Assembly: GCF_021028975.2 (NCBI RefSeq)
Contig: NC_059426.1
Location: forward strand, 31,124,001-31,188,000
DNA: 64,000 nt
DNA from: Sphaerodactylus townsendi
Taxonomy: Eukaryota
Direction of reading: 5' to 3'
In this document: positions 1-64,000 of the stretch, in pieces
Numbering within the stretch: the stretch's first letter is position 1
Layout: each line of letters opens with the position of its first letter
Notes under the pieces: model-generated
Database searches by the model: none
Told to the model about the DNA's origin: nothing
Seen by the model: the letters and a program-made list of their open reading frames with translations, nothing else
Program-made: the position numbers and the translations under genes

Positions 1-74
1 TGAAAATAAGCCCTAAAGCATCTTTTGTAGCAAAAATTAATATAAGACCCTGTCTTATTTTCGGGGAAACACGG
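1..74. mobile_element. End of a Tc1/mariner-superfamily (pogo/Tigger/Tc2-like) DNA transposon
   Basis: Ends in CTTATTTTCGGGGAAACACGG followed by TA, resembling a recalled CCGTGTTTCCCCGAAAATAAG TIR; the other end is outside the window. Confidence 0.6.
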
Positions 75-77
75 TAG

Positions 78-295
78 TATGGTGATTGGCGTGTTAGACT
101 ATCTATCATCTGGGAGTTTGAATCCCCACAATGCCATGGAAGGTCGCTGAGTGACTTTGGCCCAGTCATTCTCTCTGAGCCTACTCTACACCACAGGGTT
201 CTTGTTGTGAAGAGAAAATGGAGGGAAAAATGATGGTGTATACCATGTTGGGTTGCTACTGATAAGAAAAAAACAACAGGATATCTAATAAACCA
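78..295 (+). mobile_element. Diverged tRNA-derived SINE
   Basis: B-box-like gtttgaatccc and a core similar to the younger SINE copies (gtgactttggcccagtca...cacagggtt). Confidence 0.55.
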
Positions 296-594
296 ATAAA
301 ACCGTGGATATTATTGTAGTTTAGGCCAGAGAAGACTAGGTTCAAAATCTCAGTATGTGCCCATCAGCGTGTTTCAGATTAAACCTACCTCATGGGATGG
401 TTGTGAGGACAAACTGGAAAGATCCAGAAATGCCACTTTTTATTCTCTGAAGGAAGCTCATAGAAACTGAAATAAACAGAAACAATGAAGTGGCCTACGA
501 AACGGAAATGGAATCCATCAGTTCTGTCCTGTGCTTTGGTAACTGTATGCTTCGTAGCCCAACAGTGAGAACAAGCTTGCTGAAACATTACTGG

Positions 595-722
595 CAGTGG
601 TGGGATCCAAATAATTTAACAGCCGGTTCCGGTGGTGGGATTCAAATCATTTAACAACTGGTTGTTTACAAGCACCATTTTAACAACCGTTTCTGCCGAA
701 GTGGTCCTGAATCCCACCACTG
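595..722. mobile_element. hAT MITE (TIR CAGTGGTGGGAT)
   Basis: TIRs at both ends and a perfect 8-bp TSD ATTACTGG. Confidence 0.9.
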
Positions 723-1087
723 ATTACTGGTCTTTTGCAAGTTGCAAAAAGCCATTTTCAGGAATTCATTGAATACATGTGTGATTTGAATGCTATGCTT
801 CAGATAACTTCATTAAATTTTGAATCTACACGCTTATGCCTTTAAACGCCATTTTAAATTAATGATTTGAGACTGTAACTTAATCAGTAGCCGCTTTCAA
901 TGTAAAATTAAATTTTGTTCAGTCTTTAATATTTTCTTCCGTATTCCTAACTTTTATCTGATTTTAATCTTAAAATTTACGAGGGGCCTGAAACGGCGTT
1001 TGTGCTGATTACTATCCGTGTTGATTTACACTTAATTCTAACCTTTCTTTCTTTCCTCCTTTTTTTCTAATCAATGCACATTCTCAG

Positions 1088-1102
1088 ATGAGCCTCAGCC
1101 AG
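1088..1102 (+). CDS. LRP2: Candidate 15-nt alternative microexon of LRP2 (ATGAGCCTCAGCCAG; adds EPQPD)
   Basis: ttctcag acceptor and CAG|gtatga donor. Upstream are a long pyrimidine tract, a CTAAC branch candidate and TGC at -13. Phase 1-1, matching the phase-1 start of the exon at 2380, with no stop. Confidence 0.6.
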
Positions 1103-1245
1103 GTATGATCATAAACCATATTGGACGCATGTTGCTATGGCGAAATTTCAGGTCACATTTGTTAAAAACCTAGGGCTTGTTTGCGGAAGCAGGGATCCCT
1201 GACCTGGTGTCAGAGATCGATTTACTCAGGTTTGTTTTTCTAAAC

Positions 1246-1431
1246 CAGTGGTTCACAACCTGGGGGTTGGGACCCCTTTGGGGGTCGAACGACCCTTTCA
1301 CAGAGGTCACCTAAGACTCTCTGCATCAGTGTTCTCCATCTGTAAAATTGATAAATTTTAGGGTTGGGGGTCACCACAACATGAGGAACTGTATTAAAGG
1401 GTCGCGGCATTAGGAAGGTTGAGAACCACTG
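1246..1431. mobile_element. Non-autonomous SPIN/URR1-like hAT element
   Basis: TIR CAGTGGTTC(A/T)CAACCT and TSD TTCTAAAC/TTCTAAAG. The internal string GGGGTCACCACAACATGAGGAACTGTATTAAAGGGTCGC matches the recalled SPIN/URR1 consensus. Confidence 0.85.
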
Positions 1432-1482
1432 TTCTAAAGCAACAACCTTGATTGAGTTTGTTGCGAAGGGAGTCCAGACTGA

Positions 1483-1633
1483 GGCCCTTTCCGCACCTGC
1501 AGAATAATGCACTTTCAATCCGCTTTCACCATGGTTTGAAAATGGATTTTGCTATTCCGCACAGTAAAATCCAGCTGCAAAATGGATTGAAAATGGATTG
1601 AAAGTGCATTATTCTGCATGTGCGGAAGGGACC
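1483..1633. mobile_element. 151-bp palindromic PIF/Harbinger-like MITE
   Basis: TIR GGCCC(C/T)TTCCGCAC..GCAGAATAATGCACTTTCAATCC and TSD TGA/TGA; seven copies in the window. Confidence 0.8.
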
Positions 1634-2053
1634 TGAGTTTTGGCCACTCAAGTACTAATTTGCGATATCCAAAGATTAATGTCTGTTTGAAAGGATTGCG
1701 AATTTGTATCTTTCTATAGTATCCAGTCTATTCATTCTGGTTGGTTGAAGAATTCATTGGCTAGCGGGCACAATTGCTAATTTTCCTCCGATTGGTTCCC
1801 TGTGCATGGAAGAAATGGGCTGGATTCAAGTCTTCCATTTAACGGGACAAGTCATCAGAACCGATTTGTACCGCTTTCCCCTCAAAGCTACTTCAAAGGA
1901 TTCCGGAACCCTCAAGAATTCATTGGCATGGGGAGGGTGGGGGCATAAAAATAGGGAAGAGATCAATTCCGTGCAATCCCCCACCCCCATGCTACCTATT
2001 CTGGATGTATTCAGTGCACAGTCCTTTTTATTCATATCCTATTTCCCTGGCTA

Positions 2054-2235
2054 GCCTGAACTCATCAGATCACGGAAGATAAGCAGAGTCAGCCCTGGTT
2101 AATATTTGGATGGGAGACTATCAAGGAAATTCAGGGTTGTTGTGCAGGGGCAGATAGTGGCAAACCACTTCTGCTTGTTTTCTGACTTAAAAACCTTACA
2201 AGGTTACCATGTCGGCCATGGCTTGATGGCAGTTT
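2054..2235 (+). mobile_element. 5S rRNA-derived SINE (5S-Sauria-like)
   Basis: 2054-2145 aligns by eye to 5S rRNA (GATCACGGAAGATAAGCAGAGTCAGCCCTGGTTAATATTTGGATGGGAGAC). It is followed by a GGCAAACCAC tail shared with the SINE at about 19140. Confidence 0.75.
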
Positions 2236-2379
2236 CCCCCGCCATATTTTTGAACAAATGTAAACTTGAAGTAGAGCATCCCCTATTGCTTAGCATTTGT
2301 GGTTGCATTTTTTATACTTTAAGGGAGGTAAAAGTTTTGATAACAGCTAACCAAGCACCCTTCTCCCATTTGTTCAAAG

Positions 2380-2628
2380 ACCAAGAGAGTTGCTCGGATA
2401 ATAATGCTGGCTGCACACACGAATGCATTCAGGGACCTTTTGGAGCCCAGTGCTCCTGCCCATTTGGGTACCAGCTGGCCAATGACTCCAAGACGTGCGA
2501 AGATATCAATGAGTGTGATCCTCCAGGATTCTGCAGCCAATACTGCCACAACGAAAGAGGATCTTTTAGGTGTTACTGTGATGAAGGCTATGTGCTAGAA
2601 ACCAATCAGAGGACTTGCAAAGTTGCAG
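2380..2628 (+). CDS. LRP2: LRP2 exon (249 nt), two EGF repeats [11 protein letters not shown]...CKVA
   Basis: aag| acceptor, G|gtaagg donor, phase 1-1, EGF and Ca-binding EGF cysteine pattern. Confidence 0.95.
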
Positions 2629-2844
2629 GTAAGGAATACTAAATTAAAGATGTACAGGAGAGTGGAACTCGTGGATTTTGCATGCAGAAGGTCCAAGGTT
2701 CAATCGAGGGCATTTCAAGTTTTGAAAATTTCAGGTAAGAAGTACTAGGGATGAAGGTTCTTTTCCTAGAAAGTCTCTGAAAGCCAAGTAGACAGTGCTG
2801 AGCTTGACTTTTGGTAGTATCTTATGATCAGAAAGGGGCAAATC

Positions 2845-3078
2845 CAGTGGAGGCTCAGTTTTCGTCGGTTTCGGTTTTCGACGATTCTCTCTGTGAAAAA
2901 GTTGACTCGGTTTTCGTTGGTTTCTTTGGGTTTTGTCGGCGCGCGTGCGTTATTTTCGCAACGAAAACCGGGACCCATGCATTTGCATGGCTTGCCAATG
3001 GAAGTCTTGGTTTTCGTCGGTTTTGGTTTGCGCCAAGGTTTCCCGGACGGATTACCGACAAAAACCGAGGTTCCACTG
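2845..3078. mobile_element. CpG-rich Tc1/mariner (Tigger-like) MITE
   Basis: Imperfect TIRs of about 25 bp (CAGTGGAGGCTCAGTTTTCGTCGGT / ACCGACAAAAACCGAGGTTCCACTG), TA on the right flank, internal GGTTTTCG repeats. Confidence 0.7.
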
Positions 3079-3687
3079 TACACGAGCATGGTCTTCATTA
3101 GTTATGTAGCTGCCCCACTGTTTTTTACTTGTTCGATTGTAAGTTAATAGAATTTGCTTGTGATATTTTAAATTGTGGAGCAGGTTAGTACTTGCAACTA
3201 TTTTGCAGATTTCGTTCAAGCACGTTTAAATATATCTTTTTTTAAAGTAAAGAGCAATATAAAATCCATATTTAAGCTGATGGAACTACTAAGATGGCAC
3301 ATTTTACCCAGTCACTTGAGTGGTTTAATTTGCTAAAAATGCTGTGCAGTGTAATTGTAGAGAGATGAAATTTCTCCAATGACTGGCATCTTCTTTCCCT
3401 CTGGGTGGATTACAGCACTATAAATATGCCATGGAACCTCAGACTTTGCATCTAGTTAGCAAAGAATACATGCTGCTTAAGGCAAATGATCAGCTAGTAT
3501 AACATCACAATCCTGTTTCCTCACAGAGCCTATTACAGGGATATTGCAGGAATGGAGTATGTGATTTCAGTTTTCAGAAATGGAGGCTCTTGCTAATCCA
3601 TGTTAGGGATGTTATGAATGTGTTAAAGGAATTACTGATTCTGAATCAGTTGCAAATTACAGTGATTTCTGCTTGCGTCTTTTGCAG

Positions 3688-3899
3688 AGTCTGGGAATCT
3701 TCTCTTGTTAGTAGCAAGCCGTAACCAAATAGTTGCAGACAACATCACTTCTCATGCACAGCACATTTATTCTTTGGTTCGAGACGGCAGGAACATTGTA
3801 GCCATTGATTTCGATTCGGTGACGGGTCGAATCTTTTGGTCTGACGTCACGCAGGACAAAATCTGGACTGCATACCAGAATGGGACAGACAGAAAAGTA
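3688..3899 (+). CDS. LRP2: LRP2 exon (212 nt), start of YWTD propeller [13 protein letters not shown]...GTDRKV
   Basis: ttttgcag| and |gtaagt, phase 1-0. Confidence 0.95.
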
Positions 3900-4000
3900 G
3901 TAAGTCTGTTATTGAAGGCGGGCTTATTCTCATTGCAGGACTGAACGGCACATATTCATTGATCTGTTGGAGTGATAAGGCCTGGACAGGGATATGCGAG

Positions 4001-4397
4001 ATTTATTTGTTTGTTTGTTTGTTTATTTATTATTAAACTTATAGACCGCCCTCCCCCGGAGGGCTCAGGGCGGTTTACAACAACTACAAATAACCAATAA
4101 ATAACAATCACAAATAATACAGTGGCACAATTTGTACCGGTACAAATTAAACTCGGCATTAAAATCTTAATATAAAATACAGATGGCATCTAATGGCTAA
4201 ACTCTTCTAAAAAGGGACAACAAAGTCCCAACTGTTAAAAGGGAGAAAAAGGGGAAAAAGGGGAGGGGAGAGAAAGGGAGGAGGGAGGGAGGGGGTATCA
4301 GCGGCTGGCCTCCCCGAAAGCCCGGCGGAATAGCTCAGTCTTACAAGCCCTACAGAACTCATTAAGGTCCCGCAGGGCCCGGACAGTTGGTGGGAGA
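4001..4397 (-). mobile_element. L2-like LINE 3' fragment
   Basis: (TTTA/TTTG)n tail and the ccgccctccccggagggctcagggcgg terminal motif; homologous to 13946-14405. Confidence 0.75.
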
Positions 4398-4518
4398 TGT
4401 GACCAGGACCTAACTTTGCCTAGTCACATTCCAGTGCCAATACTCGTAAAAAAGTTTGTGCATGCTGTGGGAGATAAAGTTGAGAAAGAGGGATCCATTA
4501 TGCCCTGAAGGGATCCCT

Positions 4519-4669
4519 CTCTCCTTCCTCACATGCAGAATAATGCACTTTCAACCTACTTTCAATGTACTTTGAAGCTGGATTTTACTGTGCAGAATAG
4601 CAAAATCCACTTGCAAACAATTGTGAGAGTGGATTGAAAGTGTATTATTTTGCATGTACGGAAGAGGCC
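4519..4669. mobile_element. 151-bp Harbinger-like MITE copy (diverged left end)
   Basis: Same body as 1483-1633. Confidence 0.75.
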
Positions 4670-4854
4670 TCTGTCACCCTCTTGCATATATATATTCCTG
4701 TGGGGCAGCGGACTGGTCTTCATACACAAGCATTGTCTTCACTTCTGATCCTGTTCTGTTGTCTTTAGAAATAATAACTTCAGGAGAGGGGCCGTGGCTT
4801 GGTAGAAGAACCTTTGCTTGACAGATGGTCCCAGGTTCAATCCTCAGCACCTTG

Positions 4855-4989
4855 CATAGGTGTCAAACTTGCGGCCCTCCAGATGTTATGGACTACAGTT
4901 CCCATAATCCCCTGCCAGCATGATGCTGGCAGGGGATGATGGGAACTGTAGTCCATAACATCTGGAGGGCCACGAGTTTGACACCTGTG
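4855..4989. mobile_element. Near-perfect palindromic hAT MITE (CATAGGTGTCAAACT) inside an old SINE
   Basis: Almost identical to 17858-17990. Confidence 0.85.
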
Positions 4990-5269
4990 AGTTAAAGCGT
5001 TCAGGTAGCGGATGACTTGAAAGACTCTGCCTGATCGCTGCTGCCAGTCTGAGTGGGCAGTAATGACCTTGGTGGACCGTCAAGGAGGTTCCATGTCTCC
5101 ACATATTCCTGTAGAATGTTTGTGCGTGCCTGTGGACCATTAGATAAAGAACATGTAAAGAACATTAGATATAATATAGCAATCCTATTAACAGCATATT
5201 GCTTGATAGATTTCTGCCCTTGCTCTCCTTTTACATCTTGGGGCCTTTTAACATCAATAGGACACACTG

Positions 5270-5527
5270 TTCCCCCCTCCTCAGGAGGGTTTTTTAATGA
5301 GGGTTTTAATGCTGGACGCCAATAATAATTGTTCAGTATTTTGTCTCAAACGCTGTATTTTAAGGAGTTTTAGCATTTATGGTTAATGGAGCCTGTATTA
5401 GTTTTTTATAATTGGTATTCTGTTTATGTGCTCCATCTGTTTTGTTGTTGTATTTCATGTTGTGCACTGCCCAGAGCCCTTTGGGGGAGGGGCGGTATAT
5501 AAGATTAATAATAAATGAATAAATAAA
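5270..5527 (+). mobile_element. L2-like LINE 3' fragment
   Basis: cactgcccagagccctttgggggaggggcggtatat followed by a (TAAA)n tail. Confidence 0.65.
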
Positions 5528-5619
5528 ATGAAGAGCACCGTTTCAAAATGCATAGTCCCTGTTCATCATCATCGTTGTCGTTGTTATTGTTATTATTATA
5601 TTATTTGGAGAGACCAGCC

Positions 5620-6230
5620 GCTGAGTGTGCCCCCCCATTACCCCCCCCCATTACTTTCTGGGTCTTCAATGTCATCAGGACCCATTACCTCCCCCCCCTC
5701 CTTTTTAGGAGGGTTAAGTTTAAGTTTTAGTTTAAGTAAGGTTTCGTGAGATGCCTTTTCTGGAAACAATTACTGTTTTAAGTGTGTTTATGGAAATTAT
5801 ATTCATGCTGATTTTATATATACTATTTTATGTTGTACACTGCCCAGAGCCCNNNNNNNNNNNNNNNNNNNNNNNNNNNNNNNNNNNNNNNNNNNNNNNN
5901 NNNNNNNNNNNNNNNNNNNNNNNNNNNNNNNNNNNNNNNNNNNNNNNNNNNNNNNNNNNNNNNNNNNNNNNNNNNNNNNNNNNNNNNNNNNNNNNNNNNN
6001 NNNNNNNNNNCTCAGGGCAGTGTACAACAAAATAACAGATAGAGCACAGTTAAAAAAATCAACAGCCATAAATAAATAATATAGGCCCTATTCACATTAA
6101 ATACTAACCCTGTTAAAAACAGCATATCAAAAATCAGTATATAATAGATGGCAGCCAACAGTTAAAAACCTTCCCAGGAGGGGAACGGCAGGGTCCATCA
6201 ATGTTATGACGGAGGGGGATGTTATGACAG
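5620..6230. mobile_element. Two L2-like 3' ends in tail-to-tail orientation across the N-gap 5853-6010
   Basis: gttgtacactgcccagag left of the gap and ctcagggcagtgtacaac right of it. Confidence 0.65.
5853..6010. other. Assembly gap (158 N)
   Basis: Direct reading. Confidence 0.99.
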
Positions 6231-6324
6231 TAAATGATAGCACTGCTTCTTTGAGTGTTTATACCCATTTGTAACTGCAAAGGGTTGCAGAAGTGTCAAC
6301 TTGCTCTTTCATTGTTTTTGGCAG

Positions 6325-6509
6325 GTGTTTGACAGTGGTGTCACTGTAACAGAAAGCCTAGCGGTGGATTGGGTAGGCCGTAATCTATACTGGACAGACT
6401 TTGTCCTGGAAACGATTGAAGTCTCCAGACTTGACGGAAGCCACAGGACTGTTCTGATCAGTGAAAATATAACAAACCCAAGAGGGCTTGTTCTAGATCC
6501 CAGGATAGA
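6325..6509 (+). CDS. LRP2: LRP2 exon (185 nt) VFDSG...LYWTD...LDPRI
   Basis: gcag| and |gtaagt, phase 0-2, YWTD motif. Confidence 0.95.
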
Positions 6510-7625
6510 GTAAGTGCTCTTTCCCTTTCCCTTCCTTCTGAAAACCCATAGTGTTATAATCAACTGAAATGTTGCTACTTTAGCAAGCAGTTGGTGGGTG
6601 TTGGAACTCTTGGAATAGTCCAGATGTCATGGCAAATCATGGCTTGCATCTTTAAAAACCGGGAGATAACTGTAGAGCACCAAACTACGTCCCAACTGGC
6701 TTGAAAATTATGGTTTGGCATTTCATCTGCAAACCAGAACTTCAGACTGGGATTAAGTGTGTCAGTGTGGTTACGATGATTAACCATGGGATTGATCCTA
6801 TTAACTGGGATTGATCCTATTAACTGGTGGCCTCCAAAATGGCTTATCCCAAGGACCTGGGGGATCCTTGTAGACAAAATGTCATGTGATGTGGATAGTT
6901 GTAGTGAAGGAATAGGAATTGGATGAAACTAATGGAAGAAGCTTGGGTGGGGGGGGGGGCAGACTCTAGACTTATTTATTTGGAACCAGCATTTATTAAT
7001 CAAGCAGCATTTGACCTTGATTAGTGTACATCCCACATACACTTTATATGATTTGAAAAACCATCAGGAATTTCAAGTAGTTAATTTACATAAGGCTTGT
7101 GTGATCTTAGTCCAATTTATTCTACATATGATAGATCATAGTTTTGTTTATTTATTTAGTTTTTTATCCTTCCCCTCTCCTGAACGCACCTTAATTGGGT
7201 TTCCTGCTTCCTACCATGTTACTGTCAGCCAGATCCAAAACAACACCTATAGGTTTTTACCTCGGACTTGATTGGCAGGCTTTTGGAACTGAGATAGCTC
7301 CTGCCATGCCATTTCCAGCCAGCAGCAAGATGACCCCCAGTGGTATTATGGGGTTGTGGTATCTCAAGTGGCCTGTGGGTTTGATTGGGTGTTGAACCGG
7401 CTCTGAATACTGAACCAAATATAGTCCCCCCACCATATACTGTGATTTTTCAAACTACTGAATGACCATCCTACTTTTGAAGTCCCAGCTGGACAGGAAT
7501 TACAAGAGGTTTAATGAGCTATGTTCATGGCCAACATGTTGCATTCAGCTTGGTAAGAGCCAGTGTGGTGTTTTGGTTAAGAGTGGCGGATTCTAATCTG
7601 GAGAATAATGCACTTCTTTCCACAG

Positions 7626-7854
7626 TGCTCACTTGATGTTCTGGACAGACTGGGGTCGGAATCCCCGGATCGAAAGAGCGAGCATGGATGGCACATTGCG
7701 AACCGCCATCGTCACCAGCAAGGTCTATTGGCCCAATGGGCTTGCCATCGACTATCCAAACAGATTGCTATATTTTGCTGATGCATACCTCGATTACATC
7801 GATTTCTGTGATTACAATGGAAACAACAGGCGGCAGGTGGTGGCAAGTGACTTG
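7626..7854 (+). CDS. LRP2: LRP2 exon (229 nt) [10 protein letters not shown]...VVASDL
   Basis: tttccacag| and |gtatga, phase 2-0. Confidence 0.95.
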
Positions 7855-8257
7855 GTATGAAAAAAGACAAATGAGGGCTACCATAACAGTATTTGTTTTC
7901 ATCTTTTTCATCCCTTCCCCTCCCCTGTGCTTGGGTTCCCACTGCATGTTGGCTGCAGCTCCTATGTCAGCCATTTGGTGCTTGCATCCATTACCCTTTG
8001 TCAGAATTCCAAGGTGTCCACAGGGTCAAAAAGATTGGTGACCCCTGACTTAGAAAAATAATAAACCATAGATTATGGCAGTAATTTTTGAAAAACTAAT
8101 TAGATCCAGTGTATTGACTCCATGGGCAGGAGGATGTCTACGTTCTGGAATATACCCTCCCCCCTCTCCAGCTGTAGTCCAGAATGACAACTTACAGTGT
8201 TGCTCCTTGTCAGACAGGACAGCATTTGGGTGGCAGTTTTGGGTGCAGTGGGAGGCA

Positions 8258-8661
8258 TACATACATACATAAGCCTTTATTGGCATAGTAAGAAAGAAAT
8301 ACATAAATCAGGAGCAAATGCATGAATACATGATAGATAAAAGCGTCTCCACGGAGCATGCAACAAGCACGCTTCTCTATCTGAGAACTTCCCTCAACTA
8401 TCTCCGCAAGAATGTGAAATTGGCTTATCTCTTCAACAAAGCATCCACAGGATCCGAGTTGTTTAACAATAGAGATAACCTAGTCAGATCAGGCAGCCCA
8501 GATTGGAAGAAAAAATGTAAGTTGGTATATTTAGATCTGATGTTATCAAATCTGGTGCAGTGCAAGAGTTGGTGAGTCGGGGTTTCAACCACATTAAGTT
8601 TGCAACTGCATAGCCTTGCAGTTTTTTCTAAATTGCTGAACCCACCCTTTAATAGGCCAGT
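8258..8661 (-). mobile_element. RTE-X-like LINE 3' fragment
   Basis: Minus-strand ORF ..RLCSCKLNVVETPTHQLLHC.. (Cys/His knuckle), 3' end atgccaataaagg with (TATG)n, 11-bp TSD AGTGGGAGGCA. Confidence 0.75.
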
Positions 8662-9071
8662 AGTGGGAGGCAAAAAAAAGTTAAATCACCCACTGAAACA
8701 CTTTTATTTTGCTCAGTCAGAATGCTCAGTCATGTTTTACCAAATCAAAAAAGGAAAAGGCATAGTGAGCAGGTATAGATTATATCTTTCCATTATGCTC
8801 TATTATTCTGTTATTATTTTATTATTTCATACTCATTGTGGATTCTGGGAGGTATCTTGCCTTAGGTTGCAGGAAAAGAACTGTCTTCAGCCTAAAGAGC
8901 CTTCCACCAGCCCAAGGATTATCTTTCCTACTCAAGTGGTTTTTCTGTTGGAGGAAGAGCCACTTAAATGAGAGAAAGGTTTTCAAGCTACATGGTGACT
9001 TCAGATTTTTGTTTAGGAGAGTGGTAGGATAATGACGATCTATGGAAACCAGCCCTTTGCCCTTCTTTTAG

Positions 9072-9249
9072 GTTTTGCAGCATCCTCACGCCCTCACAAT
9101 CTTTGAAGATTTTGTATACTGGAGTGAGAAATACACCAACCGTGTTATTCGAGCCAACAAGTGGCATGGAGGAAATCAAACTGTTGTTATTTATAATATT
9201 CACCAACCTTTGGGTATTATGGCAGTCCACCCTGTGAACCAGCCATCTG
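9072..9249 (+). CDS. LRP2: LRP2 exon (178 nt) VLQHPHAL...HPVNQPS
   Basis: ttttag| and G|gtaagt, phase 0-1. Confidence 0.93.
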
Positions 9250-9526
9250 GTAAGTCTGGCAGACTATGTTTTGCCACAGAAAAGCAAAGCATGTGACTAT
9301 TAACCAATACTGAAAGTGGTTTTTACGCAGCTATCTGCAGTGAAGCTCAAACTAAGCTAGGGCACAGAAACATTCCTTTAAGGCTTCCATAAATGTACTG
9401 GGTCATTAGGTGAAATGTAAATACAGTGGACAGGATAATAGTGAATTAAGATAACCTTGTCTTAGCAGTGAATGAGAACTTCAGAAATGTCTTCTGTAGA
9501 CATGATTAGGGGCAACACTGATTTCA

Positions 9527-9765
9527 AGCAGTGGCATAGTGGTTAAGAGCAGGTGTACTCTTATCTGGAGGAACTGGGTTGATTCCCCGCTCTGCCGCTT
9601 GAGCTGTGGAGGCTTATCTGAGGAATTCAGATTAGTCTGTGCACTCTTACACACGCCCGCTGGGTGACCTTGGGCTAGTCACAGTTCTTCGGAGCTCTCT
9701 CAGCCCCACCTACCTCACAGGGTGTTTGTTGTGAGGGGGGAAGAGAAAGGAGTTCGTAAGCCCCT
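9527..9765 (+). mobile_element. tRNA-derived SINE (Squam3-like)
   Basis: A-box gtggcatagtgg and B-box ggttgattcc; shared core with other copies in the window. Confidence 0.85.
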
Positions 9766-10130
9766 CACGTAGCTCAGATTTCAGCTCAATGTGTGTGACC
9801 GTGTTTGGCCGTTTCTCCAGCCTTTTCTACATTATTAATCTTCCCTCTAATTCAGATCTACCTCACCTTTCACACTATGGAACTGAGTGGTTTATTCCCT
9901 TTGTGGCCCCCAAGTGTTATCCATTCATTGTTATCACTGTCTTCGGGAAATGGTGTATACAGCCTTGAATTCTGGTCGTAGTGGGTGTGTAGAAAGCTAG
10001 GCATGACAAACTTGAGCTCTTGTCCCTTGTCCCATCTCAAGTGATGACTTAGAGGATCGTGCATGCTCAGTTTGTGCCACGGCGCTTTGCTGCATTTTTT
10101 GATTTATCAGTGCTTCTGTTCTCATCTCAG

Positions 10131-10259
10131 GTACCAATTCTTGTGCCTCATCCTCCTGTAGTCACCTGTGCCTGCTTTCTTCACTGGGACCGCGGTTTTA
10201 TTCCTGTGCCTGCCCATCAGGATGGACTCTCTCACCTGATAATGTGAACTGCATGAGAG
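10131..10259 (+). CDS. LRP2: LRP2 exon (129 nt), [18 protein letters not shown]...NCMR
   Basis: ctcag| and G|gtgggc, phase 1-1; translated by hand because the ORF track lacks this frame. Confidence 0.93.
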
Positions 10260-12447
10260 GTGGGCAAGAAAAAGAATGCAAAAGAAGCTCTTGCCAGAGA
10301 TGTGTCTAGTCCATGGTTGAATTTTTCTGCTAAACTGAGGGGAGGGGGGAATCTCCTGAATTTTGTTGATATCATTATAATCATTGGGCCTAAACGTGAG
10401 GGAGCTTTCACCAATTCTTCCATTTTGTTGAAAGCCCTCTTTTTTCCCCTCAGTCTGCTCCTGAAGATTTCCATCCATCTCATAGAATCAGTATTTCTGA
10501 GACCTCTGTGGGCTGCAGGAGGGGATCAACTTTTAGACCCAACCTCTTATGCCATATTCATTGTAACGAGCTGTAACAGTTCTACAGCAGTGAAATTACT
10601 ATAGTAGTATCGTCAAGGAGAATCGGTAGCCATTGCTTTTGAATTCTTACATTACAATTTTTGTTACATGTAAGTTTATATTCCAATACAGCAGGAGTTG
10701 TACCTCCTGTTATACACTAACAACATATTATAACAAAAAGTCAAAGGGTCTGTGAGGGTTGCCCCTTGCCTAGCCTGGTGCTGCTGGGTGTGTTGTCCTT
10801 CCTTCCCTTCACCTGGGTGATCTGTGTCTCATTCTGACTCCGTTGGTCTACATTGGGAGCAGGTTGTTCCATCTTGCTAATACTCCTGGGCCTCCTGGCT
10901 GTCTTCCATTGGTGGAGTTGGTTCAGGGTGGCCTGCCAGTGGGTGATCACTAAGGCCTGAACGAAGCTAGGGTTAAAGCCGCTTGGGACTGATGAGCAGG
11001 TTGTCTGGCCCAACTTGTGAGGCCTCTCTCTGGCTCTCTTCCTTCTTCTCTGCCACACTTTCTGTTCCTCTAACTTCTTATCCCCATCGTTCCACTCTGC
11101 TTGTGCCAGGAGGTCTCCCTGCCTCCCTCCTCCTTTTGTTATTTCTCCCCTCTCAGTCCTCCAAAGACCCTCCCCTGCTTCCTGATTAGGCCGCTGGCTG
11201 TCTTTCTGGCCCATCATGCTTGTGACCCTGCCCCTTCTTTTAGACCTGGAGTGCGTGGGGCCAGCTTCCTCCTCTCCCAGTCACACCAGAGTGGACATCC
11301 CAGGGTCAGCCAGGTGCAACCTGGGTCCTTGATGCAAAGGCCCGGGATACCTGAACCTCTGCTGCTTGTCACTACCAGCTGTTGCCGCTGCCCATTTTGC
11401 TTCTAACTCCTGCAGGGCAAGCCAGCATTAGAGGTCTTCTCTGGCCCACTGTTCTCCCCTGCACCCTTCCTGACACTGTTGGTGGGTCCCGAGGGACGGC
11501 CGGGTGTCAGGTGGTTGCGGCAGCTGGCCCTGGCAACGTGGGAAAATGTGGGCCAGCAGCTGTTGCTGACTCTGGGCAGGGGCCATTGATGAAAAAAGGA
11601 GATATTCACAAGGTTCAGGCTCACCTGTTTCAAATGCTCTTATCAGTTATGGCTTGGGAGTCCTGATATTGATCAGAGTTGCCAATTCGACTGCTTAACA
11701 GAGTAAACCTAAGCAAGCCTGTTTGGAGCAAAGTCCCATTTTATTCAGTGGGGCTTACTCCCATGAAAGGGGCTTCAATATTGCAGCCTTAATCCAGTTG
11801 ACTTGATTGCAATTCTGGCATCCAGTTAAGTATTTATATAATGCAAGTCGGTGGCAAACATAAGTATTACATGCTGATGCTGACATTTCTCATTGCAACG
11901 TACTGTAATTATCATTTGTGATTTTGAAAGAATCCCCTTGAAAAATTCAGACACTAATCTTTGCAGATGATGTTTTATTTTGCTTGCCAGGAGAGACTTC
12001 AAAACTCATGTTACCCACATTTCCCTTTCCATCACAGGGATATTGAGAATTCTTTACCACTATTTGGCAGAGTTAATATTACAAATTGCTTGGTTGACAG
12101 ATAAGTTATAATCCCCAAATTGCAACTTTTTTCTCATGTTACCTTTGCCATTGTTTCATAATGCAATCCTGTGGTATTTTTATGCTTCTCTGCTTTCATT
12201 GCAAACTTTGTGAAAACTTTTTAAAGCATCGGTACTGTTGGGCTATATGTATGTTTGGGCTCCTTACACACAGGGTGCTTTTGAAAATTTGGGCATTGAT
12301 GTATAGCTGAAATCTTTGGGCATTCATGTATAGCTGAAATCTTTAAGACAGTATTGTAAGGGTTGCCTTAGCACTTTCAATATAGTCTGTCCTGGAAGTA
12401 ATTCCTGGTTGCTTTGGTGTTAGCAAATCAAAAATTGAAGAACCACA

Positions 12448-12582
12448 TAGGGGTCTGCAACCTGTGATTCTCCAGATGTTCATGGACAACAATTCCCATC
12501 AGCCCCTGCCACAGCCAATTGGCCATGGTGGCAAGGGCCGATGGGAATTGTAGTCCATGAACATTTGGAGAGCTGCAGGTTG
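12448..12582. mobile_element. Palindromic hAT MITE (CAGGGGT...ggccaattggcc family)
   Basis: Hairpin centred on gccaattggc; homologous to the copies at 23742, 45612 and 49695. Confidence 0.75.
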
Positions 12583-13230
12583 AACGCACTTAATGGAGTT
12601 GGGATTTCCTGTGATCAAGATACATGTGGTTCTAGGAATTTGTGATCAGATGTCCTGGATGTATATGTTAGCTACAAAAAGCATGGTGGTGGCTTGATAG
12701 TTTGCAGCACTTGAAAAGGTTGTGTGTGTGTGTTTGGGAGGCAGCTTTTCTCCTGTGCCATTTTCCTGTTCAGAGGTCCCTGTGTGTTCCCTCTGAGCCC
12801 TTCTGTGCTGATTTAAGCCCAAGGAATAATAATTTAAAAAAAGACAAGACACCATACAGTGCCAAAGGTGTCTGTTTAGGGAAATGGGGTAGGTGTGGGG
12901 TTATGAATTCAACACCAGCACTCAATATCAAGTGCCGTAGCCCTCATCGTGATCAGCTGCCTTTGCCCCCAAAGTTACTTTTTGCCTCTGAAATAGTCCT
13001 GGGGATCCAATCAAGGATCTCTAACATCCCATGTATGCTCAGTCTTTCAGTACAGTCTTGGACACTGAACATTTCAACTGGACTGTTCTAGAGTAAGCAT
13101 GCAAATCAGTTTCCATGCGCGTAATGCAGATATTTTAGTATCTCTTTCAGGAATTCACCAACTGTAGACTTTTGTTAATCATAGAAATGTGTGAGTGTAA
13201 AATTCTGGTGTTTATGGTGCTTTTTTACAG

Positions 13231-13397
13231 TTGAGGAGCCGTTCTTGATAGCCGTAAGAGATACCATAATTTACGGCATTTCTCTGAATCCTGGAGAGAA
13301 AACCAACGATGCTATGGTTCCTATCGCAGGAGTGCAGAATGGCGTGGATGCTGATTTCGATGACACGGAGCAGATGATTTACTGGGTTGAAAGTCCA
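13231..13397 (+). CDS. LRP2: LRP2 exon (167 nt) EEPFLIAVR...IYWVESP
   Basis: tttttacag| and |gtgagt, phase 1-0. Confidence 0.95.
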
Positions 13398-13945
13398 GTG
13401 AGTAACGCAGTCGATTCATGTAGTAATAACTCTGCTTTCTAAAATTGGTATAAGAAATGGGAACTATAAACAGTACCCGGGCATGCTAATCTCAGCACTG
13501 GTACAGTGTGATACGGCTCGTGTCAGCATTGTTCTTGATGTGGGGAATGTAATCCTATTATGAAATGCTAATTTCTCGCTTAGTTTCATAACTGCTCACT
13601 TGCAAGTGGTGCCAAATGTTAGGCTTATATTTTAAAAAAATAATAATTTCACTTATTAACTTCATTCACAAATCACCGTTCAGCTCAGAGCACTCAGGGT
13701 AGTGAACGGTAGAAATCAGTTTAAAAGAATGTTGAATTGAAACAATTAATGATGCTTAAAAAATGTCAGTCATCACACCTGTTTGCTTCACTGGCTGCAT
13801 GTCTGAGGGAATAAAAAAAAGACCCGAGTCTTGTTGGTTTTAGTGATCTGCTGGTCATGTGTGGTGGCGTGATATGCTGAGAATTCTGGTTGCATGAATT
13901 TCACTATAGTCGTAAGCTTATTAGCTTTCCTTAGGATAGCCTTGA

Positions 13946-14405
13946 TATTTTATTTATTTATTTATTTATTTATTTTATTGGTTGGGTTTATATACCGCCC
14001 TCCCCCGGAGGGCTCAGGGCGGTGAACCAAATATGAAATAGAGCTCATACATCAGATTAAAATTCAATAAATATCAGTTAATAGGCTCTAATAAAATAAA
14101 CCCCATCCCATTAAAATGCAGCATTATTAAGATCAACATAAAAGATGGCAACTGCTAACCATTCCCTTAAAAACCGGAAGGAAGGGGCGGCAGGCTCCGC
14201 TTGATGTTATAGGGAGCTTGATGTTATTGAGAGGAGGGGGGGGGCATCAGCGGCTGGTCTCCCCAAAGTCCCGGCGGAACAGCTCGGTCTTACAGGCCCT
14301 GCGGAACTCACTAAGGTCCCGCAGGGCCCGGACAGCTGATGGAAGAGCGTTCCGCCAGGCCGGGGCCAGAGCTGTAAAGGCTCTGGCCCGGGTGGAGGCC
14401 AGCCT
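13946..14405 (-). mobile_element. L2-like LINE 3' fragment with ORF2 C-terminus
   Basis: Minus-strand ORF RARAFTALAPAWRNALP...FRRACKTELFRRDF, plus a (TTTA)n tail. Confidence 0.85.
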
Positions 14406-15366
14406 AGCTAGGCCTGAGCATGTTCTCAACACAAGTGCAGTACTTTCCGGCTGTGCTGCCTTGAATGAGGGTTGCCAGCCTACAAGTGAGGCCTGAAGAT
14501 CTCAGTATACAAGATAAGCCAGAAACAGTATAAATATGACCAAAAAAACCCCACCTCTGTCTGGCTCAAAAAACATCGTTAAAACGAACCCTTCAATAGA
14601 ATTAATTAAAAAGTCTGTATCAAAAGACCAACAATAAAGAAAAACAGAAAACATGGATAACGTATAACAAACAGAAAGGGGATCCCAAAATATACACTTA
14701 GAACTGAAAGTCTCTGTATAAATGATATCCCTTCAGTGAAAATCCAAACACAAGCAAGAAGGATTCCAATTGCTTGATGTTCAGCTGGATTCCACTTCAG
14801 GCGATAGGCCTCACACAAGCTTCAGTTAGTAGAAATATCAAGTGGTGGTGGTGGTAATGTTGACCCGGGTGAGTTCAACACTTTCAACCTGGGTCTCCTT
14901 CAGCCACAACAATGCAGTTCTGCAGAGACCACATTAAAATGACAGTAGAAAAACATAATGCTTAAAGCAACCTAAATAATCTAAATAATCAATAACCATA
15001 CAGATGGTTCATACTTACAAATGCAGAGAATGACAAGGCATCTAGCCCAAAAGTGAGACTTCAATTGAGTAACAGGCCATATGCACATAAGCGAAATGGA
15101 TGAGGCATTGTCAAGCAAGAAATAGCCAAGCCTTCTATCTCACACTGTTTGCAGCTGTTGCAGCCTGAGATAGACAGAACTTAAAGAATTATAACCTGAG
15201 GCATGTCCCCCTCCCCACCAAACCCTGCCCTTTTCATGCTCCACCCCAAATGAAATTTCTCAACCTGGAGTTGGCGACCCTGTGCATTATTGATTCAAGC
15301 AGTGTTGACGATGGCATACGCTGGTAGCATTGGGAGAGTGCTGCTGACAGTAAAGCTTTGGCTACT

Positions 15367-15480
15367 TATTTGATTTGATTTGATTTTTAATTTGTATACT
15401 GCCCTCCCCCGAAGGGCTCAGGGTGGTGCACATCATAATACATCAACAATACATGGTAGTACAACAAAAGTAAGCAATAA
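15367..15480 (-). mobile_element. L2-like LINE 3' end
   Basis: (TTTGA)n tail with gccctcccccgaagggctcagggtgg. Confidence 0.6.
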
Positions 15481-16639
15481 TAATATCAATTGCACAGGCC
15501 CCACATAAAACAACAATTCAGTAAGGACTTAATCATTATACATCAGGTTAACAAACCAATAACAGTTAATAGTTAATAATGAGCATTGACATAATATTTC
15601 ATACAACAGCATAGTAATAACATAGGACAAGCAGAATACCATAATAGTCCAAATATTACAAACAACATAACAATAATATAACAGCAATATTAGGATAATG
15701 TCCTATTAATATTAATGTCCTAACAACAGTAACCTAAATCCACAATAACAGCATTCCCTAAAAATAAAGCAAATCACCCAAAATTTAACAAGCTCATCTC
15801 TAACCTGACATAATATACACAAATAGATGGCGACTTCCCAATAATAGCATACTCCTACAGCCCATGACAAGGAAAAGGAAGAGCAATCCGAAGAGTGTCA
15901 CAACCTCCTTAAGTGGAACCTCAGCCTGTGGGTTCTGTGGGGCAGAACGAGGAACGAGTCGTTCAAAGAGAATGCAACATTTCCCTTTTTTACTTTTCAT
16001 TTAACAGCACATCGTGTAGGAACATAGAACTTAGTAACATAATAGAACCATGATCTTTTAAGGGTTAACCATGAACATTTTTCCTTTTCACAGCATGCCC
16101 ACCCTAAAGTCCGTTTCTTTCCTCTTGTTGGTGGCCCAGGAATTCTCCAGCTGAACACTCTTTGCACTGGCTTCGAAGAGGAGGGTCCCAAGAGAACTCC
16201 ACACAAAACACAATAGATTCTGAAATTTAAAATTTAGAACAAAAGTCTCCCTCCGTTACCAGTTCCCGTACACGCATTATAGTTACCTCAAACAAGGTGT
16301 TAAGAGCCTGTAATTAAGTTTCAGATTCCCCGCTGGGCAGACTTGCTTTCCTCTTCTGCTTTCCACACCTCCTGCACCCTGGTGCATCTAGAGGCCCCAC
16401 CTTTTCCTGTCTCATATCTAGGGGTTACACGAGCAACATTGGTTGTGTGGAAAGTCAGTGTTGATTACCAACTTGTTTGCCTGTGAAAGAGGGTTGATAG
16501 TAATGTTGCCTGGTAATTTGAACTTTTTATTCTGTACCTCCATTTGGAATTGGGGCTTTTAGTTCTGTTTATTGCACTGTTTTTGCAATTGCACTTCATG
16601 CCTTTGCCTTCAATTTTTCTTTTGCGTTTGCAAAGGCCT

Positions 16640-17143
16640 AGATTTGGGACTCTTCAGTTTGGAGAGGAGACGTCTGAGGGGGGATATGATTGAAGTCTAT
16701 AAAATTATGCATGGGGTAGAAAATGTTGACAGAGAGAAATTTTTCTCTCTTTCTCACAATACTAGAACCAGGGGGCATTCATTGAAAATGCTGGGGGGAA
16801 GAATTAGGACTAATAAAAGGAAACATTTCTTCATGCAACGCGTGATTGGTGTTTGGAATATGCTGCCACAGGAGGTGGTGATGGCCACTAACCTGGATAG
16901 CTTTAAAAGGGGCTTGGACAGATTTATGGAGGAGAAGTCGATGTATGGCTACCAATCTTGATCCTCCTTGATCTGAGATTGCAAATGCCTTAACAGGTGC
17001 TCAGGAGCAGCAGCAGCAGGCCATTTTCTTTCACATCCTGCATGTGAGCTCTCAAAGGTATCTGGTGGGCCACTGCGAGCAGCAGAGCGTTGGACTAGAT
17101 GGACTCTGGTCTGGTTCAGCAGGCTCTTTCTTATGTTCTTATG
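16640..17143 (+). mobile_element. CR1 LINE 3' fragment (ORF2 C-terminus and 3' UTR)
   Basis: LGLFSLERRRLRGDMIEVYKIM...TRGHSLK...WNMLP...FKRGLDRFM, ending in ttcttatgttcttatg. Confidence 0.92.
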
Positions 17144-17572
17144 ATAATTGATTATATCTTGATGAGAGCATCCCTTAGTAGCCATTTGCTGTAAGAAAGC
17201 CATGCAAGTTTTCCTTGTTTGAGCTCATATAATGGCATTTGTCTAAAGAGAAGAAGTCTATAATATAATGGAGTGGAGGCTGCTGTTATAAAGGAAACAG
17301 AACTGTAGTCTGTTCCACTGTTTATTGCATGTATTAGCTTGCACTTACTGCATTGTTAATCTGTTACATATCCATTTTTGCATTGTTTCTGACATATCAT
17401 TTTTTGCATAGTTTCTAACTTTTGCGATCCTAATCCTATTACATTGTCCTATTCATTGCATAGTCCTATGGTAATGCTGTTTGATCGCATCATCTTACAC
17501 TGCTTTGAGTCTCAGTAAGAATGGCAGGCTACGAATGAAGTAAGTAAATAAATACTTTTTTTCTCCACTAAG

Positions 17573-17716
17573 GGTGAAATTCATAGAGTGAAGTCTGATG
17601 GAACGAACAGGACTGTATTTGCCCCGGCAGCTATTATTGGATCACCTTTTGGCCTAGCTTTAGATTGGATATCTGGAAACCTGTACTATAGTAACCCTGC
17701 CACGCAATCCATTGAG
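17573..17716 (+). CDS. LRP2: LRP2 exon (144 nt) GEIHRVKSDG...TQSIE
   Basis: ctaag| and |gtaagc, phase 0-0. Confidence 0.95.
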
Positions 17717-17857
17717 GTAAGCACCATATCTTCACAATTATTAAACTATATTATTGCAATCCAGTTGATAGAATTCATTCATACCTATAGTGTATAGTCA
17801 GTCTAGATTGCACGATGAAGCTCATGTAGGTTTGTATTTTGTTTGCATCAGCTAGAC

Positions 17858-17990
17858 CATAGGTGTCAAACTCGCGGCCCTCCAGATGTTATGGACTACA
17901 GTTCCCATCATCCCCTGCCAGCATCATGCTGGAAGGGGATGATGGGAACTAGTCCATAACATCTGGAGGGCCACGAGTTTGACACCTGTG
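17858..17990. mobile_element. Palindromic hAT MITE
   Basis: TIR CA(T/C)AGGTGTCAAACTC and a perfect 8-bp TSD AGCTAGAC. Confidence 0.92.
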
Positions 17991-18077
17991 AGCTAGACTT
18001 TACATCGGTTCCTGTTGTCTGATACTATGTTTGTTGCTTGATGGAACAAAATCACCCGACTTGGATCTGTTTTGCAG

Positions 18078-18187
18078 GTACTGAAACTTCACAGTGAAGT
18101 AGTCTACCGAAAGACACTAATTACCAATGACGGTACCTCAGCAGGCTCCGGGATGCCAACTGGTTTGACTGTCGATCCAGTCAGAGG
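18078..18187 (+). CDS. LRP2: LRP2 exon (110 nt) [15 protein letters not shown]...VDPVR
   Basis: ttttgcag| and GG|gtgagt, phase 0-2; translated by hand. Confidence 0.93.
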
Positions 18188-18516
18188 GTGAGTTCAAAGA
18201 GCTGCTTTTGGCTTTAGTCTGGTTTTATTTTTATGCCTCTGTAATCCTAAACTGATTCTATGGAATTCAGTTTGGTTGGTCTCAGTGAAACTTCTTTCTA
18301 AGTGGGAAGGCTTTGGGTTACTACTAAAGAGCGCTCGTTGCTTTGATTCTGTTCTGTCTTTCATTGTGACGGCTTCAGGGTAGGCTACATTACTCTGTGT
18401 CACAGTTTATTAAAATTGGACTGGATCTAAACCATGGGGCTGGCTGGCTCCAAAGATGCAACTCATTATGTTACTTGTTAGCTTTAAATGATTCTTGAGT
18501 TGTAATAGTTTAAATG

Positions 18517-19245
18517 AGAGCCGGCATGATGTATCGTTTAAGAGTGGCAGACTCTAATCAGGAGAACTGGGTTCAAGTCCCCGCTCTTCCACATGGAGCC
18601 TGCTGGGTGACCATGGGCCAGTCACAGTCCTCTCTGAACACCCTCAGCCAGAGGTGGGATCCAGCAGGTTCTCACCAGTTCCCGAGAGTGGGTTACTAAT
18701 TATTTGTGTGTGCCGAGAAGTGGTTACTAATTGGGTCTGCTTTTCCGTTAGAAATTCCATTAGGTCCAAAAAATCATGAAGTCCTGTTGTTTCCTATGTG
18801 GCTGGTTAGCGAAGGTAGAAAACGGGATAATTCTCCATGTTGGGCTGGAGAAGTAGTTGTTTCTGTTGGCAGTAGACGATAGGACTTGCTATAATAAGTT
18901 TAAATTATGGACAGAAAGATACCAGCTGGAAATCAGGAACTTTTTTTTTTACAGTAGGAGTTTTTTACAGTAACAGAGAAATTATTAACGCCCCGCCCCC
19001 GGAATGCCCGGCCACGCCTCCGTCATGCCCCGCCCAGCCCCATTGGCGCTACGCCACTGTTTGAATCCCACCACCATGGGAACCTGTTACTAAAATTTTT
19101 GGATCCCACCACTGTCCTCAGCCCACACAGAGGCAGGCAATGGCAGACCACCTCCGAACTTCTCTTGCCTCGAAAACCCTACAAAGCTGCCATAAGCCAG
19201 TTATGACTAGATGGGGTGCACGTGCAGACACACACACACACACAC
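18517..19245 (+). mobile_element. tRNA-headed SINE with RTE-type tail and (CA)n end, interrupted by a hAT element
   Basis: Head gtttaagagtggcagactctaatcaggagaactgggttcaa; resumes after 19114 with ggcagaccacctcc...gccataagcc. Confidence 0.65.
18649..19114. mobile_element. Non-autonomous hAT element (TIR CAG(A/T)GGTGGGATCC)
   Basis: TIRs and TSD CCCTCAGC/TCCTCAGC; same TIR family as 595-722 and 40530-40601. Confidence 0.88.
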
Positions 19246-21001
19246 GCAAGTTTAAATATGTCATGCGGTAGAAAATGAACAAGGATTGGATTATACCAGG
19301 CACATGAAGGAGAGGGTCCATTTTGTTCCCACCCTCGAAAACCTACCCCAGGAATTAGGGAACTCATGTTGACACATGGAGCAGAGCTGAAATGAAGATA
19401 GCAGTTTGGCAAAGTGATAACCAGTTTTTTGAACTCGCTGGTAGGATCTAATCTTAAGTGTGTCAATTTCAAAATGGGGCAACTGAAGAGTTTATGGAGG
19501 GAGCACTTCCATTCAAGGAAAATGGATTTGCTTCAGAAAATCAGAGTATGCTTTACTAAATGTGCTCCTCGTTCTAAAGGTGCTGCTGGCACGTGCACAC
19601 ATCTCGTTTTAGTTCCAGGCTGGTGACACCCTCTATTCTTGATACTAAATAGCTTCTTGTTTGGCCAGGCATGGCGAGTGAAAGTTCTCAAGCCAGGAAA
19701 TGGGGGGGGGGGGGCTGCATTTCACCCCCCACCCCTTTTTAAGACTACTAGTACTTAAATTAATGGATAAGCCTACTTGTAGTGATTTCTGTTTACTGGA
19801 AACTTTAAAAAACTTTCTATTGTGCTTTCACAATACGAACAAGTTAAAACAATAATATGCAAATATGTATACCTATATATAAAATGAAACTTCTAAACGG
19901 TAGCTGAACTTCTGAAAAGTAGCTGAATCTTTTTGAAGGCTCATTATCCAACTGGTGAAGGAAGACTTGTCAAACAAGGAGGCTTTCAGGTAGATCAAAA
20001 GAATGTGATTTTATTGGAGACTGTACGAATCAGACTTCCTTTCTTCAGGTCACTGGTTTTACCAGAGTCTGATTTGAGCTATTTGGAGAGACAGTATATG
20101 AATGTGCTAAGCTCTGGAAGATGACAGTGAGATCATAAATTGGCATTCCTGTGTAGCCAAGTTTAGAAGCTTAGTGCAACTCCATTTTAAACAGCTTCTC
20201 TTCCAAATGGGTACACTAACAGTAGCAGAGAGGCTGAAAAGTGCTTTAAGTGGCTTGTGTGAATTTGATCTTGGCTTTTTTGTTATGCTGCTGTCTAGGT
20301 TTAGAGATACTGGGGAACTAGTGCGTGTTAGTTAGGATTTGGGTGCATTTCTGAAACTACCCAGATAGTACCAGGGAGTGAAATTTTGTGTAGATTATTT
20401 AGGGTAACTGTAAAAATATCCTGCTGTACCATTTGGCTCAGGTTTAATTATTTGTTCAGTAATTTCTTTTGCATTTTCCTGAAACATGTTTTTCAGAATA
20501 TATTAGACATTCCACATGGCTACCACCAATGATGTAATGTGACAAAGATGGAGTGGGAAGTCACTCTTTGTAGCTTTCTCGACATAAACTGAAGTTACAT
20601 AATACACAGCTGTTGGGTGAACTAGTAACTTGTGGATTTGCTTGCGAACCTTTCTTAAGGTGTTGGGAGGTTCATGGAAATTCTTGCCTCACCGTAGGAG
20701 TTTGGGTTAGACAAAATGAAGCTGAATTTCGAATAGCCCTATGGTTATTTGCACTTTCCCCTGAAGTGGGGAGTGATTTTCATGTCAGTTTGCTTTAGTA
20801 ACAATTGCAAGGCTTTACTGTCAAATCCAGCAACACAAACACTCCTTTTTTTGAGAGCCAGTGTGGCTATAGGTTGAAATCCTGGTTTGGAAGATCCTCT
20901 CTGCTGCACAGGTTGCTTCAAGGATATTGTGAGGAAAAAGGGACCCCTCCTTGCCATCCTGAATGCCTTGGTGGGATAAAAATGTAACGGGTAGACTCTT
21001 A

Positions 21002-21152
21002 GGCCCCTTCCGCACACGCAGAATAATGCACATTCAGTCCACTTTCACAGTTGTTTGCAAGTGGATTTTGCTATTCTGTACAGTGAAATGCAGCTTCAAG
21101 GTGCATTGAAAGTGGATTGAAAGTGCATTATTCTGCATGTGCGGAAGGGGCC
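21002..21152. mobile_element. 151-bp Harbinger-like MITE copy
   Basis: GGCCCCTTCCGCAC...GTGCGGAAGGGGCC. Confidence 0.85.
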
Positions 21153-21231
21153 TACTACTTGGCCAACTGAGATCCCTCAAACACGTTACTCCTGTCAACT
21201 TTTGTGATAGTTGTGATAACGTTTATTTCAG

Positions 21232-21409
21232 GAAACTGTATTGGACGGATCAAGGAACTCACACTGGGATCCCAGCAAAGATTGCTGGTGCAAACATGGA
21301 TGGCTCAGATATCAGAACCCTCTTCACTGGCAACCTTGACCATGTTGAGTTTATCACCCTTGATATCAAGGAACAAAAGCTCTACTGGCCTGTCACAAGC
21401 ACTGGGGTG
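21232..21409 (+). CDS. LRP2: LRP2 exon (178 nt) KLYWTDQG...VTSTGV
   Basis: tttcag| and |gtacgt, phase 2-0. Confidence 0.95.
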
Positions 21410-22741
21410 GTACGTATGCACATGTGGATGCATTGTTGTGGGTCCTAATTTTTGTGTTGTTGTTCTAACAAAAAGAGCTTTTAAAAATAGTACTGACGTG
21501 ATTGACGTTCCAGAGAAAGTGAAAGACACCATAGGGTCTCATTTATGTTGCAACTGGAATAAATTCCGCTTACCAAGTTTTTAGAGGATGATTTTTCAAA
21601 GTCAAAAGGAATGCTCATGTGTATGTTTCTACTCACCTGTAGAGGGGCTTTCCATCTGTGCTTACAAACAGAAGGATCCCTGGTGCAACATTTTCCTTAT
21701 TGTGATTTTGCTAAGGGCATTGTGGGCCAGTGGTGGGTAAGGCTCCAACCAGGCTTGGGGATATTCATGAATGAAGAAAGGTATACTTTATACTATATTG
21801 CTATATGTACATGTGTACTTTCCCCAGCCAAACAAGTTGCAGCTCAGGAGGGTGCATGAGATTGTGAGAATGGTTATCCTGTTATTTATTCATAAACATT
21901 ACGTTACAGTCTTTTACTTTAAAAACACTTAGGGTGACCTACAAAACAAAAGTAATACAGTCATGTAGGATCGCCCAGATACTAGTCGATTAACCCTTAA
22001 ATGAACAAAACAATAAATGCAAAATAACAGAATAAGCAAAACAAATAGTAAGCATTCATCAAAATAAATCACTAGGCCTATACCACGTCACTGTTTTGCT
22101 TTTGGAGTAGTCCAGTACTATTCTGCATTGTTTAACATGTGTCTAATACTTACGCTTTCTTAAACACTGCTGTAATCGTAGCCTTATTGCTTGGCTTCTT
22201 AGATGTCTCATCCTATTGATTGTATTGACTCACACTGTATAATCTGTCTTGAGTCTCAATGAGAAAGGTGGATTGTAAATAAATAAAAATGCAGATCTAA
22301 ATTAAGATCTTGGAAGCACCCATAATACAAAAATGAAATCAACAGCATCAGTGGACTAAAAGCTAGAAAATCTTAAAAAGATAACATGGAAGCAAAACTG
22401 TTGGCTTTAGGAAGATATTTTATTTAGTCCCCTCCCAATTTATCCTTTTTAAAAGTTTGGCTACAATCCTGGAAAGTAATTTCCACTTTCCTAGGAGCAA
22501 ATATCATTGACGAAAGTTAGGCTTACTTCTGAGTAAATTTGCTTAGGGATTCTTCCATGAATTTCATGTCATGTCTAGTTGGGTCCTAATGTTAGCTTTT
22601 ATTTGGGATTATGTGAGGTGATATGGAGTTGATCTAAAGTTAAAAGGAAAAACTGAGGGGTTTAGTTTCAAAAACCAGGTGTTCTCTTGCATGTGGATAG
22701 CTGAATTGAATCTGTGATATTTAATATCTTTTATCTTCCAG

Positions 22742-22955
22742 ATTGAAAGAGGGAATGTGGATGGCACAAATAGGATGACCTTGGTTTCTCACCTCTCTCA
22801 CCCCTGGGGTGTGGCTGTCTATGGTTCTTTTCTGTATTACACTGATCGTGATTATGAAGTCATTGAGCGGGTTGACAAGTCTACCGGAGCAAATAAAGTG
22901 GTGCTGAGAGACAATGTTTCAAGACTGAAATGCCTCCGCGTTTATTATCGTGACA
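22742..22955 (+). CDS. LRP2: LRP2 exon (214 nt) IERGNVDG...RVYYRD
   Basis: cttccag| and A|gtgagt, phase 0-1. Confidence 0.95.
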
Positions 22956-23114
22956 GTGAGTATTTGATGTAGCTTGTGAAAGCTCAGGGCAAAGAGAAAG
23001 AATTAAAATCCCCCCTTCCCCGCATGGGGCCGCCTCTTAAATTTATTCAGGAAGACCCCAGATCTTAAAGCTGGCAACTTGCTTATTAATTTATTCTGGA
23101 AAGTATAAATAAAT

Positions 23115-23382
23115 AACTGGTTGTGGTGGGTTTTCTGAGCTGTGTGGCCGTGGTCTGGTAGATCTTGTTCCTAACATTTCGCTTGCATCTATGACTGGCA
23201 TCTTCAGAGGTGTATCACAGAGGGAAGTCTGTTACAGACTTCCCTCTGTGATACACCTTTGAAGATGCCATCCACAGATGCAAGTGAAACCTTAGGAACA
23301 AGGTCTAGCAGACCACGGCCACACAGCTCAGAAAACCCACCACAACCAGTTGAATCCGGCCATGAAAACCTTTGACAATACA
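23115..23382. mobile_element. Penelope-like element terminal fragment forming an inverted repeat
   Basis: Palindrome 23115-23351 plus a ccggccatgaaaacctttgacaata tail; contains CTGAAGA..GAAA hammerhead-type motifs. Confidence 0.8.
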
Positions 23383-23741
23383 TACGTAAATAAGTTGCCA
23401 CTTTTAAGATCTGTGTATATTTTATACACTCTGTATAACTGTACCTCTGTCCCAAGTCATTCGTTACCAGCTAGAAAATTCAAACACATTATTCGGTATT
23501 CATTAATTCAAACAATTTTTATATACACAACATTTCTTTATCACTATGGAAAATTGCCAATACTGTATATCAGAAACCTACACTTGTGTTTCGCTGGTTG
23601 CTAACAGCTGAGATATTTATATTGTTAGATGTCTACACTGTGTTTTTTTCACCAGTGACGGAGGACCTAAAACTTCTAACATTGTTCATCCCTTCTGCAT
23701 TGTATCATCACAACACCCTTGTGAGATTGGTTAAGCTAAAG

Positions 23742-23905
23742 CAGGGGTCTGCATGGCCAATTGGCCATGCTGGCAGGGGCTGATGGGAATTGTAAGATTG
23801 GTTAAGCTAAAGCAGGGGTCTGCATGGCCAATTAGCCATGCTGGCAGGGGCTGATGGAAATTGTAGTCCATGAACATCTGGAGAGCCGAAGGTTGCAGAC
23901 CCCTG
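23742..23905. mobile_element. hAT MITE with a deleted left arm and a 71-bp local duplication
   Basis: CAGGGGTCTGCA..TGCAGACCCCTG, TSD AGCTAAAG/GGCTAAAG. Confidence 0.8.
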
Positions 23906-24162
23906 GGCTAAAGACAGTGGCTGCTCCAAGTTCACCCCGTGAATTTTGACAATAGAAAAGGGATTTGAATCCAGATCTTCCCAGACTAGTCTGAGACTCT
24001 TAACTACTGCACCATGCTGGTTCTTGTTAGCTAGCTAGCTGATACATTTGTATTCTACCTGTCCTTAGGTGCTTAGACTGGCATATATGGTTATCTTTTC
24101 CTTATTTGATGCTCACAAAAGCCTTGTTAGATAAGTTAAGGTGAGAGACTGTGGTTGACTAA

Positions 24163-24313
24163 GGTCCCTTCCGCACATACAGAATAATTCGCATTCAATC
24201 CAATTTCACAATTGTTTGAAAGTGGATTTTGCTATTTTGCACAGTAAAATCCAGTTGCAAAGTACATTGAAAGTGGATTGAAAGTGCATTATTCTGCATG
24301 TGAGGAAGGGACC
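24163..24313. mobile_element. 151-bp Harbinger-like MITE copy
   Basis: Same body; flanks TAA/AAA. Confidence 0.85.
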
Positions 24314-24551
24314 AAAGGTCCCCTTGTGAGTTTCTTAGCAGCATAAGCATAGTGGGTTTTAAAAAACAGTTTATTTTTCAATCTGTACATTGTGACACAT
24401 TTGCCACCTGGAATTTTTGTTGCTTCAGATTTTTTCACTCACCTATTTTGTGTCTGTATTTGCTTTATTTACTTGTCCTCTTGGTCCTTTCGGATGGCGG
24501 CACAAGCAGTGAATTTCAGTTCAGGTTTACATGTCTCTCTTCCTCCTTTAG

Positions 24552-24791
24552 ATTCTTCAGGTTCCTCCAATGGCTGCAGTAATAATGCTGGAATTTGTCA
24601 GCAACTTTGCCTGCCTGTACCTGGAGGGCTTTTCTCGTGTGCTTGTGCAACTGGCTTCCAGTTAAACCCTGATAACCGAACCTGTTCTCCGTACAATTCC
24701 TTTGTGGTTGTCTCCATGCTGTCTGCAATTAAAGGATTTAGCTTGGAAACATCTGACCACTCTGAAGCAATGGTCCCTTTGGCAGGAAGGG
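24552..24791 (+). CDS. LRP2: LRP2 exon (240 nt), [11 protein letters not shown]...VPLAGR
   Basis: cctttag| and G|gtaggt, phase 1-1. Confidence 0.93.
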
Positions 24792-25274
24792 GTAGGTGAA
24801 GGTTATCGCTCCTGAGCAAAATCCTTTTATGTCTAATGTTCTGTTTTCTGCTGTTAGTGGGTAGAGCTGTATGTGCCTTAAGTAAACATATCGGTGGATT
24901 TTGTGCTGTTAAGTTAAAAATTAGCAAACAAGCCATCTGAGGGGAAATACTTGACTTTTTTATGCTAGATTAGAACATGGGAACTGAGAGCACAGTCAAA
25001 TGAAACGATTCTTTTCCCCCCTTTGTACCTGGAGTTCTGTGAAAAATGCATGGCAGTTGTACATATAGGCATTATGTCTGCTACATCTAGTTACCGGTAA
25101 TTTCAGATATTCCACATTGTGGATTTCAGGGTGACATCTATCCACTATAAATGCATCAGCTTCAGAGGGATCGAAAAAGATTCTTTGTTTATGCATCACT
25201 TCCAGGGGCTGAAAGGAATTTGGTAGTTCACACGTGCTTGTGCATCACTTGATTTCTCATTACTCGATGGCTGT

Positions 25275-25570
25275 TAAGTGAATGAGACCTGTGGGCCCTG
25301 CAGAATTTATCTCAGTTCTGCAGGGCCGGTAAGATGGAGCTGTTCCATGAGGCCTGTAGTTGAGTGCAGCTGCAGAGTTTGATCCCCCTTGACTGGCCTC
25401 CCTTCCCCTCCTTTTCTGTATTGTTATGATTATGTGTTATGCGGGTCATGGGCTGTTTTTATTTTAGTTTTAATTGTTCCACCCTGTTTTAAGGCATCAT
25501 AGCGTAATGATTAGAAGCCGCTCTGAGCCTGCTTTGTCAGGGACAGCAGAACATAAATCTAATAAATAAA
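25275..25570 (+). mobile_element. L2-like LINE 3' fragment
   Basis: Homologous to 13946-14405 in the opposite orientation; ends gccgctctgagcc...(TAAA)n. Confidence 0.65.
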
Positions 25571-26014
25571 TGTGTGAAACTTTCTTACTTGAAAAATACT
25601 GTGTTTGAGGTGATGTTGGCTGATACAAACACGTTGTCTCTCATATCTGTGGTGATATATTCATGCAGGAAGATTAAGATCTATGCAAAAACCAGTTTCA
25701 ATAAAATAAACCTCATAAAAATTTCCACTGAAATCATTAAGAATAGCTACACCAATTATAAACCTTTCTGCAGTGAAGTGAAAGCAAGTAGTGAACCAGA
25801 GCAGAAAACAGTCTTCTTGTGGTTGATAAAGCTGCAAGGGAAGGGAGATGACAACTACTGCTTTTTAAGGAAAAAATGTAGTGGTTAAAAACAACAACAG
25901 TTGTGAGTGGTTGTTTTTAGCAATTTAAAAGGTGGGATGGGTACAACAAGTTACCTGCTGCTGCTGCAGCTCAGATCCAAACAGAAATTATTCATTGGAT
26001 AAAATTTCCTCTAA

Positions 26015-26156
26015 GGCCCCTCCCACACATGCAGAATCGCACTTTGCAGCTGGATTTTACTGTACGGAATTTTACTGTATGGAATAGCAAAATTCACTTG
26101 CAAACAATTGTGAAAGTAGATTGAAAGTGCATTATTCTGCATGTGCGGAAGGGGCC
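26015..26156. mobile_element. Harbinger-like MITE copy with internal indels
   Basis: GGCCCCTCCCACAC..GTGCGGAAGGGGCC. Confidence 0.8.
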
Positions 26157-26189
26157 AAAAAAGGTCCAATCTGTGGTCATTGTAACATA

Positions 26190-26692
26190 GGCCCTTTCTG
26201 CACAGCGGAAAGGGCGCCTCTCCACCGGCAGAAATTATGTTCATCCCTTCTGCACGGGAGTGTGCGAGCGGCCCCGCAGAAGCCGGCGCAGAAGAGGTGG
26301 CTTCGCATGGAGCCGCCCCTTCTGCGTCCCCCCCACTCACCTCGTCCTCCAGCATCGCTCTGGAGGCCGTCAGGGACCCACCCACGCAGGTTGGAGGGCA
26401 GTGTGGGGTGGGCCCCTGACACCTCCAGAGCATGCTGGAGGACGAGGTGAGTGGAGGGGACGGGGAAAGCGCCGTCTTCCCAGCGGTGCAGTTCGCACTG
26501 CGCTGATGGGAAGACAGCATTTTGGAATAACCTCGCTAAACGAGCGAGGTTATTAGGAGCGGCTTCACGCCGCTCCTGGGTGGCCAGGACGGCGCTGCTA
26601 CGATCCAGCAGCACCTCCTGTACGAACAGCTGCCCTGGGACAGTGTTTTTGCTGTCCCTGGGCCGCTGTAAATGGCCCGTGCGGAAAGGGCC
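26190..26692. mobile_element. 503-bp GC/CpG-rich non-autonomous Harbinger-like element
   Basis: TIR GGCCCTTTC(T/C)GCAC, TSD ATA/ATA, internal inverted repeat actcacctcgtcctccagcat / atgctggaggacgaggtgagt. Confidence 0.85.
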
Positions 26693-26875
26693 ATACAGTT
26701 TGCCTCTAAGAAAGCTCTTCTTCCAGGTCAGAGGTTAGAATTGACATATGTCTTCTAGACAAATAGGAAATTGTCAGTTTCTTTTCCTAAAAGGTCTAAT
26801 ACCCAGTCATAAGCTGAACGACATACAGCAAACAGAATATTAAATGAAGAGTCATATATTTTTTAAACATTTCAG

Positions 26876-27064
26876 GGAGAAATGCGCTACATGTGGATGT
26901 CCACATCCCTTCTGGTTTCATTTATTGGTGCGACTTCAGCAGCAGCGTTCGTTCTCAAAATGCAATACGCAGAATCAAACCAGATGGCTCCTCCTTCACG
27001 AACATCATCACAGACGGGATAGGGCGCAATGGGATCCGCGGCATTGCAGTTGATTGGGTATCAG
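26876..27064 (+). CDS. LRP2: LRP2 exon (189 nt) RNALHVDV...IAVDWVS
   Basis: tttcag| and G|gtctgt, phase 1-1. Confidence 0.95.
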
Positions 27065-27097
27065 GTCTGTACCACTCTAGTGCAGCAAACATATCTA

Positions 27098-27360
27098 TGT
27101 TTTGTCAAAGGCTTTCATCGCCAGAATCAGTTGGCTGTTTTGGGTTTTCCAGGCTGTGTCGCTGTGATCGGGTAGTTTTAGCTCCTAAAGTTTCTATGAC
27201 TAGCATCATCCGAGGCATGTGACTGTAAGATGTGTTTCTCTCCGTGGCACACATCTTACCATGACATGCCTCTAAAGATGCCAACTATAGATGTGGGCAA
27301 AACATTAAAAGCTAACACTACCAGACCATAGCTACACAGCTTGAAAAACCCACAACAGTC
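27098..27360. mobile_element. Diverged Penelope-like inverted fragment
   Basis: Homologous to 23115-23382. Confidence 0.7.
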
Positions 27361-28065
27361 AAACATACTATGTGTTATGTTATTTGTGTTTTTGGAAATT
27401 TTAATGCCAAGAACCCCCGATATAAAAGTCATTAAAATAACTATCCACAATCATATATTCTTTAAAATTATTCTTGATGGGGGCCAGTTGTATGAAATCA
27501 TTTAGAGCACTTCCATTATGCTCCACCACCCCTCTGTGCTCTCCTAACAAAACAGTTGAAGAGATTCTTGTTACTTCAGTCTTTTTTTGAAGTATGCTGT
27601 ATGTAGTAAGGGTCACTTAGTCATTAGAATGGCTGCATCGGAATGAGGAAATGTTAGCTCTGAATGCATGACAGTAGTACACAGGTGTTGACTCAGAAGT
27701 AATTGCTGCTGATGTTAATAGAATCTTTGCCCTATTTGTCAGTTGTCTTTTCTTGGAATGCAAGTAATTGATGAGATGGTCTTTTAGGATATAAATGTAT
27801 GGGCTAGTTTTTAGACTGTACACTAGAGGATCTCTGCATTTCTTGCTAGGAATTTTGCCATTTGTGCAGCCTATCAGCATTCGCATTACAACCTGCAGGC
27901 AAAAGCGTACCGCCCAGGGGGACATACAGAGTCAAATGTCCGTGGGCTATGGCCATTTAGTTACGGGGAGGGCGGAAAACCACTCCCACACCCACCCTCC
28001 TTCCCCCTGGGTATATACACTGATTTCAAGACCTGGTGCAAAAACCCGTTGTTGCACATGCACAG

Positions 28066-28172
28066 CTACAGTTCCATCAGCCCCTGCTGGCATGACCAAT
28101 TGGCCATGCCAGCAGGAGCTGATGGGAATCGTAGTCCATGAACATCTGAAGTGCCAGAGTTGGACACCCCTA
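28066..28172. mobile_element. Partial palindromic hAT MITE
   Basis: gaccaattggccatg centre; right end gttggacacccct. Confidence 0.65.
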
Positions 28173-28578
28173 GTTTAGCATGTCAAATTAAGCCCTGCCT
28201 GGGGAAGATGTACAGAGACACTATCAAAACTAGTTGTTGTATCATAAACAGAGAGCTGGAGAGAGAAGGAAACGATCTTAGCCATACTTTACTCATTAAA
28301 GTCAGGTTTTAACCCATAGTTAAAACAAATCAAAGTTTTTTGTAAGCCCACTTAAAACTGTGATTTTTTTAAAAAAGTAATTTGTGGCCAGTATTTAATC
28401 ATGGTTTAGGAAATCATGTGAAACCAAGATTAATTAAGAAAGTTCAGTGTTCTATCTGCTTAATTTTAGGTTGTAGAATGTTTCTTTGTATAGTTCTACA
28501 TTGTTCTTCTGTACTTACTTGCATGTTCTCAACAAAGCTTAAGAATGAATGAATCCATGTTTTATGAGCCCTTCGGGG

Positions 28579-28716
28579 NNNNNNNNNNNNNNNNNNNNNN
28601 NNNNNNNNNNNNNNNNNNNNNNNNNNNNNNNNNNNNNNNNNNNNNNNNNNNNNNNNNNNNNNNNNNNNNNNNNNNNNNNNNNNNNNNNNNNNNNNNNNNN
28701 NNNNNNNNNNNNNNNN
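28579..28716. other. Assembly gap (138 N)
   Basis: Direct reading. Confidence 0.99.
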
Positions 28717-28736
28717 GTTTATTTTGTTCTATCCAG

Positions 28737-29657
28737 GAAATCTCTATTTTACTAATGCATTCCTGAGCGAGACATTTATAGAAGTTCTACGTTTAAACAC
28801 TACATATCGCCGTGTGCTGCTTAAAACCACTGTAGATATGCCAAGGCATATTGTGGTGGACCCCAAAAACAGATACCTTTTCTGGGCAGATTATGGACAG
28901 AATCCAAAGATAGAACGTGCATTTCTTGACACTACCAATAGGACTATTCTGGTGTCTGAAGGCATTGTTACACCACGTGGCTTGGCGGTCGATCACAACA
29001 ATGGCTACGTTTACTGGGTGGATGATTCTTTAGACATGATTGCAAGAATTTCACAAGATGGCGGAGAGCCAGAAATTGTCCGCTACGGCAGCCGTTACCC
29101 AACTCCATACGGCATTACTGTGTTTGAAAACTCTATGATTTGGGTAGACAGGAATTTGAAAAAGATCTTCCAAGCTAGTAAAGAGCCGGGAAATACTGAA
29201 GCACCAACGGTTATGAGAGACAACATCAACTGGCTGAGAGATGTTACGATTTACAACAGTCGCTATCAGTCACGGTCCCCTTCTGACATCAACCACAACC
29301 CGTGTCTGGAGAACAACGGAGGCTGTTCGCATCTGTGCTTTGCACTCCCTGACTTGGACGCCCCGAAGTGTGGATGTGCATTTGGATTGGTAGATAGTAG
29401 TGGTAAAAGCTGCTCTATTTCAACCGATGACTATCTGATCTTCGCTTTGGAGAATGCTCTGAAGAGCTTGCACCTGGATCCTGAGAATCATAGCCCTCCA
29501 TTTCAAACAGTGAATGTATTAAGAACTGCAGTAGCTCTTGACTATGACAGTGTGAACAATGTGATATATTTCACTCAGAGTTCCCCATCAGGCACAGGAA
29601 AGATAAGCTATCTTCACACCCACTCTGGAACTGGTCGCCCCACCATAATAGCATCAG
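28737..29657 (+). CDS. LRP2: LRP2 large exon (921 nt) NLYFTNAF...PTIIAS (propeller, EGF, propeller start)
   Basis: atccag| and G|gtaatc, phase 1-1, inside the 315-aa ORF. Confidence 0.97.
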
Positions 29658-30162
29658 GTAATCACTGCTAAATATTGTTCAAGATCCCAGCACTTGACTG
29701 TATGACAGTCTGAACAATTTGGGCTGCTTTTTAAGGTTTCACATGTCTCCACAGTCAGGATATTATTGTAGCTCTGCCTGTAGTTTCACTAATAGTTTCA
29801 CCCTAAAGAGGATTGTGCACTTCTGTGTCCATTGATTTCAGTGGACTTAAAAGGGTGTAACTTTGCTTAGGATTGCATTGTAAATCATGCTGTTCTACAC
29901 GTATCTGTGCATAGGATTGCTGACTGTGCATAGGATTGTTAATGCAGGTCCTGCAGGGGACACAGTACAAATATAATAATAGTAGCAGTAATGAAAATAA
30001 TAGCATACATGAAGTCTAGGACCCTCAACATGAATATATGTTGGTGTTGCAAAGGTTGGCAGTAGCCATGCTCTTGTGCAAGAGCATAAAGACTTACATA
30101 TAACCACACCTTTGTCTTCTGTCATGTGTTTTAAAATGGTCTGTAAGCTTTAGACCTGCAGT

Positions 30163-30286
30163 CAGAGGCGTAGCAAGGGGGAAAGAGCCCGGTGCACTAG
30201 TGCGTCCTCTGCCCACACCCCTGCCACGCCCCACAGGGGGCGCCCGGTGTGTCACGCACCCCCATCCCCTTCGAGCTTCGCCTCTG
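30163..30286. mobile_element. hAT MITE (TIR CAGAGGCGTAGC)
   Basis: Perfect TSD CCTGCAGT. Confidence 0.9.
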
Positions 30287-30411
30287 CCTGCAGTATCCTT
30301 CTGTGACTGACTGCTGGAGTGAGAAAGGCCTTTGATACGTTACGGTGATTGACACGTAGTGTTTTCATGCAGAGTTTTTTTTGTTGTGCTTTGTGTTCTG
30401 TATGTCTTAAG

Positions 30412-30577
30412 ATCTGGGAACTCCAGATGGTCTAGCCTTTGACTGGATCAACAACAGGATTTATTACAGTGACTATCTAAATCAGACCATCAGTTCAATG
30501 GCTGTGGATGGATCTAATCGCTCTGTGGTTGCACATGTTCCACGTCCAAGGGCCATCGTATTGGACCCTTGCCAAGG
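30412..30577 (+). CDS. LRP2: LRP2 exon (166 nt) [12 protein letters not shown]...VLDPCQ
   Basis: cttaag| and GG|gtaagt, phase 1-2; translated by hand. Confidence 0.94.
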
Positions 30578-31636
30578 GTAAGTTGTGCTGTCTGCATGTT
30601 GTGTTGAGAAATAAGGGGTTCTGCTTCCATATAGCTTCTTGTTTCTCTGCCTCCGTTTTATCAACTTTTATAAGGGAGACCTTGAATTACCTGTTTCTTT
30701 TGTGACTGAGGAAGTTTGCCATATCCCTTTGCTTCAGGACTTTCGAAAGTCTATTTTGCTCCTGAAGGCTTCAGTTTTTCTACTAATTAACCATATTTGG
30801 ATGTGTTGTTTGAGTTTGTTTGGCCTAATAATTCTGTTGGCCTTTACCCAAACATCTGTGTATTGAACATGGGAGTTTGTCTGCTACCTTTTTCATTCCT
30901 GCCTCCTCTTCTGATCCTTGTAAAACCTATGCCTGGATTGTGGGATCCATGTGGAAGAATAACGGCATGGGTTGGAAGGTTTGGTGTGATGAGGGGAAAG
31001 AGAATGAAGTTGCTCCTCCTTTGCCTCTGAAAGTGCAGTTCCACAGAAGGGATGGAGTTATTCCACCCCATGTTCCTCCTTATTCAAGCCCCTCCAACTC
31101 ACCACACTATTTTCCTTCAGTGTAGGGAAGTTATTCTCCTTTGGGTTAATGCCTCCTATTTGCTCCAAGGCAGGATTTATGCAAATCAATTTGAGCCCTG
31201 AGAGGACCAGTAGGAGGTTCCCCTATCCCCATGTGACAGCCCTTCCACTCCAGGCAAGACTCAGGCCCCTTCTTCACCATCATGCAATAAGTATCAGGCA
31301 GCAAGTAGGAGGCACCACTGCCATCTACAGGGCATAATGAGGAATGACACTCGGTCATGAGAAGTCAATGGAGTTACCTGGGACAAAAAAGATCAAAGGA
31401 GGGCACACCTATCCTTGAAACTTCCACTGCATTATTCCAGGGAGAACATTTTACCAAGCTTTTACCCAGAGTCATTCAAGCTTTCAGCTACAAACAGGAT
31501 TCTGCCAATCAGATTAAACTCTTGGCTTCTCCTAATCTAGACAAGCAAGTAACCGATTTTAAGTAATCAGTGTCTCTTTTGTCTGTTTGCCCCCTCTCAC
31601 CCTATTTTGAGGAGGCTACGAGTGCAGAATTTGCTC

Positions 31637-32373
31637 TGTGGGTCAGAATGGTGAGCTGCAATGCTTCAGCCAAAGCTCTTCTCATAGCCTGAGTTCACTC
31701 TCTCCAGAAGTCGGTTTCAGGCAGTCAGTTCAAGGTTGACTCGACCTTCCATCCTTCTGGGATCAGTAAAATGACCCAGGTTGTCTGGAAGGCCACTGGA
31801 AACCACACCATAAATATAGTAAATGTTGTGATGTGGCATCATCCCAAGGGTCAGTAATGATCTAGTACAGTGATGGCGAACCTTTTTGAGACTGAGTGTC
31901 CAAATTGCAACCCAAGCCCCACTTATTTATCGCAAAGTGCCAACCCGACAATTTAACCTGAATGCTGAGGTTTTAGTTTAGAAAAAACGGTTGGCTCCCT
32001 CTTCCTCCGCCCCACCCACTCGAGCAGGAGCCAGCGTGCTCTAGCCTCCAGCAAGTCCCACACGCACTGCTCTGTGCCTCTCAAGCATCTCTGCCTCCTC
32101 TGCACCACCCGCCCCCCTTGGGCAACAACCACCCGGAGCACAGGCACCAGGCCCACCAACCAAGTCCTCACTGCTCACCGCAGTGCATGCACCTCGTGCT
32201 CAGTGCCCCAGGCCAGCCTAGATATGTGTGTGTGTGGGTATGTGATTTTCCGCACCCACATAATGAACTCTGTGTGCGCGTGCCCACAGAGGGCTCCGAC
32301 TGCCACCTCTGGCACCTGTGCCGTAGGTTCGCCATCACTGATCTAGTATTTGCTCAGGGGACTACCTTTATCT
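31637..32373 (+). mobile_element. Squamate SINE interrupted by a hAT1-like element
   Basis: Core aggttgactcgaccttccatccttc..gtaaaatga; tail caggggactaccttta resumes after 32340. Confidence 0.6.
31868..32340. mobile_element. Non-autonomous hAT1-like element (TIR CAGTGATGGCGAACCT)
   Basis: Perfect 16-bp TIRs and a perfect TSD ATCTAGTA. Confidence 0.92.
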
Positions 32374-32529
32374 TCTGGAGAGCGGAATGCACTGTGCCTG
32401 GGAACAGTTGCTTACTGTAGCAACAAACAAAACCAAAAACGATTATTCTTGCTTTCTGATTCTGTTAAGGAAGATTTTTTAAAAAATTTGGTCGATGCTC
32501 TGATCTCTGCTCTGCAGATTTCAGAAAAC

Positions 32530-33330
32530 TTTAATAGGCATTAGAAAAAAACCCAAAACAGTTAAAACTAAATAAACGTACAGTTAAAAGAACATTATTA
32601 CAAGGCATGTAAAACACATATTAAGAATGTGGCTACAGCTGCGGATATTTCTACCTCGGGATTATTCAGTAATTTGATCATTTTAATTTTGTCTGGAAGA
32701 GACTCAAATCCTGTAGGAAATAATGCAACCAGGTCAGATCTAAGATTATTATGTTTAGCGCAGTGAAGCAAGACATGAGCAAGCGAGTCTGGTATATGGA
32801 GACAGAACAGGCAGCGTCGCTCAAGATGAGCGATATTAGAAAAACGACCTTGGAGTAAAGCTGAGGGAAAGGAGTTAACATCTTGCTCTGGTCATAACCC
32901 ATCTAAGTTTATAATTTACCAGTTGGTCCAGGTAAGTAGCAGGGTAGGATTTCTGGGGAGTAATTCCAAGAAATAATGGAGAACAAGAGCTCTGTGCTTT
33001 ACTTAAAAGAAATTGGTATTCCTGTTCAAATAGTCTTGCTTTTAGTTGGTGAAATAACTCAGGAGCAGTAAGCATTAGTAAAGACTCCCAGGTAAAACCC
33101 AGAGAAAGGTCTGCATTTGGGGGCTGTGTTATGTAAAGATTGAGAAAATGCCTTAGAAGACTCCAGAAATTAAAACAAAAACAAAAACAAATGATCACCA
33201 AAGAGTCGCATGAAGCCCCCTCCCCAGATATTGGAACTTCTGCAGTTCTATCTGATTTTTGCAGAGCCATCTTGAAGACCCACTGCAGGACCTTAATCCA
33301 GACCCCCTAATCCATAAAAGCACACTGCTG
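32530..33330 (-). mobile_element. RTE-X-like LINE 3' fragment
   Basis: Minus strand reads YLDQLVNYKLRWVMTRARC, a frameshift, then NSFPSALLQGRF..RRCLFC..SLAHVLLHC; 3' end atgcctattaaag; 5' limit approximate. Confidence 0.7.
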
Positions 33331-34030
33331 AAGATCAAAAAAGCACTAAAGTTTGTGGCAGACACCTCTGGACGTAACTGTCCAGTTCTTGCCCAAGCTA
33401 AAGCATCACCACAGCGTGCAGCTTAGGCGTTGGTAGGTTGACCTCCTTTCAAAGTCTGATCTCCAACTGGGAAAATGTTTGACGGGATGCTTTTTTGGTC
33501 CCCTCAACAAGACGGTAATCAAATGCAGATTTCAAATGGAACCTCTCAAATCCTTTCTAAAGGCTCTTACCTGAGGACCTCAGTTTTGACCTCAGGGAAG
33601 CATACCTGCATGTTCCTATCCACCCTACTTGCAAGCAGTTTCTTTGCTTTTCCTACAGTGGTTTTCACTACCAGTAGAGACTTTGCCATTTGGCCTGTAG
33701 TCATCCCCCCAGGATATTTACAACATTCATGATTATATTGGTGGCATCCCCTCAGATTTAGGGTTGCCACATGTATTCCTACTTGGACAACCTTGGACAA
33801 TCTTCATCCAGGGAATGTGCGCAACAAAAGACGCTCCAAGTTCTGCATCTTCACTTGGGGGGTGGGTGGGTTATTCCTCCAACAGTCACTTGAACCTGTT
33901 TTAGGAATGATGTTAATATTATTGCTGAGGTTGCTGTTTCACTTTACTTTTTGTTCAGTCCAATGTAGAGTTGATTTTGTTCAGTAGGAAGGCAAGCAAG
34001 CAAATACATTAATAATTGTGTTATTCATAG

Positions 34031-34189
34031 GTACATGTATTGGACTGATTGGAGTTCCAATGCTAAAATAGAACGAGCGACCCTTGGAGGAAATTTCAGG
34101 ACTGCCATTGTCAGCACCGACTTAGTGTGGCCAAATGGACTTACATTAGACTACGAGGAACAGCAGCTTTATTGGGCCGATGCAAATTT
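34031..34189 (+). CDS. LRP2: LRP2 exon (159 nt) YMYWTDW...YWADAN
   Basis: ttcatag| and TT|gtatgt, phase 2-2. Confidence 0.95.
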
Positions 34190-34407
34190 GTATGTATTGG
34201 TGCTTGATTTGCTTGCAGTTGAAACTGTCTATTTTAATGTGTCTTAGATGCTTGCGTACGGTATTAGTCTATACGGTACTTTAGTAGTATAGAAACTGCA
34301 TAATGAACATGATCAGTAAGAAGATTTTTTTTGTAGCCAGTAGTGTTCCATGTTAAGTTTATTTTCTTTTGCCAAGCGATCAAAATGGTGGGAATAAAAC
34401 CTAGAAG

Positions 34408-34672
34408 ACTGGTTGCTGTGTGGCCGTGGTCTGGTAGATCTTGTTCCTGTGCTGTGTGGCCGTGGTCTGGTAGATCTTGTTCCTAACGTTTCGCCTGCAT
34501 CTGTGGCTGGCATCTTCAGAGGTGTATCACAGAGAGAAGTCTTCTTCTGTGACTTCTGAAGACTTCTCTCTGTGATACACCTCTGAAGATGTACCTACCA
34601 GACCATGACCACACAACCTAGAAAACCCACAACAACCAGTTGAATTTGGCTGTGAAAGCCTTCTACAATACA
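34408..34672. mobile_element. Penelope-like inverted terminal fragment
   Basis: Homologous to 23115-23382; 36-bp tandem duplication; gaaagccttctacaata tail. Confidence 0.8.
34482..34522 (-). ncRNA. Minimal type I hammerhead ribozyme motif (Penelope-associated)
   Basis: Minus strand CCT-CTGAAGA-T-GCC-loop-GGC-GAAA-CG-TT-AGG: core intact, stem I CCU/AGG, stem II GCC/GGC, palindromic ACGU in place of stem III. Confidence 0.65.
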
Positions 34673-34683
34673 TTGAAAACCCA

Positions 34684-34963
34684 GAAGAGTTTGAATTTAT
34701 ACCCCACTTTTCTCTTCTGTAAGGAGTCTCAAAGCAGCTTACAAACTCCTTTTCTCTTCCTCTCCCCACAATAGACATCGTCTGAGGTAGGTAAGTCTGA
34801 GAGGGTTCTTGAGAAAACTGACTTGCCCAGATTCACCCAGCACGAATCACATGGAAGAGTGGGGAAAACAAACCTGGCTCACCAGATGTGGAACATCAGG
34901 AATTGAACCCTGTTCTCCGCATTAGAGTCCACCACTCTCAACCACTACCGCACTCTGGCTCTC
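34684..34963 (-). mobile_element. tRNA-derived SINE (Squam3-like)
   Basis: Reverse-complement homology to 46886-47152. Confidence 0.75.
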
Positions 34964-35467
34964 TTACTGAATGTTCTAATTTCCAGGAACCATTTTTATG
35001 GTTAGAACTTTTTAAAGACAAACAAAACAACAAACAGTAACAAACCCCAAAAAACATACGACAAGAGGAAGTATAAACACAATTAAGCCAAATATAAACA
35101 CAATTAAAGATTTACCGTTTTCTCTCTAGTTATAGCTACAGAATTCATTCTCAGTTATTATTACTTATGAGATCCACACATTTCTCTGTTGTGTCTATGT
35201 TCTTGTTCATCTGTTCTCAAATCCCCAAATATTCTTGGACAGGCTACTAGGCTACCAGGATATTGCTGTTCTGTGCAAATGCTTATAGCTTTGAATGCAA
35301 TGACATGTAATAGTGTTAATAGTTGATTGCTGTGCATTACAAGGATTTTTGAAGCTGGCAATGAGCTTCTCAGCATTTCTCCTAAGGGGGTTTGGAGGCA
35401 TGTAGTGTGTGACATGTGGGTGTCTTTTGCTTGGTTTTCAGATACTAACATGTCCTAATTGTTTTAG

Positions 35468-35757
35468 ACAGAAGATAGAGCGCAGCTCCCTTACAGGAAC
35501 AAATCGCGAGGTCATTGTTAGCACAGCCCTTTATCCATTTGCAATGACCCTCTTTGATCAACATATTTACTGGACAGACTGGAACACCCGAAGTATTTAC
35601 CGAGCCAACAAATTCGATGGATCAGACCAGATTGTTATGATCTCAAATCTGCCATCCAGACCGATGGATATTCACGTCTGGGCCGAAAGCAAGCAACAGA
35701 AATGCACCAATCTTTGTAACCAGTTCAATGGAGGTTGCAGCCATATCTGTGTAACAG
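35468..35757 (+). CDS. LRP2: LRP2 exon (290 nt) QKIERSSL...CSHICVT
   Basis: ttttag| and G|gtaaaa, phase 2-1. Confidence 0.95.
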
Positions 35758-36637
35758 GTAAAAAAAAGGGGGGGGGATAATGAATAACATCTGTATTGTG
35801 GTTTAGTCCCATGCCTTTCAATAAGGAATCAGATCAGCTGAGAAGGTTTTTATTTAAACTTTTGCAAACAGACAGCGTTTAAGTTTGGATTGTCATTCAC
35901 TGGAAACGTTGCCCATGGTTCAAAACTACAGGCGCAAAGACATAGACACGCAGACATAGCTGCATAGCACTTACATGTGCAAAGATGTAGACATGAACAT
36001 ATGAAGCTGCTGTGAACTGAGTCAGACCACAGGTCAAGTAAGGTCCTCTCAGTCTGACAGCAACTCACAAGGATCTCAGGCAAAAAGTCTTGTCACTTCA
36101 CATCCTGCCCGGTCTTTGAACTGCAGATGTACGGATTGAATTTGGGACCTTCTTCAGGCCAAAGGGATGCTCTGTCACTAAGCCACAAACCCCTAAGCAG
36201 TGGCAAATCCCATCCATATCTGACATCTAGGATACTGCATTGTCTGGTGACAGTGGAACAGCTGCAGCAGCTCTTACCGAGGAGATGCAAGGTTGTGACA
36301 GGCTGATCCTCCCATCGGTGGGGATGGATCGTAGTCAGCCTTTCTGGAGAGATTTGAGGCATAAAATCTCCCTCTGCAGCCAGTCGTAAAGCTTGCTGCT
36401 TGTTTAGTGCTGCAACGTATTATATGTTACACCTCAAACACCGCCTATACGGGACATATTCTGCACCCCGAGACAAATTCAAATTATCATGGGGTAACAA
36501 AATATCATCTCCCCCCTGAAAAGAATCGGTTTGTGGTGGCACAAGTTGTTGTGTTTCAGAACAGCCAAAGATTTGTTTCAAATATCCACAGCCTGTCTCA
36601 AACACATGTCAATAGTAAAACTAATGGCTTAGAATTT

Positions 36638-36924
36638 GAAGAAGAAGAAAAAGAAGTTTGGATTTATACCCCTACCTTTCTCTCCTGTAAGGAGACTCAG
36701 TGTGGCTTACAAGCTTTTTTCCCTTCCTCTCCCCACAACAGACACCTTGTGAGGTAGGTGGGACTGAGAGAGTTCTGAAGAACTGTGACTAGCCCAAGGT
36801 CACCTAGCAGGAATGTAGGAGTGGGGAAACACATCTGGTTCACCAGATAAGCCTCTGCCACTCAGGAATCAAACCCAGTTCTCCAGATTAGAATCCACCT
36901 ACTCTCAACTTCTACACTACATTG
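36638..36924 (-). mobile_element. tRNA-derived SINE (Squam3-like) with (CTT)n tail
   Basis: Reverse-complement homology; gaagaagaagaa tail. Confidence 0.85.
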
Positions 36925-37485
36925 AGGTTATTTTCTGCCCTAAGCACATACCTGTCCTCAGTGAGGCAAATGTCCTTCAGCAAAGTCCATCGTTTGAGCC
37001 AACCTACTGGCAACTATAATATTTCAGTGCTGCTCTATATCAGAGTTCTCTAGCAAAAATGAAGAGGATATTGGGATGCATCATCTACTCTGTAGCAGCC
37101 AGAGGCTCTGGGTTAGTACAGAGGCGGCAAGCTCATTTGGCAGATCAGATATTGTATGAGCCTCTCACTGGAATTGCCATGCTCATCTTACATACTGATA
37201 TAGTACTTGAAATCAATAAAAGTTCAGCAATACAACCATTGAAGCTCATTCAGAGCACATGAAAGAGCTTATCCGAAGCATGCTTACCCTGAGCCCTTTG
37301 GGGGAAGGCAGTATACAAATTGAATAATACAATGCAATACATGCTGCTAAAGGGCTGATGTATTTGTGAATCTGCCTATTGTCTTTTTAAGTAAAATTTC
37401 ATGAACTGAATGCTTTCTAGTAAGTTATATGTAAAGATGTTGAACTTCATGATATTTCATTGTTGCTTGTTGTGATCAAACTTAG

Positions 37486-37689
37486 GGCCAACTGGTGCAG
37501 AGTGTCAATGCCCTTCTGAAGGACGCTGGTATTTAGCCAATAATAACAAGCATTGTGTTGCGGACAATGGCACCAGGTGTACTGAAGGACTCTTTACCTG
37601 CCTGAATGGACGCTGCATCTCAGAGCGTTGGAAATGTGACAATGATAATGACTGTGGGGATGGCAGTGATGAACTGGAAAGTGTGTGCG
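37486..37689 (+). CDS. LRP2: LRP2 exon (204 nt), end of EGF plus first LDLa repeat PTGAECQC...SDELESVC
   Basis: cttag| and G|gtaagc, phase 1-1; translated by hand; DCGDGSDE motif. Confidence 0.95.
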
Positions 37690-37734
37690 GTAAGCACTTC
37701 TGCAGTGGAATCAGAAACACTGTTGCCTTGTGGG

Positions 37735-37864
37735 CAGAGGTGTAGCAAGGGAGAAAAGTGCCCTGTGCACTGGTGCATCCCCCGCCCCTCCCCAGAACGC
37801 CCCTGCCCTGGAACACCCCAGCCACACCCCCGGACCGCCCTTACCCCCCGGAGCTACGCCTCTG
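37735..37864. mobile_element. hAT MITE (CAGAGG(C/T)GTAGC family)
   Basis: TIRs present; degenerate TSD CTTGTGGG/CTCCTGGG. Confidence 0.8.
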
Positions 37865-38753
37865 CTCCTGGGAAACTTCTTCAATAGAAGTCAAGAGATA
37901 GCCAGTATCTGTTTGGCCAGAGTCCCACTGAATATTTCGCTGGGATATATAGAAGAGCAGAGACCAGATTGCATCCAAGAGCAGAATAATTGAAATGTAG
38001 AAGATAAAAAGATTAATGTAGGAGATGTGGTATAGATGTTAAAACTGACTTGCCCTCTTAAATTTAGAAAGGGTGGGATATAATTTTGAGAAGGATTAGG
38101 AAGTATTTCCCCGGTTTTAACATCCGAATAATAATGTGCAAGTTAAGATACAAGAAAACATGTTGTGGAATATGAAATATTCTTAACACCCACCTGTAAC
38201 AAGAATATTCCTAAAACTATTCATTAATTGTGTTTCAAATTCAGAGTTCTTCTGTACCCATACATCCTTCCCAGTTCAATGCGTTGAAAGACTGCCAATG
38301 GGGGAGGGTCACAAGGAAGTGGAAAAGGAGGATTTATGGGGGAAGTCTACTATGACTCACTTTTGATAAAATTCAGTAGGGAAACTCAAGCACGTATAAA
38401 GGAAATGTCATGTTTTCCATTGACTATGTGGTGGCGTCGCTTTATGGCGATGTGTTGTCGGGCGCGTTCCCCATTTATTCCTTCAGTTTGAACTTTTTTG
38501 TCACTTGTTACATTTTATGGAAGGATTTGTAGACTCTAGAAATGATCTTCCAGGTAGAAACAAAACTAACGCCTTTTCCTTCAGACTGACTTATTCAAGA
38601 TGTGTATTTTACTTTACATGCAGTCCGCTTTGCAGCTGTGTTTGCCCTGGCAGGTAAAAACAAACTAAGCTCCCATGTACTTCTTTGATGCATTTGTCAA
38701 GACTGTGAGACTCTGTTCCACCAGTGACGCTTCATCACATTTTTCTCCTTCAG

Positions 38754-38996
38754 CTTTTCATACCTGTCAGCCAACAGCTTTCACCTGTGGCAACGGGCGG
38801 TGTGTACCTTACCCTTATCGCTGTGATCACTACAATGACTGTGGAGACAACAGTGATGAGGTGGGCTGCTTGTTCCGAACTTGTGACCCCCACACAGAAT
38901 TTACTTGCAATAATGGAAGGTGTATATCTCTTGAATACGTCTGCAATGGTGTAAACAACTGTTATGATAATGGCACATCAGATGAGAGAAATTGCC
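38754..38996 (+). CDS. LRP2: LRP2 exon (243 nt), two LDLa repeats FHTCQPT...SDERNC
   Basis: ccttcag| and C|gtaagt, phase 1-1. Confidence 0.95.
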
Positions 38997-40055
38997 GTAA
39001 GTTGATCACAAATACGTGTTGTCCTTTAGGATCTGATTCTTTAGGCCACCGAGGAGGAAACTTGATTTTTTTTTAATGTGAAGAATCAGTAAACGGGAAC
39101 AAACGATTTGGTTGGGTTTTTTTTTTACACAATTGGTCAAATAGATAAAAATCTTGAGACATTGATTGGGTGTGAAGATAATTTCTTGGTGATAGAGCTA
39201 CGTTAATGCTGTGAACTGTCTCACTGACTTTGGTAGTACGTATTAGATCCTGCCAACATTTTTGCTCATGGTAGTCCAATTCCTTTCCTTACTGCAGCTC
39301 CCATCCTGCAGGTCCCATGATCCTCAGCCTAGTGGTTTTGGTGGTAAAAGGGAACACCTTATTCCTTTTTTTACCAGAAGGAAAAACTAATTGGATACTT
39401 CCTAAAGGATACTAGGCTGTACTTTATGGATATTCCATTAATGGAAGAAGGGGGATCTCATTCAATTACCCTTCCCCTGACATGTGTGACTTTTTTTTGC
39501 ATATAAGGACCCTCCATCCCTTGCCATTTTTTCATTTTATTTTTCACTGATTTTATTAAATGTCTCTACTGCCCCTCCCCTCTTGGGCTTGTTTCCAACA
39601 AAACAAATACATATACAATTCCACAATAATGCGATAAAACTATAAATACACAGCTATAAATTTAAAGACTTAAAACTCTGTATACTTTCTATAAAGACAT
39701 GATGGCGAGAAAAGTCTAACTCCATCTGATCTCATTAATATCCCAAAGAAGAAAAGGAGGACAGAAAATAAAAATTAGCACCTGATGAAGAGGGTGGCAG
39801 GAGGGCGGAAGCTAAATTTGGTAACCGTCGCTGCCTCAGTTATATGCCTGGTGGAACAACTCATGTGCCACGTGTGCTGGTAGAAAGGCTGGAAAGAGTC
39901 ACTTTTATTAGCCGAACATCTATTGGATGCTATGTCCTGTGTTTCAGACATTGGAGGCTGAATAACATCTTTCGTTCATAACTGTTCCAATGTATGGAAT
40001 CATTTGATATCTGTGGGAAGGTTGCTATTTCTTGCGCGAAATGTATTAATATACC

Positions 40056-41313
40056 CAGTGACGTACGTATAGATTTTTATGGGGAGGTTCAGGGGTGAGG
40101 TCACACCCCCATCTGCCCCTGGGGGCATGGCCACACCTCCCCAGGCTCCGCCCCTGGCATCAGTGCTTGTAAAAACAGCTCTCTGAGGCCAGGGACAGCA
40201 GACTCCCCTGCCCCCACCTCGCCCCGCCCTGCCTTGCCCTGCTCCCCCCCACCAGCTGGGCTCCAGGCTAGTTGCCGGCAGTTCCTTCTTCCTCCCCTCC
40301 AGGCAGAGGGGTAGCTAGGGAAAATGGAGCCTGGTGCAAAATCTGAGGTTTGCCCCCTCCCCCCCCAATGGGTGGCTGCTGTGATGCTGGAATCCACCCC
40401 CAAACAGCATCACTTTTGATGGTGTTTAAATTAGGGAGCCCAGATTCTCCTTTTAAATCCATCTTAAAGGATGAATCTGGGGTCCCCAGTTAAAACAACA
40501 TTGAAAGTGATGCTGTTTGGGGGTGGATTCAGTGGTGAGATTCAGCAGGTTCGCACCACTTCGGCAGAACCGGTTGTTAAATTACTTGAATCCCACCACT
40601 GGGTGGATTATCCCCCATCCTGAAACAGCATCACTTTCAATGTTTAATCTGGGGACCTCAGATTCTCCCTTTAAATCCATGCCAAAGGGGGTGGATTTAA
40701 AAGGAGAATCTGGGGAAATTTGGAGGGTGCCTGCTGTCAGGGGTGCAATTGTTTAGCTAGCAGCACCAAACTTTCAGGGGTATCTTTAGGAGACTCTCCT
40801 GATGATACCACCCAGGTTTTGTGACGTTTGGTTCAGGCGGTCCAAAATTGTGGACCTTCAAAGATGTAGCCCATCTTCTATTAGCTCCCATTGGAAACAA
40901 TGGGGGATGGGGCATCCCCTTTGGGAGTCCATAACTTTGGACCCCCTGAATCAACCTTCACCAAACCTGGGTGGTATCAGTAGGAGACTATCCTGATGAT
41001 ACCACCTAGGTTTAATGAAGTTTGATTCAGGGGGTCCAAAGATGTGGACCCTCAAAAGGGTAGCCCCATCTACTATTAGCTCCCATTGGAAACAATAGGG
41101 GATGGGGCACCTCCTTTAGGGGTCCATAACTTTGGACCCCCCGAACCAAACTTCACCAAACTTGGAGTGTCATCTGATAATAGCCTGAAATTTTGGTGTT
41201 GCTAGCCTAAAAACTGCGCCCTCTGCAGGCCAAAACCCAAAAAATGGGGGGCGGAGCTTCAGACATGCAATGGGGGGGTTGAACCTGAGAAACCCCCCTT
41301 ACCTACGTCCTTT
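40056..41313. mobile_element. 1.26-kb composite non-autonomous hAT element
   Basis: Ends CAGTGACGTACGTA / TACCTACGTCCTTT with a perfect TSD AATATACC; contains two 195-bp tandem units and a nested MITE. Confidence 0.8.
40530..40601. mobile_element. 72-bp hAT MITE nested in the larger element
   Basis: TIR CAGTGGTG(A/G)GATTC and a perfect TSD GGTGGATT. Confidence 0.9.
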
Positions 41314-42175
41314 AATATACCCATTGTGTATATGCATAATGCGGTTAATCCTACTCTTTTGGACCAACAGTGAAGTAGTTAAGATTAAAATTTTGTTGTT
41401 CATCTTTGGTGTGCCAGTGGAGCATATTTAGAGGTCATAAACCTCTGAAACCCTGTGCTTGAAGGAACTTCAAGGAAAGGCCTTGGTCTCTGTGGCCCTC
41501 CCAGGCAACTGATTGGGCTCTGTGAAATAGGATGCTGAAATAGATTGGCCCCTGGTCTGACCAGGCAGGGCTACTCTTATATTCTTTTGAGCATTGACTA
41601 TCAGTACTTCTGTTGTGCCAGAGGCCATGATTGCAACTTCTCTGGTGTGGGTTTTAAATACAGTGCTTCAATTTTCGGAGAATGGTGGTGTGGGAATGAC
41701 CACCATGAAGGGGAAGTGCAGGTGTTGATTGGTGGTTGTGATAGCACAGCTGTAATAAAGAGGTGGAATCAAATTGAGAGACTGTTACTCTTAGGAAAGA
41801 CAGAATGACCTTAGAAGAGAAGTCTCACCTTTTGGCAGGGCAAAATTGACTCATACTCTACTCAGTATTATATCCAGTCTTGCATCATGGAATCCAAGAT
41901 GGTGCACATAGGATTCCTGATTGCTCTGTCTTCCAGGCTTTGACCTGACTGACATTGGTTTATTGAAGAATGTTGTCTTCCAACCATAAAATGTACTTCT
42001 TCTAATAGTTTGACCAATTTTAAATCATCACTTTAGAAATCTGTAGCTAGAGGTGAAAAATAATGCAAAATTATTTAATGTTGATGGTAAAATATTTATT
42101 AAAATGTTTTTATTTTTATATATACATATATAATGTTTTTATTTATATATATATAATGTTTTTATTTATATTTAT

Positions 42176-42180
<5 letters not shown>

Positions 42181-42260
<80 letters not shown>
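42181..42260. repeat. (AGTT)20 microsatellite
   Basis: Direct reading. Confidence 0.97.
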
Positions 42261-42261
<1 letters not shown>

Positions 42262-42770
42262 TGGTAAAATAGGCCATTTGATTTTTGTTCCTCTTTTGTG
42301 AGGCACAGCACTTCTGTTGTGGTGATTTTTCCCCAATGTGGTTTCTAAGAATATGTCCCTTTTTCGCTGTCAAATTTGGGATCATTTTTTTCTGAAAGAC
42401 AAAGTAGGAGGAAAAAGCTATGATTATTCATGGATAAATAGATTGTGTATCAGCTATAAATAATGAAGATGTATTTGTGGAAAATAATAAAAGATAAAAA
42501 GTTGCTTGTGCTATTTCTGTACTTTGTGAATACGCCGAGAAGAGATGATGTAAAGACAGCTGCTAAATTATCTTACACAGAATGAATATATCTCATCTCT
42601 GGTTGAGATCTGCTGGGCTCATTTTACAATGATAGACAGAGTCACTCCAGAAAGCATGAAAAAAGTTACTGTTTGCAGTTAAAATGCTTTAAAAAAAAAG
42701 TCAGCTCGTTACTTTATAAAGAGAAAAAAAGATCTAAATTCTCCCTTCGTGTTTTCTTTTTCTCGTAAAG

Positions 42771-42896
42771 CTGAACGCACTTGTCAGCCTGGCTATACGA
42801 AATGTCAGAGCACGAACATATGCATTCCTCGAACTTATCTGTGCGATGGAGATAATGACTGTGGGGACATGAGTGATGAGAGCCCCACTCACTGCG
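42771..42896 (+). CDS. LRP2: LRP2 exon (126 nt), LDLa ERTCQPG...SDESPTHC
   Basis: gtaaag| after a pyrimidine tract and G|gtaagc, phase 1-1. Confidence 0.95.
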
Positions 42897-43279
42897 GTAA
42901 GCAAACTGTGCCCCAGTTACCTCCCTCGTCTCTGGGCCAAAAGCCAAACGTTCTCATGCCTTCTATGATTTGTTTCTCCCTTTTTATGATTTTATATTGC
43001 AAAGACCGGCCTTTCCTTGTGCCCGTGTAGGTCTGCCTAACATGAGTCTCCTTTTCAGATTCTGGAACGTTAAATGAAAAAGTGAAGTCTCCTAAGCCAG
43101 TCTTGGAGGCAAGGGATGCCAAACCACTGTTAGCTAAGGAATAAATAGATATTATATGGAGAACTGGGGCTGGGAAACTGCCAGATTTGGAAAGAACTCT
43201 GCATTCATAGGACTTGAGGGGGGAAGGAACAACTCGGATATTATGTCCATAGCTTTTGATGTGTTTATGTGCTGCAAGG

Positions 43280-43437
43280 CAGAGACATAGCAAGGGGGGA
43301 AAGCGCCTGGTGGACTGGTGCATCCTTCGCCCCTGGAACGCCCCCGCCCCACCCCTGGAACGCCCTCGCCCCACCTTCACAGGAACACGCACCTGGTGTG
43401 TCACCCCCTCCCCTGTCCCCTTGGAGCTACGCCTCTG
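43280..43437. mobile_element. hAT MITE (CAGAGGCGTAGC family)
   Basis: Perfect TSD CTGCAAGG. Confidence 0.9.
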
Positions 43438-43951
43438 CTGCAAGGGGGATGGGACATTACATCTGTAGGACTCTTATTAGATGTGCTTGCCTGATGTGGT
43501 GGAGAGCATTGATATTGGCACGCTAGTTTCCAGTGGCTGCTGGCACAGAACAGAGATGCTTCCTGTGGGTGTACTGGCACATGTATCCAGTGTTGAACAA
43601 TGTTATAAGAATGCAAAATAAAGATTTTGCCATTCTGAATAGGAAGATATAAAGTCCAGGAGGAAAGCAACAATAGAGGTGTTACTGCTATTTTATACAA
43701 TTTCGTGTATGAAAAGTGCCTGTTCTTTTGCACATTCAGGCCTGAAAGACGCAATATGGAAGCTACAAGTCAAGACACAAAGTTCCTTACCATGCTTGTG
43801 GTTATAAATTCAAGTGAGGACTTACCTTTAAACAGCTCTCCGTTTCCCAATTCAGCTGCATATGGGACAGTGGGGAGGGAAGAGTTTCAGGCTTACCCCC
43901 TGGAAACAGCACTGGGGAGGCCATGTCTACCACTTACTCTGGCACTATGTA

Positions 43952-44217
43952 GCAAGCAAGCAAGCTAAGCCTTTATTGGCATAGACAAAACAAAACAAAA
44001 AACGCTACAAACAATAAGGTTTTTGAAGCAAAGAGAGATACATCAGATATATACAAATTGTTACCGACTCTGAATTATTTCCATCACGAAGCTTGCAACC
44101 TCTTCACAAAAAAACAGAATCAGAGTTATCCAGCAGAAGACATAATCTAATCAAATCTGTTAACTCAGGTTGGAGGATGTAAATTGACATATTTCGATCT
44201 AATTTTGGCAAATCAAG
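43952..44217 (-). mobile_element. RTE-X-like LINE 3' fragment
   Basis: atgccaataaaggctt with a (CTTG)n tail; TSD GGCACT(A/G)TGTA; DLIRLCLLLDNSD resembles DLTRLSLLLNNSD of the 8.3-kb copy. Confidence 0.75.
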
Positions 44218-44634
44218 GGCACTGTGTATCCATCTCAAGGTACATAAAGCCCCCGCACCTCCAGGTTGCTGATTGGATGGGGGAAAAAAACCCTTGCAAC
44301 TGGTCACAGCCGCTTATCGTATTACTAATATGAGTGCCCCTGAAGTGGGAAATTGGGCCACATGGAAGTGGCTCCCATTTCTACCTAGAAGACTGCTGTC
44401 TTGGACACCTACTATACTGTAGTGGCTGAAAAACTGAACCATGAACCAATCTGCATTTCTCCTCTATTATAAACTTCCTAAATTGCCTTAGGCAAGCTGT
44501 TCTCTGTTGGCTTCAGCCTTCAGCTGTTCTCTGTTGGTTTCACCCTAAGACAGGCATTATGGAGGTGATATAATATTGGCCTGTCAATATATGTATGTAT
44601 GATATATGTACGCACATGATATATGTATGTATGA

Positions 44635-45143
44635 CAGTGGTGGCGAACCTACGGCACGGGTGCCAGAGGTGGCACTCAGTGCCCTCTCTGTGGGCACGCA
44701 CAGAGTCCCCCTCCACACACATCTAGGCTGGCCTGGGCCACTGGGCTCGATTATTAGCATTAAACCTAAGACCTAGTTTTGGGGAAGCAGTGTAGGTTAA
44801 GCGCTGTTAAGCGCTGTTAAACCCCACTGATTTTCTTCTGAAGAACTAAAGCGTGATCCTTTACCTGAGAGTAAGCTTGGTTGCTGGCAATGGGGCTTAC
44901 TTCTGAGTAGACCCTCTTAGGATTGTGATTTATCCGTTGGAAGAGTTGCACGGTTGCTTCAAAGCAAAGCCACTGACTACCACCAAGCTTACTCCCCAGT
45001 AATTCACGCCTTGGAGCCAACCATGTTTTCTAAACAAAAACCTCAGTATTCAGGTTAAATTGCCGTGTTGGCACTTTGCGATAAATAAGTGGGTTTTGGG
45101 TTGCAGTTTGGGCACTCGGTCTCGAAAAGGTTCCCCATCACTG
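44635..45143. mobile_element. Non-autonomous hAT1-like element, opposite orientation to 31868-32340
   Basis: TIR CAGTG(G/A)TGG(C/G)GAACCT and a perfect TSD ATGTATGA. Confidence 0.92.
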
Positions 45144-45297
45144 ATGTATGAGAAGTACTTTGAATGCACAAAAGTATAATATATACATATTAAATATTAT
45201 TGTGTTAATCATGCATTCAAATAAAACATCAATCCTTTTGTAAGCCTAAGAAAAAGGGAAGATGAAATCCAGGGGGTTTGTTTTTTCACCCTTCCAG

Positions 45298-45417
45298 TCT
45301 CACTGACCTGCACCAATGCGGAGTTTCGCTGTTCATCTGGACGCTGCATTCCTGCTCATTGGTACTGTGATCAAGCGACAGACTGTGCCGATGGCTCAGA
45401 TGAGCCTTCTTCTTGTG
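45298..45417 (+). CDS. LRP2: LRP2 exon (120 nt), LDLa [11 protein letters not shown]...SDEPSSC
   Basis: cttccag| and G|gtaagt, phase 1-1; translated by hand. Confidence 0.95.
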
Positions 45418-45611
45418 GTAAGTGAGAAGTTAAAAACAGAATGAGCTGGGAAGGTGTAGCTGGACTGAAGGAAATTAATCCGGTTAATGTGTGGATTGGT
45501 CAGTCAGTGGTGGTCAACCTTTTCGAAAATGTCCCCTAGGTTAAAGTCCAGGGTATGAGACAGTTCCATCGAGACCACAGACATAAGCCCTTCAGAATGG
45601 GTACTCTAGAG

Positions 45612-45735
45612 CAGGGGTGTCCAACTCTGGCGCTTCAGATGTTCATGGACTACAATTCCCAATTGGCCATGCCAGCAGGGGCTGATGGGAATTGTAGTCC
45701 ATGAACACCTGAAGTGCCAGAGTTGGAAGCCCCTG
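45612..45735. mobile_element. Palindromic hAT MITE
   Basis: CAGGGG..CCCCTG with TSD (C/T)TCTAGAG. Confidence 0.88.
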
Positions 45736-46304
45736 TTCTAGAGTCTTCTGAGTGAGGGAGCAGACAGTAGTTTATCATGGGAAAGAAGCGCAAGTCTGTC
45801 TCTGTGCCAAAACCGTATTTTTATATTCTAGTGTAGCCTAGTTTCAGAGGGTAGCCATGTTTGTCTACAGTAGAAAAGCTAAATTTGAGTCCAGAGAACA
45901 ACAGGATTTTGGGGATATGAGCATTCAAATGTCAAAGCTGCCTTTTTCATCCAACGAAGGGAGTTTTGACTCTTGGAAACTCATATCATCAAATTTGTGT
46001 TGGTCTCTGAGGTTCTCCTTACCATGTTTCTAATTTTCCAAAAGAGGAATGTTTCTTTAAGGCTTCTACCAGTTTAAATATGGAAAGTTTGTGAATGAGC
46101 ACTGAAGTGTTTGCTGAAGGCAGTGAGGCACATTAATCCTTTTGCATGTAGTCATTCTTATAAAAGAGGGTGGCTTTCTGCAGAACTTTCTTGGCATTAA
46201 ACACCTCCCCCCCCTTCGGCAAAGTGGAAAGTTTTCTTTAGCATGCTGATAGGCATACCACAAAGCAGGCAGAGAACCCCCGTTCTTCTTCTTCTTCTTC
46301 CAAG

Positions 46305-46436
46305 TTCGCCCTGTGCGGAGCTGTTCAAGTGACCAGTTCAGATGTGACGATGGCAGATGTATCCCAGCAAGTTGGATCTGTGACGGTGATAATGATTGTG
46401 GTGATATGAGTGATGAAGACCAAAGACACAGTTGCG
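46305..46436 (+). CDS. LRP2: LRP2 exon (132 nt), LDLa [13 protein letters not shown]...SDEDQRHSC
   Basis: (ttc)n-caag| and G|gtaagt, phase 1-1; translated by hand. Confidence 0.93.
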
Positions 46437-46885
46437 GTAAGTGCCTGCTAGGCCTGAAAGTTATATGGAATCTTTTGATTCTATTTTGACTTTATTCTGT
46501 AACTCATGTTGGAAATTTCTCCTTCTGAGTGATAACGACCCTGCAAAGTTCTTGAGAGCAGGAGAGATAAACATATACGTTTAAAAGACTGAACAGAGGT
46601 TGTAAAGCAAGGGGAACTACTTACCACTGCATGGATTCTGATTTGGTTAACACGAAGCACTCAGAGCCAAGATTTTTTAAAAATTCTTTAATTTTATTGA
46701 GAAGTAAACATTTCTCAGTGATCAAAACTGCTTTAGCTGATATAACTTATATTCATCTGATTAAAAAACCCCATACTGTTCAAATCACGGTTAACCATAA
46801 AATAATAGCCTAACATGGTTAACTATAGTAGCGTTGCCTATAGTTCTAAAGGAGTAAGCAAAAGCAAATAAACTTATGCAGCAGA

Positions 46886-47152
46886 GGGAGCAGCAGTGGC
46901 GTAGGAGGTTAAGAGCAGGTGCATTCTGATCTGGAGGAACCGGGTTTGATTCCCCGCTCTGCCGCTGAGCTGTGGAGGCTTATCTGGGGAATTCAGATTA
47001 GCCTGTACACTCCCACACACGCCAGCTGGGTGACCTTGGGCTAGTCGCAGTTCTTCTGAGCTCTCTCAGCCCCACCTACCTCACAGGGTGTTTGTTGTGA
47101 GGGGGGAAGGGCAAGGAGATTGTAAGCCCCTTTGAGTCTCCTTACAGGAGAG
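46886..47152 (+). mobile_element. Young tRNA-derived SINE (Squam3-like); tail falls in the N-gap
   Basis: A and B boxes with CpGs retained; homologous to the copies at 9527, 49543 and 54820. Confidence 0.9.
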
Positions 47153-47304
47153 NNNNNNNNNNNNNNNNNNNNNNNNNNNNNNNNNNNNNNNNNNNNNNNN
47201 NNNNNNNNNNNNNNNNNNNNNNNNNNNNNNNNNNNNNNNNNNNNNNNNNNNNNNNNNNNNNNNNNNNNNNNNNNNNNNNNNNNNNNNNNNNNNNNNNNNN
47301 NNNN
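47153..47304. other. Assembly gap (152 N)
   Basis: Direct reading. Confidence 0.99.
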
Positions 47305-47569
47305 NGTTACATTACACAGTGCACAAAGCAACTCTTCGGCACGTTGTTACAGCTTATCAGTTTCAAGTTCCAAGTATTAAACCATCTCCACTGACATAAT
47401 TACACGCATCCATCAAAAGAGCTTCTAGCCCACCTCCTCTATATGAGAATTTAGTTAAACTGCCTAACTTTCGCAGGTGGAATGGTCACTCCTGAAAATT
47501 TCTCCCAGCATGCAATCTCTTCCACAGAGGTGTTTAATAAGAGTGCTGAAATAGTGTGCTTTGTTCCAG

Positions 47570-47771
47570 CAAATCGCAGCTGCACAGCATTGGAGTTCAC
47601 GTGTGTGAACAACGGACCTTCACAAAGAAGGTGTATCCCCAAGGCCTGGGTCTGCGATGGGGACGCTGACTGCAGTGATGCTTATGATGAGCATCAAAAC
47701 TGCACAAGAAGGCCATGTCTGGACAGTGAATTCATGTGTAGCAATGGACTGTGCATTCGCAGCGCATACAG
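47570..47771 (+). CDS. LRP2: LRP2 exon (202 nt), LDLa NRSCTALEF...CIRSAY
   Basis: ttccag| and AG|gtttgt, phase 1-2. Confidence 0.95.
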
Positions 47772-47972
47772 GTTTGTGTGACACTCAGCCCGGCCTTTGG
47801 AATGCCTTCACTCATGAGGTTCTCCTGAAACCTGCCTTTCATTCTTTTACATGCCAGGCTAAAATCTTCATTTTTATCCAGGCTGTTAACGGATGAGATG
47901 TTTCTTTTAAACATCTTGCAGTCTGCTCCTGGCTCAAAGATGATTTTATTCACTTCATTTTAAGCTGCTGAC

Positions 47973-49333
47973 CAGGGGCGAATCTAGGAAAACTGGAGCC
48001 CGGGGACAAAATCTGAGTTTGGTGCCCCCCCACCCCAGGTATGGACGACCACCCTCCCCCACAATGATTTTTTGCACCAGCTCACAAAACACCTCCCACC
48101 ACCAGCAAAACATACATGGCTTTCTCCCCACCAACTCTCTTTCCTAATTGTGTCCTCACACCAACCCTATGAGGTAGGTTGTTAGCCTGAGAAACAGCTC
48201 CAAGCCAGTGCAAGTGGGAATTAACTTTTAAGCATGTAAATCTCTCACAAGTCACCCCCCATCTGAAGGTTTACCAAGCAAACATCAGCATCATCTCTCA
48301 CAAATCACCTCCTACCCCCAGCAAAACAGGCATGGCTCTCTCCACCACACTTCACTTCTCCCTAATTGTGTCCTCACACCAACTCCTGTGGTAGGCTGCT
48401 AGCCTGGAGAAACAGCTCCAAGCCAGTGCAAGGGGAATTAACTTTTAAGCATGTAAATCTCTCACAAGTCACCCCCCTATCTGAAGGTTTACCAAGCAAA
48501 CTTCAGCATCCTCTCTCACAAATCACCTCCTACCCCCAACAAAACAGGCATGGCTCTCTCCCCACCACTTTCCTAATTGTGTCCTCACACCAACCCTGTG
48601 AGGTAGGCTGCTAGCCTGAGAAACAGCTCCAAGCCAGTGCATGGGGAATTAACTTTTACGCATGTAAATCTCTCACAAGTTGCCCCCCCCCCATCTGAAG
48701 GTTTACCAAGCAAACATCAGCATCCTCTCTCACAAATCACCTCCTATCCCCAGCAAAACAGGCATGGCTCTCTCCCCACCACTTTCCTAATTGTGTCCTC
48801 ACACCAACCCTGTGGCAGGGTAGGCTGCTGGCCCTGAGAAACAACCCAGCTCCAAGCCAGTGCAAGTGGGAATTAACTTTTAAGCATGTAAATCTCTCAC
48901 AAGTCACCCCTCATCTGAAGGTTTACCAAGCAAACGTCAGCATCATCTTCAGTTCTGCTGCTGCTTCTGGGCTCCCTGCTCAGCTTGCCTTTTCCTGTGC
49001 CTGCTGCCGGGGAGAAGGCTTCTGAGAAATGCCACACTTAATTTAAGGCGAATAAGGCATGCAGGGTTAGAGGGAGGGGAGGCGGAGCTCCCCAGTCCTT
49101 CTCCTGGGAGCCCAGTGGGGCTTCTCCCCCGCTCCCTGGACACTCCAGGCCACCGTACAGAGTGGGCGGGGCTACGACAGGCACTGGGAGCAGGCCGCTG
49201 CTTCAGTGCCTGCTTTCTAGGGCTTGCTCAATCCCTGGCTCTGTAGGAGGATGTTTTGGCGCCCCCCACGTGACCTCAATCGATGCGCCCGGGGACAAGG
49301 GGTACCCCATGTCCCTAGGCAGGAACGCCAGTG
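47973..49333. mobile_element. 1.36-kb non-autonomous hAT element carrying a tandem array
   Basis: Ends CAGGGGCG / CGCCAGTG with a perfect TSD CTGCTGAC. Confidence 0.85.
48095..48947. repeat. Tandem repeat, unit about 214 bp, about 4 copies
   Basis: Marker TTGTGTCCTCACAC at 48148, 48366, 48577 and 48791. Confidence 0.95.
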
Positions 49334-49542
49334 CTGCTGACTATGCCCCAGTTTGTTTTAACGGCACTGTTCTGTTTTCTCTGGCTTGTGTTAGACATTC
49401 TTCTTTTGTAGTTGTGTTTTAATGGTTTTGTTTTACTGTTTTAAGGCAAGCTGCCTCAAGCAGGTCTCTGGAGATGCAGCATGTAAATTTACCAAATAAA
49501 CCAGTAAACCATAGCAAGGTGCTGGAGGATTTCTGTGAAGGA

Positions 49543-49998
49543 AGTTGTGTGGTGTAGTGGTTAAGAGCAGGTGTACTCTAATCTGGAGGAACTGGGTTTG
49601 ATTCCCTGCTCTGCCACCTGTGGAGACTTATCTGGGGAATTCAGATTAGCCTGTACATTCCAACACACGTCAGCTGGGTGACCTTGGGCTAGTCCAGGGG
49701 TAGGGAACCTGCGGCTCTCCAGATGTTCAGGAACTACAATTCCCATCAGCCTCTGTCAGCATGGCCAATTGGCCATGCTGGCAGGGGCTGATGGCAGATT
49801 GTGAGTTCCTGAGCATCTCAACACAGGTTCCCCACCCTAGGCTGAATCTGAACAGTTCTTCTGAGCTCTCTCAGCCCCATCTACCTCACAGGGTGTTTGT
49901 TGTGAAGGGGGAAGGGAAAGGAGTTTGTATGCCCCTTTGAGTCTCCTTGCAGGAGAGAAAGGGGGATATAAATCCCAACTCTTTTTCTTTTTTTTTCT
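49543..49998 (+). mobile_element. Squam3-like SINE with a nested hAT MITE (49695-49839)
   Basis: The SINE is split at ggctagtc by a CAGGGGTAGGGAACCT palindrome. Confidence 0.85.
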
Positions 49999-50586
49999 AT
50001 TGAGAATTGGCATGGAGTGTAGGCAGTGTGAAATGCAGGCAGTGTGGACTTCAACATGGGCTCAGATTCCAGATCAGCCTAGACTCACTTGGCATCTCTT
50101 GGCCCAATTCCCCGTTTTTGAGGTTGATGCACATTTTTAGAGGTGAATATTCTTAACCTCATTCTTAATGCCGAACTACTGCTGGTGGAATTTGCCATTA
50201 TCATGCTGCACGTGATTCCATTGATAAAAGCAGGGTGCTGGACCATGGTGGGGCGTGATGCTGCCATGTCACAAGGGAAGGAAACTGACTGAGGCAAAAT
50301 GTTGTCATCCAGAAATTAGCTGTTCAGTGTCGAGTGAAGTTTGGGGAGAGTCCCAGTGCCCCCGCTGCTGCTGTAGTGGGGGCGGGCCAGGGGAGGAGCT
50401 GACGTTTGTTGGATCCCTCCCAGCCATTTGGTGCATTACACCAGCAGCCAAGGAATACATCCAGGTGGCATAAGCCTGTTAAATCCAATGAGAGCTTCTC
50501 AGCGACAGGGAGGCTTTGATGCTTGCGAAGCCCCCCTGCACCGCCACAGCTGGTTACGTGAAGTCTTGGATGGGGCTGCCCATCTT

Positions 50587-50843
50587 CCATGGTCCAATTG
50601 GCCATGCTAGCAGGGGCTGCTGGGAATTGTAGTCTTTATTTTATTTATTTATATTTATTGATAATTAATTTTATATATCGCCCCTCCCCCGAAGGGCTCT
50701 GGGCGGTGAACAACATAATAAAACAACCATCACATTAAAACCCCATTAAACAGCATTAAAACCCCATTAAACAGCAAATTAACAAAATTACATTAACAGA
50801 ATTACATTGTCATAAACATTTGGAGGGCCTGAGTTTGACACCT
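50587..50843. mobile_element. hAT MITE right half split by a minus-strand L2-like 3' end (about 50635-50808)
   Basis: gggaattgtagtc, then (TTTA)n..cgccctcccccgaagggctc.., then cataaacatttggagggcctgagtttgacacct. Confidence 0.7.
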
Positions 50844-51048
50844 AAATAAATCTTTTATTTTTGGGAAAAATTTTATGTTGTGTGTGTGTCCAATGACTTG
50901 TTTTTAATGTTGTGACAATGTTCCAATTGTAAGCACACCTTGAGCAGAACTCTGAATAGGACGCATAGAAATATACCAATAAATAATGTTTGCTTAACTG
51001 GTGGTCACCGCCTCCCTGTAATGCTCCAAAGGTGTTTTTCTTTTCCAG

Positions 51049-51344
51049 GTGTGACAGGCGTAATGACTGCGGCGACAACAGTGATGAGAGGGGTTGTACC
51101 TATCAGCCCTGCACGCAACACCAGTTTACCTGTCAAAATGGCCGCTGCATCACAAAAGCCTATGTTTGTGATGGGGACAACGATTGTGGTGATGAATCAG
51201 ATGAGTCGGAGCACATGTGTGTTACACCAGAAGCAACCTGTCCCCCCCATTTTTTCAAGTGCGACAATGGGAACTGCATTGCAATGACCAATATCTGCAA
51301 CCGGATCGACAACTGTCTTGACAACAGTGATGAAAAAGGATGTG
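51049..51344 (+). CDS. LRP2: LRP2 exon (296 nt), LDLa repeats CDRRNDC...SDEKGC
   Basis: ttttccag| and G|gtatgt, phase 2-1. Confidence 0.95.
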
Positions 51345-51412
51345 GTATGTCTAGAACATTTTTGGAGGAATCTATCTGAGCTCATAAGTAGTGACAAAGT
51401 CAGATTCATCCA

Positions 51413-51554
51413 GGACTTTTTTGTCAGCTGCAGAATAATGCACTTTCAGTCCACTTTCACAATTGTTTGCAAGTGGATTTGGCTATTCCGCACAGCTGCA
51501 AAGTGCATTGAAAGTGAATTGAAAGTGCATGATTCTTCATGTGCAGAAGGGGCC
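51413..51554. mobile_element. Harbinger-like MITE copy (diverged)
   Basis: gcagaataatgcactttca...tgaaagtgcatgattc. Confidence 0.75.
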
Positions 51555-52090
51555 CCAGAGAGTAGATGAGGTTGACTCATAGGCAGCTGGGCCATAGGTC
51601 ATCTGGGATGGGGGTGGTCTCCCTGGGCAGACCAGAAGGCCCCAGGCATCACTGGTGTCTGTTCCTTGAGAATTTCAGAAATCATCACTGGGGACTAGGC
51701 CTCTTGTTTTTGAAGGGATGTATCTGAGTTCAGAAGTTTGATAAGCAACATGGGGAATTATTGTGACACTTTAAAAATGTCTGTCTGACAAAGAGCTCTA
51801 CAGCAAATGTCCTTGGAGATCATGCGTGATGATAAAAAGTCTTAGAACAGTACCATTGCAAAAAAGGCAAAATGAAACCGAGTTGCATTAATAGGGGAAT
51901 TATGAATAAGAGACCATTCGTATTCATGCTGTTGCCAAAATTCATAAATATTTGCTTCAGAATATGGATTTGCATAGCTTTTGATGTTCGCATGTATTAC
52001 AGTTCAAACATATTCATTTTGCAATTGCACAGAATGTACTTTTAATTTAAGTCTGTTTTAGGCTAGGGCCAGACAAGATATTATGTTAGA

Positions 52091-52232
52091 TGTATTGTTG
52101 AAGGCTTGCACCTTGAAGGCTGGAATCACTGGGGTGCTGTGTGGTTTCTGGGCTGTATGGCCATGTTCTAGCAGCATTCTCTCCTGATGTTTCGCCTGCA
52201 TCTGTGGCTGGCATCTTCAGAAGATCTGAATG
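52091..52232 (-). mobile_element. Penelope-like fragment with a hammerhead motif (52183-52223)
   Basis: Minus strand CTT-CTGAAGA-T-GCC..GGC-GAAA-CA-TC-AGG; flanked by the direct repeat TTATGTTAGA. Confidence 0.8.
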
Positions 52233-53627
52233 TTATGTTAGAATTGCTGTATGGATAGTCCATGTTTCTAGGTTTAGGACTGGGACTGCAGTTTATGTTG
52301 CCAGCCTGTCCCTGCTACAGGCCTAACATCACCTTGAGATTGAAAAACTTAAGCAGGGGAAAAGGTTAAACCTTTTTGACTGTGCTGCAGCCATATGAAT
52401 CGGGCTACCTGATGCTTCAGGCCTCCTTCAAAATAATTATTGGAAGAATTTTTCACAGGTCTCCAATTTTGCTTCTGGTTTGAACCAAAGTCCTGGGCAG
52501 TCAGTCAGTGTAGTTCAAGTGGATCTAAGCAAACCGTATTACGTCTACAGTTACAAATGAACAGAATAAATGAACAGAATGCATGCATGTATGCATGCAG
52601 TAGTTCTTGAATTTGCCTGAACAAGACCCAGGAAGCTTCCTAGCCCAGAAAGCCAAGAGTGTTTTCTTTATTCCTCTCATTATTTTAAAAAAATTTTATG
52701 GCGAGAAAGCAAACAAATTCTTCTTCTAAACCTCAGTATTAAGTGCATTTTCACAGTACTGCCTTTATTGCACGACTTCTTTTTCCTCCAAAGCTTTGGA
52801 ATGTTTCTATTCTTGCCCACTAGTTTGAAGCCGTGAAAATAATTCACTGTAGGGGGCTTACTTTTTTCTATATCAACTGTGCTCTGTGTTGTGTAGAAAT
52901 AAAGTTAACTTGCAAATATGGTATGCACAGAAGCAGAAAATCTTTCCACATTATTACTCAATTTAGAAGTTTATTTTCCTGTACCAGTATATTATTTCAG
53001 GCAAGAACATGAGAAACCTGTTTTCAGAGCCACCTCTGTAAAATTTAATGGATGACCTTGGGCCAATCACTTTCTCTTAGTCTAGTGAATCTCACAGGGT
53101 TGTTGTGTGAAGTAAGTTGGGCGGGGGAGAGTTTATGGACAAAAATGCGATGGATGTATCAAACAATGAGAAAGCTGGATAGACAACCTGCTATATATAA
53201 CCTGTTTTTTCCTGCGTTGCTATCAGAGGACAGCTATATGTACTCTGTGGGACCATGAATGTTCTGTGTGCATGTCTGAATAAATTGCCCCATCGGTAGG
53301 TGGGCATGGATAGGCCTAGTCCAAATATATGCCCCCCAAAATGGGTTTACATGTTACCAGGTTGATTTTGTTGGACTGGTGCTACCACAGTGGCCCTGAT
53401 TCTGCTTGGCTTTTGTGATTTGACACTGGTTCAGTCGAACTGGAAATAGTGTCCCCTCCCTTGCTCCTGGTTTGGTTTGGAGTTCCTGGTTTGATGTTGG
53501 ATGTTGGATGTGTTAGGTTGCCACAGTGTCCTGTGATTCTGCTGGGATGCTTTGGTTTGATATTGGTTTTGTTGGGCTTGTTAGTTCTGTGAGTATTAGG
53601 AGGGTTTTGGTTGCATACTCTTCTTTA

Positions 53628-54078
53628 GCAGATTCCACACGAGCCATAAACAGCGCCCCCGGAACGGCAAAAACGCCATCCCGGGGGCACCGTTTGCGCA
53701 GCTGCCACCTCCCGAGCAAGGCAGTGCCACGCTTTTTTCCCTGAGCCGCTGTTTTTGAGCGAGTCTTTTCAAAAACAGCGATGTCCACCCGGTGCCGAGC
53801 GAACGGCACCAGGTGGATGGCGCTGTTTTCTGGCGCACAGCTTAAAAAAAACTTACCTCCTCTTCCCTGCGTAGCTCCGTAGGGACAAGGGGACATGCCT
53901 CCTGGCCCCCAACCCCTGAGGTGTCAGCATGGCCACAGGGGCGTGTCCCCTCCTCTTTGCAGAGCTACGCAGGGAAGCAGAGGGGAGTAAAAAAAGAAGT
54001 GGCATGCCTCCATTCGGAGACGCCTCCTTGGGCTGCGGCGGCTCTGGGCCTGCGCACACAAAAACGTGTGAATGGCGC
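53628..54078. mobile_element. CpG-rich palindromic non-autonomous DNA transposon (Harbinger-like)
   Basis: Ends gcagattccacacg / cgtgtgaatggcgc; internal inverted repeat ttccctgcgtagctc / gagctacgcagggaa. Confidence 0.55.
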
Positions 54079-54819
54079 TGTGTGGTGGACCTTTGTTTGG
54101 CTATTCTTTGTCCTAGAAATCATGCAATTTTTACACTTTAAGAGCGATAGAGTTTGACACCTTGGTCCAATTCATTTGAAACCTGAGGGCTGAGGGGTGT
54201 GTGTGTGTGTGTGTGTGTCTTTAGTTGGCAGGCAACACTAACTCTGTTGCAGTTTGGTGAGATTTGCTCAAAAAATCAGTCACTCCAGTCTCCTGGAAAT
54301 ATTTTTAGGGCTGAGGAAAACTGAACCCAAGTGCCAAACTAATATTGGGGACACAAATAATCCAGTATTTATACTCTTCCTGAAATCTGAAAAACACAAT
54401 TTTTTCAAGTGCATATCCCTCTCAACCCCCTCCCCCCACATATTAAATTTATAACAAAACTGAAATTGTTCAACAAACTGCAAAAGAATGTCATTTATTT
54501 TACTGTAAAATGTTTTTTGTATTATAAAGATGGTATTAAAATATGGTCTCACCATATTTTAATAAATTATCTCATTAATTGTTTGATGCTGTAACCCTGG
54601 TTCATTCGGAGTTAAGCCAGTTTTGCCCTTGGGCCAATGGATTTTAGCAGGACTGAACAGTTTTTATTACTGAGAACTTCAGTTTAATTAACGTTGTCAG
54701 CCTGGTTATTGTGTTGCTCAGTTGATATCCATTTGGCATGCACACATTACTGGTAAGCTGGTTTCCTCCCATAAAATTTCAGCAGGAACCTCATATTATT
54801 GGTCTGTCAGTGGTGATAT

Positions 54820-55116
54820 AAGAAGAAGATTTGGATATATATTCCCGCTTTCTCTCTTATAAGGAGACTCAAAGGGGCTTACAAACTCCTTTCCCTTCCC
54901 CCCGCACAAGAAACACCCTGTGAGGTGGGTGGGGCTGAGGGAGTTCAGAAGAACTGTGACTAGCCCAAGGTCACCCAGCTGGCGTGTGTTGGAGTGCACA
55001 GGCTAATCTGAATTCCCCAGATAACCCTCAACAACTCAAGCGGCAGAGCGGGGAATCAAACTCGGTTCCTCCAGATTAGAGTACACCTGCTCTTAACCAC
55101 TACACCACTGCTGCTC
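54820..55116 (-). mobile_element. Full-length Squam3-like SINE
   Basis: Reverse complement of the 46886 copy, with (CTT)n tail. Confidence 0.9.
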
Positions 55117-55422
55117 AGATGGTCCAAGAACTCTGCATCTCAGACTTTTGCCATCTTCATCAAAAACAGCGCATCTCACAAAAAAAATACCAGAGCTGTT
55201 TTGTTCTGTCACTACGGCATCACTTACTTTTGATTTTTTAAATTTGGCCTTGTGTAAAGTGAGCATTTAGTGGGCAAACAGAAAGTGGCCTCTATCTGAG
55301 CCCCTCAGGGATAGGGCAGGGTACAAATATAATTGAAATGAAAAAACAAAACATTGTTTCTAGCCCCTGAGTGGGGTAACTGTTAACTTGATTTCTTGAT
55401 AATGTTTTCTTTTTGGCTACAG

Positions 55423-55939
55423 GCATTAACGAATGCAACGACCCTTCGATCAGTGGCTGCGACCATGACTGCACAGACACCCAGACTAGTTTCTACTGTT
55501 CTTGTCATCCTGGATACAGGCTCATGTCCAATAAAAAGACTTGCGACGACATTGATGAGTGTAGCGAAACACCTTCAGTGTGTAGCCAGATTTGTGAAAA
55601 CACCATCGGCTCCTACATCTGCAAGTGTGCGCCGGGCTACATCCGCGAGCCCGATGGAAAGCGCTGCCGGCAAAACAGCAACATCTCGCCTTACCTTATC
55701 TTTAGCAACCGCTACTACCTTAGGAACCTCACTACGGATGGCCTGTCTTACTCCCTCATTTTGCAAGGGCTTGGAAATGTGGTGGCGTTGGACTTTGATA
55801 GGGTGGAAAAAAGACTTTATTGGATTGATGTGGGCAGGAGGATAATTGAAAGAATGTTTCTCAATGGAACAAACAAAGAAATAATCATTAACGATGGTGT
55901 ACCAAGTGGAGAGGGTATTGCTGTTGATTGGGTTGGCCG
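55423..55939 (+). CDS. LRP2: LRP2 exon (517 nt), EGF-EGF plus propeller start INECNDP...AVDWVG
   Basis: ctacag| and CG|gtaagt, phase 1-2. Confidence 0.96.
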
Positions 55940-57852
55940 GTAAGTCTCATGATTCCTTTTTTTAAAAAAACATCGTTACTGAGGAGTTGGAATTTTTATG
56001 ATTTATGGGTTACTCTTTCAACTCACATTCACCCAAACTTAGAAACTACTTCTTTTTAAAAATAATTACTAAAAAAAAAAACCCCAGTCACGAATAACCA
56101 GGATTAGGGAGGTTCAATCCTGCGTTTCTGCCCAGGGTTCTTTTCTCCAAATACTCCAATTGCTGAGTTCTCAAAGATTTTATTGTAAAATTGTAAAATT
56201 GTAAATTCCTGTTACAGCGATTTCTCAGCCAAGCACATTCCCATTATGTTTCTGTTTGGACCTCAAGCCAAGAGATGCTTCCTCTTGCTCGGCCCATGGT
56301 AGAATTTTCCTAGCCTTTGTTCCTTACTTCCCAGGAAAACTCTTGTTTCCTCCCATGAGGTAATCTAGGCTTTGATGTATGCTATGCGATTTCATTACTG
56401 TTTGGTAGTGGGATTCTGTCTGTGAGAATAACGGTTTGTCTCAAACCACTTAAGCAAGTTCATGGCTAAAGACTGCATTTGAAGCAGGTTTTTTTAATGG
56501 TTTCCAAATCTCTCTCTTTGTATCTAACCATATGGCACATATGGTTGTGGAGAGAGGTTTGAAAATTGGAAGGCAACATCATGTGATTGTGAGAGTCTTT
56601 TGCTGGAATGCTAGTTCTCAAGGACCAGGATTTCCATAACCTTCATATTTCATTGACCCTTCCTCTTGAATATTGTGGACGAATTTTCTAGATATAACCA
56701 TGAAAAACCTGATAAATTTCCCAGATCCTCCAGCAATAGTCTCAGCCGTTTCCCTGCTAAGACTGTCTTTCAGTTAATTCCCTTTTCATAAACCGCTTGG
56801 AGGAATCATGCTGAAATCTTTATTTTATCTTGACTTTTCTTTAAATTTGGAGGATTTCCAAATTTTTAAATCTTTAAATTTGGAGTTTGAGAAGGTGACA
56901 TTTCTTCCACAGTAGAGGAAGAGGAAAGCCTAGTTTCTGTTCTAGATCACTTGTTAAATTTCCTAGTTTGTGACCTATCTTTCTTATACTCTGTCTTTTG
57001 CTGTAGCCTAGTATGGATTGGATCCTACCAGCTTCTCGATTTGCTCTTGCCAGAATCCATGTCTCACTACATACCCCATCCTCCATCGTTTTTGATCACA
57101 CAAACCCAACAGTATCTGTCATAGAGTTTTTTGAGATTGAAAGAGGCCTTTCCTTTGCCCCTCATAAGTGGGAAGGCAGATAGGACAGGCAGCCCAATCC
57201 GGGGGAGGGGGGCAGGTGGGCGAATTTCCCTCCGGAGCCAGTGCACCCCTTTCCATCAGCGCAAGGGGCAAATGCTCTGGTGTGTGTGGGAGGTAACTTA
57301 CCCAGGTGGCTGCTGTAGCTGGGGGTGTTCCAAGGGTAGACCAGCCCACAACCTGGCTGGATGCAGGAAAGGGGTCAACAAGTGTCATGGTGCCCATGGG
57401 CACCATGTTTGGAACCGCATTCTACATCATTTATATGCAATTAACATAAGAACAGGTGTCAATTTTCATGATGTTATTTCTATCATTAAAAAAATACGGT
57501 TAGGAGAAAGAACAGTCATGGTTTCATTCCTAAGTGTGGAGAAAACATAATAAAAACTTAACAGTTTGAATTGGACTGGAATTTGTCTTAAAATCTAGTA
57601 CCATTCCTAGTGAGAAAATGTCACGATATAACTGTAGTGTAAGAAGAGGATGAGTGCATTGGAGTAAAACTGATTTACCTCCAGATATATACCGGTACTT
57701 CAGGAAATGGTAATTCCCAATCCCTGATAATGTCCTCACCCAGTTTTACATTTCCTGTCTGCATATCAAAGTAGTATTGATCACTGTTAAGGATGTAGCA
57801 TAGGTGGCTTGAACAGGGTTGTTTATTGCATTAACCTTGCCGACTGTTTCAG

Positions 57853-58005
57853 AAAACTATACTGGGTGGATGCCTACAAGAATTGCCTTTATGTAGCTGA
57901 GCTTGATGGACGGTTCCGAAAGAAACTCGTTGATCGGTGTTTGGACTCCAACAACACCTTCTGTTTTCAGCACCCTAGAGCTGTTGTTGTTCATCCCAAA
58001 TATGG
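57853..58005 (+). CDS. LRP2: LRP2 exon (153 nt) KLYWVDA...VHPKY
   Basis: tttcag| and GG|gtaggt, phase 2-2. Confidence 0.95.
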
Positions 58006-58265
58006 GTAGGTATTCCAGTCATTATTTCCTTTTAGTGCCACTGTTTTTCAGAGAGGTAGCCTGTTGCAACTAAAATAAAGCCTGTTGCAACTATCTGTTG
58101 CAACTAAAATAAAGAGTTTTGCTTTAGACACCAACATATTAACTTTTGTAAGCCAGCTCCCATGCCACCAGATGCATGAAATGCTCCATTTAGTCAGCAG
58201 GTGTATATATTACCAGCCAGCACACATGAGGCCCTTATATTGAATCATCTCACTAGTCCATCAGA

Positions 58266-58416
58266 GGTTCCTTTCACACATGCAAAATAACGCACTTTCA
58301 ATCCACTTTCAATGCACTTTGCAGCTGGATTTTACTGTGCAGAATAGCAAAATCCACTTTCAAACAATTGTGAAAGTGGATTGAAAGTGCATTATTCTGC
58401 ATGTGCGGAAGGGGCC
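58266..58416. mobile_element. 151-bp Harbinger-like MITE copy
   Basis: Same body; TSD AGA/AGA. Confidence 0.85.
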
Positions 58417-59852
58417 AGAGGCAGTATTGTATACTGATAGTGGCCATGGGCCCCCAGAGTTTCACATATTTTACTCTCTTATCCTTAACTGGAGATGCTG
58501 AGGATTAAACTGGGTATTTTGTGCATGCTGAGCTGTACTACTAAGCCATGGACCATGATGATTTTACAACACTTTTACATGTTTGTGACATGGGTCTTCA
58601 GCACAAAATTTAGATTTTGTAGGACATCCAGTATCTTCAAATCTGTGACACTGCTGTGGGTATCCCCATACCCTGTAGTAAGCCAACATATGCGTAGCAC
58701 ACTTTGAACCACAGTCTTCTGACATGAGAATCTTCAGCTTTCTTGTGCAGAGATTAAGCCAACCTTTCGGTGGGAGGTTGCATGTATAATTTATTTGTGT
58801 TCTGCTTCTTGCTGGTGCAAGTGATTAATACCAAGAGAAGTGACACAGTCCAGGTCTGGTAGAATGAAGGTGGAAGGCGGCAAGAAGCTTTGGAAGACAG
58901 GGGTATGGAGATAAGAGATATTTAAATAGAAGTAGACAGTACAAATAAGTGGAAGTTATGCTGTGGTGATATTTAAAGGCCTTCTTTACCTGTTGTGCTT
59001 AGATATTTTCTATTGCATAAGGAAACTCAAGCTGCAATAAATCAATTAATCTTAATGCACACTTTCCAGTTTTTATTTTCATGTGTTACAATTTCTTGCT
59101 TCCCATGGGTTGAGATCCAGCCGATTCACTCAGTTCCCCTCCTTGCACCAGTCTCTATCTCAGATGGCTTTGTCTGTGCAGACTTTATTACCTTTGGCGT
59201 GGCCTTTTTGATGGTCAACGAAGACCTCCTCTCTTTTCCACCAGAAGAAAAGTTGGTTTGATCCAACCCTATGTTGATGCATGTCTACTTAAAGGCCATT
59301 TGTAATTAAAGAAGCAAAAAAATGATTATTCCCTCCATCAGAATGAATTATATGCTTCAGTTGCACTGGGCAAGGATTATTACTTCCTTTCTCGTCAGTA
59401 AATCCTTCCACGTAATATCAAAATAACTTCCAAACCAATCCTCCACATTCACCTGGAGAGTTGATTCATTTGTCTTTGCTTATGACGCATAGAACGTTAG
59501 ACCAAAGTCCGTTCACGAGATCTGCATATTCTGAAAATATTTATTTATTTATATTTTAGATTTATTAGCCGCCCTCCCCCGAAAGGCTCAGTGCAACAAT
59601 AAAAGCATAGTAACAATGAATATAACATTAAAACCAACAACAGCACATTCTAATAAACTAATATCTCAGAAATTTTATTTTAAAAAAAACCTCAGATGGT
59701 GATAAAAACCCTCCCACCCACCATTTATGGTTGCAACTGGTTTTCTTATCTGGAAATTAATTACAGTACCTCTCATGTTGAATATTTTTCTTTGAAAAAC
59801 TCATCTGGTAGCACTTTGTTTTAAATTACAGTGATGTTAGATTAAGTTATAC

Positions 59853-60379
59853 GGGCCTTGGGCATCTTTCCTAAGTATGGAGCTATAGCCAATTGCCTAG
59901 CATCTGCTTTACCTGTTGCTCAGCGTCGGGCATTTATATTAGCCTGATTTAATAGTTTTCCTTCAGCCTCTACCAAAGGAAGGTATCATCAAATTCCAAA
60001 ACAACAAAGATACTGTTGCTGTGGCTCTATTGACTCTCTTACCCATGTCCTCCTAGAGTGCCAAATAAATGCAGATGCGCGTGTTAGATTAATCCACCCT
60101 TTATTGGCGGCGAGGAAAATTTCTAACCCTACTGTCGCCATAACGTTTTCTTCTTGGAGACTACAATGCTGAAACAACACTTATGGTAGCTCTACTTCTG
60201 ACTACTATTTTAAAGTGTTAACTTATTCCTGTTTTATTACTGCTAACTGCGTTTTTTTATATTATATCAGCACACTATAAGTATATCTGCATGAGTGTGC
60301 AAATGTATCCCTGCACTAATTAACTTGTCTTTTATATAAATGAGCTTGTATTGTTTTTGATTTTATGCCAATAAAGACG

Positions 60380-60440
<61 letters not shown>
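59853..60440 (+). mobile_element. RTE-X-like LINE 3' fragment with (GATT)15 tail
   Basis: Encodes FNSFPSASTKGRY..RYCCC..SLTHVLLEC; 3' end tgccaataaag; 13-bp TSD GATTAAGTTATAC (59840-59852 and 60437-60449). Confidence 0.85.
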
Positions 60441-60466
60441 AAGTTATACTCTGTTTATTATGACAG

Positions 60467-60637
60467 ACACGTTTACTGGACAGACTGGGCCGAACGACCA
60501 TATATTGGACGGGCAGGAATGGATGGCAAAAACAAGACCGTGGTTGTCTCTACCAAGTTAGAATGGCCTAATGGACTGACCATAGATTACACCAATGACA
60601 AGCTCTACTGGGCCGATGCCCACCTAAACTACATTGA
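60467..60637 (+). CDS. LRP2: LRP2 exon (171 nt) HVYWTDW...AHLNYI
   Basis: tgacag| and GA|gtacgt, phase 2-2. Confidence 0.95.
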
Positions 60638-60889
60638 GTACGTACATAGAGAAGAATAAAGCAACTGGGTAACTCTTCATACCAAATTTTGGGATTACCA
60701 CATTAGAATCATTAGATTAAAAACGATTACTAATTAGAACGTATCATTTGGCCTAGGGTGCAAATGTAGCAATGAACATTGTCACTAGTGTGCAAAAATA
60801 TCAAAATCGAGTGGGACAGCTTTCTCTTTTGCTCACAACTTCATATACATACTTAAACTTCAAAGTAACTATTAAAGTAGAAAGTGGAT

Positions 60890-61061
60890 CTTTGTATCTG
60901 AGATTGCAAATGCCTTAGCAGACCAGGTGCTCGCGAGCAGCAGCAGCAGAAGGCCATTGCTTTCACATCCTGCATGTGAGCTCCCAAAGGCATCTGGTAG
61001 CAGAGTGCTGGACTAGATGGACTCTGGTCTAATCCAGCAGGCTCTTTCTAATGTTCTTATG
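60890..61061 (+). mobile_element. CR1 3' UTR fragment
   Basis: Near-identical to about 16970-17143. Confidence 0.85.
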
Positions 61062-62841
61062 TATATACTTCAAGTTTCCTGTCTGCATTTCTGTTCAGAA
61101 TTCAAATTCTGAAATCACAACACTGCAGTAATCTGTTGAAAGAGAGGAATTTCTCGTGTAGTTGATTTCCTTTCTTAGTTAGTTTCTCGGTTCATTATTA
61201 ATTCAAGACATCAATATGTAACATAGCAGAGAGTACAAAACAAAAAAAGCAGAAAGGCATTGGAGCTAAGTAAATGTTTAGATAAAAGATTTTAATCCTC
61301 GTGGAGTCACATGATCTGTATTCTGATTTACAAAGTATTATGGTGAAGAAAGCCTACAAGAAGCTCTGTGTGATATCCCAAAAGGCTTGGAATTATTTTA
61401 TTTATTTTATTTATTTATTTTTTCAATTTATTATACCGCCCCATCCCCGTAGGGCTCTGGGCGGTGTACAATACAATGCACATATACAAATAAGAATGCA
61501 CATTAATTAGAGATGTGTGGGAACATTTCCCCTTATTTATTGTGGCTCACAAATGATAAAAAGTCTAAAAACAATCATGGGATTTTATAATTGAAATAAA
61601 ACCCACGTTAAAAGAATTTCTAAGTAGTGAAATCAGAATTAGGGCCAAATGGGACAGGAGGGGTCCATGAGTCAGAATTTGTGGATGCTGCCGCCATTTT
61701 AAAAGGATTTAAAAATGCAGTGAGGACCTGATGGGGCCTGCAGGGTGGTGGGTGGCGTTGCCTTTGTCTTCCCCTCCCCCCCCCCACCTTTCCAAGTATC
61801 TGAATGGCCCTGGGGAAAGTGTGGCCCTTTTGGATCTGTGGACAGGTGCTCCAGTTTACCTGTGGTCTCGTTTAACCCTTAGTATGCAGTATCCCTAAGT
61901 AACTTTCCCATAAGTAATTGTGGGAATTTCACACACTTGCTGTTTCTCAGGATTGTAGGCGTTATTCCTGTGGGAAAGTTAGGCTCTCTGGTTGTACTTT
62001 AACATATGGGTAGACAAAAACAGCTGATTTTGGTCTCTGAACCCATGGACATGACAACAGAATTTTTGGAAAGTAGGAAGAATGTCTGAGGGATATACAG
62101 AGGTTCTCCAACCACATGCCAAATGATTCCTTGTGCTTCTGTGAGAGAGGATCCATACCTATGTACTTATTGAAGTTCCCTTCAGTAGTAAAGCCACAAT
62201 TCCCAGACCAGTGCAGGGCATTTTCATGTTTACATGAAATTTCATTATTACATTACTGAGGAGGAGGTCATAGTCCAGTTCTTAGAACAAATGCTTTTGT
62301 ATGCCCTTAGCATCTTCAGTTGAAAGAGTTCAGGTAGTATAATAAAGGCCTGGTTTATACCTGCGGAGGAATGAGATGCTGGAATGTAGAGTACCCATTT
62401 CAGCTCCAGATCATGGATTCCAGCACTGAATGTCCTTCACATTATTTTTTTAAAAACCTCCATGAGATGGAAACTAAAAAGAAGGGAGAAAGATACTATT
62501 CAGTCGGTTCATTGTTTGCAGTTTTAACATAGAATATTCCAAAATGTTATCATCCATCTACAGTCTGAAGTGGTACAGTCCATGCTACCACTTAATTCTT
62601 CTGCAGGTATAGACCATGCCTAAGAAACACCTTTGCCAGTGCCTTGAGATACTCTACTGTCAATCAGGGTTGATACTTCAGAACTGTTAGTCTGTTCCAT
62701 GTGAGGGATCTCCTTCTGTCTACACAGGAATTGGAGCTGAGTAAGAGGCAGTTGGTCACCTGCTGATTAATAAAATGTCCGGATTCTTGAGGCCCTTGAA
62801 CAAACCTAACAAAAGAGTAAATTCTCCCTCTTTTTATTTAG

Positions 62842-63204
<363 letters not shown>

Positions 63205-64000
63205 TAATCCTGTGAACGTTGTGTGGCCCTCTCAACGAGAGAACGAGGAGCTGAGAGAGTAAATGGCGGTCCATTTCTTTCTAAACATTTTAGTCCCATG
63301 CAGTAGATTTTGGGAACCAATCTCTTGGATATATTCATATGAGGAAAAAATATTGCTGGAATGTTCTAGATAGATAGGACGGTACAGCCTAACAGAAGAC
63401 ATCTCGTTTTGGGTAGAGGTTGTGGTTCAGTGCTAGATCAGATACTTCCATGCTGAAGATCTAAATGGCATCTCCATTAAAAAAAAATACTAATACCTTT
63501 GTCTGTTTGAGACCTTAAGAGTGTCACAATTTTGCCAGCACAGATAGGGCTAAAGTGGATGGGCCAATGGACTGATTCCATATGGTAGGCTCAGATGTTC
63601 CCTTGAAGTCAGACTGTTTCAGCCTTGTTCTCATGCCTGTTCCTGCCATCTACTTACTTTGTACTGTAACTTTTTGCTTGATTCTGAATTGGGTTATCCA
63701 TTTCTTTTGGTTAGATGTGGTGCTGAGACTGGGAGAGCATAGCTCTCTCAGCCTAAGGCCACCCAGTAAATTTATGCCTGAGGTGAGATTTGAGCCACCA
63801 GTCATCCAGATCATAGCTTGTTCCCTCAGCTACTACATTACCCTAGCAGTAGACTATTTTTCTGGGTTTGGGGCTCAGCTCACTCACCTCATACTTTGTT
63901 CTTGTATATTCCATCTGCCTCTTTCTGTGGGACTGTAGTTTTGTAACAGAGCACTTGAACATGTGACAAAGACAGGGGACAGAGAGAATATTTTATTCCT

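What the first reader, a model, noticed from the sequence alone, without database searches (positions are those of the whole stretch)
984..1131. Candidate 15-nt SRRM3/4-type microexon in megalin, inserting EPQPD before the EGF pair
Seen: exon-like ATGAGCCTCAGCCAG (1088-1102) between ttctcAG and GTatga, with no AG for about 100 nt upstream (984-1085). There is a branch candidate TTCTAAC (1036-1042), a long pyrimidine tract set back from the AG (1042-1068), TGC at 1075-1077 and GCATG downstream (1127-1131). It is phase 1-1 like the next exon, so inclusion turns x-Q-E-S-C into x-E-P-Q-P-D-Q-E-S-C with no frameshift. Known: a UGC just before the 3' splice site with an upstream-shifted pyrimidine tract marks SRRM3/SRRM4-dependent neural and endocrine microexons, and downstream GCAUG is the RBFOX enhancer position. 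The canonical human megalin sequence as I recall it has no such insert. Inference: a tissue-regulated proline-rich linker between an LDLa ligand-binding cluster and the following EGF/propeller could tune receptor conformation or ligand release. The flank (about 750-1170) has no recognisable TE, unlike much of the intronic DNA here.
Basis: partly seen in the sequence, partly recalled or inferred. Interest (0 to 1): 0.8.

Follow-up and report, generated by a model that had tools for sequence, protein, structure and literature searches.

The report
Known conserved 15-nt megalin microexon
The 15-base candidate is a genuine, anciently conserved alternative microexon of the megalin (LRP2) gene that adds five amino acids to an inter-domain linker, but it is already in this gecko's own RefSeq protein model and in a published microexon catalogue, so it is a correct call and not a discovery.

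Summary
The window is LRP2 of the gecko Sphaerodactylus townsendi or a near-identical relative. Exon 1088-1102 lies 1277 nt upstream of the EGF-pair exon (2380-2628) and reads N-EPQP-D in phase 1.

It is a real exon. The species' own RefSeq protein, XP_048340432.1, already reads ...DESPLCN-EPQPD-QESC.... Of 119 LRP2 cluster representatives, 23 carry a 5-residue insert at this junction, from teleosts to mammals. Several species have annotated isoform pairs with and without it. In seven orthologous introns (reptile, bird, mammal, three fish, this gecko) the 15-nt exon, its AG/GT, a long AG-free zone, an upstream UGC and a strong donor are all conserved. It is the only conserved island in the intron. 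Teleost lrp2b lacks it.

A published table lists a 15-nt human LRP2 microexon (VastDB HsaEX0036425) as neural-enriched, and spacing to a second LRP2 exon indicates it is the ortholog. The SRRM3/4-type reading is therefore plausible but untested. The downstream GCAUG is gecko-only. Verdict: already known, low novelty, function unstudied.

The parts
1088..1102 (+). 15-nt alternative cassette microexon of LRP2. In phase 1 it reads (A)AT GAG CCT CAG CCA G(AC), which gives N-EPQP-D.
   Evidence: Sequence. The peptide is in XP_048340432.1 = P0257 at residue 819. Orthologous 15-nt exons are present in L001, L012, L009, L003, L006 and L007.
1086..1087 (+). 3' splice-site AG of the microexon
   Evidence: Invariant in all 7 aligned loci (alignment A1).
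1103..1108 (+). 5' splice site GTATGA, preceded by CAG. It scores about 8.2 bits with an approximate matrix.
   Evidence: CAG|GTATGA is conserved in amniotes and CAG|GTAGGA in fish.
984..1085 (+). AG-free zone of 102 nt upstream of the acceptor
   Evidence: The orthologous zones are 62-138 nt. Only 8 of 4140 AGs on this strand have a zone of 100 nt or more.
1042..1068 (+). 27-nt pure pyrimidine tract, set back 18 nt from the AG
   Evidence: C/T-rich in all aligned amniotes.
1036..1042 (+).
   Evidence: Sequence. Only partly conserved in A1. Inferred, not mapped.
1006..1009 (+). TGAT, invariant in all seven loci and about 80 nt upstream of the AG. It is an alternative distal branch-point or regulatory element.
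   Evidence: Invariant columns T19 G20 A21 T22 of A1. Its function is inferred.
1075..1077 (+). UGC between the pyrimidine tract and the AG, 11 nt upstream of the AG
   Evidence: At the same position in L001, L012 and L009. Fish have a UGC at -19, and L006 has another at -7. The background rate of a TGC within 20 nt upstream of any AG in this window is 28%.
1043..1115 (+). Conserved island, the only part of the 2.4-kb intron stretch that aligns to other species
   Evidence: blastn: 86.7% over 75 nt to the bird-like L001 (E 4e-20) and 80.8% over 78 nt to the mammalian L009. This is higher than the neighbouring coding exon, which is 83.4% identical to L001.
1127..1131 (+). GCATG 25 nt downstream of the donor. 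Not conserved.
   Evidence: No GCATG within 300 nt downstream in L001, L003, L006 or L007, and none in the aligned 45 nt of L009 or L012.
2380..2628 (+). Downstream constitutive exon (EGF pair after LDLa cluster II), phase 1 to phase 1
   Evidence: phmmer matches LRP2 structures at residues 1351-1435. 82 of 82 residues are identical to P0257.

Best explanation
Window 1088-1102 is a genuine, alternatively included 15-nt cassette microexon of LRP2 (megalin).

What it encodes. The upstream exon ends in phase 1 with an A. When the exon is skipped, the junction reads ...DESPLC-N-QESC.... When it is included, it reads ...DESPLC-N-EPQP-D-QESC.... The spacer between the last cysteine of LDLa repeat 15 (the end of ligand-binding cluster II) and the first cysteine of the following EGF module therefore grows from 4 to 9 residues, gaining two prolines and two acidic residues.

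How old it is. The exon dates at least to the common ancestor of ray-finned fish and tetrapods. It is kept in teleost lrp2a and absent from lrp2b.

How it is recognised (inferred). Recognition rests on a conserved intronic block: a distal branch point, a long pyrimidine tract set back from the AG, a UGC about 11 nt before the AG, a UCUC-like run, and a strong donor. This is the layout described for SRRM3/4-enhanced neural microexons. Together with the published neural enrichment of the presumed human ortholog, I put SRRM3/4 dependence at about 0.55.

What is shown and what is not. The existence of the exon, its conservation, its coding effect and its prior annotation are shown here. The tissue pattern in the gecko, the trans-acting factor and any effect on ligand binding or pH-driven release are inferred. 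The confidence value refers to the exon being real, conserved and alternatively annotated.
For: 1. Species' own model. Window exons are 100% identical to P0257 = XP_048340432.1, LRP2 of Sphaerodactylus townsendi. Other reptile, bird, frog and fish LRP2 are 72-84% identical. P0257 contains EPQPD directly before the 82-residue translation of 2382-2627.

2. Spread across species. Of 119 LRP2 cluster representatives, 93 have the 4-residue spacer and 23 have a 5-residue insert of the type [ED]-x-[QL]-[PQ]-D at this exact junction. Examples are EPQPD in gecko, turtle, duck, kiwi, Tasmanian devil and ground squirrel; EPLPD in 14 ray-finned fish, including the zebrafish lrp2a precursor; and DPLPD in sturgeon.

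3. Isoform pairs within one species, with and without the insert: Xenopus laevis X1/X3 against X2/X4, X. tropicalis X1 against X2, Rhinatrema X1 against X2, Geotrypetes X1/X2 against X3, and Sarcophilus X1/2/3/5 against X4/X6.

4. Genomic orthologs. The exon stands as a separate 15-nt exon with AG and GT in a bird-like locus (L001), a reptile (L012), a carnivore-like mammal (L009-L011) and three fish (L003, L006, L007), 209-367 nt upstream of the EGF exon where that exon was located (L001, L003, L006, L007). In L001 the upstream exon ends TGC A|GTAAGT, which is phase 1.

5. Footprint. The microexon island is the only intronic match between the gecko and every other species. Around the exon, 39-44 of 50 positions are identical among amniotes (alignment A1).

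6. Cis layout. It fits the published description of the SRRM3/4 class.

7. Published catalogue. [quoted passage not shown]

8. Orthology by spacing. The same table lists a 30-nt LRP2 exon 38.5 kb further along the human gene. The gecko counterpart (38624-38653, VRFAAVFALA) lies 37.5 kb downstream of 1088, and Xenopus isoforms differ by exactly these two segments.
Against:
- Orthology to HsaEX0036425 is inferred from gene, length and spacing only. Human sequence was deliberately not consulted.
- The mouse sheet of the same table shows no Lrp2 microexon in the part I saw.
- The supplement of a zebrafish srrm3/srrm4 study has no lrp2a entry in the 200 files held. That is weak evidence against strong SRRM3/4 dependence in fish.
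- The zebrafish reference lrp2a and several single-model species carry the insert, which could mean broad rather than neural-restricted inclusion outside mammals.
- LRP2 is mainly expressed in epithelia that are not known for SRRM3/4 expression (general knowledge, not tested here).
Confidence: 0.93

Rival explanations
1. The exon is real but is not an SRRM3/4-dependent neural microexon. It would be included broadly in LRP2-expressing epithelia (kidney tubule, neuroepithelium, eye), at least in non-mammals. General splicing factors would recognise its strong donor and long pyrimidine tract, and mammals would have reduced its inclusion.
For: - The zebrafish lrp2a precursor and 13 other ray-finned fish representatives carry EPLPD.
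- Single-model species such as the gecko, Antechinus and kiwi carry the insert.
- There is no lrp2a entry in the supplement of the zebrafish srrm3/4 study.
- In fish the pyrimidine tract runs up to the AG, a more ordinary acceptor.
Against: - The UGC, the long AG-free zone and the strong donor are conserved in all seven loci.
- A published table classes the presumed human ortholog as neural-enriched. That class requires a mean inclusion of 25 or less in other tissues.
Confidence: 0.35
2. Inclusion is driven by RBFOX binding the GCAUG 25 nt downstream of the donor, as the reader proposed as an added enhancer.
For: GCATG is at 1127-1131, a position where RBFOX sites usually enhance inclusion (general knowledge).
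Against: - No GCATG lies within 300 nt downstream in L001, L003, L006 or L007, and none in the aligned 45 nt of L009 or L012.
- The three fish instead share a GCATG about 75 nt upstream, and the mammal has one about 55 nt upstream. By the usual position rule those would repress inclusion.
Confidence: 0.1
3. The candidate is a chance AG...GT pseudo-exon, and the annotated inserts are gene-prediction artefacts copied between species by homology.
For: Short AG-N-GT pairs are plentiful, with 5948 on this strand. Some LRP2 models at this junction are clear read-through artefacts: tuatara SKLPFN, Sinocyclocheilus SKSY and Amia calva NEPLPVSNGW....
Against: - The exon and its intronic flanks are the only conserved island in the intron from fish to mammal, and are more conserved than the adjacent coding exon.
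- Frame, length and splice sites are kept in seven independent genomic loci.
- The paralog lrp2b has only a ~135-nt intron there and no insert in its proteins.
- A transcript-based catalogue lists a 15-nt LRP2 microexon.
Confidence: 0.02

Closest known systems
RefSeq model XP_048340432.1 (LRP2, Sphaerodactylus townsendi), and the LRP2 isoform models of other vertebrates that carry the 5-residue insert
   Same: Same gene, same genome or a near-identical one, and same exon. The model reads CN-EPQPD-QESC, and its neighbouring exons are identical to the window.
   Different: Nothing differs for the exon itself. The model is only 3839 residues long and omits the 30-nt exon at 38624-38653.
VastDB event HsaEX0036425: human LRP2, 15 nt, listed as a neural-enriched microexon in Supplementary Table 2 of bioRxiv 10.1101/2022.04.02.486809
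   Same: Same gene and same length. It has the same spacing to a second, 30-nt alternative LRP2 exon: 38.5 kb in human and 37.5 kb in the gecko.
   Different: Orthology is inferred from gene, length and spacing alone; the human sequence was not consulted. The tissue pattern is known for human only. No SRRM3/4 perturbation value for this event was seen in the files held.
The SRRM3/SRRM4 (eMIC-domain) dependent neural and endocrine microexon program
   Same: Length of 3-27 nt, frame kept, strong donor, branch point and pyrimidine tract far from the AG, a UGC between them, a UCU/CUC-rich stretch upstream, and deep vertebrate conservation.
   Different: Dependence on SRRM3/4 is not shown for this exon. 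The host gene is chiefly epithelial, unlike the typical neuronal or secretory-pathway hosts.
The DAAM1 neuronal microexon (PMC12056172), whose inclusion extends an inter-domain linker
   Same: A small in-frame insert that lengthens a linker between folded modules, according to the abstract listed.
   Different: A different protein and compartment (cytoskeletal formin against the extracellular receptor stalk). No functional data exist for the LRP2 insert.

Membership tests
LRP2 (megalin) coding cassette exon | Lies within the LRP2 gene, on the sense strand, between the exons it would join | tested here: met
   The exon at 2380-2628 matches LRP2 structures at residues 1351-1435. 28 window exons match P0257 in order on the + strand.
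LRP2 (megalin) coding cassette exon | Its peptide is found at the predicted junction in LRP2 proteins | tested here: met
   EPQPD lies directly before QESC in P0257, the same species. 23 of 119 cluster representatives carry the insert.
LRP2 (megalin) coding cassette exon | Alternative usage: both forms occur in one species | tested here: met
   Annotated isoform pairs exist in Xenopus laevis, X. tropicalis, Rhinatrema, Geotrypetes and Sarcophilus. Only the including model is on record for the gecko itself.
LRP2 (megalin) coding cassette exon | Junction reads in RNA of this species | not testable with these tools
SRRM3/4-dependent neural microexon | Length of 3-27 nt with the frame preserved | tested here: met
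   15 nt, open in phase 1.
SRRM3/4-dependent neural microexon | UGC between the branch point or pyrimidine tract and the acceptor AG | tested here: met
   TGC at 1075-1077. The same -11 position holds in L001, L012 and L009, and fish have it at -19. The published frequency in this class is 74-79%. The background rate in this window is 28%.
SRRM3/4-dependent neural microexon | Pyrimidine tract and branch point displaced upstream (long AG-free zone, weak proximal acceptor) together with a strong donor | tested here: met
   The AG-free zone is 102 nt here and 62-138 nt in orthologs. The proximal acceptor scores -2.1 and the donor 8.2-9.1 bits, with approximate matrices typed from general knowledge.
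SRRM3/4-dependent neural microexon | Neural (and/or endocrine) enrichment of inclusion | not testable with these tools
   No reads were available. The presumed human ortholog HsaEX0036425 is listed as enriched in neural tissues.
SRRM3/4-dependent neural microexon | Inclusion changes when SRRM3/4 is removed or expressed | not tested
   No such value was found. The SRRM3 knock-down tables in the held supplement do not list LRP2, and the zebrafish srrm3/4 supplement has no lrp2a.
RBFOX-enhanced exon | Conserved (U)GCAUG in the downstream intron | tested here: not met
   It is present only in the gecko, at +25, and absent downstream in the other six loci.

The most novel reading that the evidence does not exclude
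The linker microexon defines a neural or sensory form of megalin. Lengthening the LA15-EGF spacer from 4 to 9 residues would change how ligand-binding cluster II docks on the following EGF/beta-propeller unit. That could alter ligand choice or acid-triggered release in neuroepithelium, retina or inner ear. A second conserved alternative exon of 30 nt (38624-38653, between LA16 and LA17), which is also listed as neural-enriched in human, would act with it. No paper found here studies either exon.
Probability: 0.25. Interest if true: 0.5.

Novelty: already known. Interest (0 to 1): 0.25.

Why it matters
Megalin is the main multiligand endocytic receptor of kidney tubule, neuroepithelium and eye, and its loss causes Donnai-Barrow syndrome (general knowledge). 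This linker insert has been kept for more than 400 million years, its intronic flanks are more conserved than the neighbouring coding exon, and in human it is neural-enriched. That is a reasonable lead for isoform-specific receptor behaviour. The searches run here found no functional study of it.

For the scan, the result shows that a reader working from raw sequence can recover a true 15-nt exon. It adds no new biology, because annotation pipelines and VastDB already hold the exon.

Tried and rejected
- **Earlier scan notes.** The search of earlier findings by place and by words gave nothing relevant.
- **Representative search.** The search with the EGF exon mostly returned unrelated multi-EGF proteins. 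It was useful only for one full-length LRP2 (P0047) and some genomic ORF fragments.
- **Word searches.** Searches with the EGF exon and with the LA exon of L001 returned only genomic read-through ORFs and no transcript-derived fragment crossing the junction. They gave loci but no direct RNA evidence.
- **Full-length lookups.** Lookups of Xenopus tropicalis and kiwi LRP2 gave no DNA because the genes exceed 100 kb.
- **Literature.** Searches for LRP2 or megalin with microexon, Srrm4, Srrm3, alternatively spliced, or splice variant found no paper on this exon.
- **Supplements.** PMC9303857 and PMC12868881 have no supplements held. PMC12626424 has no lrp2a entry. PMC7935315 has only LRP2BP hits.
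- **Sequences not used.** No human sequence was fetched or compared; only published coordinates were read. The mammalian contigs L009-L011 were checked first. They are closest to dog (89%) and lynx and 79% identical to a monkey, so I did not take them for human.

Full report
**Observation.**
- The acceptor ttctcAG ends at 1087, the 15-nt ATGAGCCTCAGCCAG occupies 1088-1102, and the donor GTatga starts at 1103.
- There is no AG between 984 and 1085.
- TTCTAAC is at 1036-1042, and a 27-nt pure pyrimidine run is at 1042-1068.
- TGC is at 1075-1077 and GCATG at 1127-1131.

The next coding exon is 2380-2628 (249 nt, phase 1 to phase 1). Its translation matches solved LRP2 structures at residues 1351-1435, the EGF pair that follows LDLa cluster II. 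The rest of the window carries three beta-propellers, the ten-repeat LDLa cluster III and the next EGF pair, all on the + strand.

**Chance.** I used an approximate donor matrix typed from general knowledge. The + strand has 5948 AG-(3..27 nt)-GT pairs. Of these, 71 have a donor of at least 8 bits, and three of those have an AG-free zone of at least 60 nt. Only this candidate also has a 22/25 pyrimidine window and a TGC within 20 nt. The - strand has none. The thresholds were chosen after seeing the candidate, so I treat this as supportive only.

**Identity of the genome, and prior annotation.** A tblastn of several LRP2 proteins against the window gives 100% identity for most exons with P0257, which is XP_048340432.1, LRP2 of the gecko Sphaerodactylus townsendi. 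Turtle, bird, crocodilian, tuatara, marsupial, frog and fish LRP2 are 72-84% identical. The 82-residue translation of 2382-2627 is an exact substring of P0257. In P0257 it is preceded by ...DESPLCN-EPQPD, and window 1090-1101 translates to EPQP. The exon is therefore already part of this species' RefSeq model.

**Distribution among LRP2 proteins.** I searched with a full-length LRP2 (P0047) restricted to residues 1250-1345.
- Of the 119 LRP2 cluster representatives with the junction motif, 93 have a 4-residue spacer between the last cysteine of LA15 and the first cysteine of the EGF module (mostly NQES).
- Another 23 have a 9-residue spacer with an insert of the type [ED]-x-[QL]-[PQ]-D.
- The inserts are EPQPD in gecko, painted turtle, duck, kiwi, Tasmanian devil and ground squirrel; ELQPD in naked mole-rat; DLQQD in a Peromyscus; EPLPD in 14 ray-finned fish, including the zebrafish lrp2a precursor and bowfin; and DPLPD in sturgeon.
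- Three further models are plain intron read-through artefacts.
- Teleost lrp2b proteins never carry the insert.

Cluster members show both forms annotated in one species: Xenopus laevis X1/X3 (EYQPD) against X2/X4, X. tropicalis X1 against X2, Rhinatrema X1 against X2, Geotrypetes X1/X2 (ELQPD) against X3, and Sarcophilus X1/2/3/5 against X4/X6. One white-shark model has a 5-residue insert (SSLLPD). I could not check it.

**Genomic conservation.** Short genomic ORF fragments found by the protein searches led to contigs that span this intron in other species.
- A separate 15-nt exon with AG and GT is present in a bird-like locus (L001 2003-2017, NEPQPD), a reptile (L012 1166-1180, NEPQPD), a carnivore-like mammal (L009 1623-1637, NEPWPD) and three fish (L003, L006, L007; NEPLPD or NEHLPD).
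- In L001 the upstream exon ends TGC A|GTAAGT, which is phase 1.
- In the lrp2b-type locus L008 the intron is only about 135 nt and holds no such exon.
- When the gecko intron stretch 1-2379 is compared with each locus, the only match is the island around the microexon: 1043-1115 at 86.7% to L001, 1033-1109 at 80.8% to L009, and 893-1122 at 71.6% to L012. The adjacent coding exon is 83.4% identical to L001.
- In the seven-way alignment A1, the AG, most of the exon and GTA-GA are invariant. Amniotes share 39-44 of the 50 positions around the exon.

A chance pseudo-exon or an artefact copied between annotations cannot explain this pattern.

**Regulatory signals.** A recent study of microexon architecture describes SRRM3/4-dependent microexons as follows. 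They have stronger donors. Their pyrimidine tracts and branch points lie farther from the AG, which leaves a weak proximal acceptor. They carry a bipartite UCU_CUC...UGC enhancer, and 74-79% of such exons have a UGC between branch point and AG.

The LRP2 exon fits this description in all seven loci:
- The AG-free zones are 62-138 nt.
- The UGC is 11 nt before the AG in amniotes and 19 nt before it in fish.
- The donors score 8.2-9.1 bits.
- For comparison, a TGC within 20 nt upstream of any AG occurs at 28% of AGs in this window.
- A TGAT about 80 nt upstream (1006-1009) is invariant in all seven loci and may be the true distal branch point or another element.

The fish share a GCATG about 75 nt upstream and the mammal has one about 55 nt upstream. 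I therefore reject a conserved downstream RBFOX enhancer.

**What is already published.** Full-text searches found no paper that discusses an LRP2 microexon. However, Supplementary Table 2 of the islet-microexon preprint (bioRxiv 10.1101/2022.04.02.486809) lists HsaEX0036425, LRP2, 15 nt, program N, type MIC. The table legend defines N as exons enriched in neural tissues. The methods require a mean inclusion of no more than 25 in other tissues.

The same table lists a 30-nt LRP2 exon 38.5 kb further along the human gene. Xenopus laevis isoforms differ by exactly two segments: the 5 residues at position 1349 and 10 residues (VRFAAVFAVK) at position 2741, between LA16 and LA17. In the window a matching 30-nt exon (VRFAAVFALA) lies at 38624-38653, 37.5 kb downstream of 1088. 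Gene, length and spacing therefore indicate that HsaEX0036425 is the ortholog. I did not consult the human sequence, so this step is inference.

The part of the mouse sheet I saw has no Lrp2 microexon. The SRRM3 knock-down tables in the held files do not list LRP2. A zebrafish srrm3/4 study's supplement has no lrp2a entry.

**Mechanism.**
- Shown: the exon adds EPQP and regenerates the flanking N and D, so the LA15-to-EGF spacer grows from 4 to 9 residues.
- Inferred: inclusion is favoured in neural cells through SRRM3/4 acting on the UGC-containing enhancer. I put this at about 0.55. The main rival, at about 0.35, is broad SRRM3/4-independent inclusion, at least outside mammals.
- Speculative: the longer, proline- and acid-rich spacer loosens the coupling between ligand-binding cluster II and the EGF/propeller unit, and so tunes ligand binding or release.

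**Limits.**
- No human contig was fetched. The mammalian contigs were checked and are carnivore-like.

**Verdict.** The regulatory label is plausible and the RBFOX detail is wrong. The exon is already annotated and catalogued, so novelty is low. Its function remains unstudied.

Noticed in passing
window 38624-38653 (+): A second conserved alternative LRP2 exon of 30 nt, encoding VRFAAVFALA between LA16 (exon ending about 37706) and LA17 (exon starting 38754). Its acceptor reads ...catgcag, with a UGC directly before the AG, and its donor is CAG|GTAAAA. It matches the 10-residue segment VRFAAVFAVK that distinguishes Xenopus laevis isoforms, and it probably corresponds to the 30-nt neural-enriched human event HsaEX1022161. 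It is not in the gecko RefSeq model P0257.
   Followed up: partly
window 1477-1638, with copies at about 4523-4675, 20998-21153, 24157-24313, 26011-26156, 51425-51558 and 58265-58420: A palindromic repeat of about 155 bp that also matches itself in reverse, typical of a miniature inverted-repeat transposon. It is scattered through the LRP2 introns at 72-90% identity.
   Followed up: no
window 907-953, aligned to L001 1820-1866: A second, weaker conserved intronic patch (76.6% over 47 nt to the bird-like locus) about 135-180 nt upstream of the microexon. The reptile locus L012 aligns continuously over window 893-1122. It may be a distal regulatory element.
   Followed up: partly
P0257 (XP_048340432.1) against the window, for example 9072-9353, 17552-17743 and 22682-22957: The gecko RefSeq LRP2 model is only 3839 residues, against about 4650 in other species. 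Some window exons align to it at only 71-82% or with overlapping query ranges, so the model may miss or misjoin exons. The window also holds 449 N in gaps near 5850-5990, 28530-28680 and 47140-47300.
   Followed up: no
L008 about 7561-7697 (teleost lrp2b-type locus): In the lrp2b paralog the intron between the LA15 exon and the EGF exon is only about 135 nt and has no microexon. This fits the lack of the insert in every lrp2b protein seen.
   Followed up: partly
proteins P0246 (tuatara), P0206 and P0210 (Sinocyclocheilus), P0339 (Amia calva), P0335 (white shark): Public LRP2 models with odd sequence at this junction. SKLPFN and SKSY are read-through of the LA15 exon donor, and NEPLPVSNGW... 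is read-through of the microexon donor. The shark model has SSLLPD, which could be a cartilaginous-fish version of the microexon or another artefact.
   Followed up: no
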